Shown here: positions 1-64,000 of the stretch, piece by piece
How the letters are laid out: every line of letters begins with the position of its first letter
How positions within the stretch are numbered: position 1 is the first letter of the stretch
Position numbers and translations under genes: made by a program
Source: an uncultured Clostridia bacterium
GTDB lineage: Bacteria; Bacillota; Clostridia; TANB77; CAG-508
NCBI GenBank assembly: GCA_934169725.1
Contig: CAKPOF010000003.1
Coordinates: 48,460 to 112,459, forward strand
DNA: 64,000 bases
Direction: 5' to 3'
The notes under the pieces: generated by a model
Database searches by the model: none
Seen by the model: only the letters and a program-made list of their open reading frames with translations
Told to the model about the DNA's origin: nothing

Positions 1-9065: not shown

Positions 9066-10076
9066 TTGAAGAAATTTTTTATCTATTTTTGTAGTTTTAT
9101 ATTTATTTGTTTTATATTACCAGCCTTATTAACAAAATTAGAAGTACCTGCAAATTCTAATAATGACGAAAAAATCGATGAAAATGATACAATAGATAGT
9201 GATATTGAAAAATATTCATATAATAAATATGCTACTATAAAATTATTACATACAAATACAAATGAAATAGAAGAAGTACCATTAGATGAATATCTTTGTA
9301 ATGTTGTTTCAGCAGAAATGCCAGCTGATTTTGAAAAAGAAGCATTAAAGGCACAGGCAATTGTAGCTAGAACCTATACAATATATAAGATAAACAACAA
9401 AAAACATGATAATGCAGATATATGCGATGATTCCAAATGTTGTCAGGCATGGATTTCAAAAGAAGATAGGTTAAATAAATGGAGTGAACAAAAAGAAGAA
9501 AAATGGAAAAAGATAGAGGAATGTGTATATAGTACAAAAGGAAAAATAATAACATATGATAATAAACCAATAAATGCTTTTTTTCATTCTAATAGTGGTG
9601 GAAAAACAGAATTACCTGTAAATGTGTGGGGAGGAGGAAGTGATATGCCGTATTTGCAGATTGTAGAAACAGCAGGAGAAGATACTTATAGTCAATATAA
9701 TTCAGAACTAGAATTAACGAATCAAGAAATTTTAGAAAAAATAAAACAAAAATATGAAGATATTCAAATTGATTTTAATAATGATGATGATATTAAAGTA
9801 TTAGAATATACAACAAGCGGACGAGTAAAGACAATAAAGTTTGGAAATCACAATATATCGGGTACAGAAATTAGAAATATATTAGGATTAAAATCTACAA
9901 ATTTTGAAATAATAAAAGAAAATGATAAAATAAAATTTGTAGTAAAAGGATATGGACATGGAGTTGGAATGAGTCAAACAGGAGCAGATACTATGGCAAA
10001 AAATGGTAGTACGGCAGAAGATATAATAAAACATTTTTATACTGGTATAGAAATAAAAGAAGTAAATAATATTTAA
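9066..10076 (+). CDS. spoIID: Stage II sporulation protein D (SpoIID lytic transglycosylase).
   Basis: 336 aa with an N-terminal TM. LDEYLCNVVSAEMPADFEKEALKAQAIVARTYT is the SpoIID domain signature. TTG start. Confidence 0.85.
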   Translation: MKKFFIYFCSFIFICFILPALLTKLEVPANSNNDEKIDENDTIDSDIEKYSYNKYATIKLLHTNTNEIEEVPLDEYLCNVVSAEMPADFEKEALKAQAIVARTYTIYKINNKKHDNADICDDSKCCQAWISKEDRLNKWSEQKEEKWKKIEECVYSTKGKIITYDNKPINAFFHSNSGGKTELPVNVWGGGSDMPYLQIVETAGEDTYSQYNSELELTNQEILEKIKQKYEDIQIDFNNDDDIKVLEYTTSGRVKTIKFGNHNISGTEIRNILGLKSTNFEIIKENDKIKFVVKGYGHGVGMSQTGADTMAKNGSTAEDIIKHFYTGIEIKEVNNI

Positions 10077-10164
10077 ATTATTTAATGTATAATTCTCTAA
10101 AATAAGGAAATACTTGTAATAAGAAATATGTATAAAGCATATACGAAACATAAAGGAGGATTAT

Positions 10165-11007
10165 ATGAGAAGAGACAATGATTTAAAAGATAGAAGAGGA
10201 AAAAATGCAAATGATAAGGTTATGTCATATATTATTACAGGAGCAAGTGTTTTAGTAATTATTATTATTTCTTTGTTACTATATAGTCAAAAAATAAAAA
10301 ACAATGTAAAAAATGAAACAATGTCACTAGAAAAAATGGGGAATATAATAGGAGAAAATAATGTTAATAATAATGAAACAGAAAGCGCTAGTACTGAGTT
10401 AGGAAAAACAGTAGAAGAGAGCAAAGAAAACAATACAAATGCAGTTAATGAAAATAATATAAAAAATAGTACAAATACAACCAATGAACAAACAAAAGAA
10501 AATACAAAAAACAATACAAGCAATACAAATAATAACACAAAAATAAATACAACAATATCAACAAATTCAAATAATTCAGAAAAAAAAGAAACCAAAAAAG
10601 AAATATCTTTTCAAAAGCCTGTTGAGGGTGAAATAATAAGAGAATTTGCACAAAATAATCTTGTATATTCTAACACACTAGAAGAGTGGATAACACATAA
10701 TGGGATTGATATTAAAGCTGATAAAACAACAGTAGTTAAATCAGCTGAAGCTGGAGTTGTAAAATCAATAAAGAATGACCCAAGATATGGATTAACTATA
10801 GTTATACAACATGATGATGTATATCAAACAATATATTCAAACTTATTAACATCAGAATTTGTAGTTGAAGGTGAAAAAGTAGAAAAAGGACAAGCAATTG
10901 GAACAGTGGGAAATAGTGCTGTATTTGAAGTAGCGGATGAACCACATTTGCATTTTGAAATTTTAAAAAATTCTATTCAAATTGATCCATCAAATTATTT
11001 GAAATAA
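10165..11007 (+). CDS. M23/LytM-domain membrane protein, SpoIIQ-like (the clostridial SpoIIQ keeps an intact zinc site).
   Basis: N-terminal TM, an N/T-rich low-complexity linker, then LytM motifs HNGIDI (HxxxD) and HLHFE (HxH). Its position next to spoIID matches the spoIID-spoIIQ arrangement in Clostridia. Confidence 0.6.
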   Translation: MRRDNDLKDRRGKNANDKVMSYIITGASVLVIIIISLLLYSQKIKNNVKNETMSLEKMGNIIGENNVNNNETESASTELGKTVEESKENNTNAVNENNIKNSTNTTNEQTKENTKNNTSNTNNNTKINTTISTNSNNSEKKETKKEISFQKPVEGEIIREFAQNNLVYSNTLEEWITHNGIDIKADKTTVVKSAEAGVVKSIKNDPRYGLTIVIQHDDVYQTIYSNLLTSEFVVEGEKVEKGQAIGTVGNSAVFEVADEPHLHFEILKNSIQIDPSNYLK

Positions 11008-11075
11008 ATTGACTAAGAAATATATGTGTGATAAAATGATTTGGTAATTAAAATAATAAAAAGAGGGAAAGAAAA

Positions 11076-12167
11076 ATGAAATTAGGTATAGTAGGATTGC
11101 CAAATGTAGGAAAAAGTACATTATTTAATAGTATAACAAAAGCAGGAGCAGAATGTGCAAACTATCCTTTTTGTACAATAGAACCAAATGTAGGAGTAGT
11201 ACCAGTTCCAGATGAAAGATTAGATGCATTAACAAAAATGTATAATCCACAAAAAACAACACATGCAGTAATAGAATTTGTAGATATTGCAGGACTTGTT
11301 AAAGGAGCTAGTAAAGGAGAAGGATTAGGAAATAAATTTTTATCACATATAAGAGAAACTGATGCAATATGTGAAGTTGTAAGATGTTTTGAAGATTCAA
11401 ATGTAGTACATGTAGATGGAAATATAGATCCAATACGTGACATAGAAACAATTAATTTAGAACTTATATTTGCAGATATAGAAACTGTAAATAAAAGGCT
11501 AGATAAAGCAAAGAAAAATTTAAAAGCAGATAAGAAATATCAAGAAGAAATTGATTTATTAGAGAAAATAAAAGAGAATTTAGAAAATGGAATATCAGCT
11601 AGAGCTATTGAATTCAACGATGATGAAAAAGTTTTAGTAAAAGATATGTTTTTATTAACAACTAAACCAATATTGTATATAGCAAATGTATCAGAAGAAC
11701 AATTAGCAGACGCAGAAACTGACCAAGCAGTCAATAAGGTAAGGGAATATGCTAAAAAAGAAAAGGCTGAAGTAATACCACTATGTATTAAAGTTGAAGA
11801 AGAATTATCAGGATTAGATGATGATGATAAAAAAGAAATGTTAGAGATGTTAGGCTTGAGTGAATCAGGATTAGATAAAGTAATAAAAAAGAGCTATGAT
11901 TTATTAGGTTTAATGTCATTCTTAACAGCAGGAGAACCAGAAGTTAGAGCTTGGACAATAAAAAAAGGAACAAAAGCTCCACAAGCAGCAGGAAAAATCC
12001 ATTCAGACATAGAGAGAGGCTTTATTAAGGCAGAAGTAGTTTCTTTTAAGGATTTAATGGAACAAGGCTCAATGGTAGCTGCTAAAGAAAAAGGATTAGT
12101 AAGATCAGAAGGTAAGGAATATGTAATGCAAGATGGAGATATAGTATTATTTAAATTTAATGTTTAG
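11076..12167 (+). CDS. ychF: Ribosome-binding ATPase YchF (Obg-family GTPase/ATPase).
   Basis: MKLGIVGLPNVGKSTLFN P-loop and a C-terminal TGS domain. Confidence 0.9.
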   Translation: MKLGIVGLPNVGKSTLFNSITKAGAECANYPFCTIEPNVGVVPVPDERLDALTKMYNPQKTTHAVIEFVDIAGLVKGASKGEGLGNKFLSHIRETDAICEVVRCFEDSNVVHVDGNIDPIRDIETINLELIFADIETVNKRLDKAKKNLKADKKYQEEIDLLEKIKENLENGISARAIEFNDDEKVLVKDMFLLTTKPILYIANVSEEQLADAETDQAVNKVREYAKKEKAEVIPLCIKVEEELSGLDDDDKKEMLEMLGLSESGLDKVIKKSYDLLGLMSFLTAGEPEVRAWTIKKGTKAPQAAGKIHSDIERGFIKAEVVSFKDLMEQGSMVAAKEKGLVRSEGKEYVMQDGDIVLFKFNV

Positions 12168-12374
12168 AATGAAATAATCTTGTAATAAAAATGTAAAATA
12201 AAAAAAGAAAAAATCTATTGACTATGAAAAAAAATAAGTGTAATATATAAATAAGTTAAACAAATGATAAATAGTTGTGTCTATTTACTTGCAATTATTA
12301 AAAAAGAGTGATATAATAATAATTGTTTATAGAGAAAAAAATAGAATATACTATTTGAAGTAAGGAGAGGTAAT

Positions 12375-12755
12375 ATGAAAAAATCAATTATTTTAAAAAG
12401 TTTTTTAGTAGTTTTGGTAGCTATGATGCTTACATTTGTTACATCATCTGTATATGCAGCAACAGATTCAGATTTTGATGAATTATTAGGTAGTTCAGGT
12501 GATAATAATACACCAGCAAGTAATAAAAATAACACACCATCAAATAAAAATAATACACCAGCAAATACAAACAATACTCCAAATACAAATGGATTAAAAA
12601 ATAATACAAACAATACAAATAATGGTGCAAATAATACAAGCTTACCAAAAACAGGTGCAGGAGATTCTTTACCAACAGCATTACTAATTGCAGTATTTGG
12701 AATTTCAGCAGTATATGCTTATAAAAAAGTTAGTGATTATAGAAATATTGATTAA
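12375..12755 (+). CDS. Small LPXTG cell-wall-anchored protein (sortase substrate).
   Basis: Signal peptide, N/T-rich repeats (NNTPASNKNNTPSNKNNTPANTNNTP), an LPKTG motif, a hydrophobic stretch and a basic tail. Confidence 0.7.
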   Translation: MKKSIILKSFLVVLVAMMLTFVTSSVYAATDSDFDELLGSSGDNNTPASNKNNTPSNKNNTPANTNNTPNTNGLKNNTNNTNNGANNTSLPKTGAGDSLPTALLIAVFGISAVYAYKKVSDYRNID

Positions 12756-12766
12756 TAAAAATAATA

Positions 12767-12793
12767 AAATTGAAGATATTACATATCTTCAAT
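12767..12793. terminator. Bidirectional hairpin terminator between the convergent LPXTG and sortase genes.
   Basis: attgaagatat-tacat-atcttcaat, followed by T-runs on both strands. Confidence 0.5.
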
Positions 12794-12812
12794 TTTTGCT
12801 TTTATAATAATT

Positions 12813-13475
12813 CTATTTCCGGTTAAAATTATTACAAGTAACTAAAGTTAATTCATATGAATTTGTAATTGTTTCATAAACAGGAGACAGGTCATCCGAT
12901 TTTACTTCATAATTTTTTATTACAGAATAAATAAAATGATTATTAGAATTATCATATATTACAATTTTATCATTTATGTTCAAATTTTTTATTTTGCTAA
13001 AAAATTTATTATTATCATAATTATGTCCAGCAATACATAAGTTATAATTATTAATTTTTTCAGAGGGAAGACTTCCATAAAATCTACAAGGAGAAGTTTT
13101 TAACAATTCATCATTTAATCCATTAAATATTGTATAAGACAAGTTTAATGATGGTATTTTTATAACACCTATAATAGAATTATCGGAAAGTTTATTTTTG
13201 TCATTAGATGTGGAATTATTACTATATAATTTGGCAATACTATAATTATTGATTAATAAATTAGAATAGTTTTCTTTTTTGTATAAAGATAATTTATAGT
13301 AAATAAAAATTGATAAAATAACGAAAATGGCAATAATAGACAATAAAAATTGAACGTTAAAAATATTTTTTGAAAATTTTTTATTAGCAGATTTCATATT
13401 AGCTTTATTTATTGAATCTGTATTTGAATTATTGTCAGTATTTTTATCAAAATCAATATTTATAATTTGATTCAT
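12813..13475 (-). CDS. Sortase family transpeptidase. The C-terminus ends only 6 residues after the catalytic TLxTC.
   Basis: N-terminal TM anchor, His motif CIAGHNYD and catalytic LTLVTC. The ORF ends at NNFNRK directly at the convergent terminator. Confidence 0.65.
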   Translation of the reverse strand: MNQIINIDFDKNTDNNSNTDSINKANMKSANKKFSKNIFNVQFLLSIIAIFVILSIFIYYKLSLYKKENYSNLLINNYSIAKLYSNNSTSNDKNKLSDNSIIGVIKIPSLNLSYTIFNGLNDELLKTSPCRFYGSLPSEKINNYNLCIAGHNYDNNKFFSKIKNLNINDKIVIYDNSNNHFIYSVIKNYEVKSDDLSPVYETITNSYELTLVTCNNFNRK

Positions 13476-13589
13476 AATTATCCTCCAAATTAATTTTCTA
13501 TATTATAGTATTTCCACAAAAAAAGATTTTATTATAATAATGTTTCAAATTAATAGACATTCATATATTTTTGTGATATAATACAGTCA

Positions 13590-13850
13590 GAAAAATGAGA
13601 AAAACTATAGTAAGGACACGATAAGCAATATAAAACTTAAAGAGAACCAAAGGTAGCTGAGAATTTGGAAAGGGACATATTGTTTATTATCACCGTACTG
13701 TTATTAAATTGAAATATTAGTAAATTTAATCGTAAATCTGCGTTAAAGATAAATGAGAGAATCATAATTAATAAAATATATTATGATTAAATTAGGTGGT
13801 ACCGCGGAAAAGAAGCTATTTCGTCCTAGTATGGATGAGTAGCTTTTTTT
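13590..13850 (+). promoter_or_regulatory. T-box riboswitch leader of ileS.
   Basis: Conserved T-box sequence aaattaggtggtaccgcgg at 13789-13807, followed by the terminator hairpin agctatttcgtcc...ggatgagtagc plus a T-run (13812-13850). Upstream is -10 tataat at about 13577. Confidence 0.8.
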
Positions 13851-13884
13851 GTTGAAAAATATAATAAAATAAGGAGGAAAACGT

Positions 13885-16800
13885 ATGTACAAAAAAGTTG
13901 AATTGAAAGATGGATTCGTCGGTATGGAAAATGACGTATCTAAGGTATGGAAGGAAAAAGATATAGTTAAAAAAAGTCTTAATGCAAATCAAGGTAAAAG
14001 ATATTTTACTTTTTATGATGGACCTCCAACAGCAAACGGTAAACCACATGTTGGACATATTGAGACAAGAGTTATGAAAGATTTAATTCCAAGATACAAG
14101 GTAATGAAGGGATATAGAGTTATTAGAAAAGCAGGTTGGGATACACATGGACTACCTGTTGAACTAGAAATAGAAAAAAAATTAGGGATTTCAGGAAAAC
14201 AACAAATAGAAGAATATGGTGTTGAAAAATTTGTAAAACAATGTAAAGAAAGCGTTTTTGATTATGTTCATCTATGGGAGGAAATGACTAATAAAGTTGG
14301 ATATTGGGTTGATATGGAAAATCCATATGTAACTTATCATAATGATTATATAGAATCTGTTTGGTGGGCTTTAAAACAAATGTGGGAAAAAGACCTTTTA
14401 TATCAAGGTCATAAAGTTATGCCATATTGTCCAAGATGTGGAACTGCTTTATCATCACATGAAGTTGCACAAGGATATAAAGATGTAAAAGATTTAACAT
14501 GTATTGCTAAATTTAAAGTTTTAGATGAACAAAAAATTGGTGAAGAGGATATACCAAAAAATACATATATTTTGGCATGGACAACTACTCCATGGACATT
14601 ACCATCGAATTTAGCACTTTGTGTAAATAAAGCATATGAATATGTAGAAATAAAAGCAAATATTGGAACAGAAGAAGAGCCTGTTTTTGAAAACTATATT
14701 TTAGCAAAAGATTTAGTAGATACAGTTTTAAAAGATGTATCATATGAAATAATAAATACTTTTAAAGGTGAAAAATTGTTAGGAGTAAAATATGAACAAT
14801 TAATGCCATTTGGAAAAGTAGAAGGAAAAGCATTTGAAGTTATACATGGTGATTATGTAACATTAACAGATGGTACAGGAATAGTACATATTGCACCTGC
14901 ATATGGTGAAGATGATAGTTTAGTTGCAAAACAAAATGGAATTGCTTTTATAAATTTAGTAGATAAAGAAGGAAAATTTGTAAAAGAAGTTGAACCATGG
15001 GCTGGAAAATTTGTAAGAGATTGCAATGAAAGTATTTGTAAATGGTTAAAGGAAGAAAATAAATTATTCAGCAAAGAAAAACATGTTCACTCATATCCAC
15101 ATTGCTGGAGATGTGATACACCACTTTTATACTATCCAAAAGAAAGTTGGTTTGTTGCAATGAGCAAGCTAAGAGATGAGTTAGTAGAAAATAATAGTAA
15201 AGTAAATTGGTATCCAGAAACAATAAAAACAGGAAGATTTGGAAAATTCTTAGAAAATGTTATAGATTGGGGAATATCAAGAGATAGATATTGGGGAACT
15301 CCACTTCCAATATGGACTTGCGAAGATGAAGAGTGTGGTCATCAAGAATGTATTGGATCAATAGAAGAATTAAAAGAAAAAGCAATTGATTGTCCAGATG
15401 ATATAGAATTACACAAACCATATATTGACGCGGTAGAATTGAAGTGTCCTAAATGTGGTAAAAAAATGCATAGAGCAAAAGAAGTAATAGATTGTTGGTT
15501 TGATTCAGGTTCAATGCCTTTTGCACAATGGCATTATCCATTTGAAAATAAAGAAATGTTTGATAACAATTTCCCAGCAGGATTTATTTCAGAAGCAATT
15601 GACCAAACAAGAGGATGGTTTTATACATTAACAGCAATAGGAACAGCATTGTTTGGAAAAACACCATTTGAAAATTGTATTGTTTTAGGACATGTACTAG
15701 ATGAAAAGGGTCAAAAGATGTCTAAATCTAAAGGAAATGGTGTTGACCCAATGAAATTATTAAATACAGTTGGAGCAGATGCAACAAGATGGCATTTCTA
15801 CACATGTAGTGCACCATGGTTGCCAACAAGATTATCATTAGATAATGTAAAAGAAACACAAAGAGGGTTTTTAAGTACATTATGGAATGTGTATTCATTC
15901 TATGTTTTATATGCTGAAATAGATCAATTTAATCCATTAAATTATGAGAAATTTGAAATAACTAACATTATGGATAAATGGATTATTTCAGAATTAAATA
16001 CATTAATAAAAGATGTAGATAGTAAGCTTGAAAATTATGATATAACAGGTGCTGCGTTACAAATAGAAGAATTTACAGATAGTTTATCAAACTGGTATGT
16101 AAGAAGAAATAGAGAAAGATTTTGGAGTCAAGAGTTAAATGATGAAAAAATAGGGGCATATGTAACTTTATATAAAGTAATTGTTGATTTGTGTAAAGTA
16201 GCTGCACCATTTGTACCATTTATAACAGAAGAAATATATCAAAACTTAGTGCTTAGTTTAGATAAAAAAGCTCCTGAAAGCATTCATATGTGCGCATGGC
16301 CAGAAGTAAATGAAAAAGAAATTAATAAAGAATTAGAAAAAGAAATGGATTTAGCATATAAAATTGTTAAATTAGGAAGAAGTGCAAGAAATTCTGTAAA
16401 TATAAAAAATAGACAACCATTATCAGAAATGTTAATTTCAATAGATACACTTCCAGAATATTATTCAGGCATAGTAAAAGAAGAGTTAAATGTAAAAGAA
16501 GTAAAATTGGGAGCTGATATGGCTGAATATGTAGATTTTGAAATCAAACCTAATTTACCAGTTTTAGGAAAAGAATATGGAAGATTAATACCTAGAATAA
16601 AACAAGAAATTGCAAAGAAAAATCAAATGGATTTAGCAAATACAGTAAAAAATGGAGGAGTAGAATATATTGAAATTGATGATACACAAATTGGATTAAA
16701 CTCTGAAAATTTACTAATAACTATGCAAGGAAAAGAAGGATTTGCATTTAGTGGAGAAGGTGAAATAGGAGTTATAATTGATACAACAATAACACCTGAA

Positions 16801-17055
16801 CTAGAAGAAGAAGGAATATTAAGAGAAGTATTATCAAAAGTTCAAAATATGAGAAAAGATAGTGGATTTGAAGTCTTAGACAGAATAGATTTGTATGTAG
16901 AAGGAAATGAAAAAATAGAAAAGATAATAAGAAAATTTGAAGAAACAATTAAACATGATACATTAGCAAATAATATATTCTATAATGAAAAAAATTTAGA
17001 ATATACAGAAATGAATATAAATGGAGAAAAGATAAATATGGCGGTAAAACGTTAA
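13885..17055 (+). CDS. ileS: Isoleucine--tRNA ligase (long ~1056-aa form).
   Basis: HVGH (HIGH-type) motif and KMSKSKGN, with a large editing domain. The length fits the type-2-like IleS. Confidence 0.95.
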
Positions 17056-17243
17056 AAAATTAATTACATAAATATAGGTGAAATGAGTGAAATTTGGATA
17101 AAATATCTTTATTACATAAAAATTTAAAGAGAAAGTTTTTTACAAATTTCCTCTTTTTCTTATATACTAGGAAATTATGAATAAAAAAAAGAATTTTGTA
17201 AAAAATAAGAATGTAAAATAAAAAATAAGGAAGGAAAGAATAT

Positions 17244-17384
17244 TTGGAAAAATTGCAAGAAAAAATAAGAAAAGAAATTAATAATTTAGAAAAGATGATT
17301 TTATCTAATTCAGATAAAGAAAAAATTATAGAACAGAGGAAAAAATTAGATAAACTATTAGAAAAATATATAAAAGATTTATAA
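17244..17384 (+). CDS. Small Spo0E-like sporulation regulatory protein (aspartyl-phosphate phosphatase family) candidate. It is not in the ORF track.
   Basis: TTG start after a GGAAGGAAAG RBS. The 46-aa product MEKLQEKIRKEINNLEKMILSNSDKEKIIEQRKKLDKLLEKYIKDL has the helical-hairpin pattern of the Spo0E family. Confidence 0.4.
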   Translation: MEKLQEKIRKEINNLEKMILSNSDKEKIIEQRKKLDKLLEKYIKDL

Positions 17385-17564
17385 AAATAAAAATTTCATG
17401 AATTAATATACTATTTTGATATAAAAAAATAACTTATTTAAGGAATTTTAGATATAATAATTGTTAATAAATGTATTAAAACCAGAAATAAAAAACATAA
17501 ATACACGAAAACAGTTCATTTATACTGATGAAAAAATTTGATAATATAAACAAAAAATAAATAG

Positions 17565-17906
17565 GTGATAATCATGAGAAAAACAAGCAATATAAAAATA
17601 GGAAAAAATTTAAAAGCTATGAGAAGAAGTAATGGCTATACACAGGAACAATTAGCAGAAAAAATCGAAGTTTCTGTTAGATATATTAGTGATATTGAAC
17701 AAGATAGAGCAAAGCCATCATATGAAGTATTAATTAGAATTTGCAATATATTCCAAATAGGATTAGATCAAGTATTTAGTGAATATTTAGATATAACAGA
17801 AAATAAATGTTTATCATATTCTTTAGTAGGGTATGAAAATTTATCAGATGAAGATAAAAAGACAATAGATCATTTGGTGATGTATTTTAATAAAAGTAAT
17901 AGATAG
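17565..17906 (+). CDS. XRE-family HTH transcriptional regulator.
   Basis: LKAMRRSNGYTQEQLAEKIEVSVRYISDIEQDRAKPS is an HTH_3 motif. Confidence 0.7.
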   Translation: MIIMRKTSNIKIGKNLKAMRRSNGYTQEQLAEKIEVSVRYISDIEQDRAKPSYEVLIRICNIFQIGLDQVFSEYLDITENKCLSYSLVGYENLSDEDKKTIDHLVMYFNKSNR

Positions 17907-17986
17907 AATGAGTTATCTCATTCTTTTTTTGACATATGTAGATAGTTTAGTATATACTATTGAAAAAATAGGAGGATTTTATAAAA

Positions 17987-19939
17987 ATGTATGATAAGAA
18001 AAAATATTTACAATTACTAAGTAAGGAATATAAAAATATAAATGAAGTAACAGAAGAAATTATTAACTTAAAAGCTATTTTAAACTTACATAAAGGGACA
18101 GAAGTTTTTTTGAGTGATGTCCATGGTGAATATGAACCATTTACACATATATTAAATAATGGTGCAGGAATTATAAGAAGCAAAATTGAAGAAACATTTG
18201 AAAATAGAATGACTGAAAAAGAAATGAATGCATTGGCTACACTAATATATTACCCAAAAGAAAAATTAAAATTGATAAAAAAAGAAACTAAGGACTTAGA
18301 CGAATGGTATGCTATTATTTTATATAGGCTAGTGGAAGTGGCAAGAAAAGTTAGCTCTAAATATACTAGGTCAAAAGTTAGGAAAGCAATACATAGTGGT
18401 TTTGAATATATAATAGATGAATTATTACATTCTCAAGCAGATAATCAAAAAGATAAAGAAAATTACTATAAACAAATAATAAAAACAATTATCGAATTAG
18501 AACAAGCAGATAGTTTTATAATAGCTATATCAGATTTAATAAAACAAATGGCAATAGATCATTTACATATAATAGGTGATATTTATGATAGAGGAAAACA
18601 TCCTGATCTAGTCATGGAAAGACTTATGAATTTCCATAGCTTAGATATTCAATGGGGAAACCACGATATACTATGGATGGGAGCAGGATGTGGAAACAAA
18701 CCCAATATAGCTACAGTTGTGAGAATATGTGCAAGATATAACAATATAGGAATATTAGAGGATTCATATGGAATAAATATACGACCTTTAGCTACATTTG
18801 CTCTTGAAAAATATAAAGATGATGAATGTACTAATTTTATGCCAAAAGTATTTGATTATGACAAATATAATAATAGTGATAAAAATAGTATGGCTAAAAT
18901 TCATAAGGCAATAACAATTATACAGTTTAAACTAGAAGGTCAAATGATAAAAAAACATCCAGAATATAATTTAGATAATAGACTTTTATTAGATAAAATG
19001 AGTTTAAAAAATGGAACTGTAGAAATAGAAGGAAAAATATATGAAATTAATGATAAAAATTTTCCTACAATTAATCCAAATGATCCATATCAATTAACAA
19101 AAGAAGAAAATGAAGTAATAGAAAGACTAGCAGAATCATTTGAACATAGTGCAAGTTTAAATAAACATTTAAAATATTTATATGCTAAAGGAGAAATATA
19201 TACTATTTTTAATAATAATTTACTATTTCATGGATGTGTGCCTGTAAATGAAAAAGGAAATTTAAAAGAAATTAAATTTTTAGGAAAAAAATTAAAAGGA
19301 AAAAAATATTTTGATGAGATAAATGAAACAGTAAATAAAGTATTTTTAACAAAAAAACCTGAATTAGTTGATTTAATGTGGTTTTTATGGATTTCTCCAG
19401 ATTCTCCATTTTTTGGAAAAGGAAAAATGGCAACTTTTGAAAGCTATTTTGTAAAAGATAAAAGTATTAGTAAAGAACCAAAAAGTCCATATTATGAATA
19501 TTCTGAAAATGAAGATTTTTGTGTAAAAATATTGAAGGAATTTGGAATTGAAGGGGAAGATTCTCATATATTAAATGGTCATATGCCTGTAAAAGTAAAA
19601 GATGGAGAAAGTCCAATAAAGGCAAATGGAAAATTATTAGTTATAGATGGTGGATTGGCAAAAAGTTTTAGAGAAAAAACAGGAAATGCTGGATATATAC
19701 TTACATATAATTCACATGGATTATTGTTAAGTCAAAATAAGCCTTTTGAATCTGTTGAAAAAGCTATATTAGAAGAAAAAGATATAATAAGTGAGATTAT
19801 AGTAAAAGAAACTAACGGAGAAAGAAAAAGAGTTAGTGATACAGATATAGGAACTAAACTAAAAGGAGAAATTGCAGATTTACAAGAATTAATTCAAGCA
19901 TATAAAAATGGAGAAATAAAAGAAAATAAAGGAAAATAA
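17987..19939 (+). CDS. fbp: Fructose-1,6-bisphosphatase class 3.
   Basis: 650 aa. The N-terminus ...EIINLKAILNLHKGTEVFLSDVHGEYEPF matches the Firmicute class-3 FBPase signature. Confidence 0.85.
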   Translation: MYDKKKYLQLLSKEYKNINEVTEEIINLKAILNLHKGTEVFLSDVHGEYEPFTHILNNGAGIIRSKIEETFENRMTEKEMNALATLIYYPKEKLKLIKKETKDLDEWYAIILYRLVEVARKVSSKYTRSKVRKAIHSGFEYIIDELLHSQADNQKDKENYYKQIIKTIIELEQADSFIIAISDLIKQMAIDHLHIIGDIYDRGKHPDLVMERLMNFHSLDIQWGNHDILWMGAGCGNKPNIATVVRICARYNNIGILEDSYGINIRPLATFALEKYKDDECTNFMPKVFDYDKYNNSDKNSMAKIHKAITIIQFKLEGQMIKKHPEYNLDNRLLLDKMSLKNGTVEIEGKIYEINDKNFPTINPNDPYQLTKEENEVIERLAESFEHSASLNKHLKYLYAKGEIYTIFNNNLLFHGCVPVNEKGNLKEIKFLGKKLKGKKYFDEINETVNKVFLTKKPELVDLMWFLWISPDSPFFGKGKMATFESYFVKDKSISKEPKSPYYEYSENEDFCVKILKEFGIEGEDSHILNGHMPVKVKDGESPIKANGKLLVIDGGLAKSFREKTGNAGYILTYNSHGLLLSQNKPFESVEKAILEEKDIISEIIVKETNGERKRVSDTDIGTKLKGEIADLQELIQAYKNGEIKENKGK

Positions 19940-19951
19940 ATTATTTTTAAT

Positions 19952-19979
19952 TTAATAATATATTGTTTTTTTATACCTT
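19952..19979. repeat. Solo copy of the 28-nt 5' end of the MITE-like repeat.
   Basis: ttaataatatattgtttttttatacctt. This is the same motif that begins the full elements at 3668 and 63646. Confidence 0.5.
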
Positions 19980-20129
19980 ATATGTACTTCTTATGGAAAT
20001 TATGTTAAAATGCTTGACAGTTTACAATAATAAATATAAAATATATATGGTAGGAAGAAATATATTACAAAATAAACATATATATTTATTTCGAACATTG
20101 AAAATTAAATAAGAAAGAGGTGTATGATT

Positions 20130-21671
20130 ATGAATACAGTAATCATTATCGCCGCTATCTTAATCTCACTTGCAATAGGATTTCTAGTAGGAGTTATATA
20201 CAGAAAAAAAGTTGCAGAATCTAAAATTCAAGGAGCAGAAAATGAAGCAAAAAGATTAATTGATTTAGCTAAAAAAGAAGGAGAAAATTTAAAAAAAGAA
20301 GAAATTTTCAAAGCTAAAGAAGAAATTATGAATAATAGAAAAGAATTAGATCAAGAGATTAAAGAAAGAAGAGGCGAAGTACAAAAGCAAGAAGCAAGAC
20401 TAATTCAAAAAGAAGAAAATTTAGAAAGACGTTCAGAAAATTTTGAAAAGAAAGAATTAGAATTAGAAAAAGAAAGACAAAACATAGAAAACAAAAAACA
20501 AGAATTAGAAAATTTGTATGAACAAGAAATGGTTGAACTTCAAAAAATTGCATCTTTGACTAAAGAAGAGGCAAAAGAGAGATTACTATCAGAGATAGAC
20601 AAAGAATTGACATTAGAAAAAGCAACATTAATTAGAGAAAAAGAACAAAAAGCCAAGGAAGATGCAAATAAAAATGCTAAAGAAATTTTATGTTATGCAG
20701 TACAAAAATGTGCAGCTGATCATTCACAAGAAACTACTGTATCTATAGTAGCTCTTCCAAATGACGATATGAAAGGAAGAATTATAGGTAGAGAAGGTAG
20801 AAACATAAAAGCTTTAGAAACTTTGACAGGAATTGATTTGATTATTGATGATACACCAGAAGCAGTAGTATTATCAGGATTTGATCCATTAAGAAGAGAA
20901 GTAGCAAAAATAGCATTAGAAAAATTGATTGATGATGGAAGAATACATCCAGCTAAAATTGAAGAAATGGTAGAAAAAGCTAAGGAAGAGCTAGATGCTA
21001 CAATTAAAGAAGAAGGAGAAAGAGCTGTACTTGAAACAGGAGTAATAGGCTTACATCCAGATTTAGTAAAATTAATAGGAAAATTAAAATATAGAACAAG
21101 TTATGGACAAAATGTACTAAATCATTCTATAGAAGTTTCAAATTTAGCAAGAATTATGGCGGAAGAATTAGGATTAGATGCTAAGAGAGCTAGAAGAGCA
21201 GGATTATTGCATGATATAGGAAAAGCACTAGATCATGATATGGAAGGTACACATGTAGAAATTGGTGTAGAAATATTAAAGAAATATAAAGAAAATCCAT
21301 TAGTTATAAATGCTGTAGAAGCTCATCATGGCGATGTAGAGCCACAAACATTGGAGGCAATTTTAGTACAAGCAGCTGATGCAATATCAGCATCAAGGCC
21401 AGGAGCTAGAAGAGAAACATTAGAAGCATATATAAAAAGATTACAAAATCTTGAAGAAATTGCAGATTCTTTTGATGGAGTTGATAAATCTTTTGCAATA
21501 CAAGCTGGTAGAGAAATAAGAGTTATAGTTAAACCAGAAAAAATTTCTGATGATGAAATGACAATATTAGCAAGAGATGTTTCTAAAAAAATAGAAAATG
21601 AAATGGATTATCCAGGACAAATAAAAGTCAACATTATAAGAGAGACTAGAACTGTAGATTATGCAAAATAA
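20130..21671 (+). CDS. rny: Ribonuclease Y.
   Basis: N-terminal TM, coiled coil, KH domain ([15 protein letters not shown]) and HD domain ([13 protein letters not shown]...LLHDIGK). Confidence 0.9.
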
Positions 21672-21678
21672 AACAAAA

Positions 21679-21718
21679 TATACCTAATGAAGTATAAATA
21701 CTTCATTAGGTATATTTT
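21679..21718 (+). terminator. Rho-independent terminator after rny.
   Basis: atacctaatgaagta-taaa-tacttcattaggtat followed by ttttttt. Confidence 0.6.
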
Positions 21719-21811
21719 TTTATATAGTTTGTTCTATAATGGGAAAATTGATTAATTTACAAATCTATAGTATTATAATAAAAAATTTCAATATAGAAAG
21801 AAGGAATAAAA

Positions 21812-22582
21812 TTGAAAATTTTGGCAGTAGGAGATATTGTAGGAGAATTAGGAGTAAAAGAATTAAAAAATAATTTATATAAAATAAGGCAAAAAGAAGA
21901 AATTGATTTTGTCATTGTAAATGGAGAAAATTCAGCTGAAGGAATGGGAATTACAGAAAGAAATTTTAAAGATATAATATCACAAAATGTTGATGTTGTA
22001 ACAATGGGAAACCATACATGGGGAAAAAAGGAAATATTTAAATTTATAGATCATCCTAAATTAATAAGACCAGCAAATTATCCTAAAGGAGTAGTAGGAA
22101 AAGGATATTCAATATATAATTGTAAAGATAAAAAAATAGCTGTTATAAATTTATTAGGAAGAGTGTATATTAATATATTATCAGATAATCCTTTTTTAGT
22201 AGCAAAGGAAATTGTTGAAAAAATAAAAGATGAGGTTGATATAATTATTATAGATTTTCATGCTGAAGCAACAGGAGAAAAAATAACACTTGGACATTAC
22301 TTAGATGGAAAAGTAACGGCAATTTATGGAACACATACACATGTCCAAACTGCTGATGAAAGAATATTACCGAAAGGAACAGGATTTATTAGTGATATAG
22401 GAATGACAGGACCAAAAAATTCTGCACTTGGTATGGACATATCTGTAGTAATAAAAAGATTTGAAACTGCATTACCAGAAAGATATAAAATGGCTAAAGG
22501 GGAGTGCATGCTAAATGGTGTAATATTTGATATAGATGACAATACAAACAAAGTAAAGAAAATAACAAGAATTAACATGTAG
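21812..22582 (+). CDS. ymdB: YmdB-like metallophosphoesterase (TIGR00282 family; 2',3'-cAMP phosphodiesterase).
   Basis: ILAVGDIVGELGV..., GNH, and the conserved rny-ymdB-spoVS order. TTG start. Confidence 0.8.
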   Translation: MKILAVGDIVGELGVKELKNNLYKIRQKEEIDFVIVNGENSAEGMGITERNFKDIISQNVDVVTMGNHTWGKKEIFKFIDHPKLIRPANYPKGVVGKGYSIYNCKDKKIAVINLLGRVYINILSDNPFLVAKEIVEKIKDEVDIIIIDFHAEATGEKITLGHYLDGKVTAIYGTHTHVQTADERILPKGTGFISDIGMTGPKNSALGMDISVVIKRFETALPERYKMAKGECMLNGVIFDIDDNTNKVKKITRINM

Positions 22583-22723
22583 AAAAATGTCGAATGGGAA
22601 GATTTATTGCGATGGAATTTTATAAATATTTCTAAAAAATACTTTACACATATTTCCAAATAATGTAAAATATCAAATATAAAGGTTGCAACAAAAAATA
22701 AAAATTATAGGAGGCAAAAGAAA

Positions 22724-22987
22724 ATGGAAGTTTTAAAAATTTCATCAAAATCAAATCCTAATTCAGTAGCAGGAGCAATTGCTGGATTAGTAAAAGAATC
22801 AAATAAGGCAGAAATGCAAGCTATAGGAGCAGGAGCTTTAAATCAAGCTGTAAAAGCGGTAGCAATAGCAAGAGGATTTGTTGCTCCAGCCGGAGTAGAT
22901 TTAGTATGTATACCTGCATTTGCAGAAGTTGAAGTAGAAGGAGAAGATCGAACAGGTATAAAATTAATAGTGGAATCAAGAGGGTAA
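22724..22987 (+). CDS. spoVS: Stage V sporulation protein S.
   Basis: 87 aa, MEVLKISSKSNPNSVAGAIAG...IPAFAEVEVEGEDRTGIKL. A TGTCGAA 0A-box lies at 22588-22594 upstream. Confidence 0.9.
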   Translation: MEVLKISSKSNPNSVAGAIAGLVKESNKAEMQAIGAGALNQAVKAVAIARGFVAPAGVDLVCIPAFAEVEVEGEDRTGIKLIVESRG

Positions 22988-23003
22988 GCTAAAATAAAAA
23001 TAA

Positions 23004-23041
23004 TTATAAATAAAATGCAGGTTGTAAAGTACAACCTGTTT
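23004..23041 (+). terminator. Rho-independent terminator after spoVS.
   Basis: aaaatgcaggttgta-aag-tacaacctgttttgcatttttt. Confidence 0.6.
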
Positions 23042-23054
23042 TGCATTTTTTAAA

Positions 23055-23082
23055 TTAATAAGATATTGTTTTTTATACCTTG
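23055..23082. repeat. Solo copy of the 28-nt 5' end of the MITE-like repeat.
   Basis: ttaataagatattgttttttataccttg, immediately followed by TTGACA. Confidence 0.45.
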
Positions 23083-23142
23083 ACAATTAATTGATATTGT
23101 GAAAAAATACAAAAGGATAATAAAAAAGGAGGAAAAACATAA

Positions 23143-23604
23143 ATGGAGAAAAAGAGAGGTTTTGAAATTGCAAAAGGATTTGAAGATAAAAATATAAATA
23201 TTCCAATAAGAAAAACTAAATACAGTGCAGGATATGATGTAGAGGCAGCAGAAGATACAACAATACCAAGTTTTAAAAAAGGAACAAATCCAACATTAAT
23301 AAAAACAGGAATAAAAGCATATATGCAAGATGATGAAATGTTATTATTATATAATCGTAGTTCTAATCCTAAAAAAAAGGGTTTAATATTGGCAAACAGT
23401 GTTGGAGTTGTAGATAAAGACTATTATGGAAATCCAGATAATGATGGACATATTATGTTTGCATTTTATAATATAAAAGAAGAAGATATAGAAATAAAAA
23501 AAGGCGAGGCAATAGGTCAAGCTATTTTTCAAAAATATTTAGTAACAGATGATGATGAGGCAGAAGGAGAAAGAAAAGGTGGATTTGGTTCTACTAATAA
23601 ATAA
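23143..23604 (+). CDS. dut: dUTP diphosphatase (YncF/YosS-type dUTPase).
   Basis: 153 aa with SAGYDV, RSS and GVVDKDYYGN motifs of trimeric dUTPases. Confidence 0.65.
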   Translation: MEKKRGFEIAKGFEDKNINIPIRKTKYSAGYDVEAAEDTTIPSFKKGTNPTLIKTGIKAYMQDDEMLLLYNRSSNPKKKGLILANSVGVVDKDYYGNPDNDGHIMFAFYNIKEEDIEIKKGEAIGQAIFQKYLVTDDDEAEGERKGGFGSTNK

Positions 23605-23800
23605 AAATATTATAAAAAATATTTCTTAGAACGGTAAGGGATATAGCCAAAAAACATAAAGAAAAAGATGGTAATTGTTTTGACTTTTACTATCTTTTGT
23701 AGTATAATAAATATGGTTAAAAAATCCAATAAAGTTATTTACATAGCTTTATTATATTTTTCTGCCAAATAAATAAAAATGCTGAAAGGAGTTGACTTAC

Positions 23801-24361
23801 ATGTTTAATGTAGGAGACAAAATAGTTTACCCAATGCACGGGGCAGGAACAATAGATGCAATAGAAGAAAAGGACATTTTAGGCCAAAAACAATCATATT
23901 ATATTTTAAAAATGCCAGGTGAAGTAAAAGTAATGATACCAACACAAAAAGCAGAAGAAGTTGGAGTAAGAAATATAATAAATAAAGAATCAGCAGATAA
24001 AGTATTTGGAGTTTTAGAAAAAGACGAAACAGCTATGGACAAAAATTGGAATAAACGTTATAGAGACAACATGGATAAAATGAAAAGTGGAGATATCTAT
24101 GAAATAGCTGATGTTGTTAGAAATCTAAGCTTTAAACAAAAAGAAAAAGGACTTTCAACAGGAGAGAAAAAAATGTTAAATAATGCTAAACAAATATTAG
24201 TTAGCGAATTAGTTTTAGCAGAACATGCTACTCAAGAAGAAGTAGAACAATTAGTAGAAAATAAAATTAATACATCCTTTATGATGTTTAGAGCAGACGA
24301 TGTAGCACCAGAAAGTGTTGTAAATAAGTTTATACCTTTTGAAGGAACAAATAATAATTAG
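23801..24361 (+). CDS. CarD/CdnL/TRCF-family RNAP-binding transcriptional regulator.
   Basis: MFNVGDKIVYPMHGAGTIDAIEEKDILGQKQSYYILKMP is the CarD N-terminal domain. The start was moved to the ATG at 23801, after an AAAGGAG RBS. Confidence 0.7.
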   Translation: MFNVGDKIVYPMHGAGTIDAIEEKDILGQKQSYYILKMPGEVKVMIPTQKAEEVGVRNIINKESADKVFGVLEKDETAMDKNWNKRYRDNMDKMKSGDIYEIADVVRNLSFKQKEKGLSTGEKKMLNNAKQILVSELVLAEHATQEEVEQLVENKINTSFMMFRADDVAPESVVNKFIPFEGTNNN

Positions 24362-24365
24362 AAAA

Positions 24366-24398
24366 AAGGGGACAATAAAAGTCCCTTTTGAAAAATTT
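24366..24398 (+). terminator. Rho-independent terminator.
   Basis: aaaaggggac-aataaaa-gtcccttttg. Confidence 0.55.
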
Positions 24399-24523
24399 TC
24401 TGAACAATAAATTTAATGAGAAAATTTTTGAGAAAAAAACTAAAAAAATTCAAAAAATGTATTGACAAAATATAAAACTAATATTATAATATCAATTGTC
24501 GTTAAGGCAAACCAGTTTAAAAT

Positions 24524-24611
24524 GCAGATGTGGCGGAACTGGTAGACGCACAGGACTTAAAATCCTGCGGTTGAATAAACCGTGCCGGTTCGATTCCGGC
24601 CATCTGCACCA
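24524..24611 (+). tRNA. tRNA-Leu (anticodon TAA) with a long variable arm and an encoded CCA.
   Basis: Acceptor stem gcagatg/catctgc, anticodon loop cttaaaa, long variable arm and T-arm ggttcgattcc. There is a TTGACA-N17-TATAAT promoter at 24461-24490. Confidence 0.9.
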
Positions 24612-24667
24612 TTAGAACCTCAAGTAGTTCGTAAGATATGCTTGAGGTTTTAATTTATAAAAATTTT

Positions 24668-24770
24668 GTAGTTCTACAAAAAGTTCTACAAAATTGACAA
24701 CATTTTATTTTTATAAAATCTTTATTTAGTGGCTTAAATAAGGATTTTTTATTTTCTAACAGTTCTAACA
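24668..24770. repeat. Cluster of direct GTTCTACAAAA / GTTCTAACAA repeats between the tRNA and the integrase gene. These are putative integrase arm-type sites.
   Basis: tagttctacaaaaagttctacaaaat at 24668-24693 and ttctaacagttctaaca at 24754-24770. The same tandem motif recurs at 30374-30398. Confidence 0.5.
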
Positions 24771-24778
24771 ATTTTTAT

Positions 24779-26011
24779 TTATAACTCCATTTCTTCATCT
24801 TCTTCGTCATCATCTTGACTAGGATCAATAAAGTTTAAACTATTACCAATTACTAAGGCAGAATTTTGTTTTGACTCTGTATCTACATGAGTATATATAT
24901 TCGCTGCAGTATTGTAACTAGAATGACCTAACCATATTTGAATATCTTTCATACTTACTTTATTTGATAGTAATAAACTAGCACACGAATGTCTTAAATC
25001 ATGAAATCTAATAGGTTTTAAGTTATTATTTTTTAGTATTTGATTAAACTTATGTGAAACATAGTCAGGCTTTAGTATAGAGCCATCTATATTCACACAA
25101 ACATAGCCATTGTCATTTAAGTATGATTTTTTAAATACTTTCTTATTGTATTCTTGATTTGCCTTTTCTTCTAAAAGTATTTCTTCTATTTCTGGAATTA
25201 ATGGCAATGTCCTATAACTTGATTGATTTTTAGTTTTATCTTCTGCAACAATTTGCAATTTACCATCTACTTTTGTTTGTGAAATGGTATGTCTAATTAT
25301 AATTGTTTTATTATCAAAATCAACGGCATTCCATTTAATACCAAGTGCTTCACTTCGCCTAAGTCCATAATATAAGGCTAAAAGAACAGGTAACTTAATA
25401 GGTGTGTCTTTTATTGCAACTAATAATTCATTTAGTTGTGCTTTATTGTAATAGGTTGCTATGTATTGTTCCTTTTTAGGCTTATCTATTTTGTCTGCTG
25501 GATTGGTTAGTATCAATTCACATTTTACTGCATATTGCAATGCTTTTCTAATATTTGCGTGATAGCGAAGAATCGTATTACCTTTCAAACCTAAGTTATA
25601 TAATTCTGTGTAAAAATCTTGAATATGATAAGGCTTTAAATCTTTTAAGGAAACATCTAATTTCTTAAAATAGTTATATACTTTACCTTTTACAATTCTT
25701 TCATAACCTGCATAAGTAGTTTTTACAACTCTAGGTTTTATAATATCTAGCCAATTTATCATAAAATCACAAAATTTTATATTAGCTTTATTATTTATAT
25801 CTAACCCAGAAATAGTTAGTTTTTCATTTAGAGTTTTTTCATATTCATGTCTTATTTCTTCAACTTTTCTTTCTGCAAGTTTCTTATTGTTCTTAACTTT
25901 TAATTTAGTGGAAATCCACTTTCGCTGTATATTATTAAATTCATCTTTATAATATAAAACAGCATAATAAATATTTTTCTTTTGCTGTAATGTAGCTGTT
26001 ACCGTTATCAT
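24779..26011 (-). CDS. int: Tyrosine-type site-specific integrase.
   Basis: 410 aa. The C-terminal catalytic region has R...HDLRHSCASLLL...GHSSYNTAANIYTHV (R-H-R-Y). Confidence 0.9.
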   Translation of the reverse strand: MITVTATLQQKKNIYYAVLYYKDEFNNIQRKWISTKLKVKNNKKLAERKVEEIRHEYEKTLNEKLTISGLDINNKANIKFCDFMINWLDIIKPRVVKTTYAGYERIVKGKVYNYFKKLDVSLKDLKPYHIQDFYTELYNLGLKGNTILRYHANIRKALQYAVKCELILTNPADKIDKPKKEQYIATYYNKAQLNELLVAIKDTPIKLPVLLALYYGLRRSEALGIKWNAVDFDNKTIIIRHTISQTKVDGKLQIVAEDKTKNQSSYRTLPLIPEIEEILLEEKANQEYNKKVFKKSYLNDNGYVCVNIDGSILKPDYVSHKFNQILKNNNLKPIRFHDLRHSCASLLLSNKVSMKDIQIWLGHSSYNTAANIYTHVDTESKQNSALVIGNSLNFIDPSQDDDEEDEEMEL

Positions 26012-26049
26012 AAAATGACCTCCTTATTCTCGTGTAAATGTATTTATTT

Positions 26050-26256
26050 TCAATTTTGACTTATTATGTATGAAATTATATTAGCTTTTGGAATTTTATA
26101 TTGTCTGCCTATTTTCATAGCTTTTATTTTGTTTTCCTTAATAAGCCTATAAGCTAGTGTTAAACTAATTCCACCTAACATATTTCGCATTTGTTCAATG
26201 TTTATAATATCTGGGTAATTTGTAAACATGATAGAATATTGTTCTTTTACATCCAT
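26050..26256 (-). CDS. xis: Excisionase / HTH_17-family DNA-binding protein.
   Basis: 68 aa, ...IINIEQMRNMLGGISLTLAYRLIKENKIKAMKIGRQYKIPKANI. Confidence 0.55.
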   Translation of the reverse strand: MDVKEQYSIMFTNYPDIINIEQMRNMLGGISLTLAYRLIKENKIKAMKIGRQYKIPKANIISYIISQN

Positions 26257-26277
26257 TTTAATTGTACCTCCTGTTTG

Positions 26278-26493
26278 TTAATAAACTACTTTTGGAACAT
26301 CTATTGAAACCGTTAATTTTCTGTCTATTTCAAAGCTTTTCTTTTTATTATTATACTTGTAAGCACTAGAATTAAACTTTCTAAAACTACGATCTGAAAT
26401 GTCAAAATAATAAGATAGTTCTTCCGCATCTTGTTTCAGTTGGGCTTTAAGAGCTTCATAACTATCTTTGTTTGATTTTTGCTTTAATTTCAT
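26278..26493 (-). CDS. Hypothetical protein. It may be the C-terminal part of a frameshifted gene that starts at 26684.
   Basis: The open frame extends upstream of the ATG to 26596 and overlaps the 26520-26684 ORF across an A6 run. Confidence 0.3.
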   Translation of the reverse strand: MKLKQKSNKDSYEALKAQLKQDAEELSYYFDISDRSFRKFNSSAYKYNNKKKSFEIDRKLTVSIDVPKVVY

Positions 26494-26519
26494 GTATTCA
26501 ATGGTTCGTTCTTTATGTT

Positions 26520-26684
26520 TTAGTTGATTTTGTTGTTTCCTTTGACTTTTTTCTTCATGATACCTAGAATCTTTTTTATTATTTTTGATACATAGGCATT
26601 ACTGACATTTAATTCTAAAGCAATATCAACAGGTTTTAAATGTTTATTGTAAAATAAATCAATAATTTTTTCTTTAATTGACAT
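26520..26684 (-). CDS. Small HTH protein (sigma-70 region-4-like), 54 aa. Not in the ORF track.
   Basis: MSIKEKIIDLFYNKHLKPVDIALELNVSNAYVSKIIKK... with the ATG at 26684. Confidence 0.35.
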   Translation of the reverse strand: MSIKEKIIDLFYNKHLKPVDIALELNVSNAYVSKIIKKILGIMKKKVKGNNKIN

Positions 26685-26959
26685 GATAAAAGTACCTCCT
26701 TGTGATTGGTTAAATTTTTGCTAATAAATTTTAAGCATAATAATCTAAATGAATATTTATAGATAAATACTCATTTTTAAATTTATTTGTTTAAAGAATT
26801 ATATTATCATAATTAGTAATAATCAATTTCCTTTTTTCTAAAAACTTAAAAATACTTAAAATCAATTGTAACTAGATTGTAGCAGGGAATAAAAAATAAA
26901 TCAATGAATGTTTTTTGAACAATTTTTGAAAAAATTAGATGTAAAAAAAATGATAATAG

Positions 26960-26985
26960 ATACAAAAAAAGTAGCCATATAGCTA
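26960..26985 (-). terminator. Terminator of the repressor gene on the minus strand.
   Basis: gtagc-catata-gctac with a T-run on the minus strand. Confidence 0.4.
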
Positions 26986-27006
26986 CTAAATAAATTTATA
27001 GAAATA

Positions 27007-27243
27007 TTAATCTTCCTCTACATCTTTAAATAATTTATCTGTAAAAAATTCATTTAATTCAATACCTAATCCTTCACATAGATGTAATAAAGTAACAAGT
27101 TTTGGACTTTGACTTTTTCCATAAAATATACTAAAAACTGTAGAATATGATAATACAGAATTAGTTGCCAACTTATTTAATGTTATATTTTGTTCTTTAC
27201 AAAGATTTATAATTCTTTTTTGAACAGCCTCTGAAAGTTGCAT
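27007..27243 (-). CDS. XRE/cI-like HTH repressor of the element.
   Basis: 78 aa, QKRIINLCKEQNITLNKLATNSVLSYSTVFSIFYG. It is divergent from the cargo genes, with operators downstream of its start. Confidence 0.7.
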   Translation of the reverse strand: MQLSEAVQKRIINLCKEQNITLNKLATNSVLSYSTVFSIFYGKSQSPKLVTLLHLCEGLGIELNEFFTDKLFKDVEED

Positions 27244-27296
27244 AAATTCACCTCTTTTTTAACATAAAAATTATATCAAAAGCGAGATGTAAATAT

Positions 27297-27362
27297 TTGC
27301 GAGTAATCGCAATTTTGTTCTTTTTATTTCTCTTATAATATAATTATTGCGAACAATCGCAA
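27297..27362. promoter_or_regulatory. Two copies of a 16-bp operator palindrome TTGCGA-N4-TCGCAA in the divergent regulatory region.
   Basis: ttgcgagtaatcgcaa at 27297-27312 and ttgcgaacaatcgcaa at 27347-27362. Confidence 0.6.
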
Positions 27363-27513
27363 ATATAAAGTCATAATACTTCATTTCACAAATTTACTAA
27401 TAAAAAATTTATTATATAAAAAGAAAAAGAACAACAAAAGTAGTATAATACTAATAAGAAATTGACAAAATAAGATAATAAAAATAAGTAAATAGTGAAA
27501 TGAGGTAATAAAA

Positions 27514-27783
27514 ATGGTACAAAATACAAATAATAGTTTAGAAGAAAAATTAAATGAGTTTATAGGGAAAAATGTAACTATAACTCAAGATGGATTTTTG
27601 AAAAATAAATACTCAATACATAGACTAAAATATTTTATTGAATATGAGATTTTGAATATCACAGATAACGAAAGCCAGAATTATCTAAAGATAAACTTGA
27701 ATCAAATATACAAAATAGAAATCAATGAAAAAGACATTAAATTATACTTAGATAATGATACAATAATTTGTCTTGGTATTTAA
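27514..27783 (+). CDS. Hypothetical protein (89 aa).
   Basis: ORF with no recognisable domain. Confidence 0.3.
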   Translation: MVQNTNNSLEEKLNEFIGKNVTITQDGFLKNKYSIHRLKYFIEYEILNITDNESQNYLKINLNQIYKIEINEKDIKLYLDNDTIICLGI

Positions 27784-27818
27784 AAAGATAGACTACTTAA
27801 GTCTACCTAAATCGAAAA

Positions 27819-28019
27819 TTATTTTTGTAATTTCTCTAATTCTTCTTTATCTTTTTCATCTAGATTATTTAGGCTAAATTCTAATAAAGAAATTACAACT
27901 TTATTAAAAGATAAGTTTTTGAGATTAGCAAGATTTTGTATATCTTCTACTATATTTTCTGGCAATCTAAGAGTTTTGCTAACTCCACTATGATTTTCTG
28001 GTATTCTTAGCTTATTCAT
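27819..28019 (-). CDS. Small putative ribbon-helix-helix (Arc/CopG-like) DNA-binding protein.
   Basis: 66 aa. An N-terminal beta-strand-like segment KTLRLPENIVEDIQNLA is followed by helices. Confidence 0.3.
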   Translation of the reverse strand: MNKLRIPENHSGVSKTLRLPENIVEDIQNLANLKNLSFNKVVISLLEFSLNNLDEKDKEELEKLQK

Positions 28020-28157
28020 ATTTGCAACCTCCTTTGCAAGATATTTTATATTAAAAAATAAAATAAATATGCACCTATTTGTGCTTGCAAATATTTTGCA
28101 ATCATGATAATATAATTTCAGAAAATCAAAAGAAAAAATGAAAGGAATGATTTAATC

Positions 28158-29495
28158 ATGAAGAAACTAAAAGAAGAATTAAAGTATGGTAAAAGAGGTA
28201 TTACTCTTATTTCTCTTGTCGTTACAATAGTTGTTTTATTAATTTTAGCAGGAGTAACAATAGCAACATTAACAGGAGATAATGGAATTCTATCAAGAGC
28301 GAGTGAGGCTAAAGAAAGAACAGGACAAGCAAATGCAGAAGAACAAGTAGAAATAGCAGTAACAGGAAGTATAGGAACAGATGGAAATATTCATTATGGG
28401 GATTTGAAAACAAACTTAGATAAAATATCAAATATAACAGGAGTACCAGATGAAATAATAGATAGCAGTTTTCCTATAGCAGTTAAGGTAGATGGGTATG
28501 ATGTGACAATCAAAAGAGATGGTAGTGTTATATTAGGGGAATATATAGTGCCAGGAAATCCGGATAAAACTACAGGTATATTTAAAGAAACAAGTACAAT
28601 TAATGGTGAAGAAGGAAATAAAAACAATCCTGTTATACCAGAAGGATTTAAGCCTATAAATGAAGGAAATGCCAATTGGGGAGATGGAACAACAGAACCA
28701 CCTGGCATTAATGAAGGATTAGTAATAGAAGATGGTGAAGGAAATCAATATGTATGGATATCTGTAGATGGTGTAATAGGAAAAAATGGAAAAACACTGC
28801 AAAATGCAGTAGATAGAGAAATTATATTAGGAAGATATTTATTTGAAACAGGAGGAAAAATAAATACAACATTAAGTCCATCTTCATTAGGAGGAGATTT
28901 AAAGCTAACAACTACAGATACTACCATATATAGGGAAATGACAGAAAAATCAAAAAATAATACAATAGCTAAGGATATAAATAGATTTATAGATAGTGTA
29001 GAAAAAAATGGAGGATATTATATATCTAGATTTGAGGCAAGCGAAGGTGATGATGGTAAAGCTGACAGTAAATACAATCAAGTTGTTTGGGCAAACATAA
29101 CACAACCAGATGCTGCAAATGCATGTTTAGATTTATATACAAGTATCGAAAGTGATTTAATCAATAGTTATGCATGGGACACAGCTGTTTTATTTATACA
29201 AAAAAACTCAGGAGATTCAGATTATTCAAGACAGGCAAGATTACAAAATACTTTAGCAAATACAGGGAAAGCTACAAATGGAAGTAGTTATGATATTAGA
29301 TGCAATATATATGATATGGCAGGAAATTGCAGAGAATGGACAACTGAAACGTCTAGTTTTGTTGGCGGACCAACAGTTACAAGGGGTGGAGAATATTTGT
29401 ATCGCAGTAATTATACAACTACTCGAGGAAATAATTCAGAGATGCTCCAAAAACCTAATTTTTCGTTTCGTTCCATTTTATATATTAATAATTAA
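28158..29495 (+). CDS. Membrane-anchored protein with a pilin-like N-terminus and a C-terminal FGE-sulfatase / C-type-lectin-fold (SUMF1-, DUF1566-like) domain.
   Basis: N-terminus KRGITLISLVVTIVVLLILAGV (prepilin-like, but lacks Glu+5). C-terminal motifs VVWANITQPDAANAC, YAWDTAV, YDMAGNCREWT (GNVWEWT-like) and TRGGEY...FSFRS (RGGSW...GFR-like). Confidence 0.5.
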   Translation: MKKLKEELKYGKRGITLISLVVTIVVLLILAGVTIATLTGDNGILSRASEAKERTGQANAEEQVEIAVTGSIGTDGNIHYGDLKTNLDKISNITGVPDEIIDSSFPIAVKVDGYDVTIKRDGSVILGEYIVPGNPDKTTGIFKETSTINGEEGNKNNPVIPEGFKPINEGNANWGDGTTEPPGINEGLVIEDGEGNQYVWISVDGVIGKNGKTLQNAVDREIILGRYLFETGGKINTTLSPSSLGGDLKLTTTDTTIYREMTEKSKNNTIAKDINRFIDSVEKNGGYYISRFEASEGDDGKADSKYNQVVWANITQPDAANACLDLYTSIESDLINSYAWDTAVLFIQKNSGDSDYSRQARLQNTLANTGKATNGSSYDIRCNIYDMAGNCREWTTETSSFVGGPTVTRGGEYLYRSNYTTTRGNNSEMLQKPNFSFRSILYINN

Positions 29496-29580
29496 TAACA
29501 GATGTATAAAGAGATACAGTATAAACTATTTTTGTAGTTTAATACTGTATTTTTTGTTCACACAAAATTCACAAAATATT

Positions 29581-29657
29581 TTAGCAGAAAGTATTGACAA
29601 GTGCTAAAATGGGGTATAATATATAGAAAGTTAGCAGACAAACAAAAAGAGTGCTAA
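29581..29657 (+). promoter_or_regulatory. sigmaA promoter (TTGACA 29594-29599, TATAAT 29615-29620) flanked by two CIRCE-like inverted repeats.
   Basis: TTAGCAGAA-N9-AAGTGCTAA at 29581-29607 and TTAGCAGAC-N9-GAGTGCTAA at 29631-29657. The CIRCE consensus is TTAGCACTC-N9-GAGTGCTAA. Confidence 0.65.
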
Positions 29658-29690
29658 AAACTAACAATTAAAACTAAAGAGGCGAAAAAA

Positions 29691-30056
29691 TTGTTAGATG
29701 ATAGAAAAAAGAAAGTATTACAATCAATCGTAGAAGAATATATTAATACAGCAGAACCAGTTAGTTCAAATGCATTAACAACCAATCATGGATTAGATTG
29801 TAGTAGTGCAACCATTAGAAATGAAATGGCGGATTTGGAAAAGGCAGGTTATTTGGACAAAACCCATACATCAAGTGGTATGGTGCTTTCTGAAAAAGGA
29901 TACAGATATTATGTAGATGAGTTGTTAAAAGATGATGACATTAGCTTAGAGGAAATCAAATATATTAGTGATAAATTAGAAACAAAAGTAAATAATATAT
30001 ATGATTTAGCAGTAAATGTAGGAGAATTTTTAAAGTTTGGCAATAAAAAATATTAA
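29691..30056 (+). CDS. Stand-alone HrcA N-terminal winged-helix DNA-binding domain (121 aa). It lacks the HrcA middle and C-terminal domains.
   Basis: MLDDRKKKVLQSIVEEYINTAEPVSSNALTT...SSATIRNEMADLEKAGYLDKTHTSSG...KGYRYYVDELL matches the HrcA N-terminus closely. TTG start after an AAAGAGG RBS. Confidence 0.7.
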   Translation: MLDDRKKKVLQSIVEEYINTAEPVSSNALTTNHGLDCSSATIRNEMADLEKAGYLDKTHTSSGMVLSEKGYRYYVDELLKDDDISLEEIKYISDKLETKVNNIYDLAVNVGEFLKFGNKKY

Positions 30057-30263
30057 AATATTTCATACTTATATAATATTTCTAGTAATTTTGTTTCATT
30101 TTCTATAATTGATTTTTTAATATCTTCTATCGTTCCTGTTTCATAAACAAGTTTGCTAAATTCATCTTGAAAATTTGAAAAACTAGCTCTTATAGCTTGT
30201 TCTGTTTTTGGAGAAATCACTTGGTAAATTTCTTGACATTTCTTGCAAATTATATATAAACAT
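30053..30263 (-). pseudogene. Small CxxC protein gene that looks frameshifted near its start.
   Basis: GGAGG-N7-ATG at 30263 opens a 26-aa frame. A frame +1 relative to it encodes ...ICKKCQEIYQVISPKTEQAIRASFSNFQDEFSKLVYETGTIEDIKKSIIENETKLLEILYKYEIF through to 30053. Confidence 0.3.
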
Positions 30264-30373
30264 AATTAACCTCCAATTATATAATTGTGCGAGAATCTCT
30301 TATACAATAGTATTATAGCATAAATTCCTGAAAATTGTCATTTTTTAGTGGAAATAATAAAAGAATCCTTTTT

Positions 30374-30398
30374 TAGTTCTACAAAAGTTCTACAAAAA
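30374..30398. repeat. Right-end copy of the tandem GTTCTACAAAA arm-type repeat.
   Basis: tagttctacaaaagttctacaaaaat, matching 24668-24693. Confidence 0.5.
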
Positions 30399-30546
30399 TT
30401 TAAAAATTTTTGATAGTTGCCAAAAATAAAAAAATATTGTATAATCTAAATGAAATTGAAAGAAAGTTAGAAAAAAGGCTTATTTGATATTTATAAATGG
30501 TGCTAAATAATGCTAAAAAATTTTAAGTAATAATTATTTGATTTTT

Positions 30547-30603
30547 CTTAAAATCCTGCGAGGGTTAAACCTCGTGCCGGTTCGATTCCGGCCATCTGCG
30601 CCA
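30547..30603 (+). repeat. attR: partial direct repeat of the tRNA-Leu 3' half (anticodon loop to the 3' end) with a diverged variable arm.
   Basis: cttaaaatcctgcg-agggttaaacctc-gtgccggttcgattccggccatctgcgcca, compared with the tRNA at 24556-24611. Confidence 0.75.
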
Positions 30604-30615
30604 CAGTAATATCAA

Positions 30616-30960
30616 GTGTTTTGTAAAATTCCACTTGGTATTATTTTTTTTGCTTTTTTCAGAGTTCTAATGAAAAAGATACAAGGAATACTAACTTTTA
30701 CTATTGAAGATGATAACGGAAAATTTAGAAATTATGGAGAAGCTGTTTATGATGGGGATATTCAAATATTTATGGCTCCACCTCATAGAATGGTTTCAGC
30801 ATTAATGGATAACTTATACACAAGTAGAAATGGCTAAAACACTTGATTTAACAAGAGATGGCATATCATATAATATTAAAATTCTAAAAGAAAAAGGCGT
30901 AATTGAAAGAATTGGTTCTACTAAAAATGGAATTTGGAAAATGTACAATTTTGTCCATCA
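30616..30960 (+). pseudogene. Fragments of a degraded regulator of the divergent-AAA (AlbA_2) / HATPase_c_4 type. The C-terminal winged-helix part is in a different frame.
   Basis: ...GEAVYDGDIQIFMAPPHRMVSALMDNLYTSRNG, then in another frame MAKTLDLTRDGISYNIKILKEKGVIERIGSTKNGIWKM. Confidence 0.3.
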
Positions 30961-31382
30961 ACAAATTTGAAAAATTGTACATTTTTGTATTGACATTAAC
31001 ATATTGTCTTGATGAATGCTATAAAGTATCCGGAAGGCTTCTATGGTGTTGTAAAGAATCAAAGGAAAAAAGTAAGAAAGTTATTCTTACAAATCCTTTG
31101 GATTGCAAAAATAAAATTAATCTAAAGGGAATGATTGCCAAATGGAAAGGTACAGGACACATTGAGTGGGAATTTATTTTAGCAGGATTATTCATTCATG
31201 ATGTTGTTAATGCAATTGAGAATGATGATCAAGAAGCGGACCTTACTTTCATGTTTAATCTTGACTTTCATGATAAGAATGGTAATACATTTACTGCACA
31301 GCAGGTATATGATCACTTAATTAAATCATTTACTATTGTTGATGAAACAGATACAGAATTGAAACTTAAGTTCTGTATTTAA
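30903..31382 (+). CDS. Hypothetical protein. The true start may be internal, for example at MIAKWKG.
   Basis: ORF with no recognisable domain, followed by a hairpin/T-run at 31395-31440. Confidence 0.25.
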   Translation: MKELVLLKMEFGKCTILSINKFEKLYIFVLTLTYCLDECYKVSGRLLWCCKESKEKSKKVILTNPLDCKNKINLKGMIAKWKGTGHIEWEFILAGLFIHDVVNAIENDDQEADLTFMFNLDFHDKNGNTFTAQQVYDHLIKSFTIVDETDTELKLKFCI

Positions 31383-31617
31383 CCAAACCAAAAAAGAAAA
31401 ATCATTTTCTTTTCCTTGAAAAAGGTTTCTTTTTTTTTATTTAACTAATTTTGTTTTTATGTAAGTAGATTACAATATAAACTTTTGTATTATCATTTTT
31501 ATAAAGAATTATAATTGTATAGAAAAATAAGAAAAAATAAAAAAATTTCTTATTTTTTTGTTTTGTAAATTTTTGAAGATAAAATGCATATAATGTAACA
31601 AAAGGAGGAATTTTAAT

Positions 31618-31971
31618 ATGTTTAGTAGAAGACATTGTTGTTGTATGAATAACAATTATTCAGATAATATGTGTGAATTACAAAATGATATTATAGAAAA
31701 AAAATGTAATAATGTAATATCATATGAAGATAATTCAGATAGTTGCGATTGTGGATTTGATGAAGAGCAAAGTGTTTTTCCTGAAAACCCAATGTTAGCA
31801 CAAAGTTATGTTCCAATTCAATATATGGATAGAACATTTAAACCAGGAGTAGGGTTAAAAATGGGAACTATTTTTCCAGAATTAGTAAGCCCCTATTCAC
31901 CTTGTCAATCAATGGAAGAAATAAATTATATTGCTATGAGGAATGAAATAGGAAAGGGGTGCAACAGATGA
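31618..31971 (+). CDS. cotJA: Spore coat-associated protein CotJA.
   Basis: ...VFPENPMLAQSYVPIQYMDRTFKPGVGLKMGTIFPELVSPY matches the CotJA conserved region. RBS AAAGGAGG. Confidence 0.75.
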   Translation: MFSRRHCCCMNNNYSDNMCELQNDIIEKKCNNVISYEDNSDSCDCGFDEEQSVFPENPMLAQSYVPIQYMDRTFKPGVGLKMGTIFPELVSPYSPCQSMEEINYIAMRNEIGKGCNR

Positions 31972-32315
31972 TTATGAATGAAAATAGAGAATGTGGATGT
32001 AATAATGAAGAAATGTTTTCGACAAATCAAGAACAAGAAAAAATAGAAAATGATAGAAATATGGAATGTAATCAAAGAAGAGAAATGGCTATGCAAATAA
32101 GAAATTATGAATTTGCAATTACAGAATTAGCTCTATATTTAGATACACATCCAACAGATCAAAAAGCATTGTGTTTGCACAGAAAATATTGCAAAGAATG
32201 TAAAGAATTAAAAGATAAATATCAAAAAGTATATGGACCATTAACAATAAATTATCCATGCAATAAATGGAGATGGCTAGAAGAACCATGGCCATGGGAA
32301 AGGGGGAATTATTAA
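31959..32315 (+). CDS. cotJB: Spore coat protein CotJB. The true start is possibly the ATG at 31968 or a later one.
   Basis: ...MAMQIRNYEFAITELALYLDTHPTDQKALCLHRKYCKECKELKDKY...WPWERG. Confidence 0.75.
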   Translation: MQQMIMNENRECGCNNEEMFSTNQEQEKIENDRNMECNQRREMAMQIRNYEFAITELALYLDTHPTDQKALCLHRKYCKECKELKDKYQKVYGPLTINYPCNKWRWLEEPWPWERGNY

Positions 32316-32912
32316 ATGTGGACATATAATAAAATGTTGCAATATCCTATTAATATAAAGTGTACAGATCCACGATTAGCAAAAGTTATTATTTCACAAT
32401 ATGGAGGTCCAGATGGAGAACTTAGTGCAGCACTTAGATATTTGTCTCAAAGATTTGGAATGCCAGATCAAAAAGCAAAGGCAATTTTAAATGATATAGG
32501 TACAGAAGAATTAGCTCACTTAGAAATGGTAGGAACTATAGTACACCAATTAACAAAAGGAGCGTCAATAGAAGAAATAGAAAAAGCAGGATTAGGTGCG
32601 TATTATACAGATCATGGTGTTGATGTTTATCCTCAATCAGCGGCCGGAGTACCATTTGATGCAACATGTCTAGCATGCAAAGGTGACCCTGTAGCAAATT
32701 TACAGGAAAATTTAGCTGCAGAACAAAAAGCGAGGGCTACGTATGAAAAATTAATAGATTTATGTAGAGACAATCCGGATGTAATTGACCCATTGAGATA
32801 TTTAAGAGAAAGAGAAGTTGTTCATTTCCAAAGATTTGGAGAAGCATTGCGTGGAGTTCAAGATAAATTAGCTGAAAGAAAATTTTACATGAATGATATG
32901 AAAAAATGTTAA
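32316..32912 (+). CDS. cotJC: Spore coat protein CotJC (manganese-catalase family).
   Basis: MWTYNKMLQYPINIKCTDPRLAKVIISQYGGPDGELSAALRYLSQRF...EELAHLEMVGTIV is the diagnostic CotJC / Mn-catalase motif. Confidence 0.9.
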   Translation: MWTYNKMLQYPINIKCTDPRLAKVIISQYGGPDGELSAALRYLSQRFGMPDQKAKAILNDIGTEELAHLEMVGTIVHQLTKGASIEEIEKAGLGAYYTDHGVDVYPQSAAGVPFDATCLACKGDPVANLQENLAAEQKARATYEKLIDLCRDNPDVIDPLRYLREREVVHFQRFGEALRGVQDKLAERKFYMNDMKKC

Positions 32913-32937
32913 TAAAAAAGTATTTAAAATTATAAAT

Positions 32938-32982
32938 TTAAGGCTTAGTTGCAAAAATAGATGCAATTAAGTCTTTTTTTAT
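32938..32982 (+). terminator. Rho-independent terminator after cotJC.
   Basis: aaggcttagttgca-aaaataga-tgcaattaagtctttttttt, followed by a second hairpin at 32983-33015. Confidence 0.55.
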
Positions 32983-33199
32983 ATAATAGGAAAATATTAC
33001 TTTCCTATTATATAAAAAGCTACAATTGCTAGCTTTTTGAGTTTTTCCTTATTTTAGTCAAAAATTTAAATTAGGCGAGAACAAAGGACGACTACGTTGC
33101 TTTATTAAAGAATATCATTTTTTAAGAAAATCATCTTGTTACAATAATAACGATATGATATAATCATACACGAATTAAGAATAAAAAGGAAATGGATAA

Positions 33200-34183
33200 A
33201 TGGAAGAACAAATAGATATTTTAATGGCAACATATAACAGTAATATAGAATATTTAAAGAAACAAATAGAAAGTATACTAAATCAAACATATAAAAATAT
33301 AAAGTTAATAATAAGTGATGACAATTCAACAAATAAAGAAGTTCAAGAAGAATTAAAAAAATACCAAATAAAAGATAAAAGAATTGATTTATATATCCAA
33401 GAAAAAAATTTAGGATATACAAAAAATTTTGGCTTTTTGTTAGAAAAATCTACAGCAAAATATATTATGTTTTCAGACCATGATGACATATGGTATGAAA
33501 ACAAAGTGCAAAAAAGCTTAGAAAAGTTGAAAAAAGAAAATGTTGACCTTATATATGTCAATTCAAATCAAATAAATGAAAAAGGTGAAAAGATTCAAGA
33601 GAATTATTTTAAATATAAAAATGTGCCTTTAATAAATAAAGAAAGTAAATTGGCAATATCAAGATGTGCGGGTATAGGATGTTCGCAAATATTTACTGAA
33701 AGTGTAAAAGAAAAAATGATACCATTTAAAGACAGTGTTATGGCACATGATTGGTTAGCTGGATTTATTGCTAATGAGTTGAAAGGTCTTACATATATAG
33801 AAGAACCATTATTTGGATATAGACTTCATAATACAAATGTATTTGGAGGAAGAAGTTTTTCGCAAAATATAGATAGATGGAAAAAAGAAAATGGAAATAG
33901 TTATAGATCATATCTAAAATATAGAAAAGAAAAAGTTATAGATAAAGCATATTTAGATGGTGCGAAAATGTGTAATGAATATAGATTGGAAGATAAAAAT
34001 AAAAAGTTTATAGATGATTTAGTTAGTTATTTGGAAAATATAGAAAAATCTAAATATGTTAATTGGCATTTGACAAAATATTTTAAATTTTTTGCTGGAA
34101 AAAACTTATTAAAAAAAATGATAAAAGAAATTATGATTTTTCATTTTCCAATATTGGGTTATATAGTTTTCAAATATCAATAA
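33200..34183 (+). CDS. Family 2 glycosyltransferase (rhamnosyltransferase-like).
   Basis: DILMATYNSNIEYLKKQIESILNQTYKNIKLIISDDNS, with DxD (SDHDD). Confidence 0.75.
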   Translation: MEEQIDILMATYNSNIEYLKKQIESILNQTYKNIKLIISDDNSTNKEVQEELKKYQIKDKRIDLYIQEKNLGYTKNFGFLLEKSTAKYIMFSDHDDIWYENKVQKSLEKLKKENVDLIYVNSNQINEKGEKIQENYFKYKNVPLINKESKLAISRCAGIGCSQIFTESVKEKMIPFKDSVMAHDWLAGFIANELKGLTYIEEPLFGYRLHNTNVFGGRSFSQNIDRWKKENGNSYRSYLKYRKEKVIDKAYLDGAKMCNEYRLEDKNKKFIDDLVSYLENIEKSKYVNWHLTKYFKFFAGKNLLKKMIKEIMIFHFPILGYIVFKYQ

Positions 34184-34266
34184 TAGAGCTACTTTGGATT
34201 GACAAATATAAATTTTAAATATAGAATGAAAAAAACAAAAAGCAATTAACAAATGTAGGTGAGTAA

Positions 34267-35256
34267 ATGGAAGAACAAATAGATGTATTAATGGCAACAT
34301 ATAATGGAGAAAAATATTTAAAAGAACAGATAGAAAGTGTATTAAATCAAACATATAAAAATATAAGGCTGGTAATTTCAGATGATTGTTCTAAAGATGG
34401 AACAATAAATATTTTAAAACAATATGAAAATGATAAAAGAATAGAAGTACATTATCATGAAAAAAACCAGGGATATATAAAAAATTTTGAATATTTATTA
34501 AAGCAAGTAAAAAATAACATATACATGTTATCAGACCAAGATGATGTATGGATGCCTGAAAAAATAACAAAATCATATGAAAAATTAATAAAAAATGACG
34601 CTGATATGGTTTTTGCTGATTTAGAGGTTGTTGATGAAAATTTAAAAACAATATATCCATCATTCAACAAATTCATGTTATTAGATAGAAAAATAAATAA
34701 ATATATAAATAGTTACAAGCTAAATTATTTATATAATTGCATAACAGGATGTACTTTAATGTCAAAATCAAAATGGATAAAGGATATTTTGCCAATACCA
34801 ACAGATTCTAAATATTTAATTCATGATCATTGGATAGGAATAATAGTGTCATTAAATGGTAAAATAGTGTACATGCCTGAAAAATATATAAAATATAGAC
34901 AACATGGAAATAACCAAGTGGGAACAGAAAAAATTTCGCATGGATTTAAAAAACTTGAACAGGTAAGAAAATTATTTATAAATGTAAAACTTGGAGTTTT
35001 TGGAACATATGTAAAACATAATGAAAAATTTCCAAGTGAACTTCAAAAATTAAATAGGGAAGCTTTGGAATATTTTAAAATGTTAGAAAAGAAAAAAAAC
35101 TTTAATTTTAAAGGATGGAAAACATTTTATAAATTGTATAAAAATGAAACCACAAAATATTTTATAGAAAATTTCTTAATTTTGAATATGCCAAGAGTTG
35201 TAGAAATTCCGTTTGCAATTAGACATGTGATTTTAAAAATATTAGGAAAGAGATAA
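34267..35256 (+). CDS. Family 2 glycosyltransferase, a tandem paralog of the gene before it.
   Basis: Same N-terminus MEEQIDVLMATYNGEKYLKEQIESVLNQTYKNI...SDDCS, with DxD (SDQDD). Confidence 0.75.
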   Translation: MEEQIDVLMATYNGEKYLKEQIESVLNQTYKNIRLVISDDCSKDGTINILKQYENDKRIEVHYHEKNQGYIKNFEYLLKQVKNNIYMLSDQDDVWMPEKITKSYEKLIKNDADMVFADLEVVDENLKTIYPSFNKFMLLDRKINKYINSYKLNYLYNCITGCTLMSKSKWIKDILPIPTDSKYLIHDHWIGIIVSLNGKIVYMPEKYIKYRQHGNNQVGTEKISHGFKKLEQVRKLFINVKLGVFGTYVKHNEKFPSELQKLNREALEYFKMLEKKKNFNFKGWKTFYKLYKNETTKYFIENFLILNMPRVVEIPFAIRHVILKILGKR

Positions 35257-35272
35257 AATAGTATAAAAGGAA

Positions 35273-37057
35273 GTGATTGTAATAAAAAAAATTATAAAAA
35301 AAATTTATAAAATTTTCTTCAAAGAAACACCAACGGAAAAATTTAATAGAGAAGAACAAGAAAATTATCAAAAATGGATTATTAATAATGAACCTAATGA
35401 AGATGAACTTAAAAATCAACGTAAAGTAAAATTCAAATTTATGCCTAAAATTAGCATAGTTATTCCTCTTTATAATACACCAGAAAAATACTTTGATGAA
35501 CTATTAATATCTTTAAATGAACAAACTTATGCAAATTGGGAATTGTGCTTAGCAGATGGGAGTCAAAAAGAAAATGAGCATATAAAGAAAATAATTAGTT
35601 TATATGGAGATAGAATAAAATATAAAAGTATTGGAAGAAATAAGGGGATTTCGGGTAATACTAATGAAGCACTGAAATTAGCAACTGGAGATTATATAGC
35701 ATTAATGGATCAAGATGATTTATTGCCAAAATTTGCTTTATATGAAATTGTAAAAACTATAAATGAAAATGATGATGTAGATTTTATATATTCAGATGAA
35801 GATAAAGTTTATGAAAAAGGTGATATAAAAATAAGAACATCACCACATTTTAAGCAAGATTATGCTATTGATACATTAAGAAGTTATAATTATATATGTC
35901 ATTTTTCGATTTTTAGTAAAAAATTAATATCTAGGATAGGAGAGTTTAACTCAGAATTTGATGGGAGCCAAGATTACGATTTTATATTAAGAGCAACCGA
36001 GAATGCAAATAAGATTATTCATATACCAAAAATATTATATAATTGGAGAATTAGTGAAAGTTCTGTTGCATCTGGTTCAAGTGCAAAACCATATGCTTAT
36101 GAAGCTGCAAAAAGAGCACTGTTAACAAGTTTAGAGAGAAATGATATATATAATGCAAAGGTGGAAGATTCGAAAGTTATAGGATTATATAATGTTACAT
36201 ATCCAATTTTGAAAGAGGAAAAAATTTCAATAATAATTCCAAATAAAAATAATAAAAAACAACTAAGGAAATGTATAAATTCTATAATGAAATCAACATA
36301 TAATAATTTTGAAATAATTATAGTTGATAGTAGTGACAATAAAAGTATTTTAAAATATTATAACAAAATAAAAGAAAACGAAAAGATAAAAATAGAATTA
36401 ACAGATTATAAAGAATATAATTATTTTAAATTATGTAATTATGGGGCAAATAAATCAAATGGTGAATATTTAGTTTTTTTAAATAGTGATATAAAAATAG
36501 TTTCTAAGGATTGGTTAGAAAAGATTCTATCTAACTGTCAAAGGAATGAAGTTGGATGCATTGGCGGAAAAATATTATATAAAAATAAAAAAATAAAACA
36601 TGCTGGGATAGCTCTGAATTTAATGGGATTGTTTGGCAATATCAATAGATTAGAAAAAAGTAAAAGTCCAGGATATTTTGGTAGAATAATGATACAACAA
36701 AATGTTATGGCTATTTCAAGTCAATTGATAGGTGTATCTAAAAAAATATTTGAAAAAGTCAATGGATTTGATTTTAATTATAAGGATGGATATTGTGATG
36801 TTGATTTTTGCTTAAAAATAAATGATATTGATAAATTAGTTGTATATAATCCTTATATAATAGGATGTGATAAAGGAACAATACAATTAAAATATGATGA
36901 GGATAAGACTTCTGATGAAGAAATTTTAAAGAAATGGAATAAATATTTTATAAAAGAAGATAAATATTTTAATCCTAATTTTCGTAAAGATGTATCAAAT
37001 ATGAGAATAAATCCTAACAAAATAAAATATGAAAAAACAAAAAATACATATAATTAA
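35273..37057 (+). CDS. Dual-domain family 2 glycosyltransferase.
   Basis: Two GT2 modules: ISIVIPLYNTPEKYFDELLISLNEQTYANWELCLADGS...MDQDD, and ISIIIPNKNNKKQLRKCINSIMKSTYNNFEIIIVDSSD. Confidence 0.7.
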   Translation: MIVIKKIIKKIYKIFFKETPTEKFNREEQENYQKWIINNEPNEDELKNQRKVKFKFMPKISIVIPLYNTPEKYFDELLISLNEQTYANWELCLADGSQKENEHIKKIISLYGDRIKYKSIGRNKGISGNTNEALKLATGDYIALMDQDDLLPKFALYEIVKTINENDDVDFIYSDEDKVYEKGDIKIRTSPHFKQDYAIDTLRSYNYICHFSIFSKKLISRIGEFNSEFDGSQDYDFILRATENANKIIHIPKILYNWRISESSVASGSSAKPYAYEAAKRALLTSLERNDIYNAKVEDSKVIGLYNVTYPILKEEKISIIIPNKNNKKQLRKCINSIMKSTYNNFEIIIVDSSDNKSILKYYNKIKENEKIKIELTDYKEYNYFKLCNYGANKSNGEYLVFLNSDIKIVSKDWLEKILSNCQRNEVGCIGGKILYKNKKIKHAGIALNLMGLFGNINRLEKSKSPGYFGRIMIQQNVMAISSQLIGVSKKIFEKVNGFDFNYKDGYCDVDFCLKINDIDKLVVYNPYIIGCDKGTIQLKYDEDKTSDEEILKKWNKYFIKEDKYFNPNFRKDVSNMRINPNKIKYEKTKNTYN

Positions 37058-37148
37058 AATTAGAAAGATTGTATTTGATTTAAAAAAAAGTTAGTGTTAT
37101 AATATGCAAAATAATAAATATAAAAAAATGAAAAAGAGAGGTAGTAGA

Positions 37149-37889
37149 ATGAAAAATAAATCTGATATTGTAATAGATGTAAAAAATGTTAGCAAACATT
37201 TTAATGTATATTACGATAAAGCAAATACTTTAAAAGAGAGAGCTATTTTTTGGAAAAGAAATAATCATGAAGTTAGAAAAGTTTTGAATGATATTAATGT
37301 TCAAATTAAATCAGGTGAAACAGTTGCGTTAATAGGAGTAAATGGATCTGGAAAAAGTACTCTATTAAAATTAATGACAAAAATAATCTATCCTAATGAA
37401 GGAGAAATTGAGGTAAAAGGAAAATTAACATCAATGCTTGAATTAGGTGCTGGATTCCATCCGGATTTTTCAGGAATGGAAAATATATATTTTAATGCAT
37501 CAATTTTTGGTTTATCAAAAAAAGAAATTGATGATAGATTAGAAGATATTATAGAATTTTCAGAATTAAGAGATTATATTGATAATCCTGTAAGAACATA
37601 TTCATCAGGAATGTATATGAGATTAGCATTTTCTATTGCAATAAATGTTGACGCAGATATACTTTTAATTGATGAGATATTATCAGTTGGTGACAAACAT
37701 TTTCAAGATAAATGTTTTAATAAAATGCAAGAATTAAAAAAAGAAGGAAAAACTATAGTACTTGTAACACATGATTTAGGTGCAGCACAAAGATTATGTG
37801 ACAGAACTATATGGCTAAGTAATGGTAAGATAAGAATGGATGGAAATACAGCAGATGTTTTAGAGCAATATGTAAAGGAATGTTCATAA
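37149..37889 (+). CDS. ABC transporter ATP-binding protein of a polysaccharide/teichoic-acid exporter (Wzt/TagH-like).
   Basis: GVNGSGKSTLLK (Walker A), LSGGMxx-like YSSGMYMRLAFS, and ILLIDEILSVGD (Walker B). The start was set at the ATG at 37149 after an AGAGAGG RBS. Confidence 0.8.
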   Translation: MKNKSDIVIDVKNVSKHFNVYYDKANTLKERAIFWKRNNHEVRKVLNDINVQIKSGETVALIGVNGSGKSTLLKLMTKIIYPNEGEIEVKGKLTSMLELGAGFHPDFSGMENIYFNASIFGLSKKEIDDRLEDIIEFSELRDYIDNPVRTYSSGMYMRLAFSIAINVDADILLIDEILSVGDKHFQDKCFNKMQELKKEGKTIVLVTHDLGAAQRLCDRTIWLSNGKIRMDGNTADVLEQYVKECS

Positions 37890-37925
37890 TAATTATCAGA
37901 TATTAAATTAATAAGGAGAAATAAA

Positions 37926-38702
37926 ATGTTAAAAAGAATTAAAGAATTATATTTTTATAGACAATTTTTAAAAACATCAGTAAAGAAAGAATTTCGTGGT
38001 AAATATAAAAAATCATTTTTGGGAGTGTTGTGGTCATTTATAAATCCACTTTTACAATTATTAATATATGCACTTGTATTTCCATATATTTTAAGAATTC
38101 ATGAAGAAAATTACATAATGTTTTTATTTTCAGCATTAATTCCATGGAATTTCTTTGCTACAATAATTTCACAAAGTACATCAGTTATAGTTGGTAATGG
38201 AGGAATATTAAAAAAAGTATATTTCCCGAGGGAAATTTTACCTATTTCAATTGTAATAAGTGGCGCAATAAATTTTTTAATTTCTTGTATTATAATTTTT
38301 GCGGCATTGTTAATTTCAGGAATGGGAATAACAATTAATGTGCTATGGTTGCCTGTAATATTATTAGTTCAATGTATTATCACATTAGCAATTTGTTTTG
38401 TTCTATCAGCTCTTACTGTTTTTATAAGAGATTTAGAATATTTTATAAATGTATTATTACAATTGTGGATGTATGTAACACCAGTTATATATAAAATAGA
38501 AATGATACCAGAAAAATTGGCAAAATTATTCCGTATAAACCCAATGGTTGAAATAATAAATGCTTATAGAGACATATTTTATTATCAGACAATGCCAAAT
38601 TTAAAAGCACTTGGAATTTTAGCTGTTATAGGAATAGTAATAATGTTCATAGGATATTGGATATTCAAAAAACTTGAGAAAAAATTTGCTGAAGAATTAT
38701 AA
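37926..38702 (+). CDS. ABC-2 type transporter permease (Wzm/TagG-like).
   Basis: 258 aa with 6 predicted TM segments. It follows its ATPase. Confidence 0.75.
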   Translation: MLKRIKELYFYRQFLKTSVKKEFRGKYKKSFLGVLWSFINPLLQLLIYALVFPYILRIHEENYIMFLFSALIPWNFFATIISQSTSVIVGNGGILKKVYFPREILPISIVISGAINFLISCIIIFAALLISGMGITINVLWLPVILLVQCIITLAICFVLSALTVFIRDLEYFINVLLQLWMYVTPVIYKIEMIPEKLAKLFRINPMVEIINAYRDIFYYQTMPNLKALGILAVIGIVIMFIGYWIFKKLEKKFAEEL

Positions 38703-38746
38703 AGTTGAGATTTATGAATTACATAATAATATATAAGGAGTAAAAA

Positions 38747-40903
38747 ATGGAAAAAGTAACAAGATTATTAAAAACTTCAATTGATACAATAAGGATAGAG
38801 GGCGTAAAAGAATTTATTAACAAATCAAAATTTTATTTAAAAAGTAGACTTATTAAGGATGATAGAATGCTATATGGAGATATTTTATTTATTAATGGAT
38901 GCACACTTTTACATCCTCAAAGATATCGTGTTGATCATCAGATAGAGCAACTTAGAGCTGCAGGATTTTATTGTGAAGGAATTAGTTATGATAAAATAGA
39001 TATGAAATTTTTAAAGTATTATAGAGGTTTCGTATTTTTTAGATGTCCTATTACTGATCAGGTTAGAGAGTTTATAAAAACTGCAAAAGCAGAAAATAAA
39101 GCTGTTTTTTATGATATTGATGATTTAGTTATAGACCAAAAATATACAAATACAATTAAGTATTTAAAGACTATGAGCAAAGAAGAACTAGATTTATATA
39201 ATGATGGTGTAAATAGAATGAGAGAAACATTAGAAATGTGTGATTACGCAATTACAACAACTGAACGTTTAGCTACAGAATTAAATCATTATGTAAAAGA
39301 AGTTTATATTAATAGAAATGTTGCCTCAGAAAAGATGGTTAAGTTATCATTAAATGCAATGAAAAAAGTAGAAAGAGACGAAGATAAAGTTGTTATGTCA
39401 TATTTAAGTGGGAGTATAACACATAATGATGATTTTAAAATGATTTTACCTGTTGTTCAAAAACTTATGAAAGAACATGATAATTTATATCTAAAAGTTG
39501 TTGGCTTGCTAGATATACCGGAAGAATTGCAAGAATTTAAATCAAGGATTTTAACTACACCATTTGTATCATGGTTAGAACTACCAAATATAATTGCTTC
39601 AATTGATATAAATTTAGCACCATTAGAAAAGACTATTTTTAATGAAGCAAAATCTGAAAATAAATGGACAGAGGCGTCTTTATGCAAAACTGTGACAGTT
39701 GCAAGTGATTTTGGTGCATTTAAAACATGCATAAGAGATGGGATTGATGGTGTTTTATGTGATTCTGTTGACGATTGGTACGAAAAATTAAATAAAGTTA
39801 TTGAAGATAGAGAATATAGAAATAAACTTGCTGAAGAGGCTTTTAAACAGGTTATTAAGAAAAAAGTTACAACATATACAGGAATTGGTTTATATAATTT
39901 TATACAAAGTAAGTTAAAGAAAAATATCGTATTTATTGTACCAAGTACTAATATTAGCGGTGGTGTAAATGTAGCAATTAAACATTGCAATATATTAAAA
40001 AAAGCAGGATATGATGCATTTTTTATTAATATGGATAATAATACTGATGATATTGTGAATAGTGATGGTATCGTTAGAGTTATAAAATCTAAAGATATAG
40101 TTTTAGGACAAATCAATACAATGGTTGCAACATTATGGGCAACATTAAATTATGTAAAAAAATATCCAAATTGTATTAATAAAGCATATTTGGTTCAAAA
40201 TTTTGAAACTGATTTTTATGAAGATGGAGATTTACAAAAATTTGAAGCTAATACAACATATAATTCTTACACACCAATTAAATATTTAACGATTTCAAAA
40301 TGGTGTGAAGATTGGTTAAAAAATGAATATTACCAAGAATGTAAATTTGCTCCGAATGGAATAAATTTGAAAAAATTCCCTTTTAAAGAACGTAAATTTG
40401 ATAATAAAATAAAAATATTAGTTGAGGGAAATTCAGAAGATTATTATAAAAATGTAGATGAAAGTTTTAAAATTGTTGAAAGATTAGATAAAAATAAATA
40501 TGAAATTAACTTTTTATCATATCAAGGAGAACCTAAAAAATGGTATTATGTTGATAATTTTATGCATAAAGTTCCATATGATAAAGTAGGACAAGTATAT
40601 GCTGATTGTGATATTTTAATAAAATCAAGTAAATTGGAAAGCTTTTCATATCCACCACTTGAAATGATGGCAACAGGAGGTTTGGTGGTTGTAGCACCAA
40701 ATGAAGGAAATGTTGAATATTTAAAAGATGAGTATAATTGCTTATTTTATAAACAAGGAAATATTGAACAAGCTGTTAGCCAAATTGAAAGAATAGTTGA
40801 AGACAAAGAATTAAGGGAAAGATTAATAAAGAATGGACTAGAAACTGCTAAAGAGAGGGAATGGTCAGCTATAGAAAAAGATGTTGTTGATTTATATGTT
40901 TAA
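38747..40903 (+). CDS. Large two-module glycosyltransferase with a C-terminal GT4 (GT-B, group 1) domain.
   Basis: C-terminal ESFSYPPLEMMATGGLVVVAPNEG (GT4 E-x7-E region). The N-terminal ~400 aa have no recognisable family. Confidence 0.6.
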   Translation: MEKVTRLLKTSIDTIRIEGVKEFINKSKFYLKSRLIKDDRMLYGDILFINGCTLLHPQRYRVDHQIEQLRAAGFYCEGISYDKIDMKFLKYYRGFVFFRCPITDQVREFIKTAKAENKAVFYDIDDLVIDQKYTNTIKYLKTMSKEELDLYNDGVNRMRETLEMCDYAITTTERLATELNHYVKEVYINRNVASEKMVKLSLNAMKKVERDEDKVVMSYLSGSITHNDDFKMILPVVQKLMKEHDNLYLKVVGLLDIPEELQEFKSRILTTPFVSWLELPNIIASIDINLAPLEKTIFNEAKSENKWTEASLCKTVTVASDFGAFKTCIRDGIDGVLCDSVDDWYEKLNKVIEDREYRNKLAEEAFKQVIKKKVTTYTGIGLYNFIQSKLKKNIVFIVPSTNISGGVNVAIKHCNILKKAGYDAFFINMDNNTDDIVNSDGIVRVIKSKDIVLGQINTMVATLWATLNYVKKYPNCINKAYLVQNFETDFYEDGDLQKFEANTTYNSYTPIKYLTISKWCEDWLKNEYYQECKFAPNGINLKKFPFKERKFDNKIKILVEGNSEDYYKNVDESFKIVERLDKNKYEINFLSYQGEPKKWYYVDNFMHKVPYDKVGQVYADCDILIKSSKLESFSYPPLEMMATGGLVVVAPNEGNVEYLKDEYNCLFYKQGNIEQAVSQIERIVEDKELRERLIKNGLETAKEREWSAIEKDVVDLYV

Positions 40904-40989
40904 AATTCACGTAATATAATAATCTTCTAAATGTAAGAAAAGTATAAAAAATAAACTTATAAACCAAATCGAGTAAAGGAGTAAATATA

Positions 40990-42396
40990 ATGTTTAAAAT
41001 GAATCCGGCAAAATTTTTTGTGTTTTGTGCATTAATATTTGGAATTTTATTAATAACTATAATTCCCCCATTTCAATCTCCAGATGAAGATAGTCATTTT
41101 AAGAAAGCATATGTGATATCAAAAGGAAAACTTTTTCCTACATCACAAAATGGAATAGTAGGATATGATATTCCAACTGATATGATAAATTACATTAATG
41201 AAAAATTATCATATATTGGAAATAGAGATAGAAAATATACTTATAGTGAAGAAATATTAGATGATAAATTGCCTAAAGATTATTCAGATGTTACTTTTCA
41301 TAATTTTTCTACAGTAGAAATTACACCAATTGTATATATAGCACCAGCTACTGGAATTATTTTTTCTAAAATTGCAACCAAAGTGATAGGTATGGATAAT
41401 ATTTCTATAGTTACTATGTTGCATTTTGCTAGATTTTTTAGTTTAATGATGTATATTATATTAGTATATTGGGCAATAAGGTCTACTCCTATTTTAAAGA
41501 AAACATTTTGTGCTATTGCTTTACTTCCAATGAGTTTAGCGTTAGCTGTAGCAATATCATATGATAGTATTATAATTGCACTTTCATTATTAAGCACAGC
41601 ATTAATATTTAAATTAATATTTGATGATAATATAAAGGAAGTCTCTTATAAATATTTAATTGCCTTTGGCATTATAGCTTTTATTTTATTAACAATAAAA
41701 ACAATATATGTTACAGTTTTATTCCCATTAATTTTTATTCCTAAAGAAAAATATGGTGGTAAAGTAACTAAAATATTAAAAAGCTTTGGAATAATATTAT
41801 TAATTGCAATAGTATTATATATAATTAATAAGATACCATTGATGAATTTGGAAAGAAATGTTGTTGAAAATAATTCTGGAAAACAAATAAGTTTTATAAT
41901 TAATAATCCTATAAAGTATTTAAAAATTTGGATAAAAACAATGATATCAAATAGAAATTTCTATTTTACGGGAATGATAGGAATTTTTGGATTAATAGAT
42001 ACATTTGTGCCAACTCTCTATATAGTAATGTATAGTTTGGGAATGTTTATAATTATTTTATCAGATTTTAGTTTATGCCCAATAAAATTTAATTGGAAAT
42101 ATAAATGCATATCTGTCCTAGGAAGTATTGCAACAATATTTGCTGCTTTTTTAGGATTATATGTTTTATGGACAAGTATGGAATTAGGTGTAGGAGCTGA
42201 AACCATTACTGGAATTCAAGGTAGGTATTTTATACCAATTATTCCTTTAGCAATTGTAATTCTGTCTAATTCATTATTGCAAAAAAATAAATATTTGGAA
42301 AATATTATGAAAAAAGTAATGGAGTATAGCTATTTTGTTCCGTTAATGATGCTTTGTGTAATGTTAGTTACAATCTTTTTAAGATATTGGTGCTAA
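40990..42396 (+). CDS. Polytopic membrane protein (DUF2142-like), possibly a glycosyltransferase or polymerase.
   Basis: 468 aa with more than 10 TM segments. The N-terminal loop has PPFQSPDEDSHFKKAYVISKG. Confidence 0.45.
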   Translation: MFKMNPAKFFVFCALIFGILLITIIPPFQSPDEDSHFKKAYVISKGKLFPTSQNGIVGYDIPTDMINYINEKLSYIGNRDRKYTYSEEILDDKLPKDYSDVTFHNFSTVEITPIVYIAPATGIIFSKIATKVIGMDNISIVTMLHFARFFSLMMYIILVYWAIRSTPILKKTFCAIALLPMSLALAVAISYDSIIIALSLLSTALIFKLIFDDNIKEVSYKYLIAFGIIAFILLTIKTIYVTVLFPLIFIPKEKYGGKVTKILKSFGIILLIAIVLYIINKIPLMNLERNVVENNSGKQISFIINNPIKYLKIWIKTMISNRNFYFTGMIGIFGLIDTFVPTLYIVMYSLGMFIIILSDFSLCPIKFNWKYKCISVLGSIATIFAAFLGLYVLWTSMELGVGAETITGIQGRYFIPIIPLAIVILSNSLLQKNKYLENIMKKVMEYSYFVPLMMLCVMLVTIFLRYWC

Positions 42397-42499
42397 TATA
42401 ATAATTAAAGTACAATTGCAAAAAAAGGAAGAACTAAAATTTTAAGAATGGATTTCAAATACTAAAAAATAAAATAATGCGAAAAGAAGGGATAAAAAC

Positions 42500-43183
42500 A
42501 TGAAAGTTTTAATAATAATACCAGCATATAATGAATCGTTAAATATAGAAAAAACAGTAAAAGATGTAATAGAAAATACAAACTATGATTATGTTGTAAT
42601 AAATGATTGTTCCAAAGATAATACAGAAGAAGTATGTGAGAAAAATAATTTTAATATGTTGTCATTACCTGTAAATTATGGGTTAACAAGTGGAATACAA
42701 TTAGGAATGAAATATGCATATAAAAATAATTATGATGTAGCAATTCAATTTGATGGTGACGGACAACATGAAGCAAAATATCTAAAAGATCTAGTAAAAA
42801 GTATAGAAAATGGTACTAATATCGCAATAGGTTCTAGATTTGTAAATCAAAAGAAACCACATTCGATGAGAATGTTTGGAAGTAATTTATTAACAGTAGC
42901 TATAAAACTAACAACAGGAAAAAAGATAAAAGACCCTACATCAGGAATGAGAGCATATGATAGAAAAACAATTGCAGAATTTGTCAAAAATGCGAGTTTG
43001 ACACCAGAACCTGATACTTTAGTTTATTTTCTAAAAAAGAAAATGAGAATAGAAGAAGTTCAAGTTGAAATGAAAGAAAGAGAATTTGGAGAAAGCTATT
43101 TAAATCCTATAAAATCTGCTGAATATATGATAAATATGTTCTTCTCTATTATATTTATAAGAGCCATAGCAAAAAATAAATAG
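42500..43183 (+). CDS. GT2 polyprenyl-phosphate glycosyltransferase (GtrB/DPM1-like, soluble-type).
   Basis: MKVLIIIPAYNESLNIEKTVKDV...VVINDCSKDNT...QFDGDGQH. Confidence 0.75.
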   Translation: MKVLIIIPAYNESLNIEKTVKDVIENTNYDYVVINDCSKDNTEEVCEKNNFNMLSLPVNYGLTSGIQLGMKYAYKNNYDVAIQFDGDGQHEAKYLKDLVKSIENGTNIAIGSRFVNQKKPHSMRMFGSNLLTVAIKLTTGKKIKDPTSGMRAYDRKTIAEFVKNASLTPEPDTLVYFLKKKMRIEEVQVEMKEREFGESYLNPIKSAEYMINMFFSIIFIRAIAKNK

Positions 43184-43209
43184 TTGATAAAGAAGGGAAT
43201 GATATAAAA

Positions 43210-43548
43210 ATGACACTAACATTAAGAATAATATTAATAGTATTATCTGTGATATCTTTTATATTATGTATAAGAAAAATAAAACAATCAAAGTTGAAAG
43301 TAATGAATGCAGTTACATGGATGATAGGATGTATATTACTAATATTAATGAGTGTATTTGAAAATGGAGTAGAATATATTTCAAGTAAATTAGGATTTAT
43401 GGCACCAGTAAATTTTGTGTTTCTTGTCATAATTGGATTTTTACTTATACAAAATTTTATAGATAATATGAGAATCACAAGTTTAAGTGAAAAATTAAAA
43501 GATTTAAATCATTACATAGCTCTAAAAGAAAAAAATGAAGAAAAATAA
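43210..43548 (+). CDS. Small membrane protein (DUF2304-like) that accompanies the GtrB-like GT2.
   Basis: 112 aa with 3 TM segments and a charged C-terminal tail. Confidence 0.4.
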   Translation: MTLTLRIILIVLSVISFILCIRKIKQSKLKVMNAVTWMIGCILLILMSVFENGVEYISSKLGFMAPVNFVFLVIIGFLLIQNFIDNMRITSLSEKLKDLNHYIALKEKNEEK

Positions 43549-43559
43549 GGGGATAGAAA

Positions 43560-44597
43560 ATGAATAAATACAAACTATCAATAATAGCAGCTGTATATAA
43601 TTTAGAAAAATATTTGCCAAGATGTTTGGATGCATTAGTTAACCAAACATTGCAAGAAATAGAGATTTTATGTGTAGATGATGGCTCAATAGATTCAGCA
43701 CCACAAATAATTGATGAATATGCAAAAAAATATCCAGATAAAATAAAGGCATTTCATAAACCAAATGGAGGAGAATTTACCACAAGAAATTATGGATTGG
43801 AAAGAGCTACAGGCGAATATGTAACATTTGTTGATACAGATGATTGGGTAGAACCTAATTGGGCAGAAAAATTATATAATGCTGCCAAAGAAAACAATGC
43901 AGATATGGCTGTGTGTGCATTTGAAAGAATAGATTTAAATACAAATAAGGTTGTGTCAACAAATATGACAAATTTCGGAAATACTGTAAAAGAAATAAAT
44001 AATAAAGATGATTTTATGCTATTTATAAATCCTGCACCTTGGAACAAGATATATAAACTAGACAAAGTTAAAAACTTAAGATTTTTGGATTTTAGAGGTT
44101 TTAACGATATGATTTTCTTAACAAGTAGTTATACAACAGTTGAAAAAATAGCATTTGTTCCAGATGTACTATATCATTATTATTTAAGATATGATTCACA
44201 AATTCATAGTGTAAATAAACAGGATGTTGAAAATTTTAAAAAGTATTTATTAGATTTAAAACAATTATATATAGATACAGGTAAATATGATGAAATGAGA
44301 AATATTCTAGACCTTATGGCATTTATTCATTTAGGAACATCAGTTATGTATAGAGCTTCGTATGATAAAACAATAAATATTAGAAAGATGGTTAAAGAAA
44401 CAATAAAATATTTAGATAATAATTTTGGAACATGGAGAAAATCGCCATATTTAACATTAAAATATTCTACAAAAAAAGGATTTAAACATATAGGATTGTG
44501 GGGAATATCAAAACTATATAAATGGAACATGGCAATGGTATATATAAAATTATATAAATTTATGATTGATGTTTTAAAAATTGATATAAAATGGTAA
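43560..44597 (+). CDS. Family 2 glycosyltransferase.
   Basis: LSIIAAVYNLEKYLPRCLDALVNQTLQEIEILCVDDGS...VDTDD. Confidence 0.75.
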   Translation: MNKYKLSIIAAVYNLEKYLPRCLDALVNQTLQEIEILCVDDGSIDSAPQIIDEYAKKYPDKIKAFHKPNGGEFTTRNYGLERATGEYVTFVDTDDWVEPNWAEKLYNAAKENNADMAVCAFERIDLNTNKVVSTNMTNFGNTVKEINNKDDFMLFINPAPWNKIYKLDKVKNLRFLDFRGFNDMIFLTSSYTTVEKIAFVPDVLYHYYLRYDSQIHSVNKQDVENFKKYLLDLKQLYIDTGKYDEMRNILDLMAFIHLGTSVMYRASYDKTINIRKMVKETIKYLDNNFGTWRKSPYLTLKYSTKKGFKHIGLWGISKLYKWNMAMVYIKLYKFMIDVLKIDIKW

Positions 44598-44614
44598 ACT
44601 GAAAGGAATTTATA

Positions 44615-45865
44615 ATGGAAAAAGATACACAGTTTAAAAAGAATTTTATATGGAATATAATAGGAACAGGAGTAAATGCATTTAGTTCATTATTTTTTAT
44701 GATTATTGTAACAAGAATAAATGGAGTTGAAAATGCTGGTATTTATACAATAGCCTATACAACAGCTTGTATATTATATATGATAGGAATATATGCAGGA
44801 CGTATATATCAGGTTACTGAAAATAATGAAAAGATACATAATAGGGATTATATTTTAAATAGAGTAATATCATGTTGTATAAGTATTTTTATTATTTTAA
44901 TATTTGTGACAACAAAAAAATATGATTTATATAAGTCGATGATATTTATAACTTTAGCAATGTATAAAGGATTAGAAGCATTTTGTGATGTTTTTTATGG
45001 TATTTTGCAAAAAAACAATTATTTAGATAAAGTTGGAAAATCATGCTTTTTAAAAACTATTATAAGTATTGTTGCTTTTATATTAATAGATATGTTAACT
45101 AAAAATTTAGTTTTAGCATGTACATCAATTGTTGTTGTATATATAGCAATAATTATGTTATATGATATTAGAACAACGAGAAAATATATTTATTTAGAAG
45201 AAAAAGCAAATATAAGAAATGCTATGGATATTTTCAAAGGTGGTTTTTTTCCATTTAGTATCTCTTTTTTAGGAGTATATATAACAAATGCACAGAAATA
45301 TGCGATAGATAGTTTTTTAACAGAAGATATCCAAGCGATATTTGGAATTATAATAATGCCAGCAACGGTAATGGGCTTGATGGCACAATTTATAATACAT
45401 CCATATTTAAATCAAATATTTGAATTATATAAAACGGAAAAATACAAAGAAATAAAAAAGATTATTTATAAAATAATATTAGCAATATTAGTGATTGGAG
45501 CAATATGTTCAATATTGGGTTATTTACTAGGAATTCCAATATTAGAACTAGTTTATGGAATAGGTTTATCACAATATGCTATAGCTTTATTAATGATACT
45601 AATAGCTTCTACATTTTATACAATGGCAGGAATAATATCACCAATATTAATTACAATGAGATGCAATTTTGTGCAATTTATTACATATATAGCAGTAGCT
45701 ATAATGGAAGGAATTATATCAAATATATTAGTACAAAAATATGGAATAAACGGTGCTGTTTGGGCTTACTTAATAACTATGATAATATATTTTGTTATAT
45801 TTTATGTTGTAGCGATGACAATAATAAACAGTAAAATATCAAAGAAAAAGGAGAAAAAAATATGA
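44615..45865 (+). CDS. Wzx-like oligosaccharide flippase (MOP superfamily polysaccharide biosynthesis protein).
   Basis: 416 aa with about 12 TM segments. Confidence 0.65.
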   Translation: MEKDTQFKKNFIWNIIGTGVNAFSSLFFMIIVTRINGVENAGIYTIAYTTACILYMIGIYAGRIYQVTENNEKIHNRDYILNRVISCCISIFIILIFVTTKKYDLYKSMIFITLAMYKGLEAFCDVFYGILQKNNYLDKVGKSCFLKTIISIVAFILIDMLTKNLVLACTSIVVVYIAIIMLYDIRTTRKYIYLEEKANIRNAMDIFKGGFFPFSISFLGVYITNAQKYAIDSFLTEDIQAIFGIIIMPATVMGLMAQFIIHPYLNQIFELYKTEKYKEIKKIIYKIILAILVIGAICSILGYLLGIPILELVYGIGLSQYAIALLMILIASTFYTMAGIISPILITMRCNFVQFITYIAVAIMEGIISNILVQKYGINGAVWAYLITMIIYFVIFYVVAMTIINSKISKKKEKKI

Positions 45866-46851
45866 ATATATTATATACATTAAATGATAAATTTGTTCCA
45901 CAAGTGGCTGCAGGAATTTGTTCAGTATGTGAAAACAATAAGGATATGAAAGAAATTACATTTTATCTTATTTCAAAAGAAATTAGTGAAAAAAATAAGA
46001 GTAAATTAAAAAATTTTGTTGAAAGATATAAAAGAAAAATTGTTATAAAAGAGTTAGGAGATATTAATAAATATTTTGATTTTGAATTTGATACAACAGG
46101 TTGGAATTCAATTGTATTAGCTAGATTGATAATGGACAAATTTTTACCAGAAGATGTTGAAAAAGTTATTTATTTGGATGGAGATACAATAGTAAGAAAA
46201 AGTTTAAAAGAACTGTGGGAAACAAATTTAGACAATTATGTGTTAGGAGCAAGTATAGAACCAACAGTTGACAAAGAAAGAAAAAAGGAACTTGGACTAG
46301 AAACAAAACCGTATTATAATGCAGGAGTTCTTTTGGTAAATTTAAAAAAATGGAGAGAGATAAATGCAGGAAAACTAATATTGGATTATTATAGAGCAAA
46401 GGATGGAAAATTATTTGCAAACGATCAGGATGCAATAAATGGTTCATTATCAGAATATATATATACATTATTACCTAAATATAATTTTTATAATATATTC
46501 TACCAATACAATTATAAATTTTTAAGTAAGTTAATGGAACCAGTGAAATATATTGAGAAAAAAGAATTTGAAGAATGTGTTAAAGAACCTGTAATAATAC
46601 ATTATTTAGGAGAAGAAAGACCATGGAGATATCGGAAATAATCATAAATACAAAAAGGATTATTTAAATTACTTGAATAGTACACCATGGGCAAACGAAG
46701 GAATGGAACGTGGATGGAATCTTTATTTTATTTGTTGGAATATATTTAACTTTATAACAAAACCTTTTCCAGGACTAAGATATAGAATAATAAATACACT
46801 AATACCAAAATTTATGAAGTTTCGTTCAAATCAAATAAAAAACAAAAAGTA
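45862..46851 (+). pseudogene. GT8 glycosyltransferase with a +1 frameshift at about 46632-46638.
   Basis: The first frame has the GT8 core (LDGDTIV DxD, NAGVLLVNL, IIHYLGEERPW) and stops at 46641. A frame +1 relative to it continues NHKYKKDYLNYLNSTPWANEG... to 46851, which is the typical GT8 C-terminal tail. Removing one nucleotide at cggaaataatcat joins the two. Confidence 0.65.
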
Positions 46852-46865
46852 GGGAGTAAAAAAAG

Positions 46866-47852
46866 ATGAAGCCTAAAGTGTCAATAATAATTCCAGTATA
46901 TAATTCGGAAAACTATTTACATAGATGTTTTGATAGTATAATAGAAAATAACTATGAAAATTTAGAAATAATACCTGTAAATGATGGATCTAAAGATGGA
47001 TCACAAGAAATAATAGAAGAATATGAAAAAAAATATAAAGAAATATTTAGGCCAATAAAACAAAATAACCAAGGAATAGGAATGGCTAGGAATAATGGTA
47101 TGGATAAAGCAACTGGTAAATATTTAATGTTTATAGATAATGATGATTTTATAGATAGAGATTATATAAAAACATATGTTGAGGTTGCGGAAAAAGACAA
47201 ATGTGATGTTGTTATATCAGGATATAGAAGAGTAAGTGACAAAGAAGAATTATTTAGAGTAAATCTAGATAATAAATATAGATGGTCAAGATATATTTCT
47301 ATATCACCATGGGGAAAAATATATAGAACATCATTTATTAGGGAAAATGACATAAAATTTTTAAAGACGCCTATAGGAGAAGATGTGTATTTTAACTTAC
47401 AAGTAAATACATTAACAGATAAAATAAAAATTATAGATTATATAGGTTATAATTGGTATTATAATGGAGTAAGTGTTACTAATACTATATCTAAAAAAAT
47501 AAAAGGTATAAACATAACTGAATTACTAGATACGCATTATGGAATATTGAAAGAAAAAAACAGTATAAATAATACAAATTATGATTTGATAGAGTTATAT
47601 TTTATAGTGTTAATTATTCAATTTTTACAATGGATGAGTTATGGTGCAACATATAAAGAAGTAAGTGAAATTTATGAAGAACTATTTTCGTGGCAAAAAG
47701 AACATTTTCCTAATTATAAAAAATGCAAGTATTGGAAACTTACAAAAGGAGACAGATTAAAAATAAGATTAATAATATCAACAGTAATGAATGCACATAA
47801 GTTACATTTGGGGAAATTTATAATATATGTGTATGGAAATATTTTTAAATAA
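46866..47852 (+). CDS. Family 2 glycosyltransferase.
   Basis: VSIIIPVYNSENYLHRCFDSIIENNYENLEIIPVNDGSKDGS...IDNDD. Confidence 0.75.
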   Translation: MKPKVSIIIPVYNSENYLHRCFDSIIENNYENLEIIPVNDGSKDGSQEIIEEYEKKYKEIFRPIKQNNQGIGMARNNGMDKATGKYLMFIDNDDFIDRDYIKTYVEVAEKDKCDVVISGYRRVSDKEELFRVNLDNKYRWSRYISISPWGKIYRTSFIRENDIKFLKTPIGEDVYFNLQVNTLTDKIKIIDYIGYNWYYNGVSVTNTISKKIKGINITELLDTHYGILKEKNSINNTNYDLIELYFIVLIIQFLQWMSYGATYKEVSEIYEELFSWQKEHFPNYKKCKYWKLTKGDRLKIRLIISTVMNAHKLHLGKFIIYVYGNIFK

Positions 47853-47889
47853 AAAACATAGATTTGAGAATATAAAAAAATATTAATAA

Positions 47890-47925
47890 AAAATGTTAGA
47901 AATATTGTAAATAATTTCTAACATT
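47890..47925 (+). terminator. Rho-independent terminator.
   Basis: atgttagaaat-attgtaaata-atttctaacat followed by tttttt. Confidence 0.6.
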
Positions 47926-48001
47926 TTTTATTTAAGAATTATTGAATAAGATGTCGAGTAATGATAAAATATAAAAGAAAAAATATGGGAGAGTGAAAAC
48001 G

Positions 48002-51000
48002 ATGAAAAATATAAAAAAAATAATGATAATATTAATTTTGATGACAATATCTATATTGGGAATTGTTGGAAATTCATTAGGAGAAGATGCAAAAACTGTA
48101 AAACCAACAGTATCTTATAGAACTCATGTACAAGATATAGGATGGCAAAATTATGTGGAAGAAGGAAATACTGCTGGAACAGAAGGAAAGTCTGCAAGAT
48201 TAGAAGGGATAGATATAAAACTCGAAAAAAATAATAGAAATATTGGTATAAAATATCAGGTACATATACAGGATATAGGATGGCAAGACTGGAAACAAGA
48301 TGGGGAATTAGCAGGAACTACAAATCAATCCAAAAGACTTGAAGCAATAAAAATACGTTTAGAAAATACAGAAGAGTATTCTATTATGTATAGAGTACAC
48401 GTACAAGATATAGGATGGCAAGACTGGAAACAAGATGGAGAATTAGCAGGAACTACAAATCAATCCAAAAGACTTGAAGCAATACAAATAAAAATAGTAG
48501 AAAAGCAGAAAGTGGCAAAAATTTATATAGATACGCCAGTTAATGGAAATACATATTATGGAGTAGAAATGAGTACATTAACAGTATCAGGTTGGAAAAT
48601 GTCAAATGATACAAATGCAACTATGAAAGCATATATTGATGGTAATGCTGTTGATGCAAATACAATTTCTTATAGTGAGAGGGAGGATGTTATAAATACA
48701 ATATCTGGATATGGAACAAAAGAGCAAAACCCTACTCCAGGATTTAAATTTGATATAGATATATCAAAAATGACTAACGGAAATCATATAATAAAAATTG
48801 AAGTATATTCAGGTGGGAATTTATTAGCTCAGAGTATTTTAGATTTTAATGTTGATAATAGTGGTATACATGTTGAATATCAATCACATGTACAAGATAT
48901 AGGATGGCAAGATTGGAAAAAAGATGGAGAGTTAGCAGGAACAACTAATAAATCAAAGAGAGTAGAAGCTATAAAGATAAAAATGAAAGGTGTGTCGAAT
49001 GACATACATATAAAATATCAAGCTCATGTACAAGATATAGGATGGCAAGATTGGAAAAAAGATGGAGAGTTAGCAGGAACGACAGGACAAGATAAAAGAA
49101 TAGAAGCTATAAGAATGAGCTTAGAAAACACAGAAGAGTATTCTATTATGTATAGAGTATATGTACAAGATATAGGATGGCAGGAATGGAAAAAAGATGG
49201 AGAATTGGCAGGAACAACAGGACAAGATAAAAGAATAGAAGCTATAGAAATAAAAATACAGGAGAGACAAAAAGCTGCGAAGTTATATATTGATACTCCA
49301 ATAAATGAAAGTACACATTATGGAATAGAAGAAAAAAGTTTAAATGTATCTGGATGGAAAATGGCTAATGTTTCAAATACATCATTAAAAGCATATATAG
49401 ATGGAAATGCAATAGATACAAATTCTATTTCTTATGTGGAAAGAGCTGATGTAATAAATGGTGTAGAAGGGTATGGAACTGAAAAAGAAAATCCAAAACC
49501 TGGATTTGCATTTAATATAGATATATCAAAAATGACAGCAGGAAAACATATATTAAAAATTGAGGCATATTCTAATATGACATTATTAGCAGAAAATACT
49601 ATTAATTTTAATATTGATAATAACATACATATTGAATATCAAGCACATATACAAGATATAGGATGGCAAGAATGGAAACAGGAAGGAGACTTAGCAGGGA
49701 CAACAGGACAAGATAAAAGAATAGAAGCTGTAAAATTTAAAATTATAAATGCATCAAATCAAATGCATGTAAAATATAGAGCACATATACAAGATATAGG
49801 ATGGCAGGAATGGAAGCAAGATGAAGAATTAGCAGGAACAACAGGACAAGACAAAAGAATAGAAGCAATACAAATAAAATTAGAAGGAATAGAAGGATAC
49901 GTTATAGAATATAGGAGTCATGTACAAAATATAGGTTGGCAACAATGGGCATCTGATGAAATGATTTCAGGAACGGTTAAACAAAAACTTAGAATAGAAG
50001 CAATTAATACAAGAATAGTCAAAAGTACAGAAACAATGGTTCCACAAATAAAATATGCAAATTATACAACACAAAACAATTGGACTTCATATGTTTCTAA
50101 TGGACAAATATCAGGAAATGATTCAAGTGGTATAAATATTGAAGCATTAAAAATTGCTTTATCAAAGGTATCAGGCGATGCAAAAGTTGAATATAAAGCC
50201 CATGTACAAAATATAGGTTGGCAAGATTATGTATCCAATGATACACAAGCAGGTGTTACAGGACAAAACAATGCAATAGAAGCAATAAAAATTAAATTAG
50301 AAAATTTACCTGGATATTCAGTAGAATATAGAGTATATGTTAATGGAAAAGGCTGGCAAGATTGGGTAAGAGATGGAGTAACATCTGGTACGGTAGGAGA
50401 AAGTAAGCAAATAGGTGCAATACAAATAAGAATTAATATAGATGCATATCCACATAATAAATCAGATTATGATAATATAAATGTTTCAAAATATCCAGGA
50501 TATAAAGAACTTTTAGACAATTTACAAGATAAACATCCTACATGGAGTTTCAAACTGTTGTATACAGGTTTAGATTTTAATACTGCTGTAAGATCAGAGT
50601 ATTCTGTTCATAATAAAAATTTAGTACCTTCAAATTATTCAGGAGAATGGGTTTGTAGTGTGTGTGGAACTAAACAATATGATAGTGGATGGTATGGGGC
50701 ATCTGAAAAAGCTATAGCTTATTATATGGATGTTAGAAATTTCCTAAAGGAAGAAAATGTATACCAATTTTTAGAGTTAAATGAATATCCATCAGATTCA
50801 GTTTCAATTTCCGGAATTCAATCTAAAGTAAATGGTACTTTTTTACAAAATTATGCAACAGCTGTAAACAATGCATGTGTTAATACAAATGTAAACCCAT
50901 ATTATATAATTACAAGATTATTACAGGAACAAGGAAACAAGGGAACTGAAATAGGAACAGGAATGGATGGTAAAGATGGAAAAATATATTATAATCCATT

Positions 51001-51811
51001 TAATATAGGGGCATCTGGTGATGGATATGAGACAATAAAAGCTAATGCATTAGTAACAGCTAAGAGATATGGATGGGATACAATGCAAAAAGCGATAGAA
51101 GGTGGAATTTCATTTTGTAAAAGATATTATTTAGAAAATTATCAAAATACGCTATATTTAAATAAATTTAATATAGATTCAAGAAGTAGCAATGCATTAT
51201 ATACTCACCAATATATGCAGAATTTAATGGCAGCTTCTAGTGAATCATTAACATTAAGAAGTATGTATGTAAATACAGATAAAACAGAATCAGAATTTAC
51301 ATTTATAATACCTGTATATGAAAACATGAGTCAAACAATATCAGAAAGACCACAAAATAGTCAAGAATCAAATATAATAAACGTTAAAATTACGGCAAAT
51401 GGTGGATTGAATTTAAGAACAGATGCAAGTGAAAATTCAAGTGTAATAAAAACAATAGGAACAGGAGAAGTAGTGTTATCAATCCAAAGAGGAATAAACT
51501 CAAATTGGCAAAAAATAGTATTATCAGATGGAACTGTTGGATATATGTCAGGAACATATTTGCAACAAGTAAGTGATGTTACAAATTGTAATTATACTGC
51601 ATATGTAAAAACTGCAGATGGAATAGGTTGCAAAATAAGGTTAGGACCTGGAATAGAACTGGATTTAATAACAGCATTACCAGATGGAACAAATGTAACA
51701 GTTATAGATGATTCAACGTACAAGAATATAGATGGATATAATTGGGCAAGAATTATATTAAGTGATGGAAGACAGGCATTTATACCATTAAATTTTTTAA
51801 GGAGAAGATAA
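48002..51811 (+). CDS. Secreted cell-wall hydrolase: signal peptide, about 14 ChW repeats, a GH73 glucosaminidase domain and two C-terminal SH3b domains.
   Basis: There are many ~45-aa repeats of the form HVQDIGWQDWKQDGELAGTTNQSKRLEAIKIRL (ChW). The GH73-like region is IITRLLQEQG...YYNPFNIGASGDG. Two SH3b-like C-terminal modules follow. GTG at 47993 is the alternative start. Confidence 0.8.
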   Translation: MKNIKKIMIILILMTISILGIVGNSLGEDAKTVKPTVSYRTHVQDIGWQNYVEEGNTAGTEGKSARLEGIDIKLEKNNRNIGIKYQVHIQDIGWQDWKQDGELAGTTNQSKRLEAIKIRLENTEEYSIMYRVHVQDIGWQDWKQDGELAGTTNQSKRLEAIQIKIVEKQKVAKIYIDTPVNGNTYYGVEMSTLTVSGWKMSNDTNATMKAYIDGNAVDANTISYSEREDVINTISGYGTKEQNPTPGFKFDIDISKMTNGNHIIKIEVYSGGNLLAQSILDFNVDNSGIHVEYQSHVQDIGWQDWKKDGELAGTTNKSKRVEAIKIKMKGVSNDIHIKYQAHVQDIGWQDWKKDGELAGTTGQDKRIEAIRMSLENTEEYSIMYRVYVQDIGWQEWKKDGELAGTTGQDKRIEAIEIKIQERQKAAKLYIDTPINESTHYGIEEKSLNVSGWKMANVSNTSLKAYIDGNAIDTNSISYVERADVINGVEGYGTEKENPKPGFAFNIDISKMTAGKHILKIEAYSNMTLLAENTINFNIDNNIHIEYQAHIQDIGWQEWKQEGDLAGTTGQDKRIEAVKFKIINASNQMHVKYRAHIQDIGWQEWKQDEELAGTTGQDKRIEAIQIKLEGIEGYVIEYRSHVQNIGWQQWASDEMISGTVKQKLRIEAINTRIVKSTETMVPQIKYANYTTQNNWTSYVSNGQISGNDSSGINIEALKIALSKVSGDAKVEYKAHVQNIGWQDYVSNDTQAGVTGQNNAIEAIKIKLENLPGYSVEYRVYVNGKGWQDWVRDGVTSGTVGESKQIGAIQIRINIDAYPHNKSDYDNINVSKYPGYKELLDNLQDKHPTWSFKLLYTGLDFNTAVRSEYSVHNKNLVPSNYSGEWVCSVCGTKQYDSGWYGASEKAIAYYMDVRNFLKEENVYQFLELNEYPSDSVSISGIQSKVNGTFLQNYATAVNNACVNTNVNPYYIITRLLQEQGNKGTEIGTGMDGKDGKIYYNPFNIGASGDGYETIKANALVTAKRYGWDTMQKAIEGGISFCKRYYLENYQNTLYLNKFNIDSRSSNALYTHQYMQNLMAASSESLTLRSMYVNTDKTESEFTFIIPVYENMSQTISERPQNSQESNIINVKITANGGLNLRTDASENSSVIKTIGTGEVVLSIQRGINSNWQKIVLSDGTVGYMSGTYLQQVSDVTNCNYTAYVKTADGIGCKIRLGPGIELDLITALPDGTNVTVIDDSTYKNIDGYNWARIILSDGRQAFIPLNFLRRR

Positions 51812-51823
51812 AAGAAAAATAAT

Positions 51824-52678
51824 ATGGAAAAAATAGTGAAATTTGTAAATATCATGTTGATTATGACTTTAGTTATTTGGATTTGTACAACAAATGTGTT
51901 TGCAGATCCAAATAGCAGTAAAGGATTTCTATTGTATAGCGAAGAAGAACAACAACAAGAAAAAGAGGAATTAGAAAAGGCGAAAGAACAAGAAAATAAC
52001 AATACACAAACAACAATAAAATCAACTGATAATTATCTGAAAAAATTAGAGGTTGAGGGATATATTCTAACACCTGAATTTGACAAGCAAACGATAAATT
52101 ATGAAATAACTGAAAGAGTAAAAGATGATTTTTTAGAAATAAAAGCTGAGACTGATGATGAAAAAGCTTGCATATCTGGAATTGGTAAGGTAATGTTAAA
52201 TTCAGGAGAAAATAATTTAAAAATAGAAGTAACTGCTGAAAGCGGAACAGTGAGAACATATTTTATAAAAGTAGTAAAAGAAACAAAAGAGAATTTGAGA
52301 TTAACTGATATTATTTTAAAAGCAAATGAAAATAAAATAGATTTGGATTCTGATTTTAATAGTGAAAAATTTGAATATTATTGTAATGTATCAAACGATA
52401 TTTCAAAGATAGATATAGATGCAATGCCAAATGTTGAAAATGCCCAAATAGAGATTAATGGAAATGATGGATTGCAAGAAGGGATGAACCAGATTTTTAT
52501 TTCTGTATCAACAGATGAAGGTGAAAAAACAACATATAAAATTAATGTGTATAAAGAAATAAAGCAAACAAAAAGTCAGAAAAATGAATATAAAAATATA
52601 ATGATTTTATTGATTTGTATTGTAATAATAATTTTGGTAAATATAGGTATAAAGAAACGAAAAAAGAAAAATAAATAA
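51824..52678 (+). CDS. Membrane-anchored protein with two cadherin-like beta-sandwich domains.
   Basis: Signal peptide. LKKLEVEGYILTPEFDKQTINYEI...NNLKIEVTAESGTVRTYFIKV is the cadherin-like beta-sandwich motif, present twice. C-terminal TM and a KKRKKKNK tail. Confidence 0.55.
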   Translation: MEKIVKFVNIMLIMTLVIWICTTNVFADPNSSKGFLLYSEEEQQQEKEELEKAKEQENNNTQTTIKSTDNYLKKLEVEGYILTPEFDKQTINYEITERVKDDFLEIKAETDDEKACISGIGKVMLNSGENNLKIEVTAESGTVRTYFIKVVKETKENLRLTDIILKANENKIDLDSDFNSEKFEYYCNVSNDISKIDIDAMPNVENAQIEINGNDGLQEGMNQIFISVSTDEGEKTTYKINVYKEIKQTKSQKNEYKNIMILLICIVIIILVNIGIKKRKKKNK

Positions 52679-52702
52679 GAAAATATTTAAGGGGATAATA
52701 AA

Positions 52703-55039
52703 ATGAGAATAAAAAAATGTATAGGAATGTTTAGTGTTTTTATGGTATTTATATTATATTTTCATTTAATTTCAACAGCGAATGAATTTATAGTAGAAGA
52801 TAATAAAGTAGAAATTGGTTATTCTACACATATACAAGACTATGGATGGGAACCAGAACTTTCTAAAATGAATGGAGAAACGTCAGGAACAGAGGGAAAA
52901 GCTAAAAGACTTGAAGCAATAAGGATTGATGCTAAAAATATATCTGAAAAAGCAAAAATAAAGTATCAAGTTCATATACAAGATATAGGTTGGCAAGAGT
53001 GGAAAGAAAATGGACAAATAGCAGGAACAGAAGGCAAAGCTAAAAGACTTGAAGCAATAAAAATAAAGTTAGAAAATGAAGAAAAATATTCCGTGAAATA
53101 TAGAGTACATGTACAAGATATAGGATGGCAAAATTGGAAACAAGATGGTGCAATGGCAGGAACAGAGGGACAATCTAAAAGACTTGAAGCAATTCAAATA
53201 ATTATAGTAGATAGAGAAACAAATGCAAGTTTAGTTATAGAAAAAGGTATAGAAGATAAAAGTTACTATAAAGAAATACCAATATCAGGATATAAGACTT
53301 CAAATATGAAAGATACAAATTTAAAAGTTATGATTGATGACAAAGATTTTACAGAGGATTTAAATATCAATTTTTCGAGAAGAAATGATATTATAAATAA
53401 AATAGATTGTGGTGGAGAAGAAGAAAATCAAAATCCAGGATTTAAATTTAATATAAATGCCAAAATATTAGATGAAGGAAAACATATTTTAAAAATAATT
53501 GTATATGATAAAAATTATGAAAAAGAATTAACATCATATACTAAAGAATTTATAGTTGATAAAAATATACATATAGAGTATAAATCACATATTCAGAACG
53601 TAGGATGGCAAAATGAAGTAAATGATGGTGATGTATCCGGAACAATGAAAAAGGGACTTAGATTAGAAGCAATAAATTTAAATGGGATTAATTTGCCCGA
53701 TGGTATTACTTTAAGATATAAAGTGCATGTGCAAGATATAGGCTGGCAAGATTGGGTGAATGATGGAGAAATAGCAGGAACAGAGGGACAAAATAAAAGA
53801 TTAGAAGCAATAAAAGTAGAATTGGAAAATAGTGAAAAATATTCTGTAAAATATAGAGTACATGTACAAGATATAGGATGGCAGGATTGGGTAAATGATG
53901 GAGAAACAGCAGGAACAGAGGAGCAAGCTAAGAGATTAGAAGCAATTCAAATTCAAATAGTGGACAAGATAAGAACTAAAAAAACAATGATATGTTTGGA
54001 TGATATGGGACAAGTAACAAATGAGGTACATCAGCTTTCGGGATGGATTATGACAAACGAAAAAAATACTAAAATAAAATTATTTATAGACAATGAAGAA
54101 ATAAATAATCAATTGACTAGAAAAAGAGATCAAGGTGTTTATAATCAGATTAAAGGTTATGGAGGAGAAGAATTGAATCCTGAACCAAGATTTATAACAA
54201 ATATTGATTTTTCTAAATATTCTCTTGGAAATCATATAATAAAAATGCAAGCTATTTCTGAAGATGGAAATATAATTAAAGAAACTAGTATAAACATAAA
54301 TGTAGTGAAAAAAATTGAAAGTTATAAAGGACAATATGGAATTACAGGATTAGGTGATAATTTAGAATATTTTAGATATGGAAATGGGCCAAATGTATTT
54401 TTTGCAACATTTTGTGTACATGGGTTTGAAGATAATTGGTCTAGAGATGGATATGCATTGGTAGATATAGCACATCAATTTTACAATAGATTAAATGCAA
54501 TTAATGATTATTCAATAGCTGACAAATGGACAATATATATAATGCAATGTGTAAATCCAGATGGAGTAAATCAAGGGAATACAAATTATGGACCAGGAAG
54601 AACTACATTAAGAAGTGATGTGGGACATGGAATAGATTTAAATCGCTGTTGGTCAACTGCATTTGTACCAAATTATTCAAGCAGAAATTATACAGGTTCG
54701 CAACCATTTTTAGCAAAAGAAGCTAGATATTTGAGAGATTTTATGCTTTCACATAAATCCAATAATGGACAAAATGTAGTAGTTGATTTACATGGTTGGA
54801 CTCAGCAATTAATAGGAGACCCAACCTTAAGAAACTATTATAGAACGCAATTCTCTGAAAATACAGATACTGCAACATATGGAAAAGGATATTTAATAAA
54901 TTGGGCAAGAGCGAATATAGGAGCTAAAGCAGCTCTAATAGAATTACCACGCAATAATTATTCAAATACAGATGTAATAAACAATAATATAGCAAATAGA
55001 TATATAGAAGCTACACTTTCTATGTTAAGGGGAATATAA
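52703..55039 (+). CDS. Secreted ChW-repeat protein with a C-terminal M14 zinc carboxypeptidase domain (cell-wall peptidase).
   Basis: About 8 ChW repeats. M14 motifs CVHGFEDN (HxxE), CVNPDG and VVVDLHGW. Confidence 0.7.
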   Translation: MRIKKCIGMFSVFMVFILYFHLISTANEFIVEDNKVEIGYSTHIQDYGWEPELSKMNGETSGTEGKAKRLEAIRIDAKNISEKAKIKYQVHIQDIGWQEWKENGQIAGTEGKAKRLEAIKIKLENEEKYSVKYRVHVQDIGWQNWKQDGAMAGTEGQSKRLEAIQIIIVDRETNASLVIEKGIEDKSYYKEIPISGYKTSNMKDTNLKVMIDDKDFTEDLNINFSRRNDIINKIDCGGEEENQNPGFKFNINAKILDEGKHILKIIVYDKNYEKELTSYTKEFIVDKNIHIEYKSHIQNVGWQNEVNDGDVSGTMKKGLRLEAINLNGINLPDGITLRYKVHVQDIGWQDWVNDGEIAGTEGQNKRLEAIKVELENSEKYSVKYRVHVQDIGWQDWVNDGETAGTEEQAKRLEAIQIQIVDKIRTKKTMICLDDMGQVTNEVHQLSGWIMTNEKNTKIKLFIDNEEINNQLTRKRDQGVYNQIKGYGGEELNPEPRFITNIDFSKYSLGNHIIKMQAISEDGNIIKETSININVVKKIESYKGQYGITGLGDNLEYFRYGNGPNVFFATFCVHGFEDNWSRDGYALVDIAHQFYNRLNAINDYSIADKWTIYIMQCVNPDGVNQGNTNYGPGRTTLRSDVGHGIDLNRCWSTAFVPNYSSRNYTGSQPFLAKEARYLRDFMLSHKSNNGQNVVVDLHGWTQQLIGDPTLRNYYRTQFSENTDTATYGKGYLINWARANIGAKAALIELPRNNYSNTDVINNNIANRYIEATLSMLRGI

Positions 55040-55040
55040 A

Positions 55041-55799
55041 ATGAAAAAGAGAAAACTAGTAATAACAATTGCTATAATATTTATAATAATATCAATATTC
55101 TGTATTGCTAGATATATTATAGTAAATAACAAAAATGAAATACAAAATAAAGAAAATAATCAAACAGAAAACTGGGATAACCAATACTCAGAAGTAGATA
55201 AGAATGATATAAACTATAATAATACAGATGATGTAGAAAAGCTAAAAGAACAAATGGGGCTAACAGCACCTAGTGATATATATGAAATATCAGAAGAATT
55301 TGATGGAAGAAAAACATTAAATGTAAAAGCAGAAATTTTATATAAAACGGCTTTTGTAGGAATAGTAAATCAAGAAAAACCGGAAATGGAAAATTTAGAT
55401 AAGGTATTTGAAACAAAGTATCCAACTAGAAGTGGAATATGGATAAGCGAAAGAGCAAAAGAAAAAATAGTAAAAATATTAAATGAAAATTTGCAAACAA
55501 AATATAGTGTAGATACAGATGGATATTTAAATATAGCAGATAACTCTAAACAAAATGAAAAAGACAAAAAAATAGAACAAATAATAAAATCAAATAAAAA
55601 GATAATATTAGATATTTGTGATTTTGATTATGAAGTAGATAATGTAAGTGGAGAAATAGTAGAATATCCATTTTCTCAACTTGGTGATACTATAGATATA
55701 GTAAACAATAATGAAGATAAAATACTAGTGATATCTGAAAGTAAAATGGAAAATGTTAGTAACAATGATATAATAGAAAATTTAATAGATAATATATAG
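55041..55799 (+). CDS. Hypothetical N-terminally anchored protein (252 aa).
   Basis: ORF with an N-terminal TM and an acidic, Asn-rich extracellular part. No known domain. It is followed by a 9-bp-arm palindrome at 55803-55826 and a terminator at 55842-55870. Confidence 0.35.
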   Translation: MKKRKLVITIAIIFIIISIFCIARYIIVNNKNEIQNKENNQTENWDNQYSEVDKNDINYNNTDDVEKLKEQMGLTAPSDIYEISEEFDGRKTLNVKAEILYKTAFVGIVNQEKPEMENLDKVFETKYPTRSGIWISERAKEKIVKILNENLQTKYSVDTDGYLNIADNSKQNEKDKKIEQIIKSNKKIILDICDFDYEVDNVSGEIVEYPFSQLGDTIDIVNNNEDKILVISESKMENVSNNDIIENLIDNI

Positions 55800-55921
55800 T
55801 AACGTTATAATTGTAACATTATAACGAAATCATTATAGAAAAAAGTACAAGAAACCCTTGTACTTTTTTCTATTAAATGATATTATATTAGCGTAAAAAC
55901 AAATAAAAAGGAAGTGTTGAA

Positions 55922-56788
55922 ATGAAAATACTAATAGCAGGTGCAAATGGAATGTTAGCAAAAGAAGTAAAGGAAAAATTTGCACAAGGAAATGAATTAG
56001 TTTTAACAGATGTAACAGAACTAGATATAACAAACAAAGAAATGGTAATGGATGTAGTAAAAAGAGAAAAACCAGACTGTATTATAAATTGTGCTGCATT
56101 TACAGCAGTTGACAAAGCAGAAGTAGCAGGAGAGATTGTTGAAAAAATAAATGCAGATGGACCAGGAAATCTTGCTGTTGCAGCAAAAGAAAATGATGCA
56201 ATATTAGTTCATGTAAGTACAGATTATGTTTTTGGTGGAGATTTAGATATAGAAAAAGACTATAAAGAAGATGATAGTAAAAATCCTGTTACAGCTTATG
56301 GAATAACAAAATTACATGGAGAAGAACAAATACAAGCAAATACGGATAAATATTATATATTTAGAACAGCATGGTTATATGGGATTGGTGGAAACAATTT
56401 TGTAAAAACAATGTTGAAATTAGGAGAAGCAAAAGATGAATTAAATGTTGTTGCAGATCAACATGGAAGTCCAACATATGCAAAAGATTTAGCTGAAATA
56501 ATATATCAAGCTGTAACAAACAAAATACCATATGGTGTATATAATTCTACAAATGAGGGGTATACAACATGGTATGATTTTACAAAAACAATATTTGAAT
56601 ATACAGGAATAGAATGTAAAGTCAATCCAGTAACAACAGAAAAATATATAGAAATGATGGGAGTAACACAAGCTAAAAGACCAAAAAATTCTCAAATGTC
56701 AAAAGAAAAATTAAAATCAGTAGGAATAAATGTACCAAATTGGGAAGATGGATTAAAAAGATACTTAAAAGAAGAAGGAAGAATTTAA
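55922..56788 (+). CDS. rfbD: dTDP-4-dehydrorhamnose reductase.
   Basis: MKILIAGANGMLAKEV and the RmlD substrate-binding pattern, 288 aa. Confidence 0.85.
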   Translation: MKILIAGANGMLAKEVKEKFAQGNELVLTDVTELDITNKEMVMDVVKREKPDCIINCAAFTAVDKAEVAGEIVEKINADGPGNLAVAAKENDAILVHVSTDYVFGGDLDIEKDYKEDDSKNPVTAYGITKLHGEEQIQANTDKYYIFRTAWLYGIGGNNFVKTMLKLGEAKDELNVVADQHGSPTYAKDLAEIIYQAVTNKIPYGVYNSTNEGYTTWYDFTKTIFEYTGIECKVNPVTTEKYIEMMGVTQAKRPKNSQMSKEKLKSVGINVPNWEDGLKRYLKEEGRI

Positions 56789-56831
56789 GAAGAATTTTTA
56801 CATTAAATAAAAAAGAAAGGATGATTTTATA

Positions 56832-57722
56832 ATGAAAAACAGAAAAGGAATCATATTAGCAGGAGGAAGTGGAACAAGACTATATCCATTAACAATAGCT
56901 ATATCAAAACAAATTATGCCAGTATATGACAAACCAATGATATATTATCCAATATCAGTATTAATGGAAGCTGGAGTAAGAGAAGTATTAGTAATCTCAA
57001 CACCAAGAGATGTAGTAACATTTAAAGAACTATTAGGAGATGGTTCACAATGGGGAATGCACTTTGAATACAAAGTACAAGAAAAACCAAATGGACTAGC
57101 AGAAGCATTTATAATAGGTGAAGAATTTATAGGTGATGACAATGTTGTAATGATATTAGGGGACAACATGTTCTATGGATCACACTTACCAGAAATATTA
57201 AGAAGAGCAAATGAAAGAGAAGATGAATCAACAATATTCGGATACTATGTAAAAGATCCAAGAAGATATGGAGTTGTTGAAATAAATAGCGAAGGAAAAG
57301 CTGTTTCAATAGAAGAAAAACCAGAAGAACCAAAATCAAACTATGCAGTTCCAGGATTATACTTCTATACAAATGATGTTATAGAAATAGCAAAAACAAT
57401 CAAACCATCTGCAAGAGGAGAACTAGAAATAACATCAATAAATGATGAATACATGAAAATGGGAAAATTAACAGTAGAAAAATTAGGAAGAGGAATGACA
57501 TGGTTCGATACAGGAACACATGATGCCTTAATAGAAACAGCAAGCTTTGTACAGACAATAGAAAAAAGACAAGGAATGCAAGTTTGTTGTCCAGAAGAAA
57601 TAGCATACAAACAAGGATGGATAACATCAGAAGAATTAATAGAACTATCTAAAAAATACATGAAAACAGAATATGGAGTATATCTAAAAGACTTAGCAGA
57701 AAACAAATATGGACAAGAATAA
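56832..57722 (+). CDS. rfbA: Glucose-1-phosphate thymidylyltransferase.
   Basis: KGIILAGGSGTRLYPLT... Confidence 0.9.
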   Translation: MKNRKGIILAGGSGTRLYPLTIAISKQIMPVYDKPMIYYPISVLMEAGVREVLVISTPRDVVTFKELLGDGSQWGMHFEYKVQEKPNGLAEAFIIGEEFIGDDNVVMILGDNMFYGSHLPEILRRANEREDESTIFGYYVKDPRRYGVVEINSEGKAVSIEEKPEEPKSNYAVPGLYFYTNDVIEIAKTIKPSARGELEITSINDEYMKMGKLTVEKLGRGMTWFDTGTHDALIETASFVQTIEKRQGMQVCCPEEIAYKQGWITSEELIELSKKYMKTEYGVYLKDLAENKYGQE

Positions 57723-57763
57723 AATAGACTTTTAGCAAAATATTAGAAAGGAATGAATTTAAA

Positions 57764-58342
57764 ATGGGTAAATTCAAAAAAATAGAAACATCAATTGAAG
57801 GTGTATATGTAATAGAACCAACAGTATTTGGAGATAACCGTGGATATTTTATGGAAACATATAGCAAAAAAGATTTTGAAGAATTAGGATTAAACTATGA
57901 CTTTGTGCAAGACAATCAATCAAAATCTAAAAAAGGAGTATTACGTGGATTACATTTCCAAAAAGAAAATACTCAAAGCAAATTAGTAAGATGTATAAAA
58001 GGTGAAGTTTTTGATGTAGCAGTAGACCTAAGACCAGGTAGCAAAACATATGGAAAATGGGAAGGTGTAGTTTTAACAGAAGAAAATAAAAAAATGTTTA
58101 TGATACCAAAAGGTTTTGCACATGGATTTTTAGTATTGTCAGAAGAAGCAGAATTTGCTTATAAATGTGATGATGTTTATAATCATGAGGCAGAAGGTGG
58201 ATTACAATGGGATGATCCAGATGTAGGAATAGAATGGCCTATGGGAGACTTAAAAAAAGAAGATTTATTAACATCTGAAAAAGATGCTAAATGGCCTTCT
58301 TTGAAAAAATTAAAAGAAACAGATTTATTTAGTAATTTATAA
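57764..58342 (+). CDS. rfbC: dTDP-4-dehydrorhamnose 3,5-epimerase.
   Basis: IEGVYVIEPTVFGDNRGYFMETY...GLHFQ... Confidence 0.85.
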   Translation: MGKFKKIETSIEGVYVIEPTVFGDNRGYFMETYSKKDFEELGLNYDFVQDNQSKSKKGVLRGLHFQKENTQSKLVRCIKGEVFDVAVDLRPGSKTYGKWEGVVLTEENKKMFMIPKGFAHGFLVLSEEAEFAYKCDDVYNHEAEGGLQWDDPDVGIEWPMGDLKKEDLLTSEKDAKWPSLKKLKETDLFSNL

Positions 58343-58435
58343 TGTTAATTATTGTTTGAGTACGTATGCGACAGTACAAAAATAATATGTAAACACAAAA
58401 TATACAAAAAATATAAAAAGAAAGAGGTATAAAAA

Positions 58436-59404
58436 ATGAGCAAAAATATATTAGTTACAGGAGCAGCAGGATTTATAGGAGCAAATTTTGCAGAATATTT
58501 TGTAAATAAACATCCAGATTATAATGTTGTAGTATTAGACAAATTAACATATGCTGGTAATTTAGATAATTTAAAAAAAGTAATGGATAAAATAACATTT
58601 GTACAAGGAGATATTTGCGATTTTGATTTTGTATTAGATGTATTTAAAAAATATGATATAAATGGAGTAATTCATTTCGCAGCTGAATCACATGTTGATA
58701 ATAGTATAAAAAATCCATTTGTATTTACACATACAAATGTAATAGGTACACATACATTATTAGAAGCAGCAAAACAAATTTGGGGAGAAGGAAGTTCAAA
58801 TAAATTTGTACATATTTCAACAGATGAAGTTTATGGTTCACTTAAAGAAGATGGGTATTTTACAGAAAAATCACCAATAAAGCCAAGTAGTCCATATTCT
58901 GCTTCAAAAGCAAGTTCTGATTTAATAGCTCTTGCTTATAAAGAAACATATAAAATGAATGTAAATGTTACAAACTGTTCAAATAATTATGGACCATATC
59001 AACACAATGAAAAATTAATACCACATATGATTAAATTAGCTTTAAATGATGAAAAATTACCTGTTTATGGTGAAGGTTTAAACATTAGAGATTGGTTATA
59101 TGTAGAAGACCATTGTGAAGCTATAGATTTAGTATTCCATAAAGGTATTTCTGGTGAAAGATATAATATTGGGGGACATAATGAAAGAAGAAATATACAA
59201 ATAGTAAAACTAATTTTACAAAGATTAGGAAAATCTGAAGATTTAATTGAACATGTAGCTGATAGAAAAGGTCATGATTATAGATATGCAATTGATCCAA
59301 CAAAAATAAAAAATGAATTAGGATGGGAACCAAAAACTAAGTTTGAAGATGGAATAATAAAAACAATAGATTGGTATTTAGCAAATCCTGATTGGTTAAA
59401 ATAA
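58436..59404 (+). CDS. rfbB: dTDP-glucose 4,6-dehydratase.
   Basis: ILVTGAAGFIGANF...YSASKASSD (YxxxK). Confidence 0.85.
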   Translation: MSKNILVTGAAGFIGANFAEYFVNKHPDYNVVVLDKLTYAGNLDNLKKVMDKITFVQGDICDFDFVLDVFKKYDINGVIHFAAESHVDNSIKNPFVFTHTNVIGTHTLLEAAKQIWGEGSSNKFVHISTDEVYGSLKEDGYFTEKSPIKPSSPYSASKASSDLIALAYKETYKMNVNVTNCSNNYGPYQHNEKLIPHMIKLALNDEKLPVYGEGLNIRDWLYVEDHCEAIDLVFHKGISGERYNIGGHNERRNIQIVKLILQRLGKSEDLIEHVADRKGHDYRYAIDPTKIKNELGWEPKTKFEDGIIKTIDWYLANPDWLK

Positions 59405-59437
59405 TAAAGTGTATTATATAAAATGAAATTTAGTTAA

Positions 59438-59474
59438 AGAGTGATAATATAAATTCTTTTATATTATCACTTTA
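59438..59474 (+). terminator. Rho-independent terminator after rfbB.
   Basis: agtgataatataaa-ttctt-ttatattatcact followed by ttaaaaa. Confidence 0.5.
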
Positions 59475-59513
59475 AAAATATAAGTACTATAGATTTTTAT
59501 ATTAGGAGATATT

Positions 59514-59939
59514 ATGGAAAAAATAAAAAAAATATTACAGAAGATATTAACCAAAGAAGTAATTTTATATATTGCATTTGGAGTGTTTACAACAATAGTG
59601 AATCTAGGTTCATTTTTTGTAATGAACACATTATTACATATGAACGAAAATTTATCTAATTTTATAGCTATAATACTTGCGGTATTGTTTGCATATATAA
59701 CTAACAAAGACTTAGTATTTCATTCTAAAGCTGAAAGTGCAAAAGAAAAAATAATGGAATTTTTAAAATTCATGCTTGGAAGGGCATTTACAATGGTGCT
59801 AGAATTTGTTGGTGGCTTAATATTATTTAAAACAGTAATACCCGCGATAATTAGTAAATGCTTTATAACAGTCATTGTTATTATATTAAATTTCTTTATT
59901 AGTAAATTTTTTGCATTTAAAACAAAAAATAAAGAGTAG
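59514..59939 (+). CDS. gtrA: GtrA-family small membrane protein (flippase-associated).
   Basis: 141 aa, 4 TM segments, paired with the GtrB-like GT2 downstream. Confidence 0.7.
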   Translation: MEKIKKILQKILTKEVILYIAFGVFTTIVNLGSFFVMNTLLHMNENLSNFIAIILAVLFAYITNKDLVFHSKAESAKEKIMEFLKFMLGRAFTMVLEFVGGLILFKTVIPAIISKCFITVIVIILNFFISKFFAFKTKNKE

Positions 59940-59956
59940 AAAGGAAGTAGTAGAAG

Positions 59957-64000: not shown

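What the first reader, a model, noticed from the sequence alone, without database searches (positions are those of the whole stretch)
24524..30603. 6-kb integrative element in tRNA-Leu(TAA) with clear attL/attR, arm-type repeats and a repressor-operator switch
An intact tRNA-Leu is followed directly by a tyrosine integrase and an excisionase. A 57-nt direct copy of the tRNA's anticodon-loop-to-3'-end, with a different variable arm, sits 6 kb away at 30547-30603. That is the classic footprint of site-specific integration.

A tandem GTTCTACAAAA motif occurs just inside both ends (24668-24693 and 30374-30398), with further GTTCTAACA copies before int. These are probably integrase arm sites.

An XRE repressor faces two 16-bp palindromes TTGCGA-N4-TCGCAA. 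The element has no replication, packaging or transfer genes, so it is a minimal island. It may be a satellite or a decayed phage that keeps only lysogeny control and cargo.
Basis: seen in the sequence. Interest (0 to 1): 0.55.

Follow-up and report, generated by a model that had tools for sequence, protein, structure and literature searches.

The report
Decayed mobilizable island in tRNA-Leu
A 6-kb piece of foreign DNA sits in a leucine tRNA gene of an uncultured gut Clostridium; it is a cut-down member of a family of integrative mobilizable elements that kept its integration machinery but lost its transfer genes, which makes it an ordinary kind of genomic island.

Summary
One tRNA-Leu(TAA) gene (24524-24611) is followed by an intact tyrosine integrase and an excisionase. 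A 57-nt copy of its 3' part, starting in the anticodon loop, lies at 30547-30603. Tandem GTTCTACAAAA repeats sit inside both ends. Two TTGCGA-N4-TCGCAA palindromes sit upstream of an XRE gene. Contigs of the same species lack the 6 kb.

The "satellite or decayed phage" reading is not supported. The integrase was found in 31 genomes that each represent a different species (metagenome-assembled genomes, MAGs, of gut Clostridia). There it is part of a 7-9 kb family with the order int, xis, 135-aa regulator, xre, variable cargo, Mob_Pre (MobV) relaxase with an oriT-like site, then a conserved right end. These are integrative mobilizable elements (IMEs).

The window copy shares only the left 2.8 kb and the last 0.39 kb with this family. 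It lacks the relaxase and the oriT-like site. Its 135-aa regulator is frameshifted. Its centre holds chromosome-like pieces: a pilin-like protein with a lectin-type fold, and a truncated hrcA with its promoter and CIRCE operator.

Its attR abuts about 400 bp left over from a second integrase family, so elements have accreted in tandem at this site. It is a new member of a known kind. Interest is low.

The parts
24524..24611 (+). Intact tRNA-Leu(TAA). Its 3' part, 24556-24611, is the attL copy of the repeat.
   Evidence: ARAGORN; Rfam tRNA at 61.9 bits; promoter TTGACA-17-TATAAT at 24462-24490.
24616..24653 (+). Element-borne terminator hairpin just after the regenerated tRNA (aacctcaag...cttgaggtt, then a T run).
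   Evidence: Read from the sequence. Conserved across relatives, with changes on both stem arms that keep pairing (cctcaag/cttgagg versus caccaag/cttggtg).
24671..24693 (+). Left arm-type tandem repeat, GTTCTACAAAA-A-GTTCTACAAAA.
   Evidence: 4 exact copies in the window against 0.07 expected. Invariant in 14 of the 15 left ends aligned; L006 has GTTCTAACA instead.
24753..24770 (+). TTTCTAACA and GTTCTAACA repeats next to the int stop codon; 1-3 (T/A)TTCTAA(C) copies in relatives.
24779..26011 (-). Tyrosine integrase, 410 aa, full length. The catalytic motifs RRSEALG, HDLRH, WLGH and IYTHV are present.
   Evidence: Pfam Phage_integrase 2e-25 plus Phage_int_SAM_3; phrog_1 at 6e-69; 91-98% identical to the integrase in more than 20 other species.
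26050..26256 (-). Excisionase (recombination directionality factor), 68 aa.
   Evidence: HTH_17 at 1e-8; TIGR01764 'excise' 30.2 bits against a cut-off of 28.8; 94-100% identical in relatives.
26278..26684 (-). Frameshifted 135-aa HTH regulator (resembles sigma-70 region 4). It is split into a 54-aa and a 71-aa ORF by a 1-nt deletion in the T6 run at 26572-26577.
   Evidence: Relatives have one 135-142 aa ORF; alignment shows the deletion; the same split is called in independent assemblies L002, L004, L010, L011 and L012; weak sigma region-4 hits.
27007..27243 (-). XRE-family repressor, 78 aa, with its own terminator at 26970-26987.
   Evidence: HTH_26 and HTH_3; phrog_3 repressor; terminator.
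27297..27362 (.). Two 16-bp operators, TTGCGA-N4-TCGCAA (27297-27312 and 27347-27362), bracketing a rightward TATAAT and upstream of xre.
   Evidence: 0.01 expected. Relatives carry TGACGA-N4-TCGTCA and AACGA-N4-TCGTT at the equivalent place.
27282..30214 (.). Central 2.9 kb, not found in any of the fetched relatives from other species. It replaces their module of cargo, relaxase, oriT-like site and DUF6602 gene.
   Evidence: blastn against all loci.
27514..27783 (+). 89-aa ORF of unknown function, followed by a hairpin at 27786-27808.
   Evidence: No hits; terminator-like site.
27819..28019 (-). 66-aa ribbon-helix-helix (CopG/Arc-like) regulator, divergent from the 445-aa gene. The spacer between them holds repeated TTGCAA motifs.
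   Evidence: Weak CopG hit; Arc-like phrog_582; sequence.
28158..29495 (+). Cargo gene, 445 aa: a prepilin-like N-terminal hydrophobic helix followed by a C-terminal domain with the FGE/C-type-lectin fold.
   Evidence: Weak N_methyl and FGE-sulfatase hits. More than 7000 homologues; in the three looked up, the gene stands alone among chromosomal genes. AlphaFold model with pLDDT 86.6. Foldseek matches Mtd, CarF, TvpA and TaqVP.
29560..30056 (+). Captured hrcA fragment: promoter 29594-29622, CIRCE-like operator 29631-29657, and a 121-aa ORF whose first ~107 residues correspond to the HrcA N-terminal domain.
   Evidence: TIGR00331 positions 1-100 of 338 at 1e-39; 78.6% nt identity to the chromosomal hrcA-grpE locus of L042.
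30215..30546 (.). Conserved right end of the family. It holds a stub of the DUF6602 gene (30215-30263, minus strand), the right arm-type repeat 30376-30397, and an outward promoter TTGCCA-17-TATAAT at 30417-30445.
   Evidence: 96.7% identical to L033 and 75-86% to seven other loci; alignment; promoter scan.
30547..30603 (+). attR: the displaced 57-nt 3' fragment of the tRNA, with a variant variable arm and G73.
30604..31001 (.). About 400 bp left from an older element of a second integrase family: its left-end terminator, one GTTCTAATG repeat and unassignable gene fragments. Homology with the island-free contig L005 resumes at 31002.
   Evidence: 84% identical to the left end of the L005 remnant. 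An intact member of this second family is in L053.

Best explanation
Bases 24612-30603 are a site-specifically integrated island. It derives from a family of integrative mobilizable elements (IMEs) of gut Clostridia that target the tRNA-Leu(TAA) gene.

Integration (inferred). The tyrosine integrase would bind the core site in the tRNA. Through its roughly 75-residue N-terminal extension it would also bind the GTTCTACAAAA arm repeats at both ends. It would recombine a 56-58-nt attP copy of the tRNA's 3' part with the gene. This regenerates the tRNA, with an element-borne terminator at attL, and displaces the old 3' part to attR. The crossover is most likely in or near the anticodon loop. Excision would use the excisionase together with the integrase.

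Control (inferred). An XRE repressor would bind two CGA-N4-TCG-type operators between divergent promoters.

Transfer (inferred for the relatives). Intact relatives would be transferred by a MobV relaxase nicking an oriT-like site just upstream of mob, using the mating pore of a helper element.

State of the window copy (shown). It has lost the relaxase, the oriT-like site and the usual cargo. Its 135-aa regulator is frameshifted. Its centre holds chromosome-like DNA: a pilin-like protein with a lectin-type fold plus a ribbon-helix-helix (RHH) regulator, and a truncated hrcA.

Consequence (inferred). It is probably still able to excise but can no longer be mobilized on its own. It landed next to, or on top of, the remnant of an older element of another integrase family (tandem accretion).
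For: Shown:
- The att repeats, arm repeats and operators are real and far from chance.
- Same-species contigs lack the 6 kb (L005, L007).
- The int-xis module is 91-100% identical across species representatives, while the neighbouring core genes are lower: dut 83-92%, carD 77-96%, ymdB 83-86%. This points to horizontal spread.
- All eight relatives with both att sites mapped carry int, xis and a Mob_Pre-type gene near the right end, and seven of them also carry the xre gene (L032 has no detectable xre). Their att structure is the same: the attR copy starts at cTTAAAATCC.
- A conserved motif like the pMV158 oriT (GTAGTGTGTTAC) lies about 90 nt upstream of mob in relatives. It is absent from the island.
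- The window shares only 24500-27281 and 30215-30603 with relatives.
- The regulator carries a 1-nt deletion.
- The hrcA fragment and the 445-aa gene have chromosomal counterparts.
- The sequence after attR matches the left end of a second integrase family.

Established knowledge:
- tRNA-gene islands regenerate the target and leave a displaced fragment, and crossover sites fall into anticodon-loop, T-loop and T/acceptor-junction classes (Islander, PMC4383910).
- IMEs, cis-mobilizable elements (CIMEs) and tandem accretion are described in Guedon et al. 2017 (PMC5704250).
Against: No excised circle or attP junction for this element was found in JGI metagenome contigs or IMG/VR, so excision competence is inferred only.

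The crossover position is not settled. The right ends of the window and L033 are identical up to the anticodon loop and then diverge, and L039's attR carries a wholly different tRNA 3' part. Both favour an anticodon-loop crossover. But the four closely related elements L025, L027, L029 and L030 show four different variable arms at attL, which needs extra recombination to explain.

The N-terminal 80 residues of the integrase match no Pfam arm-binding domain.

An unrecognized oriT cannot be excluded.
Confidence: 0.8

Rival explanations
1. The island is still a working mobile element. It excises and is moved between cells either in trans, through an unrecognized oriT read by a helper's relaxase (as in MGI-type islands), or in cis, together with a neighbouring element after accretion.
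For: int, xis, both att sites and all arm repeats are intact. Against L002 the island shows 1 difference in 6 kb, while the flanks show 13 in 11.9 kb and 25 in 2.4 kb. The site hosts at least three element families, so tandem partners are available.
Against: The family's own oriT-like motif is absent. This cargo version was found only in one species, always at the same locus. The regulator upstream of xis-int is frameshifted. No attP junction was found.
Confidence: 0.13
2. It is a decayed prophage or a phage satellite that keeps only lysogeny control and cargo.
For: Small size, and an int-xis-repressor layout that phages also have. PHROGs hits are limited to integrase, HTH and repressor families.
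Against: There is no capsid, terminase, portal, primase/Rep or packaging-redirection gene. DNA similarity to 50,697 phage records is only about 150 bp of the integrase gene. All eight relatives with both att sites mapped carry a Mob_Pre-type gene with the conserved oriT-like motif upstream and no ORF resembling a phage gene; the Mob_Pre assignment was confirmed by Pfam in L033.
Confidence: 0.04
3. It is not an insertion. The region is ancestral and the tRNA fragment is a local duplication or a chance repeat.
For: None beyond the shared AT-rich composition: GC is 20-33% inside the island, similar to the flanks.
Against: Same-species contigs lack it, with the break exactly at the tRNA 3' end. 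The same int/att structure occurs next to this tRNA in many species. The repeat is far from chance.
Confidence: 0.02

Closest known systems
Canonical IMEs of Firmicutes with a tyrosine integrase and a MobV relaxase, such as IMESag-rpsI of Streptococcus agalactiae (Guedon et al. 2017, PMC5704250)
   Same: The intact relatives (L013-L035) have this architecture: tyrosine integrase, excisionase, regulators, variable cargo, a Mob_Pre/MobV relaxase with an oriT-like site upstream, and no mating-pore genes. They integrate at the 3' part of a housekeeping gene without inactivating it.
   Different: The target is tRNA-Leu(TAA), not rpsI. The window copy has lost the relaxase and the oriT-like site. 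No sequence relationship to the named IMEs was tested.
NBU1 and MTnPi4 of Bacteroidetes, IMEs that integrate in the 3' end of a tRNA-Leu gene (Table 1 of PMC5704250)
   Same: A mobilizable element with a tyrosine integrase that targets a tRNA-Leu gene.
   Different: Different phylum. These elements carry their own mob gene and oriT. The resemblance is functional only; homology was not tested.
CIMEs (cis-mobilizable elements) and tandem accretion, as in ICESt1-related islands (PMC5704250, section 2.3)
   Same: A decayed derivative of a transferable element that is still flanked by att sites and lies in tandem with another element's remnant at the same target.
   Different: A CIME is defined as having also lost its integration genes. 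Here int and xis are intact. The roughly 400-bp older remnant has lost even its own attR.
tRNA-gene islands with an anticodon-centred attP, class A in Islander (PMC4383910)
   Same: An intact tRNA gene, a displaced 3' fragment in the same orientation, and an integrase next to the tRNA gene. The fragment starts in the anticodon loop.
   Different: None in kind. The displaced fragment carries a different variable arm and G73, which probably came from the earlier occupant.
Phage satellites (PICI-like) and cryptic prophages
   Same: Small size, with int, xis and a repressor facing operators.
   Different: No primase/Rep, no packaging or capsid-redirection genes. The relatives carry relaxases.

Membership tests
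Integrative mobilizable element (IME, as defined by Guedon et al. 2017) | Encodes its own site-specific recombinase | tested here: met
   Full-length tyrosine integrase and an excisionase.
Integrative mobilizable element (IME, as defined by Guedon et al. 2017) | Flanked by attL and attR at a specific target | tested here: met
   56- and 57-nt copies of the tRNA 3' part at 24556-24611 and 30547-30603. The same site is used in many species.
Integrative mobilizable element (IME, as defined by Guedon et al. 2017) | Carries its own relaxase and/or an oriT | tested here: not met
   No relaxase in Pfam, NCBIfam or PHROGs. The family's oriT-like motif is absent. A cryptic oriT cannot be excluded.
Integrative mobilizable element (IME, as defined by Guedon et al. 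2017) | No mating-pore (T4SS) genes | tested here: met
   Only ten small-to-medium ORFs, none with T4SS domains.
Integrative mobilizable element (IME, as defined by Guedon et al. 2017) | Excision and mobilization demonstrated | not testable with these tools
   Two attP-junction searches found nothing. This needs PCR and mating assays.
The tRNA-Leu(TAA) tyrosine-integrase/MobV element family found here (L013-L035) | Integrase and Xis closely related to the family's | tested here: met
   int 91-98% and xis 94-100% identical.
The tRNA-Leu(TAA) tyrosine-integrase/MobV element family found here (L013-L035) | Invariant tandem GTTCTACAAAA arm repeats at both ends, plus the conserved right-end block | tested here: met
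   Alignments of 15 left ends and 9 right ends; blastn.
The tRNA-Leu(TAA) tyrosine-integrase/MobV element family found here (L013-L035) | Mob_Pre relaxase with an upstream oriT-like site | tested here: not met
   A Mob_Pre-type ORF with the conserved oriT-like motif upstream is present in L013, L014, L016, L019, L022, L025, L032 and L033, and Pfam confirmed Mob_Pre in L033. It is absent from the window.
The tRNA-Leu(TAA) tyrosine-integrase/MobV element family found here (L013-L035) | Intact 135-aa HTH regulator upstream of xis | tested here: not met
   A 1-nt deletion splits it into 54-aa and 71-aa ORFs.
CIME (cis-mobilizable element) | Retains attL and attR | tested here: met
CIME (cis-mobilizable element) | Has lost both integration and transfer genes | tested here: not met
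   The transfer genes are lost, but int and xis are intact.
Prophage remnant or phage satellite | Phage structural, packaging or replication genes, or satellite hallmarks (primase-Rep, capsid redirection) | tested here: not met
   PHROGs hits are limited to integrase and regulators. Only about 150 bp of the integrase gene is similar to any phage record.
tRNA-gene island with anticodon-centred attP (Islander class A) | Intact tRNA gene, a same-orientation 3' fragment starting in the anticodon loop, and an adjacent integrase | tested here: met
   The actual crossover point is inferred, not shown.

The most novel reading that the evidence does not exclude
The island is not dead. With intact int, xis, att sites and arm repeats it still excises, and it spreads by cis-mobilization with neighbouring elements in a three-family integration hot spot. 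Its captured hrcA promoter, CIRCE operator and HrcA N-terminal DNA-binding domain act as a decoy or dominant-negative modulator of the host heat-shock regulon. The pilin-like lectin-fold protein changes what the cell surface binds.
Probability: 0.08. Interest if true: 0.5.

Novelty: new member of a known kind. Interest (0 to 1): 0.22.

Why it matters
The practical value is modest.

- It documents a family of small MobV-type IMEs that, as far as I searched, has not been described. The family is specific for tRNA-Leu(TAA) in uncultured gut Clostridia of humans and animals, and its recombination module is more conserved than the host genes around it.
- It shows one locus where three element families pile up and decay.
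- For annotation, the 6 kb should be labelled a relaxase-less IME derivative, not a prophage or satellite. The 121-aa 'HrcA' should be labelled a gene fragment.
- The family's invariant arm repeats, and operators that vary together with the repressor, would make a convenient system for studying integrase arm-site and repressor specificity.

Tried and rejected
1. attP junction. I searched for the right end joined to the tRNA segment joined to the left end, in JGI metagenome contigs and IMG/VR. Both gave 0 hits. This is uninformative about activity.

2. Pre-integration state. I searched for a full tRNA followed directly by the older element's left end, to read which variable arm it carried. The only hit was an intact second-family element in another species with the standard arm (L053). 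The crossover position stays unresolved.

3. 'Secondary-site' junctions. In L018, L024, L031, L034 and L039 the left end is preceded by only GCACCA, which looked like evidence for a 3'-end crossover. I rejected this. In L018 (and L024, which shares its flank) the sequence to the left is the right end of a serine-recombinase element inserted at the tRNA 3' end; I assume something similar for L031, L034 and L039, whose flanks differ and were not examined. What I first took for the native flank (ACCAacgacgtatctg...) is that element's left end.

4. L029 as a circular attP contig. It has no terminal overlap. Its left 1.3 kb matches only weakly (71% over about 220 nt) the sequence that precedes a partial tRNA copy in L034, which I read as another element's right end, so this is a tandem junction.

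5. Diversity-generating retroelement (DGR). The lectin-type fold of the 445-aa protein resembles DGR variable proteins, but the 64-kb window holds no template repeat; a reverse-transcriptase gene was not searched for. The 34-nt repeat 29304/29994 is not adenine-specific and is probably chance.

6. Pfam arm-binding domain in the integrase N-terminus: no match.

7. Known phages and plasmids: only the catalytic region of the integrase gene matches.

Full report
**Observation**

The window holds a single tRNA gene, tRNA-Leu(TAA) at 24524-24611. Rfam agrees at 61.9 bits and finds nothing else between 22000 and 34000.

Bases 30547-30603 repeat the tRNA from the anticodon loop to the CCA end. Two blocks of 14 and 27 nt are exact. 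Between them lies a different, well-formed variable arm, and the discriminator base is G instead of A. The 24-nt T-arm/acceptor core occurs exactly twice, against 0.00 expected. No 5' half precedes the copy.

GTTCTACAAAA occurs four times exactly in 64 kb, against 0.07 expected. The copies form two tandem pairs just inside the two ends. TTGCGA-N4-TCGCAA occurs only at 27297 and 27347, against 0.01 expected.

There is a full-length tyrosine integrase, an excisionase that passes the TIGR01764 cut-off, and an XRE protein. No replication, packaging or transfer gene is present.

**It is an insertion**

I looked up the exact SpoVS and integrase proteins in public assemblies.

- Several contigs of the same species carry the identical island (L002, L004, L010).
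- L005 and L007 are 99.4-99.9% identical to the window up to the last base of the tRNA and lack the 6 kb.
- In L005 the tRNA is followed by a 118-aa remnant of a different integrase. Homology with the window resumes at 31002.
- In L007 the tRNA is followed by an element with a serine recombinase, a Mob_Pre protein and TnpV.

**What family it belongs to**

A scan of one genome per species found the integrase in 31 loci. All are MAGs of uncultured gut Clostridia.

In loci where the neighbours are visible, int is 91-98% and xis 94-100% identical to the window. The adjacent core genes are lower: dut 83-92%, carD 77-96%, ymdB 83-86%. The recombination module therefore moves between species.

Eight loci contain both att sites. 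Their islands are 6.8-9.3 kb. The gene order is int, xis, one 135-142-aa HTH protein, xre, a divergent 98-111-aa gene, a second XRE, variable cargo, a ~370-410-aa Mob_Pre-type gene and, in L025 and L033, a DUF6602 protein before the right end; L032 has no detectable xre or second XRE. Pfam scans of the L033 proteins gave 7e-45 for the Mob_Pre (MobV) relaxase and also identified the DUF6602 protein.

About 90 nt upstream of mob lies a conserved inverted repeat with GTAGTGTGTTAC. This resembles the nick region of pMV158-type oriTs, a comparison I make from memory.

These are canonical IMEs in the sense of Guedon et al. 2017 (PMC5704250).

**What the window copy has kept and lost**

blastn shows that the window shares only two stretches with these relatives:

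- 24500-27281, covering the tRNA end, arm repeats, int, xis, regulator and xre, at 82-94% identity.
- 30215-30603, the right end, at 96.7% identity with L033. The last ~230 bp of it (30371/30375-30603) are 75-86% identical to six others (L013, L014, L016, L019, L022, L032), and the whole block is 83% identical to L025.

The central 2.9 kb is not found in any of the fetched relatives from other species. The relaxase gene and the oriT-like motif are absent. The 135-aa regulator is split by a 1-nt deletion in a T6 run, and the same split is called in independent assemblies. Only the first ~16 codons of the DUF6602 gene remain.

The centre holds the following:

- An 89-aa ORF of unknown function.
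- A ribbon-helix-helix regulator.
- A 445-aa protein. It has more than 7000 homologues; in the three looked up, the gene stands alone among chromosomal genes. Its AlphaFold model (pLDDT 86.6) has an N-terminal pilin-like helix and a domain with the FGE/C-type-lectin fold. The closest structures are Mtd, CarF, TvpA and TaqVP. No template repeat lies in the window.
- A 450-bp copy of a genuine hrcA promoter, CIRCE operator and first ~107 codons. It is 78.6% identical to the chromosomal hrcA-grpE locus of L042 and matches TIGR00331 positions 1-100 of 338. The conserved SGRIPS motif has changed to SGMVLS.

The island is therefore a deletion or replacement derivative that picked up chromosomal pieces.

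**Arm sites and operators**

GTTCTACAAAA(A)GTTCTACAAAA is invariant at both ends in every member aligned, at conserved distances from the core. The 48%-identical integrase of L006 is flanked by GTTCTAACA repeats. The second integrase family has GTTCTAAT(G) repeats. This change of repeat with integrase supports the arm-site reading. However, the integrase N-terminus matches no Pfam arm-binding model.

Relatives carry TGACGA-N4-TCGTCA and AACGA-N4-TCGTT around a rightward TTGCAA...TATAAT promoter, at the place where the window has its two TTGCGA-N4-TCGCAA sites. The window's XRE is only about 75% identical to theirs. This looks like a change of repressor-operator specificity on a conserved layout.

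**The odd variable arm and what lies beyond attR**

In every fetched contig where this tRNA gene was seen intact, apart from L022, L025 and L027, it has the arm gcggttgaataaaccgt; those contigs include the same-species L005 and L007.

The window's attR fragment has a different arm and G73. It is followed not by host DNA but by a terminator and a GTTCTAATG repeat. These match the left end of the second integrase family: 84% identity to L005, and an intact element in L053.

The simplest history has three steps. A second-family element integrated first and supplied its own tRNA 3' part. It then decayed to about 400 bp (30604-31001). The present element then integrated into the regenerated tRNA and displaced that 3' part. 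This is tandem accretion as described for IMEs and CIMEs (PMC5704250).

This history assumes a crossover in or near the anticodon loop, Islander's class A (PMC4383910). Three observations fit:

- The repeat starts in the anticodon loop.
- The right ends of the window and L033 are identical up to that point and then differ.
- L039's attR carries a wholly different tRNA 3' part, with T-stem changes on both strands that keep pairing.

Against it, four closely related elements show four different arms at attL. I leave the crossover position at about 60:40 in favour of the anticodon loop.

**Mechanism**

Shown:

- The insertion and its ends.
- Intact int and xis.
- Conserved repeats.
- Loss of the mobilization module.
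- The frameshift in the regulator.
- The chromosomal origin of the central genes.

Inferred:

- Int binds the arm repeats and the core.
- Int and Xis carry out excision.
- XRE represses at the two operators.
- Relatives are mobilized by MobV at the oriT-like site through a helper's mating pore.
- The window copy can probably excise but cannot be transferred on its own.

No attP junction was found in two collections.

**Comparison and verdict**

The island works like a canonical tyrosine-integrase/MobV IME that has lost its mob module.

- It fails the IME criterion of carrying a relaxase or oriT.
- It fails the CIME criterion of having lost its integration genes.
- It meets the criteria of a class A tRNA-gene island.
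- It is not a prophage or satellite.
- No plasmid record is similar beyond the integrase gene.

It is a new member of a known kind. Interest is low.

Noticed in passing
L007 11888-17078; also L013, L014, L016, L019, L025, L039 (after attR) and L018 (between the tRNA and the IME): A third element type sits immediately after ...CTGCACCA of the tRNA or of its partial copy. In L007 it encodes a 621-aa serine recombinase, a Mob_Pre protein and TnpV. Its left end reads acgacgtatctgttcgaac, and its right end is an imperfect inverted copy of that. It resembles Tn4451-type elements (comparison from memory). With it, tRNA-Leu(TAA) becomes a hot spot for three element families.
   Followed up: partly
L053 1-2047; L005 11890-12650; window 30604-31001: A second tyrosine-integrase family targets the same tRNA. 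Its integrase remnant in L005 is 53% identical to the window integrase over the 104 residues that align. Its left end reads tagtaatatcaag..., followed by a terminator and GTTCTAAT repeats. It is intact in L053, reduced to a 118-aa integrase stub in L005, and reduced to about 400 bp in the window.
   Followed up: partly
L033 (as stored) 6453-7807; same cluster in L025: Cargo of two relatives: a 71-aa Cys-rich peptide (...CSCNCSSGCSACSSSC), a radical SAM/SPASM enzyme and a methyltransferase. This looks like a RiPP-like peptide-maturation cluster riding on an IME.
   Followed up: partly
window 30417-30445 (+): An outward-facing promoter, TTGCCA-17-TATAAT, is conserved in all nine right ends aligned. 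It reads across about 100 nt into the partial tRNA copy; in a circular form it would read into attP and the element's terminator. Its function is unknown.
   Followed up: no
window 28158-29495: The 445-aa cargo protein belongs to a very large family (more than 7000 homologues) of proteins in gut Clostridia that have a pilin-like N-terminus. Its C-terminal domain has the lectin-type fold used by the variable proteins of diversity-generating retroelements. No template repeat lies in the window; a reverse-transcriptase gene was not searched for.
   Followed up: partly
window 29560-30056: A truncated hrcA (121 aa; HrcA residues 1 to ~107) with an intact-looking promoter and a CIRCE-like operator lies inside the island. 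It is probably a captured pseudogene. A decoy or dominant-negative role is not excluded.
   Followed up: partly
window 30604-32978 compared with L002: The 2.4 kb to the right of attR differs from L002 at 25 positions (about 1%). The 11.9-kb left flank differs at 13 positions and the 6-kb island at 1. The right flank is a locally divergent, probably recombined zone. The N-terminus of the 159-aa ORF (30903-31382) is junk compared with the 162-aa protein of L005.
   Followed up: partly
L029 (reverse complement) 1200-1420: In another species there is an attP-like junction: one element's right end, then the 58-nt tRNA segment, then the left end of an IME of this family. The contig has no terminal overlap, so this is a tandem array rather than a circle.
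   Followed up: yes

What the first reader, a model, noticed from the sequence alone, without database searches (positions are those of the whole stretch)
28158..29495. Island cargo: pilin-like N-terminus fused to an FGE-sulfatase / C-type-lectin-fold domain
The 445-aa protein starts like a type IV pilin or pseudopilin (KRGITLISLVVTIVVLLILAGVTIATLTG), but has Ser where the conserved Glu+5 would be. It ends in a domain with the hallmark FGE/SUMF1 motifs (YDMAGNCREWT and TRGGEY...FRS, plus an upstream VVWANITQPDAANAC / YAWDTAV).

FGE-fold (formylglycine-generating enzyme / DUF1566-like) modules in surface-exposed, non-enzymatic contexts act as ligand-binding or sensor domains. The pairing with a prepilin-like anchor on a mobile island, next to a small RHH-like gene and an XRE gene, suggests an accessory surface, adhesion or exclusion function. 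It is unlikely to be sulfatase maturation.
Basis: partly seen in the sequence, partly recalled or inferred. Interest (0 to 1): 0.5.

Follow-up and report, generated by a model that had tools for sequence, protein, structure and literature searches.

The report
Frozen copy of a hypervariable surface lectin
The gene encodes a membrane-anchored, lectin-fold binding protein from a large gut-Clostridia family whose binding tip is normally rewritten by a retroelement, but this island-borne copy has no such retroelement nearby and its tip is fixed, so it is an ordinary though instructive member of a known kind.

Summary
Structure prediction and fold search confirm a C-terminal FGE-like / C-type-lectin fold. 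It lacks the catalytic cysteines, so it is not a sulfatase-maturing enzyme.

Relatives (30-60% identical, more than 7000 database hits, all uncultured gut Clostridia) are target proteins of diversity-generating retroelements (DGRs). Several sit beside MSL-Avd-reverse transcriptase cassettes, with template repeats that differ from the gene's 3' end almost only at template adenines. Relatives with near-identical scaffolds differ at about 20 discrete positions in residues 398-436.

The window copy is a non-diversifying member:
- No RT or template repeat lies in the 64 kb.
- The identical protein recurs on many metagenome contigs.
- Its clade keeps the variable region nearly constant.
- The variable region's composition has drifted towards the genome average.

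The gene is cargo of a 6-kb tRNA-Leu integrative island.

Verdict: a surface ligand-binding protein, and a new member of a known kind.

The parts
28158..29495 (+). Gene for the 445-aa protein (leader, small alpha/beta module, linker, FGE/C-type-lectin-fold domain)
   Evidence: ORF list. More than 7236 homologues. AlphaFold model with pLDDT 85.8.
28158..28274 (+). Leader: basic N-terminus (aa 1-13), invariant Gly14, then the hydrophobic helix I15-T39. It has the class-III (prepilin)-like motif G|ITLIS, with Ser at +5.
   Evidence: Sequence. N_methyl match at E=0.0047, below the cut-off. G14 is invariant and aa 15-45 are nearly invariant in the family. At +5, 79 leader-bearing ORFs have Ala 75, Ser 2, Val 1, Gly 1 and Glu 0. 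The family profile hits the N-termini of type IV pilins in PDB at E 0.014-0.6.
28275..28535 (+). Rest of the N-terminal module (aa 40-126): a second long helix (44-70), a short helix and a three-stranded sheet. It is shared with paralogues that carry other C-terminal domains.
28536..28712 (+). Linker of variable length (aa 127-185), rich in Gly, Asn, Pro and Thr
   Evidence: Lower pLDDT and length variation in the alignment.
28713..29348 (+). Scaffold of the FGE-like / C-type-lectin-fold domain (aa 186-397)
   Evidence: Foldseek hits to CarF, TaqVP, PorK, ToxD, PvdO, TvpA and Mtd. Profile hits to SUMF2, CarF, PorK and PvdO that align the YDMxGNxxEWT and RGG motifs.
29349..29465 (+). Segment homologous to the family's DGR variable region (aa 398-436). 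In this copy it is fixed, not hypervariable.
   Evidence: It has the same length and scaffold residues as proven VRs. It is hypervariable in the family but constant in the window clade. Its composition is partly ameliorated, and the next 30 nt have GC 0.13.
24524..24611 (+). tRNA-Leu(UAA). Its 3' half (from 24556) is the attL-side repeat of the island.
   Evidence: ARAGORN and Rfam. Repeats D1 and D19. Alignment.
24779..26011 (-). Tyrosine integrase of the island
   Evidence: Phage_integrase at E=2e-25.
26050..26256 (-). Excisionase-like HTH_17 gene
   Evidence: PF12728 at E=1e-8.
27007..27243 (-). XRE-type repressor gene
   Evidence: HTH_26 and HTH_3 matches.
27819..28019 (-). Small RHH/CopG-like gene, divergent from the target gene
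   Evidence: Weak CopG_antitoxin match at E=0.004. It is conserved next to the gene in L092 and L099-L101.
30547..30603 (+). Displaced native 3' half of tRNA-Leu (attR side). This is the right end of the ~6-kb island.
   Evidence: Repeats. Alignment. The native junction of the 5' half with this 3' half exists intact in 59 gut-metagenome contigs.

Best explanation
The gene encodes a cell-surface ligand-binding protein.

How it is built:
- A basic N-terminus and a roughly 25-residue hydrophobic helix insert it N-in / C-out.
- A helical stalk, a small alpha/beta module and a flexible linker hold out a C-terminal domain with the FGE-like C-type-lectin fold.
- The solvent-exposed C-terminal segment of that domain (aa 398-436) is the binding face.

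Where it comes from: the protein belongs to a large paralogous family of uncultured gut Clostridia. In many members that segment is the variable region (VR) of a diversity-generating retroelement. The cassette is target-MSL-Avd-RT with a template repeat, and it acts next to the gene or on targets at a separate locus with no cassette within 10 kb.

The window copy is a 'frozen' member. It has no cognate RT or template repeat in the window. Its VR is constant across many metagenome samples, and the VR's composition is drifting towards that of the genome. It therefore offers one fixed binding specificity. It is carried as cargo on a 6-kb tRNA-Leu integrative island.

What is shown: the fold, the family's DGR linkage, the lack of DGR parts in the window, the VR constancy, and the island structure.

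What is inferred: surface exposure, ligand binding, and the nature of the ligand (probably a glycan or a surface protein of a host, a neighbouring cell or a particle). It is not resolved whether the leader is cleaved and assembled like a pilin or is just an anchor.
For: Fold: the AlphaFold model has pLDDT 85.8. Its best PDB matches are FGE-fold proteins, including three solved DGR variable proteins: TaqVP 5vf4, TvpA 2y3c and Mtd 1yu1.

Family is DGR-targeted:
- L006 (P0028, 51% identical over 99% of the query) is followed by a MutS_I-like gene, bAvd and RVT_1. Its 137-nt TR/VR pair has 22 of 23 mismatches at TR adenines.
- L053 has 19 of 22 mismatches at TR adenines.
- L162 has the full cassette, with 24 of 29 at TR adenines.
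- L055 and L081 have DGRs on paralogues that share only the N-terminal module.
- Targets with no cassette within 10 kb also exist. The TR of L162 matches the VRs of RT-less loci L005 and L161 (25 of 29 mismatches at A) and L008 (28 of 30).
- Hypervariation is confined to the VR. Pairs at least 97% identical in aa 185-397 are only 59% identical in aa 398-436 (146 pairs), and the variation sits at about 20 discrete positions.

Window copy is not diversifying:
- No RT homologue and no TR lie in the 64 kb.
- A protein identical to the window's (P0121) was found in the same island context on all 23 contigs read, and is indexed in 66 blocks of the collection.
- The 15 listed members of the sister cluster P0004 vary at only 2 VR positions.
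- VR identity to P0003 and P0004 is 0.77 and 0.74, against a family mean of 0.49-0.56 at comparable scaffold identity.
- The VR has GC 0.38, against 0.49-0.57 in three RT-linked or TR-matched VRs (L005, L006, L008). The 30 nt after it have GC 0.13, second lowest of 70.

Not an enzyme: there is no Cys in aa 409-438. Sequence matches are only to non-catalytic FGE-fold proteins.

Context in the literature: most cellular DGR targets are N-terminally membrane-anchored binding proteins (PMC8144416). FGE-sulfatase-type targets, MSL accessory genes and remote targets have been described (PMC5758913).
Against: - No direct evidence of surface exposure or of any ligand.
- There was no signal-peptide or topology predictor among the tools. 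The orientation rests on the positive-inside rule and on analogy.
- A DGR elsewhere in the genome cannot be excluded with a 64-kb window.
- Between the window and the 99.3%-identical contig L092, 4 of 14 nucleotide differences fall in the 117-nt VR, and 3 of those 4 are transversions. This is a weak hint of past or rare targeted change, or of diversifying selection.
- Pfam matches to both domains are below the curated cut-offs.
Confidence: 0.72

Rival explanations
1. The protein is a true modular type IV pilin or pseudopilin. A prepilin peptidase cleaves the leader after Gly14. Lacking Glu5, the subunit sits at the tip of a type IV filament and presents the lectin module, like GspK or the PilA/PilB/PilC tip complex of Streptococcus sanguinis. 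This concerns the N-terminus only and is compatible with the binding function above.
For: - The motif K-R-G|I-T-L-I-S plus a hydrophobic helix resembles G|FTLIE.
- Gly14 is invariant, and aa 15-45 are far more conserved than the rest of the protein (leader identity 0.76-0.97 against 0.28-0.90 for the adjacent module).
- The same leader sits on paralogues with other C-terminal domains.
- N_methyl matches at E=0.0047, and 17 of 41 members match.
- The family profile hits pilin N-termini in PDB at E 0.014-0.6.
- Glu5-less pilins are known to cap filaments, and modular pilins with lectin modules exist (PMC9934059, PMC8179133).
Against: - Glu+5 is absent in all 79 leader-bearing ORFs examined, whereas most subunits of a filament need it.
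- No canonical Glu5 pilin was found in about 1.4 Mb around family members, which includes the window. No assembly ATPase or platform protein (HofB/HofC-type) was found in the roughly 1.3 Mb of that set fetched by then (L001-L089 and the window).
- One source annotation, 'type II secretion system protein', is automatic.
Confidence: 0.25
2. The window copy is still diversified, by a DGR located elsewhere in the chromosome and acting on it as a remote target.
For: - Remote targets exist in this very family and in the literature (PMC5758913).
- VR differences are mildly enriched between the window and L092: 4 of 14 differences, mostly transversions.
Against: - The identical protein is on many contigs from different samples.
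- Asn (AAT) codons and 14 of about 20 family-hypervariable positions are fixed across a clade whose scaffold has diverged to 83%.
- There is no similarity to any of the five TRs recovered.
- The sequence just after the VR is AT-rich, where DGR-linked relatives are GC-richer.
Confidence: 0.07
3. The protein is an enzyme of the FGE/SUMF1, EgtB or PvdO type (sulfatase maturation or another oxidative modification).
For: Weak PF03781 match. FGE-like fold.
Against: - There is no cysteine in the segment that corresponds to the catalytic Cys pair of FGE (aa 409-438 of the sequence). The position of that pair is taken from my knowledge of human FGE and was not checked with a tool.
- This segment is hypervariable in the family.
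- The best sequence matches are to non-catalytic members: SUMF2, CarF, PorK and PvdO.
- No sulfatase lies nearby.
Confidence: 0.02
4. The protein is a phage or satellite function, such as a receptor-binding protein or a superinfection-exclusion factor expressed from the island.
For: - It lies on an integrase-bearing element with XRE and RHH regulators.
- The leader alone matches a few PHROGs of unknown function and four viral contigs.
Against: - The island has no structural, replication or packaging genes.
- The FGE-like domain has no relatives in 2.9 million viral contigs.
- There is no PADLOC hit.
- In the contigs examined for six relatives (P0003, P0006, P0008, P0028, P0064, P0083) the gene has mainly housekeeping neighbours; several of these contigs also carry recombinase, TraG-like or IS genes.
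Confidence: 0.05

Closest known systems
TvpA of Treponema denticola and other FGE-sulfatase-type DGR variable proteins ('category b' targets of Wu et al. 2018, PMC5758913)
   Same: [quoted passage not shown]
- Non-catalytic.
- Multi-copy in the genome, with remote targets.
- Relatives of the window protein have proven TR/VR pairs and MSL-Avd-RT cassettes (architecture D).
   Different: - The window copy has no TR or RT within 64 kb and its VR is fixed.
- Sequence similarity to TvpA is detectable only by fold (Foldseek E 8e-3).
- It carries a pilin-like leader and a small N-terminal module that, as far as I recall, TvpA does not have; the paper consulted here (PMC5758913) does not describe TvpA's N-terminus, and this was not checked.
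Membrane-anchored cellular DGR targets described by Roux et al. 2021 (PMC8144416)
   Same: N-terminal transmembrane segment plus an extracellular binding domain with a C-terminal lectin-fold VR. Host-associated (gut) bacteria.
   Different: That survey does not mention pili and describes the anchors only as a transmembrane domain or signal peptide. Here the leader is a highly conserved class-III-like motif without Glu5.
Modular type IV pilins PilB and PilC of Streptococcus sanguinis, and the Glu5-less tip pilins GspK and PilA (PMC8179133, PMC9934059)
   Same: A short pilin-like N-terminal moiety with a bulky adhesive or lectin module grafted at the C-terminus. Lack of Glu5 is known for subunits that cap filaments.
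   Different: - PilB and PilC have canonical Glu5 and lie in a pil operon with the assembly machinery.
- Here no machinery was found nearby.
- The pilin fold is only weakly supported.
- The whole family lacks Glu5.
DGR-diversified type V pilus adhesins of Bacteroides (Macadangdang et al., bioRxiv 10.1101/2024.11.15.621889)
   Same: Gut bacteria place DGR-variable lectin-fold modules on surface appendage subunits.
   Different: A different pilus system (type V, lipoprotein-type subunits) and a different phylum. That paper does not mention type IV pili or Clostridia.
tRNA-integrated genomic islands with a tyrosine integrase
   Same: A tRNA-Leu target, a duplicated tRNA 3' half, int next to the restored tRNA, an excisionase-like gene, and repeated arm-type motifs near both ends.
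   Different: Very small (about 6 kb), with no replication, transfer or packaging genes. It carries a truncated hrcA with its CIRCE operators.

Membership tests
DGR variable (target) protein, FGE/C-type-lectin type | C-terminal C-type-lectin / FGE-like fold | tested here: met
   AlphaFold model with pLDDT 85.8. Foldseek hits include TaqVP, TvpA and Mtd, and FGE-fold proteins. The PF03781 match is sub-threshold.
DGR variable (target) protein, FGE/C-type-lectin type | Homology to proteins with a demonstrated TR/VR pair | tested here: met
   P0028 in L006 is 51% identical over 99% of the query, with 22 of 23 TR/VR mismatches at TR adenines. L053 and L162 show the same pattern.
DGR variable (target) protein, FGE/C-type-lectin type | A cognate template repeat that differs from the VR at adenines | tested here: not met
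   No repeat of 29200-29520 exists in the 64-kb window apart from a 34-nt, 79% match inside the hrcA fragment. There is no match to the five TRs recovered. The rest of the genome is not testable.
DGR variable (target) protein, FGE/C-type-lectin type | Reverse transcriptase and Avd nearby | tested here: not met
   tblastn with the L006 RT finds nothing in the window. The island genes are int, xis, HTH genes, an RHH gene and hrcA'.
DGR variable (target) protein, FGE/C-type-lectin type | Hypervariability of the VR among otherwise identical copies | tested here: not met
   The VR is identical in P0001, P0121, P0122 and the window. P0121 was found on 23 contigs read. The sister cluster varies at only 2 positions. 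In the rest of the family this feature is met.
Type IV pilin / pseudopilin (class III signal peptide) | Short basic leader ending in Gly, followed by about 20 hydrophobic residues | tested here: met
   The sequence is MKKLKEELKYGKRG|ITLISLVVTIVVLLILAGVTIATL. Gly14 is invariant in the family.
Type IV pilin / pseudopilin (class III signal peptide) | Glu at position +5 of the mature protein | tested here: not met
   Ser here. In 79 family leaders the residue is Ala 75, Ser 2, Val 1, Gly 1 and Glu 0. Some capping minor pilins also lack it (PMC9934059).
Type IV pilin / pseudopilin (class III signal peptide) | N_methyl (PF07963) or TIGR02532 match above the curated cut-off | tested here: not met
   PF07963 scores 16.9 bits against a cut-off of 21.2. 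NCBIfam gives only GspG at E=0.084.
Type IV pilin / pseudopilin (class III signal peptide) | Pilin fold: a long alpha1 helix packed on an antiparallel sheet | tested here: inconclusive
Type IV pilin / pseudopilin (class III signal peptide) | Prepilin peptidase, assembly ATPase and platform protein in the genome | tested here: inconclusive
   No HofB- or HofC-type homologues were found in about 1.3 Mb (the window plus loci L001-L089). The prepilin peptidase was not searched for.
Formylglycine-generating enzyme (FGE/SUMF1) | Catalytic cysteine pair between the RGGS and GFRC motifs | tested here: not met
   aa 409-438 (RGGEYLYRSNYTTTRGNNSEMLQKPNFSFR) contain no Cys. The segment is hypervariable in the family. 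The position of the Cys pair is from my knowledge of human FGE and was not checked with a tool.
Formylglycine-generating enzyme (FGE/SUMF1) | PF03781 above the gathering score | tested here: not met
   17.8 bits against 23.3, covering only profile positions 165-249.
tRNA-integrated genomic island | Tyrosine integrase next to a tRNA gene, and a direct repeat of the tRNA 3' part at the far end | tested here: met
   The native tRNA form occurs in 59 metagenome contigs. An empty site in the same species was not found.

The most novel reading that the evidence does not exclude
The ultra-conserved Glu5-less 'G|ITLIA' leader may mark a lineage-specific type-IV-filament-like (class III signal) display system in small-genome gut Clostridia of the CAG-508 type. 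Dozens of paralogues with interchangeable C-terminal modules, many of them DGR-diversified lectin folds, would be cleaved and mounted at filament tips or on a pseudopilus. This would be a Gram-positive, type IV counterpart of the DGR-diversified type V pilus adhesins of Bacteroides. Fixed-specificity copies such as this one would then be traded on small integrative islands.
Probability: 0.18. Interest if true: 0.7.

Novelty: new member of a known kind. Interest (0 to 1): 0.35.

Why it matters
By itself the gene is an ordinary member of a known class: membrane-anchored, lectin-fold proteins of the kind that DGRs diversify.

Three points give it some value:
- One family contains the whole life-cycle of DGR targets: members beside a cassette, members diversified with no cassette within 10 kb, and 'frozen', compositionally decaying copies. 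This makes it a good system for studying how hypervariable binding proteins become fixed.
- A fixed-specificity copy has been captured by a minimal tRNA-integrating island, which suggests that a successful binding specificity can be moved horizontally.
- The family's leader resembles a prepilin signal without Glu5 and is far more conserved than a plain anchor needs to be. If it is a true class III signal, it would link DGRs to type IV filaments in gut Firmicutes. No paper in the searched library makes that connection.

Tried and rejected
- **Template repeat in the window.** blastn with word size 7 of 29200-29520 against the window found only a 34-nt, 79% match at 29994-30027. That match lies in the hrcA fragment and does not show an adenine pattern, so I judged it chance.
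- **RT in the window.** tblastn with the L006 RT found none.
- **Window VR against recovered TRs.** The VR matched none of the five TRs from relatives. A by-eye codon comparison of the alignment with the L006 TR shows differences at both A and non-A sites, so it is uninformative.
- **Pilus machinery.** tblastn with E. coli HofB and HofC against the window and loci L001-L089 gave no hits. I did not search for a prepilin peptidase.
- **Foldseek of the N-terminal module against PDB.** Nothing significant.
- **Family in viral contigs.** Only the leader matches four contigs. There are no relatives of the FGE-like domain, so the phage receptor-binding-protein idea was dropped.
- **PADLOC on the protein and the small island genes.** No meaningful hit, so there is no support for a defence or exclusion role.
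- **Empty-site search for the island.** The predicted native tRNA junction occurs in 59 gut-metagenome contigs. None shares the window's left flank, and only six share fragments of the right flank at a distance. These are other species, so excision in this species is not shown.
- **DUF1566.** No match.
- **The gene after the target.** I considered that the 121-aa ORF might be the MutS-like DGR accessory gene seen in relatives. It is instead the first 100 residues of HrcA.
Full report
**Observation.** Pfam gives only sub-threshold matches. FGE-sulfatase scores E=0.0027, 17.8 bits against a cut-off of 23.3, over aa 371-435. N_methyl scores E=0.0047, 16.9 bits against 21.2, over aa 12-34. NCBIfam and PHROGs add nothing specific. 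The protein is nevertheless far from an orphan. It has more than 7236 homologues at E<=1e-3, almost all unnamed metagenome proteins. At least 497 relatives occur in species-representative genomes, all uncultured gut Clostridia or 'Clostridium sp. CAG:508'-type MAGs, and many MAGs carry several paralogues, some in tandem.

**Fold.** An AlphaFold model built on 41 homologues has mean pLDDT 85.8. From N to C it shows:
- a long hydrophobic helix (12-39)
- a second helix (44-69)
- a small alpha/beta unit (to about residue 126)
- a low-confidence linker
- a confidently modelled domain from about residue 186 to the end

Foldseek against PDB returns FGE-fold proteins: CarF, PorK, ToxD, PvdO and OvoA. 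It also returns the three solved DGR variable proteins TaqVP (5vf4), TvpA (2y3c) and Mtd (1yu1). A profile of the C-terminal domain aligns the YDMxGNxxEWT, RGG and FR motifs with SUMF2, CarF, PorK and PvdO at weak E-values. The segment between RGG and FR (aa 409-438) contains no cysteine. In FGE, to my knowledge, this is where the catalytic Cys pair sits. So the domain has the FGE-like C-type-lectin fold but is not an FGE enzyme.

**What the family is.** The decisive lead came from the gene neighbourhoods of homologues.
- P0028 (51% identical over 99% of the query) lies directly upstream of a MutS_I-like ORF, a bAvd gene and an RVT_1 reverse transcriptase. A 137-nt repeat links the 3' end of the P0028 gene to a copy downstream of the RT. 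Of its 23 mismatches, 22 are at adenines of the downstream copy. This is the signature of a diversity-generating retroelement, with a template repeat (TR) and a variable repeat (VR).
- L053 shows the same pattern, with 19 of 22 mismatches at TR adenines.
- L162 (P0057) carries a full target-MSL-bAvd-RT cassette, with 24 of 29 mismatches at TR adenines.
- L055 and L081 have DGRs whose targets share only the N-terminal module with the window protein and carry a different lectin-type C-terminus.

The target-MSL-avd-RT layout is 'architecture D' of Wu et al. 2018, who also describe FGE-sulfatase-type targets as the largest target class and document remote targets (PMC5758913).

Most family members have no RT within 10 kb: only 5 of 89 loci do. 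Many of them are still diversified. The TR of L162 matches the VRs of the RT-less loci L005 and L161 with 25 of 29 mismatches at TR adenines, and that of L008 with 28 of 30. Among 100 near-full-length family proteins, pairs at least 97% identical in the scaffold (aa 185-397) are on average only 59% identical in aa 398-436 (146 pairs). The variation is confined to about 20 discrete positions, flanked by invariant scaffold residues P405, V407, R409-G411, R423 and S436-R438.

**The window copy is a non-diversifying member.**
- The 64-kb window holds no RT homologue. It also holds no copy of the VR region, apart from a 34-nt, 79% match inside the neighbouring hrcA fragment that lacks an adenine pattern.
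- The window's VR matches none of the five TRs recovered.
- A protein identical to the window's (P0121) is recorded from NCBI, ENA and Logan. It was found, always in the same island context, on all 23 contigs read, and is indexed in 66 blocks of the collection.
- The two other members of its 90% cluster have the same VR. The 15 listed members of the sister cluster (P0004, 74% identical) vary at only two VR positions.
- Across the clade, 14 of the roughly 20 family-hypervariable positions are fixed, including the Asn AAT codons that DGRs typically mutate, even though the scaffold has diverged to 83%.
- VR identity to P0003 and P0004 is 0.77 and 0.74. The family mean at comparable scaffold identity is 0.49-0.56.
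- The window VR has GC 0.38 and A 0.32, between the scaffold (0.30 and 0.43) and RT-linked or TR-matched VRs such as L006, L005 and L008 (GC 0.49-0.57, A 0.19-0.23). The 30 nt after the VR, where DGR-linked relatives are GC-richer, have GC 0.13, the second lowest of 70.

There is one counter-hint. Between the window and the 99.3%-identical contig L092, 4 of 14 differences fall in the 117-nt VR, and 3 of those 4 are transversions. The numbers are too small to outweigh the rest. They could equally reflect selection on the binding face or old DGR activity.

**The N-terminus.** It is not Sec-like. The hydrophobic stretch is about 25 residues long and is preceded by a net-positive segment, which indicates an N-in / C-out orientation. 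It resembles a class III (prepilin) signal, G|ITLIS against the canonical G|FTLIE. Within the family it is remarkably conserved:
- Gly14 is invariant, and aa 15-45 are nearly so.
- Leader identity stays at 0.76-0.97 where the adjacent module falls to 0.28-0.35.
- The same leader heads paralogues of 125-723 residues counted from the leader's Gly, with other C-terminal domains.

Pilins without Glu5 are known as filament caps, and modular pilins with lectin modules exist in Streptococcus sanguinis (PMC9934059; PMC8179133). The pilin reading is therefore reasonable but unproven. I give it about 0.25. It concerns the mode of display, not the binding function. Roux et al. 2021 report that most cellular DGR targets have an N-terminal transmembrane segment or signal peptide and are probably membrane-anchored binders (PMC8144416). 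No paper in the searched library connects DGRs with type IV pilin-type leaders.

**The island.** tRNA-Leu(UAA) lies at 24524-24611. Its 3' half, from the anticodon loop onward, is repeated with a few differences at 30547-30603. Between the two copies lie:
- a tyrosine integrase (24779-26011, -)
- an HTH_17 excisionase-like gene
- small HTH genes
- an XRE repressor
- an 89-aa ORF
- a weak RHH/CopG-like gene divergent from the target gene
- the target gene itself
- a 121-aa ORF and a 55-aa ORF

A doubled GTTCTACAAAA motif sits just inside both ends and is likely to be integrase arm sites. The island has no replication, transfer or packaging genes. The native tRNA form, the 5' half joined to the attR-type 3' half, is found intact in 59 gut-metagenome contigs. 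These come from other species, so excision in this species is not demonstrated. In the contigs examined for six relatives of the protein (P0003, P0006, P0008, P0028, P0064, P0083), the gene has mainly housekeeping neighbours, although several of those contigs also carry recombinase, TraG-like or IS genes. Island carriage is thus a feature of this copy, not of the family.

**How it most likely works.** Shown: the fold, the family's DGR biology, the absence of DGR parts here, the VR constancy and the island anatomy. Inferred: the protein is inserted N-in / C-out, and may or may not be processed at Gly14. Its stalk and linker project the lectin-fold domain beyond the wall. Residues 398-436 bind one fixed ligand, probably a glycan or a surface protein of the host mucosa, a neighbouring cell or a particle. 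The island spreads this fixed specificity.

**Rivals.** These are continued diversification by a DGR elsewhere in the genome (0.07), an enzymatic role (0.02) and a phage or exclusion role (0.05). Each is argued against above.

**Verdict.** The gene is a new member of a known kind. Interest is moderate to low (0.35). The only potentially novel aspect is the family's Glu5-less prepilin-like leader.

Noticed in passing
window 29581-30056: The island carries a truncated hrcA. The 121-aa ORF at 29691-30056 matches positions 1-100 of 338 of TIGR00331 at E=1.3e-39. It is preceded by two CIRCE-like inverted repeats, TTAGCAGAA-N9-AAGTGCTAA at 29581-29607 and TTAGCAGAC-N9-GAGTGCTAA at 29631-29657. These flank a TTGACA-17-TAATAT promoter (29594-29622). 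It looks like a captured 5' end of a heat-shock operon and could titrate or mimic the host HrcA repressor.
   Followed up: partly
window 24664-24706 and 30369-30411: A doubled motif, GTTCTACAAAA(A)GTTCTACAAAA, lies just inside both island ends (repeat D2). It is plausibly a set of arm-type binding sites for the integrase or excisionase.
   Followed up: no
window 30616-30970: Short ORFs to the right of the island match, at about 95%, two pieces of a longer region. In six other gut contigs that region lies 1-2 kb downstream of the intact tRNA-Leu. This looks like the decayed remnant of another element or gene at the same tRNA site.
   Followed up: partly
L101 1257-2243: In one metagenome contig the same island has a different left flank, with a second integrase gene and a DUF805 gene. 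This suggests tandem or alternative elements at this tRNA site.
   Followed up: no
L055 12500-16600: A DGR next to a paralogue that shares only the N-terminal module. Downstream of its TR lie a group-II-intron-type RT (462 aa) and an HNH-like ORF. Beyond them, on the opposite strand, are a truncated DGR-type RT and a second MutS-like gene. Either the cassette has been disrupted or there are two cassettes.
   Followed up: no
L162 5051-13600: A complete DGR cassette (target-MSL-bAvd-RT-TR) of this family lies beside VirB4/TraG-like genes (AAA_10, P-loop_TraG). It is therefore probably on a conjugative element. Its TR also fits the VRs of chromosomal, RT-less paralogues in other contigs.
   Followed up: partly
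L094-L097 (IMG/VR contigs) and phrog_13280 / phrog_11263: The 'GITLIA'-type leader alone, without the lectin domain, also occurs on proteins of four viral contigs. It matches two PHROGs of unknown function at E 0.0025 and 0.015.
   Followed up: no
L001 16686, L031 16126, L072 1687 and others: The same leader heads much shorter proteins of 125-160 aa that could be pilin-sized subunits. They were not examined further. They would be the first candidates for a major subunit if a filament exists.
   Followed up: no
window 31618-32912: A cotJA-cotJB-cotJC (Mn-catalase-like) spore-coat operon lies directly to the right of the island (annotation of the identical context), and SpoVS lies to the left. 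The host is a low-GC spore-former.
   Followed up: no

What the first reader, a model, noticed from the sequence alone, without database searches (positions are those of the whole stretch)
29560..30056. Mobile-element cargo is a stand-alone HrcA DNA-binding domain behind two CIRCE-like operators
The 121-aa product of 29691-30056 is almost residue-for-residue the N-terminal winged-helix domain of the heat-shock repressor HrcA. Its start (MLDDRKKKVLQSIVEEYINTAEPV) and the SSATIRNEMADLEKAGYL segment both match. It then stops, and lacks the dimerisation and GroEL-responsive domains of the ~340-aa repressor.

It is driven by a near-consensus sigmaA promoter overlapped and followed by two CIRCE-like inverted repeats. 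The second, TTAGCAGAC-N9-GAGTGCTAA, has a perfect right arm. Both share a non-canonical TTAGCAGA left arm. This is the control region that normally heads hrcA-grpE-dnaK. Here it is captured inside an att-bounded integrative element, so it is not a relic in situ.

Such a module could titrate or mimic host HrcA. It could impose chaperone-independent repression of CIRCE promoters such as dnaK and groESL, or act as a decoy operator. I am not aware of either having been described.
Basis: partly seen in the sequence, partly recalled or inferred. Interest (0 to 1): 0.65.

Follow-up and report, generated by a model that had tools for sequence, protein, structure and literature searches.

The report
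Broken hrcA gene copy in island
A small mobile element inserted at a tRNA gene carries the first third of a heat-shock repressor gene (hrcA) with that gene's own promoter and operators, and it looks like a recombination leftover, not a new regulator.

Summary
Window 29550-30011 is a 462-bp copy of the 5' end of hrcA. It holds a sigma-A-type promoter, two CIRCE operators (29581-29607 and 29631-29657), a ribosome-binding site and about 101-107 codons. It lies inside a 6-kb element integrated at tRNA-Leu.

The "non-canonical" operator arms and the two-operator layout are not special. 60 of 76 native hrcA loci in related uncultured gut Clostridia have the same layout.

The functional reading is not supported, for five reasons.
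- The 121-aa product has only the winged-helix domain plus a foreign tail, and lacks all of the C-terminal HrcA domain, where (from the literature) HrcA dimerises.
- It carries R64M and P66L in the wing. These positions are R and P in all 112 other relatives scored.
- Two sister elements (94% and 87% integrase identity) lack the fragment.
- It sits in a variable cargo region next to another truncated gene (DUF6602, about 19 codons left).
- All recovered copies are identical.

The best reading is a gene remnant picked up by illegitimate recombination. It probably still has an HrcA-repressible promoter.

Purifying selection on the fragment cannot be excluded, because no near-identical donor was found. 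The closest native gene is 92-93% identical in DNA.

In passing: some related lineages carry a conserved +1 frame break in native hrcA at a rare CGG codon.

The parts
24524..24611 (+). tRNA-Leu (anticodon taa), the integration target
   Evidence: ARAGORN; Rfam tRNA, 61.9 bits
24581..24607 (+). attL core: exact 27-nt repeat, the 3' end of the tRNA
24779..26011 (-). tyrosine integrase (410 aa), intact
   Evidence: Pfam Phage_integrase on the identical gene in L081; relatives at 94% and 87% identity sit in sister islands
26050..26256 (-). excisionase-like HTH_17 protein (68 aa)
   Evidence: conserved in sister islands
27405..29528 (+). cassette of a 89-aa ORF, a 66-aa ORF and a 445-aa secreted protein (28158-29495) with a prepilin-type N-terminus. 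This cassette is found elsewhere without hrcA'.
   Evidence: weak Pfam hits to N_methyl and FGE-sulfatase; L096 is 90% identical only up to 29528; L143, L146, L148, L159 and L161 share 27405-28300
29550..30011 (+). hrcA' block: DNA homologous to native hrcA loci (promoter, operators, 5'UTR and about 101-107 codons)
   Evidence: blastn gives 92% identity to L006 over 29550-30011; megablast ends at 29993
29581..29607 (.). CIRCE-like operator 1, TTAGCAGAA-N9-AAGTGCTAA, containing the -35 TTGACA (29594-29599)
   Evidence: identical to site 1 of L006, L007 and L009
29615..29622 (+). -10 region (TATAAT at 29615-29620 or TAATAT at 29617-29622)
   Evidence: conserved in all aligned native loci
29631..29657 (.). 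CIRCE-like operator 2, TTAGCAGAC-N9-GAGTGCTAA
   Evidence: the same arms occur natively in L001, L011, L032 and L074
29691..30056 (+). 121-aa ORF: HrcA winged-helix domain plus linker helix (aa 1-101/107), then a foreign tail. The ribosome-binding site AAAGAGG is at 29676-29682.
29880..29888 (+). codons 64-66 (ATG GTG CTT = M V L), where all native genes encode R-[IV]-P. They lie in the second strand of the wing.
30012..30205 (.). sequence of unknown origin between the hrcA' block and the conserved right end of the island. It holds the ORF's foreign tail and a 55-aa minus-strand ORF with no family match.
30206..30264 (-). stump (about 19 codons) of a DUF6602 gene that is 382 aa in the sister island L091. 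Its promoter is at 30312-30341.
30573..30599 (+). attR core (exact 27-nt repeat)

Best explanation
The segment is a gene remnant. A 444-462-bp piece of a chromosomal hrcA locus was joined by illegitimate recombination into the variable cargo region of a small element integrated at tRNA-Leu. The piece comprises the native promoter, both CIRCE operators, the 5'UTR and the first 101-107 codons. The donor was a gut Clostridia relative.

Inferred, not shown: the promoter and operators are intact, so host HrcA probably still represses the fragment and heat probably induces it. That would yield a 121-aa winged-helix peptide. This peptide lacks the dimerisation and GroEL-responsive parts and has two substitutions in the DNA-contacting wing. 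It is therefore expected to have little or no CIRCE-binding activity. Two extra single-copy operators should be buffered, because native hrcA sits behind its own CIRCE sites and so regulates itself. I expect the net effect on the host heat-shock regulon to be negligible.
For: 1. The anatomy is that of a fragment. DNA homology to 80+ native loci starts at about 29550 and stops at 29993-30011. There is no C-terminal HrcA sequence anywhere in the window. The TIGR00331 match covers profile positions 1-100 of 338 and falls below the cut-off.

2. It is a copy of ordinary native DNA. 60 of 76 native loci have the same two operators, 50-51 nt apart, with the first over the -35.

3. It is not conserved cargo. 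Sister islands share only the core (24449-26950) and the right end (30205-30629), and they lack hrcA'. The adjacent pilin-like cassette occurs elsewhere without it, with homology ending at 29528.

4. The region is a patchwork of stumps. The DUF6602 gene (382 aa in L091) is cut to about 19 codons at 30206-30264. The Mob_Pre relaxase gene present in L091 has no counterpart in the window's island: the two share only the core and right end, and none of the other cargo ORFs scanned gave a relaxase match.

5. There are signs of lost constraint. Native HrcA of the closest cluster is identical over aa 1-101 except for the island-specific A12S, R64M and P66L. R64 and P66 are R and P in all 112 other relatives scored, and T. 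maritima HrcA also has R and P there. The model places residues 64-66 in the wing hairpin.

6. No variation was seen among the recovered copies. The exact protein sequence is indexed in 84 blocks; L081-L083 match window 29300-30400 at 100% DNA identity, and L095 encodes identical island proteins. This points to a recent spread, not long retention.

7. Blocking HrcA dimerisation is reported to impair its DNA binding (PMC12154930).
Against: - No near-identical donor gene was found. The closest native genes are 92-93% identical in DNA, with dS about 0.28.
- On the island branch, codons 1-100 show about 6-7 synonymous but only 3 non-synonymous changes. Pairwise dN/dS to native genes is 0.03-0.07, against 0-0.035 among native genes. 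If much of that divergence arose after capture, the fragment has been under purifying selection. The counts are too small to decide (Fisher p=0.32).
- The ORF, start codon, ribosome-binding site, promoter hexamers and all four operator arms are intact.
- The host's own hrcA was not identified, so the copy could not be compared with it.
- Nothing about expression or binding was measured.
Confidence: 0.72

Rival explanations
1. The fragment is a functional stand-alone winged-helix protein. Heat would induce it from its own CIRCE-controlled promoter. It would then compete with or mimic host HrcA at CIRCE half-sites, changing chaperone expression to the island's benefit.
For: The ORF, ribosome-binding site, promoter and operators are intact. 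The winged-helix fold is predicted with moderate confidence. The island branch has fewer non-synonymous than synonymous changes. A precedent exists for an HrcA-repressed, heat-induced modulator of HrcA: HagF in Chlamydia (PMC12154930).
Against: It has no dimerisation domain, while CIRCE is an inverted repeat read by a dimer. R64M and P66L change otherwise invariant wing residues. The fragment is absent from sister islands. The C-terminal tail is foreign sequence of low model confidence. It lies next to another gene stump. All copies are identical, so there is no record of long-term retention.
Confidence: 0.12
2. The useful part is the DNA, not the protein. Either the two operators act as a decoy that titrates HrcA, or the HrcA-repressed promoter has been co-opted to make transcription across the right end of the island heat-inducible. 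That transcription would run convergent with the DUF6602' promoter and towards attR, linking island behaviour to host stress.
For: The operator arms and promoter hexamers fall within the native range and are unbroken. No terminator-like site was found downstream of the ORF: the scan of 29300-30400 found only a hairpin inside the ORF at 29864-29883. A strong convergent promoter lies at 30312-30341.
Against: Native hrcA sits behind the same operators in every locus examined, so it regulates itself, and titration by two single-copy sites should be compensated (inference). There is no plus-strand gene between the ORF and attR. Sister islands manage without this promoter.
Confidence: 0.1
3. The fragment is an assembly chimera, or the 5' end of a full-length hrcA that has been misassembled.
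For: One low-coverage contig (L084, coverage 1.2) joins a native-like hrcA upstream region to the island copy.
Against: Independent assemblies from several samples show the same context, on contigs of 110-546 kb and on L095. Both junctions are reproducible.
Confidence: 0.02

Closest known systems
HrcA, the CIRCE-binding heat-shock repressor (TIGR00331; structure 1stz of Thermotoga maritima)
   Same: The N-terminal winged-helix domain is 98 of 101 residues identical to native HrcA of the closest gut Clostridia. The promoter and double-CIRCE control region are the same.
   Different: Only about 30% of the protein is present. The PF01628 part, which covers the GAF-like and dimerising domains, is missing. 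There is no grpE-dnaK downstream. R64M and P66L sit in the wing. A 14-20-aa foreign tail follows.
Gene remnants and pseudogene fragments carried as scars in the variable cargo regions of integrative elements
   Same: The sequence has sharp homology breakpoints, lies next to another truncated gene, is absent from sister elements and sits in a region that differs between relatives.
   Different: Here the fragment keeps a complete and probably regulated promoter-operator and an open reading frame, so it is likely still transcribed.
tRNA-integrated integrative mobilizable elements (tyrosine integrase, Xis and Mob_Pre relaxase), as in sister island L091/L092
   Same: It uses the same tRNA-Leu(taa) target, att core, integrase-Xis core and right end.
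   Different: The window's copy has no relaxase and only a stump of DUF6602. It carries a pilin-like secreted-protein cassette and hrcA' instead.
HagF of Chlamydia (PMC12154930): an HrcA-repressed, heat-induced inhibitor of HrcA
   Same: It is a gene behind an HrcA-controlled promoter whose product could in principle feed back on HrcA.
   Different: HagF binds HrcA and blocks its dimerisation. The 121-aa fragment has no dimerisation surface and no homology to HagF was tested or expected. The resemblance is in circuit logic only.

Membership tests
HrcA repressor (TIGR00331 equivalog) | N-terminal winged-helix DNA-binding domain homologous to HrcA | tested here: met
   E=1.3e-39 over profile positions 1-100; match to 1stz residues 15-95; Foldseek top hit is 1stz
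HrcA repressor (TIGR00331 equivalog) | Whole-protein score above the curated cut-off (197.2 bits) | tested here: not met
   136.7 bits
HrcA repressor (TIGR00331 equivalog) | C-terminal HrcA domain (PF01628; GAF-like and dimerising parts) | tested here: not met
   No PF01628 hit. tblastn with full-length HrcA finds only aa 12-110 in the whole window.
HrcA repressor (TIGR00331 equivalog) | First gene of an hrcA-grpE-dnaK operon | tested here: not met
   It is followed by about 500 nt with no plus-strand gene and then attR. Native loci have grpE and dnaK downstream.
HrcA repressor (TIGR00331 equivalog) | Conserved wing motif HTS[SA]G-R-x-P | tested here: not met
   The island has M-V-L. All 112 other relatives have R-x-P. 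The same holds for the closest native cluster.
CIRCE operator | 9-bp inverted repeat with a 9-bp spacer resembling TTAGCACTC-N9-GAGTGCTAA, placed at a sigma-A promoter | tested here: met
   Site 2 matches 7/9 and 9/9; site 1 matches 6/9 and 8/9. Both match the native forms of the clade in sequence, position and 50-nt spacing.
CIRCE operator | Bound by HrcA | not testable with these tools
   Needs EMSA, footprinting or ChIP.
tRNA-integrated integrative element | Tyrosine recombinase next to a tRNA gene, with the tRNA 3' end repeated at the far end | tested here: met
Integrative mobilizable element | Relaxase (Mob) gene | tested here: not met
   Present in sister island L091 (Mob_Pre). The window's island shares only the core and right end with L091, and the other cargo ORFs scanned against Pfam gave no relaxase match.
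Gene remnant | Truncated relative to intact homologues, with breakpoints inside the coding sequence, and not conserved among related elements | tested here: met
Gene remnant | Neutral evolution since truncation (dN/dS near 1) | tested here: inconclusive
   3 non-synonymous against 6-7 synonymous changes on the island branch. The donor is unknown, so changes before and after capture cannot be separated.

The most novel reading that the evidence does not exclude
The fragment is kept because it is useful. On this reading it is a heat-inducible, HrcA-repressed mini-gene on a mobile element. Its monomeric winged-helix product, or its two extra operators, would shift the set-point of the host CIRCE regulon and so link the island's behaviour to host proteotoxic stress.
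Probability: 0.12. Interest if true: 0.6.

Novelty: new member of a known kind. Interest (0 to 1): 0.27.

Why it matters
As it stands, this is a tidy example of how integrative elements pick up and carry pieces of host regulatory genes. An intact stress-regulated promoter-operator can travel with such a piece. That matters mostly for annotation. Short "HrcA-like" ORFs in metagenomes should not be read as new regulators. The same search showed that most of the short HrcA hits inspected are contig-end fragments or frame errors.

If the fragment were shown to be expressed and active, it would be a mobile modulator of the heat-shock regulon, which has not been described in the papers searched.

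The conserved +1 frame break in native hrcA of related lineages may be the more interesting lead for follow-up.

Tried and rejected
1. Recurrent family of stand-alone HrcA N-domains. The protein search returned only hits of 90-210 aa. The 105-aa class comes from an error-ridden contig in which dnaK is split into three pieces. The 165-aa ORFs are frameshifted native genes followed by grpE-dnaK. Many others lie on contigs of about 1 kb. The search's candidate step seems to favour short targets. Only the 127-129-aa class is reproducible (see the items noticed in passing).

2. Joint capture of the pilin-like gene and hrcA' from a chromosome. Pilin-like genes do lie upstream of native hrcA in at least 8 related genomes. 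However, the closest homologue of the 445-aa gene (L096, 90% DNA identity) loses homology at 29528 and has no hrcA downstream. Joint capture is therefore not supported.

3. Origin of the foreign tail from a paralogue of the 445-aa gene. A 34-nt match at 79% links 29304-29337 to 29994-30027, and the peptides are NIYDMAGNCREW and NIYDLAVNVGEF. It is no better than other chance two-copy repeats in this AT-rich DNA (blastn E=0.25), so I dropped it.

4. The host's own hrcA. It is not in the window. The species could not be tied to any of the 80 representative genomes. Native proteins with an identical N-terminus occur in several genomic contexts, all 92-93% identical in DNA. Contig L084 may join the host's native hrcA to the island copy, but at coverage 1.2 it may equally be an assembly chimera.

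5. Phage and plasmid collections. Only distant matches (<60% identity) turned up. Those that carry annotation are labelled full-length hrcA and many records are very large, but the phage records are unannotated and I did not check them for truncation.

6. Literature. The library searched holds no paper on truncated, second or paralogous hrcA.

Full report
**What is there**

The ORF at 29691-30056 (+ strand, TTG start, 121 aa) is real. It matches the NCBIfam hrcA equivalog TIGR00331 at E=1.3e-39. The match covers only profile positions 1-100 of 338 and scores 136.7 bits, below the 197.2-bit cut-off. It aligns to residues 15-95 of the Thermotoga maritima HrcA crystal structure 1stz.

An AlphaFold2 model (mean pLDDT 75) shows a winged helix: helices at 4-20, 26-32 and 39-52, strands at 55-57 and 64-66, and then two helices. 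Its best structural match is 1stz, at rmsd 1.1-1.4 A.

Upstream lie two 27-nt CIRCE-like inverted repeats:
- TTAGCAGAA-N9-AAGTGCTAA at 29581-29607
- TTAGCAGAC-N9-GAGTGCTAA at 29631-29657

They are the only TTAGCA-N15-TGCTAA sites in the 64 kb (0.35 expected by chance). A TTGACA -35 (29594-29599) sits inside the first repeat. A TATAAT/TAATAT -10 lies at 29615-29622. AAAGAGG lies 8 nt before the TTG start.

**The element around it**

A tRNA-Leu(taa) gene lies at 24524-24611. Its last 27 nt (24581-24607) are repeated exactly at 30573-30599. Between these repeats are:
- an intact tyrosine integrase (24779-26011, minus strand)
- an HTH_17 excisionase-like gene
- small HTH genes
- a 445-aa protein with a prepilin-type N-terminus
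- the hrcA fragment

The exact 121-aa protein is indexed in 84 blocks of the assembly collection. 23 contigs of up to 546 kb were read, and all show the same neighbours. A further independent contig, L095, agrees. The feature is therefore not an assembly artefact, and the ORF does not run on into a full gene. tblastn with a full-length HrcA finds only residues 12-110 anywhere in the window.

**It is a copy of ordinary native DNA**

A scan of one genome per species returned 80 loci from uncultured gut Clostridia, including Clostridium sp. CAG:440, CAG:575 and 28_17. In each, the match is to residues 1-107 only. In 77 of the 80 loci the match belongs to a full-length hrcA of 333-343 aa; in all those whose downstream genes I inspected, grpE follows, and dnaK where the contig reaches that far. 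The other three loci carry frame-disrupted copies.

DNA homology between the window and these loci begins at about 29550 and ends at 29993 (megablast) or 30011 (blastn). The best identity is 92-93%.

Of 76 native loci with enough upstream sequence, 60 have the same two operators. The spacing is 50-51 nt in 56 of them, and in all 60 the first operator contains the -35. The left arms vary:
- site 1: TTAGCAAAA (32 loci), TTAGCAGAA (19), TTAGCACAA (5)
- site 2: TTAGCAAAC (35), TTAGCAATC (17), TTAGCAGAC (4)

The "non-canonical" arms are therefore the normal form in this clade, and the whole control region was simply copied along with the 5' end of the gene.

**Why I read it as a remnant**

1. Related islands do not carry it. 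An island with a 94%-identical integrase (L090) and one at 87% (L091-L094, also bounded by the tRNA-Leu att core) share only 24449-26950 and 30205-30629 with the window. Neither contains any HrcA-like sequence.

2. The cargo region is a patchwork. In L091 the right end begins with a 382-aa DUF6602 gene, and further in lies a Mob_Pre relaxase gene. The window keeps only the promoter, ribosome-binding site and about 19 codons of DUF6602 (30264 to 30206, minus strand), and the window's island shows no counterpart of the relaxase.

3. The neighbouring cassette moves on its own. The block 27405-29528, which includes the 445-aa gene, is found in other contigs. Homology there stops at 29528 or earlier, and no hrcA follows.

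4. The protein has lost what HrcA needs. All of PF01628 is missing; from the literature (the 1stz structure paper, cited in PMC12154930), that part holds the dimerising domains. A recent preprint on the Chlamydia protein HagF reports that blocking HrcA dimerisation impairs DNA binding (PMC12154930).

5. Invariant residues have changed. Native HrcA proteins of the closest cluster are identical to one another over residues 1-101. They differ from the island copy at exactly three positions: A12S, R64M and P66L. Positions 64 and 66 are R and P in all 112 other relatives scored and in T. maritima HrcA. In the model they lie in the second strand of the wing.

6. The last 14-20 residues are unrelated sequence, modelled with pLDDT below 50.

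**What keeps the functional reading alive**

No donor gene closer than 92-93% DNA identity was found. dS to the nearest native gene is 0.28. By parsimony, the island branch carries 6-7 synonymous and 3 non-synonymous changes in codons 1-100. Pairwise dN/dS is 0.03-0.07, against 0-0.035 among native genes.

The simplest account is that the synonymous changes accumulated in an unsampled native donor, and the three replacements came after capture. If instead most of the divergence is post-capture, the fragment has been under purifying selection. The numbers are too small to decide (Fisher p=0.32).

The promoter, operators, ribosome-binding site and reading frame are all intact. I therefore expect the fragment to be transcribed and repressed by HrcA. 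This is inference only.

**Mechanism I commit to**

The element acquired a 5' hrcA fragment by illegitimate recombination in its variable region. Host HrcA binds the two copied operators, and heat relieves the repression. A short, monomeric, wing-damaged winged-helix peptide is made and does little. Two extra operators in single copy are buffered, because native hrcA sits behind the same operators and so regulates itself (inference).

Confidence in this reading is about 0.72. The rivals are:
- an active competitor or mimic of HrcA (0.12)
- a decoy operator or a co-opted heat-inducible promoter (0.10)
- an assembly artefact (0.02)

**Comparison with what is known**

The sequence is a member of the HrcA family by homology of one domain only. 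It fails the cut-off score, the C-terminal domain, the operon context and the wing-motif tests, so it should not be annotated as HrcA.

The element belongs with tRNA-integrated integrative elements whose relatives carry a Mob_Pre relaxase. This copy lacks the relaxase.

No paper on truncated or second hrcA copies was found in the library searched. Phage and plasmid collections gave only distant matches; those that carry annotation are labelled full-length hrcA, and I did not check the unannotated phage records for truncation.

In kind, this is a gene remnant on a mobile element. That is a familiar phenomenon, here with an unusually complete regulatory region.

**Side observations**

Most of the short "HrcA" proteins inspected from the big protein search are artefacts: contig ends, or frame errors in the assembly.

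One class is reproducible. In at least three species, native hrcA is split at the same spot by one extra C, reading ATT CGG ACC where intact genes read ATA/ATT GGA CCA. This gives a 127-129-aa winged-helix ORF and, in the +1 frame, an intact PF01628 ORF, followed by grpE. CGG accounts for 0-1 of 1000-1800 codons in long ORFs of those loci. This looks like a conserved +1 frameshift site at a rare codon, or else a conserved split gene. It was only partly followed up.

Noticed in passing
L086 1000-2008 (junction about 1370-1392); L185 and L187 2501-3542; L188 2501-3524: In three different species, native hrcA upstream of grpE is broken at the same position by one extra C. It reads ATT CGG ACC and then a stop, where intact genes read ATA/ATT GGA CCA (I-G-P). 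The result is a 127-129-aa winged-helix ORF and, in the +1 frame, an intact PF01628 ORF. In L185 the overlap between the two frames is only 4 codons. CGG is almost unused in these loci (0-1 per 1000-1800 codons). At least 7 protein clusters end at this spot. This may be a programmed +1 frameshift at a rare codon, or a conserved split hrcA. No paper linking hrcA and frameshifting surfaced.
   Followed up: partly
L084 1-240 versus window 29500-29733: A low-coverage contig (coverage 1.2) is identical to the window from about 29733 to attR. It is only about 87-90% similar over the hrcA promoter and first codons, and unrelated further upstream. This is either a recombinant between a native hrcA and the island copy or an assembly chimera. 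Its product (P0001) differs from the window's by D4N, K7R and S12A.
   Followed up: partly
window 28158-29495; L001 2278-6835; L020 5005-7758; L018 5103-6782: The genes encode a large, fast-evolving family of secreted proteins. They have a prepilin-type N-terminal methylation motif and a weak FGE-sulfatase-like C-terminal domain (NIYDMAGN..EW). Copies often lie in tandem (four in L001) and often directly upstream of native hrcA in related genomes. In the window, one travels on the island with two small ORFs as a cassette (27405-29528).
   Followed up: partly
window 24664-24706 and 30369-30411: Direct repeats of GTTCTACAAAA-type motifs lie just inside both ends of the island. They are probably arm-type integrase binding sites, and they are also present in sister islands L090 and L091.
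   Followed up: no
window 30604-31400: Similarity to the island's left end continues for about 30 nt past the attR core (81% over 57 nt). Short ORFs follow, including a 46-aa MarR/HTH_20-like C-terminal fragment (30830-30970). This may be the remains of an older element integrated in tandem. In L083 another integrase-bearing element sits to the left of the island instead of the tRNA 5' part.
   Followed up: no
P0002 (207 aa, on a 2278-bp ENA contig): This ORF encodes 175 residues of HrcA joined to a GatB/YqeY-like C-terminus, in a close relative (94% identical to the query over the aligned part). It is either another rearrangement involving hrcA or a chimeric contig.
   Followed up: no
L008 202-1219; L018 7995-9009: Native hrcA is split into ORFs of about 165 aa and about 198 aa by a frame break near '...KFVLLG'. 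This occurs in two species-representative MAGs at the normal hrcA-grpE-dnaK locus. It could be assembly error or a real frameshift.
   Followed up: no
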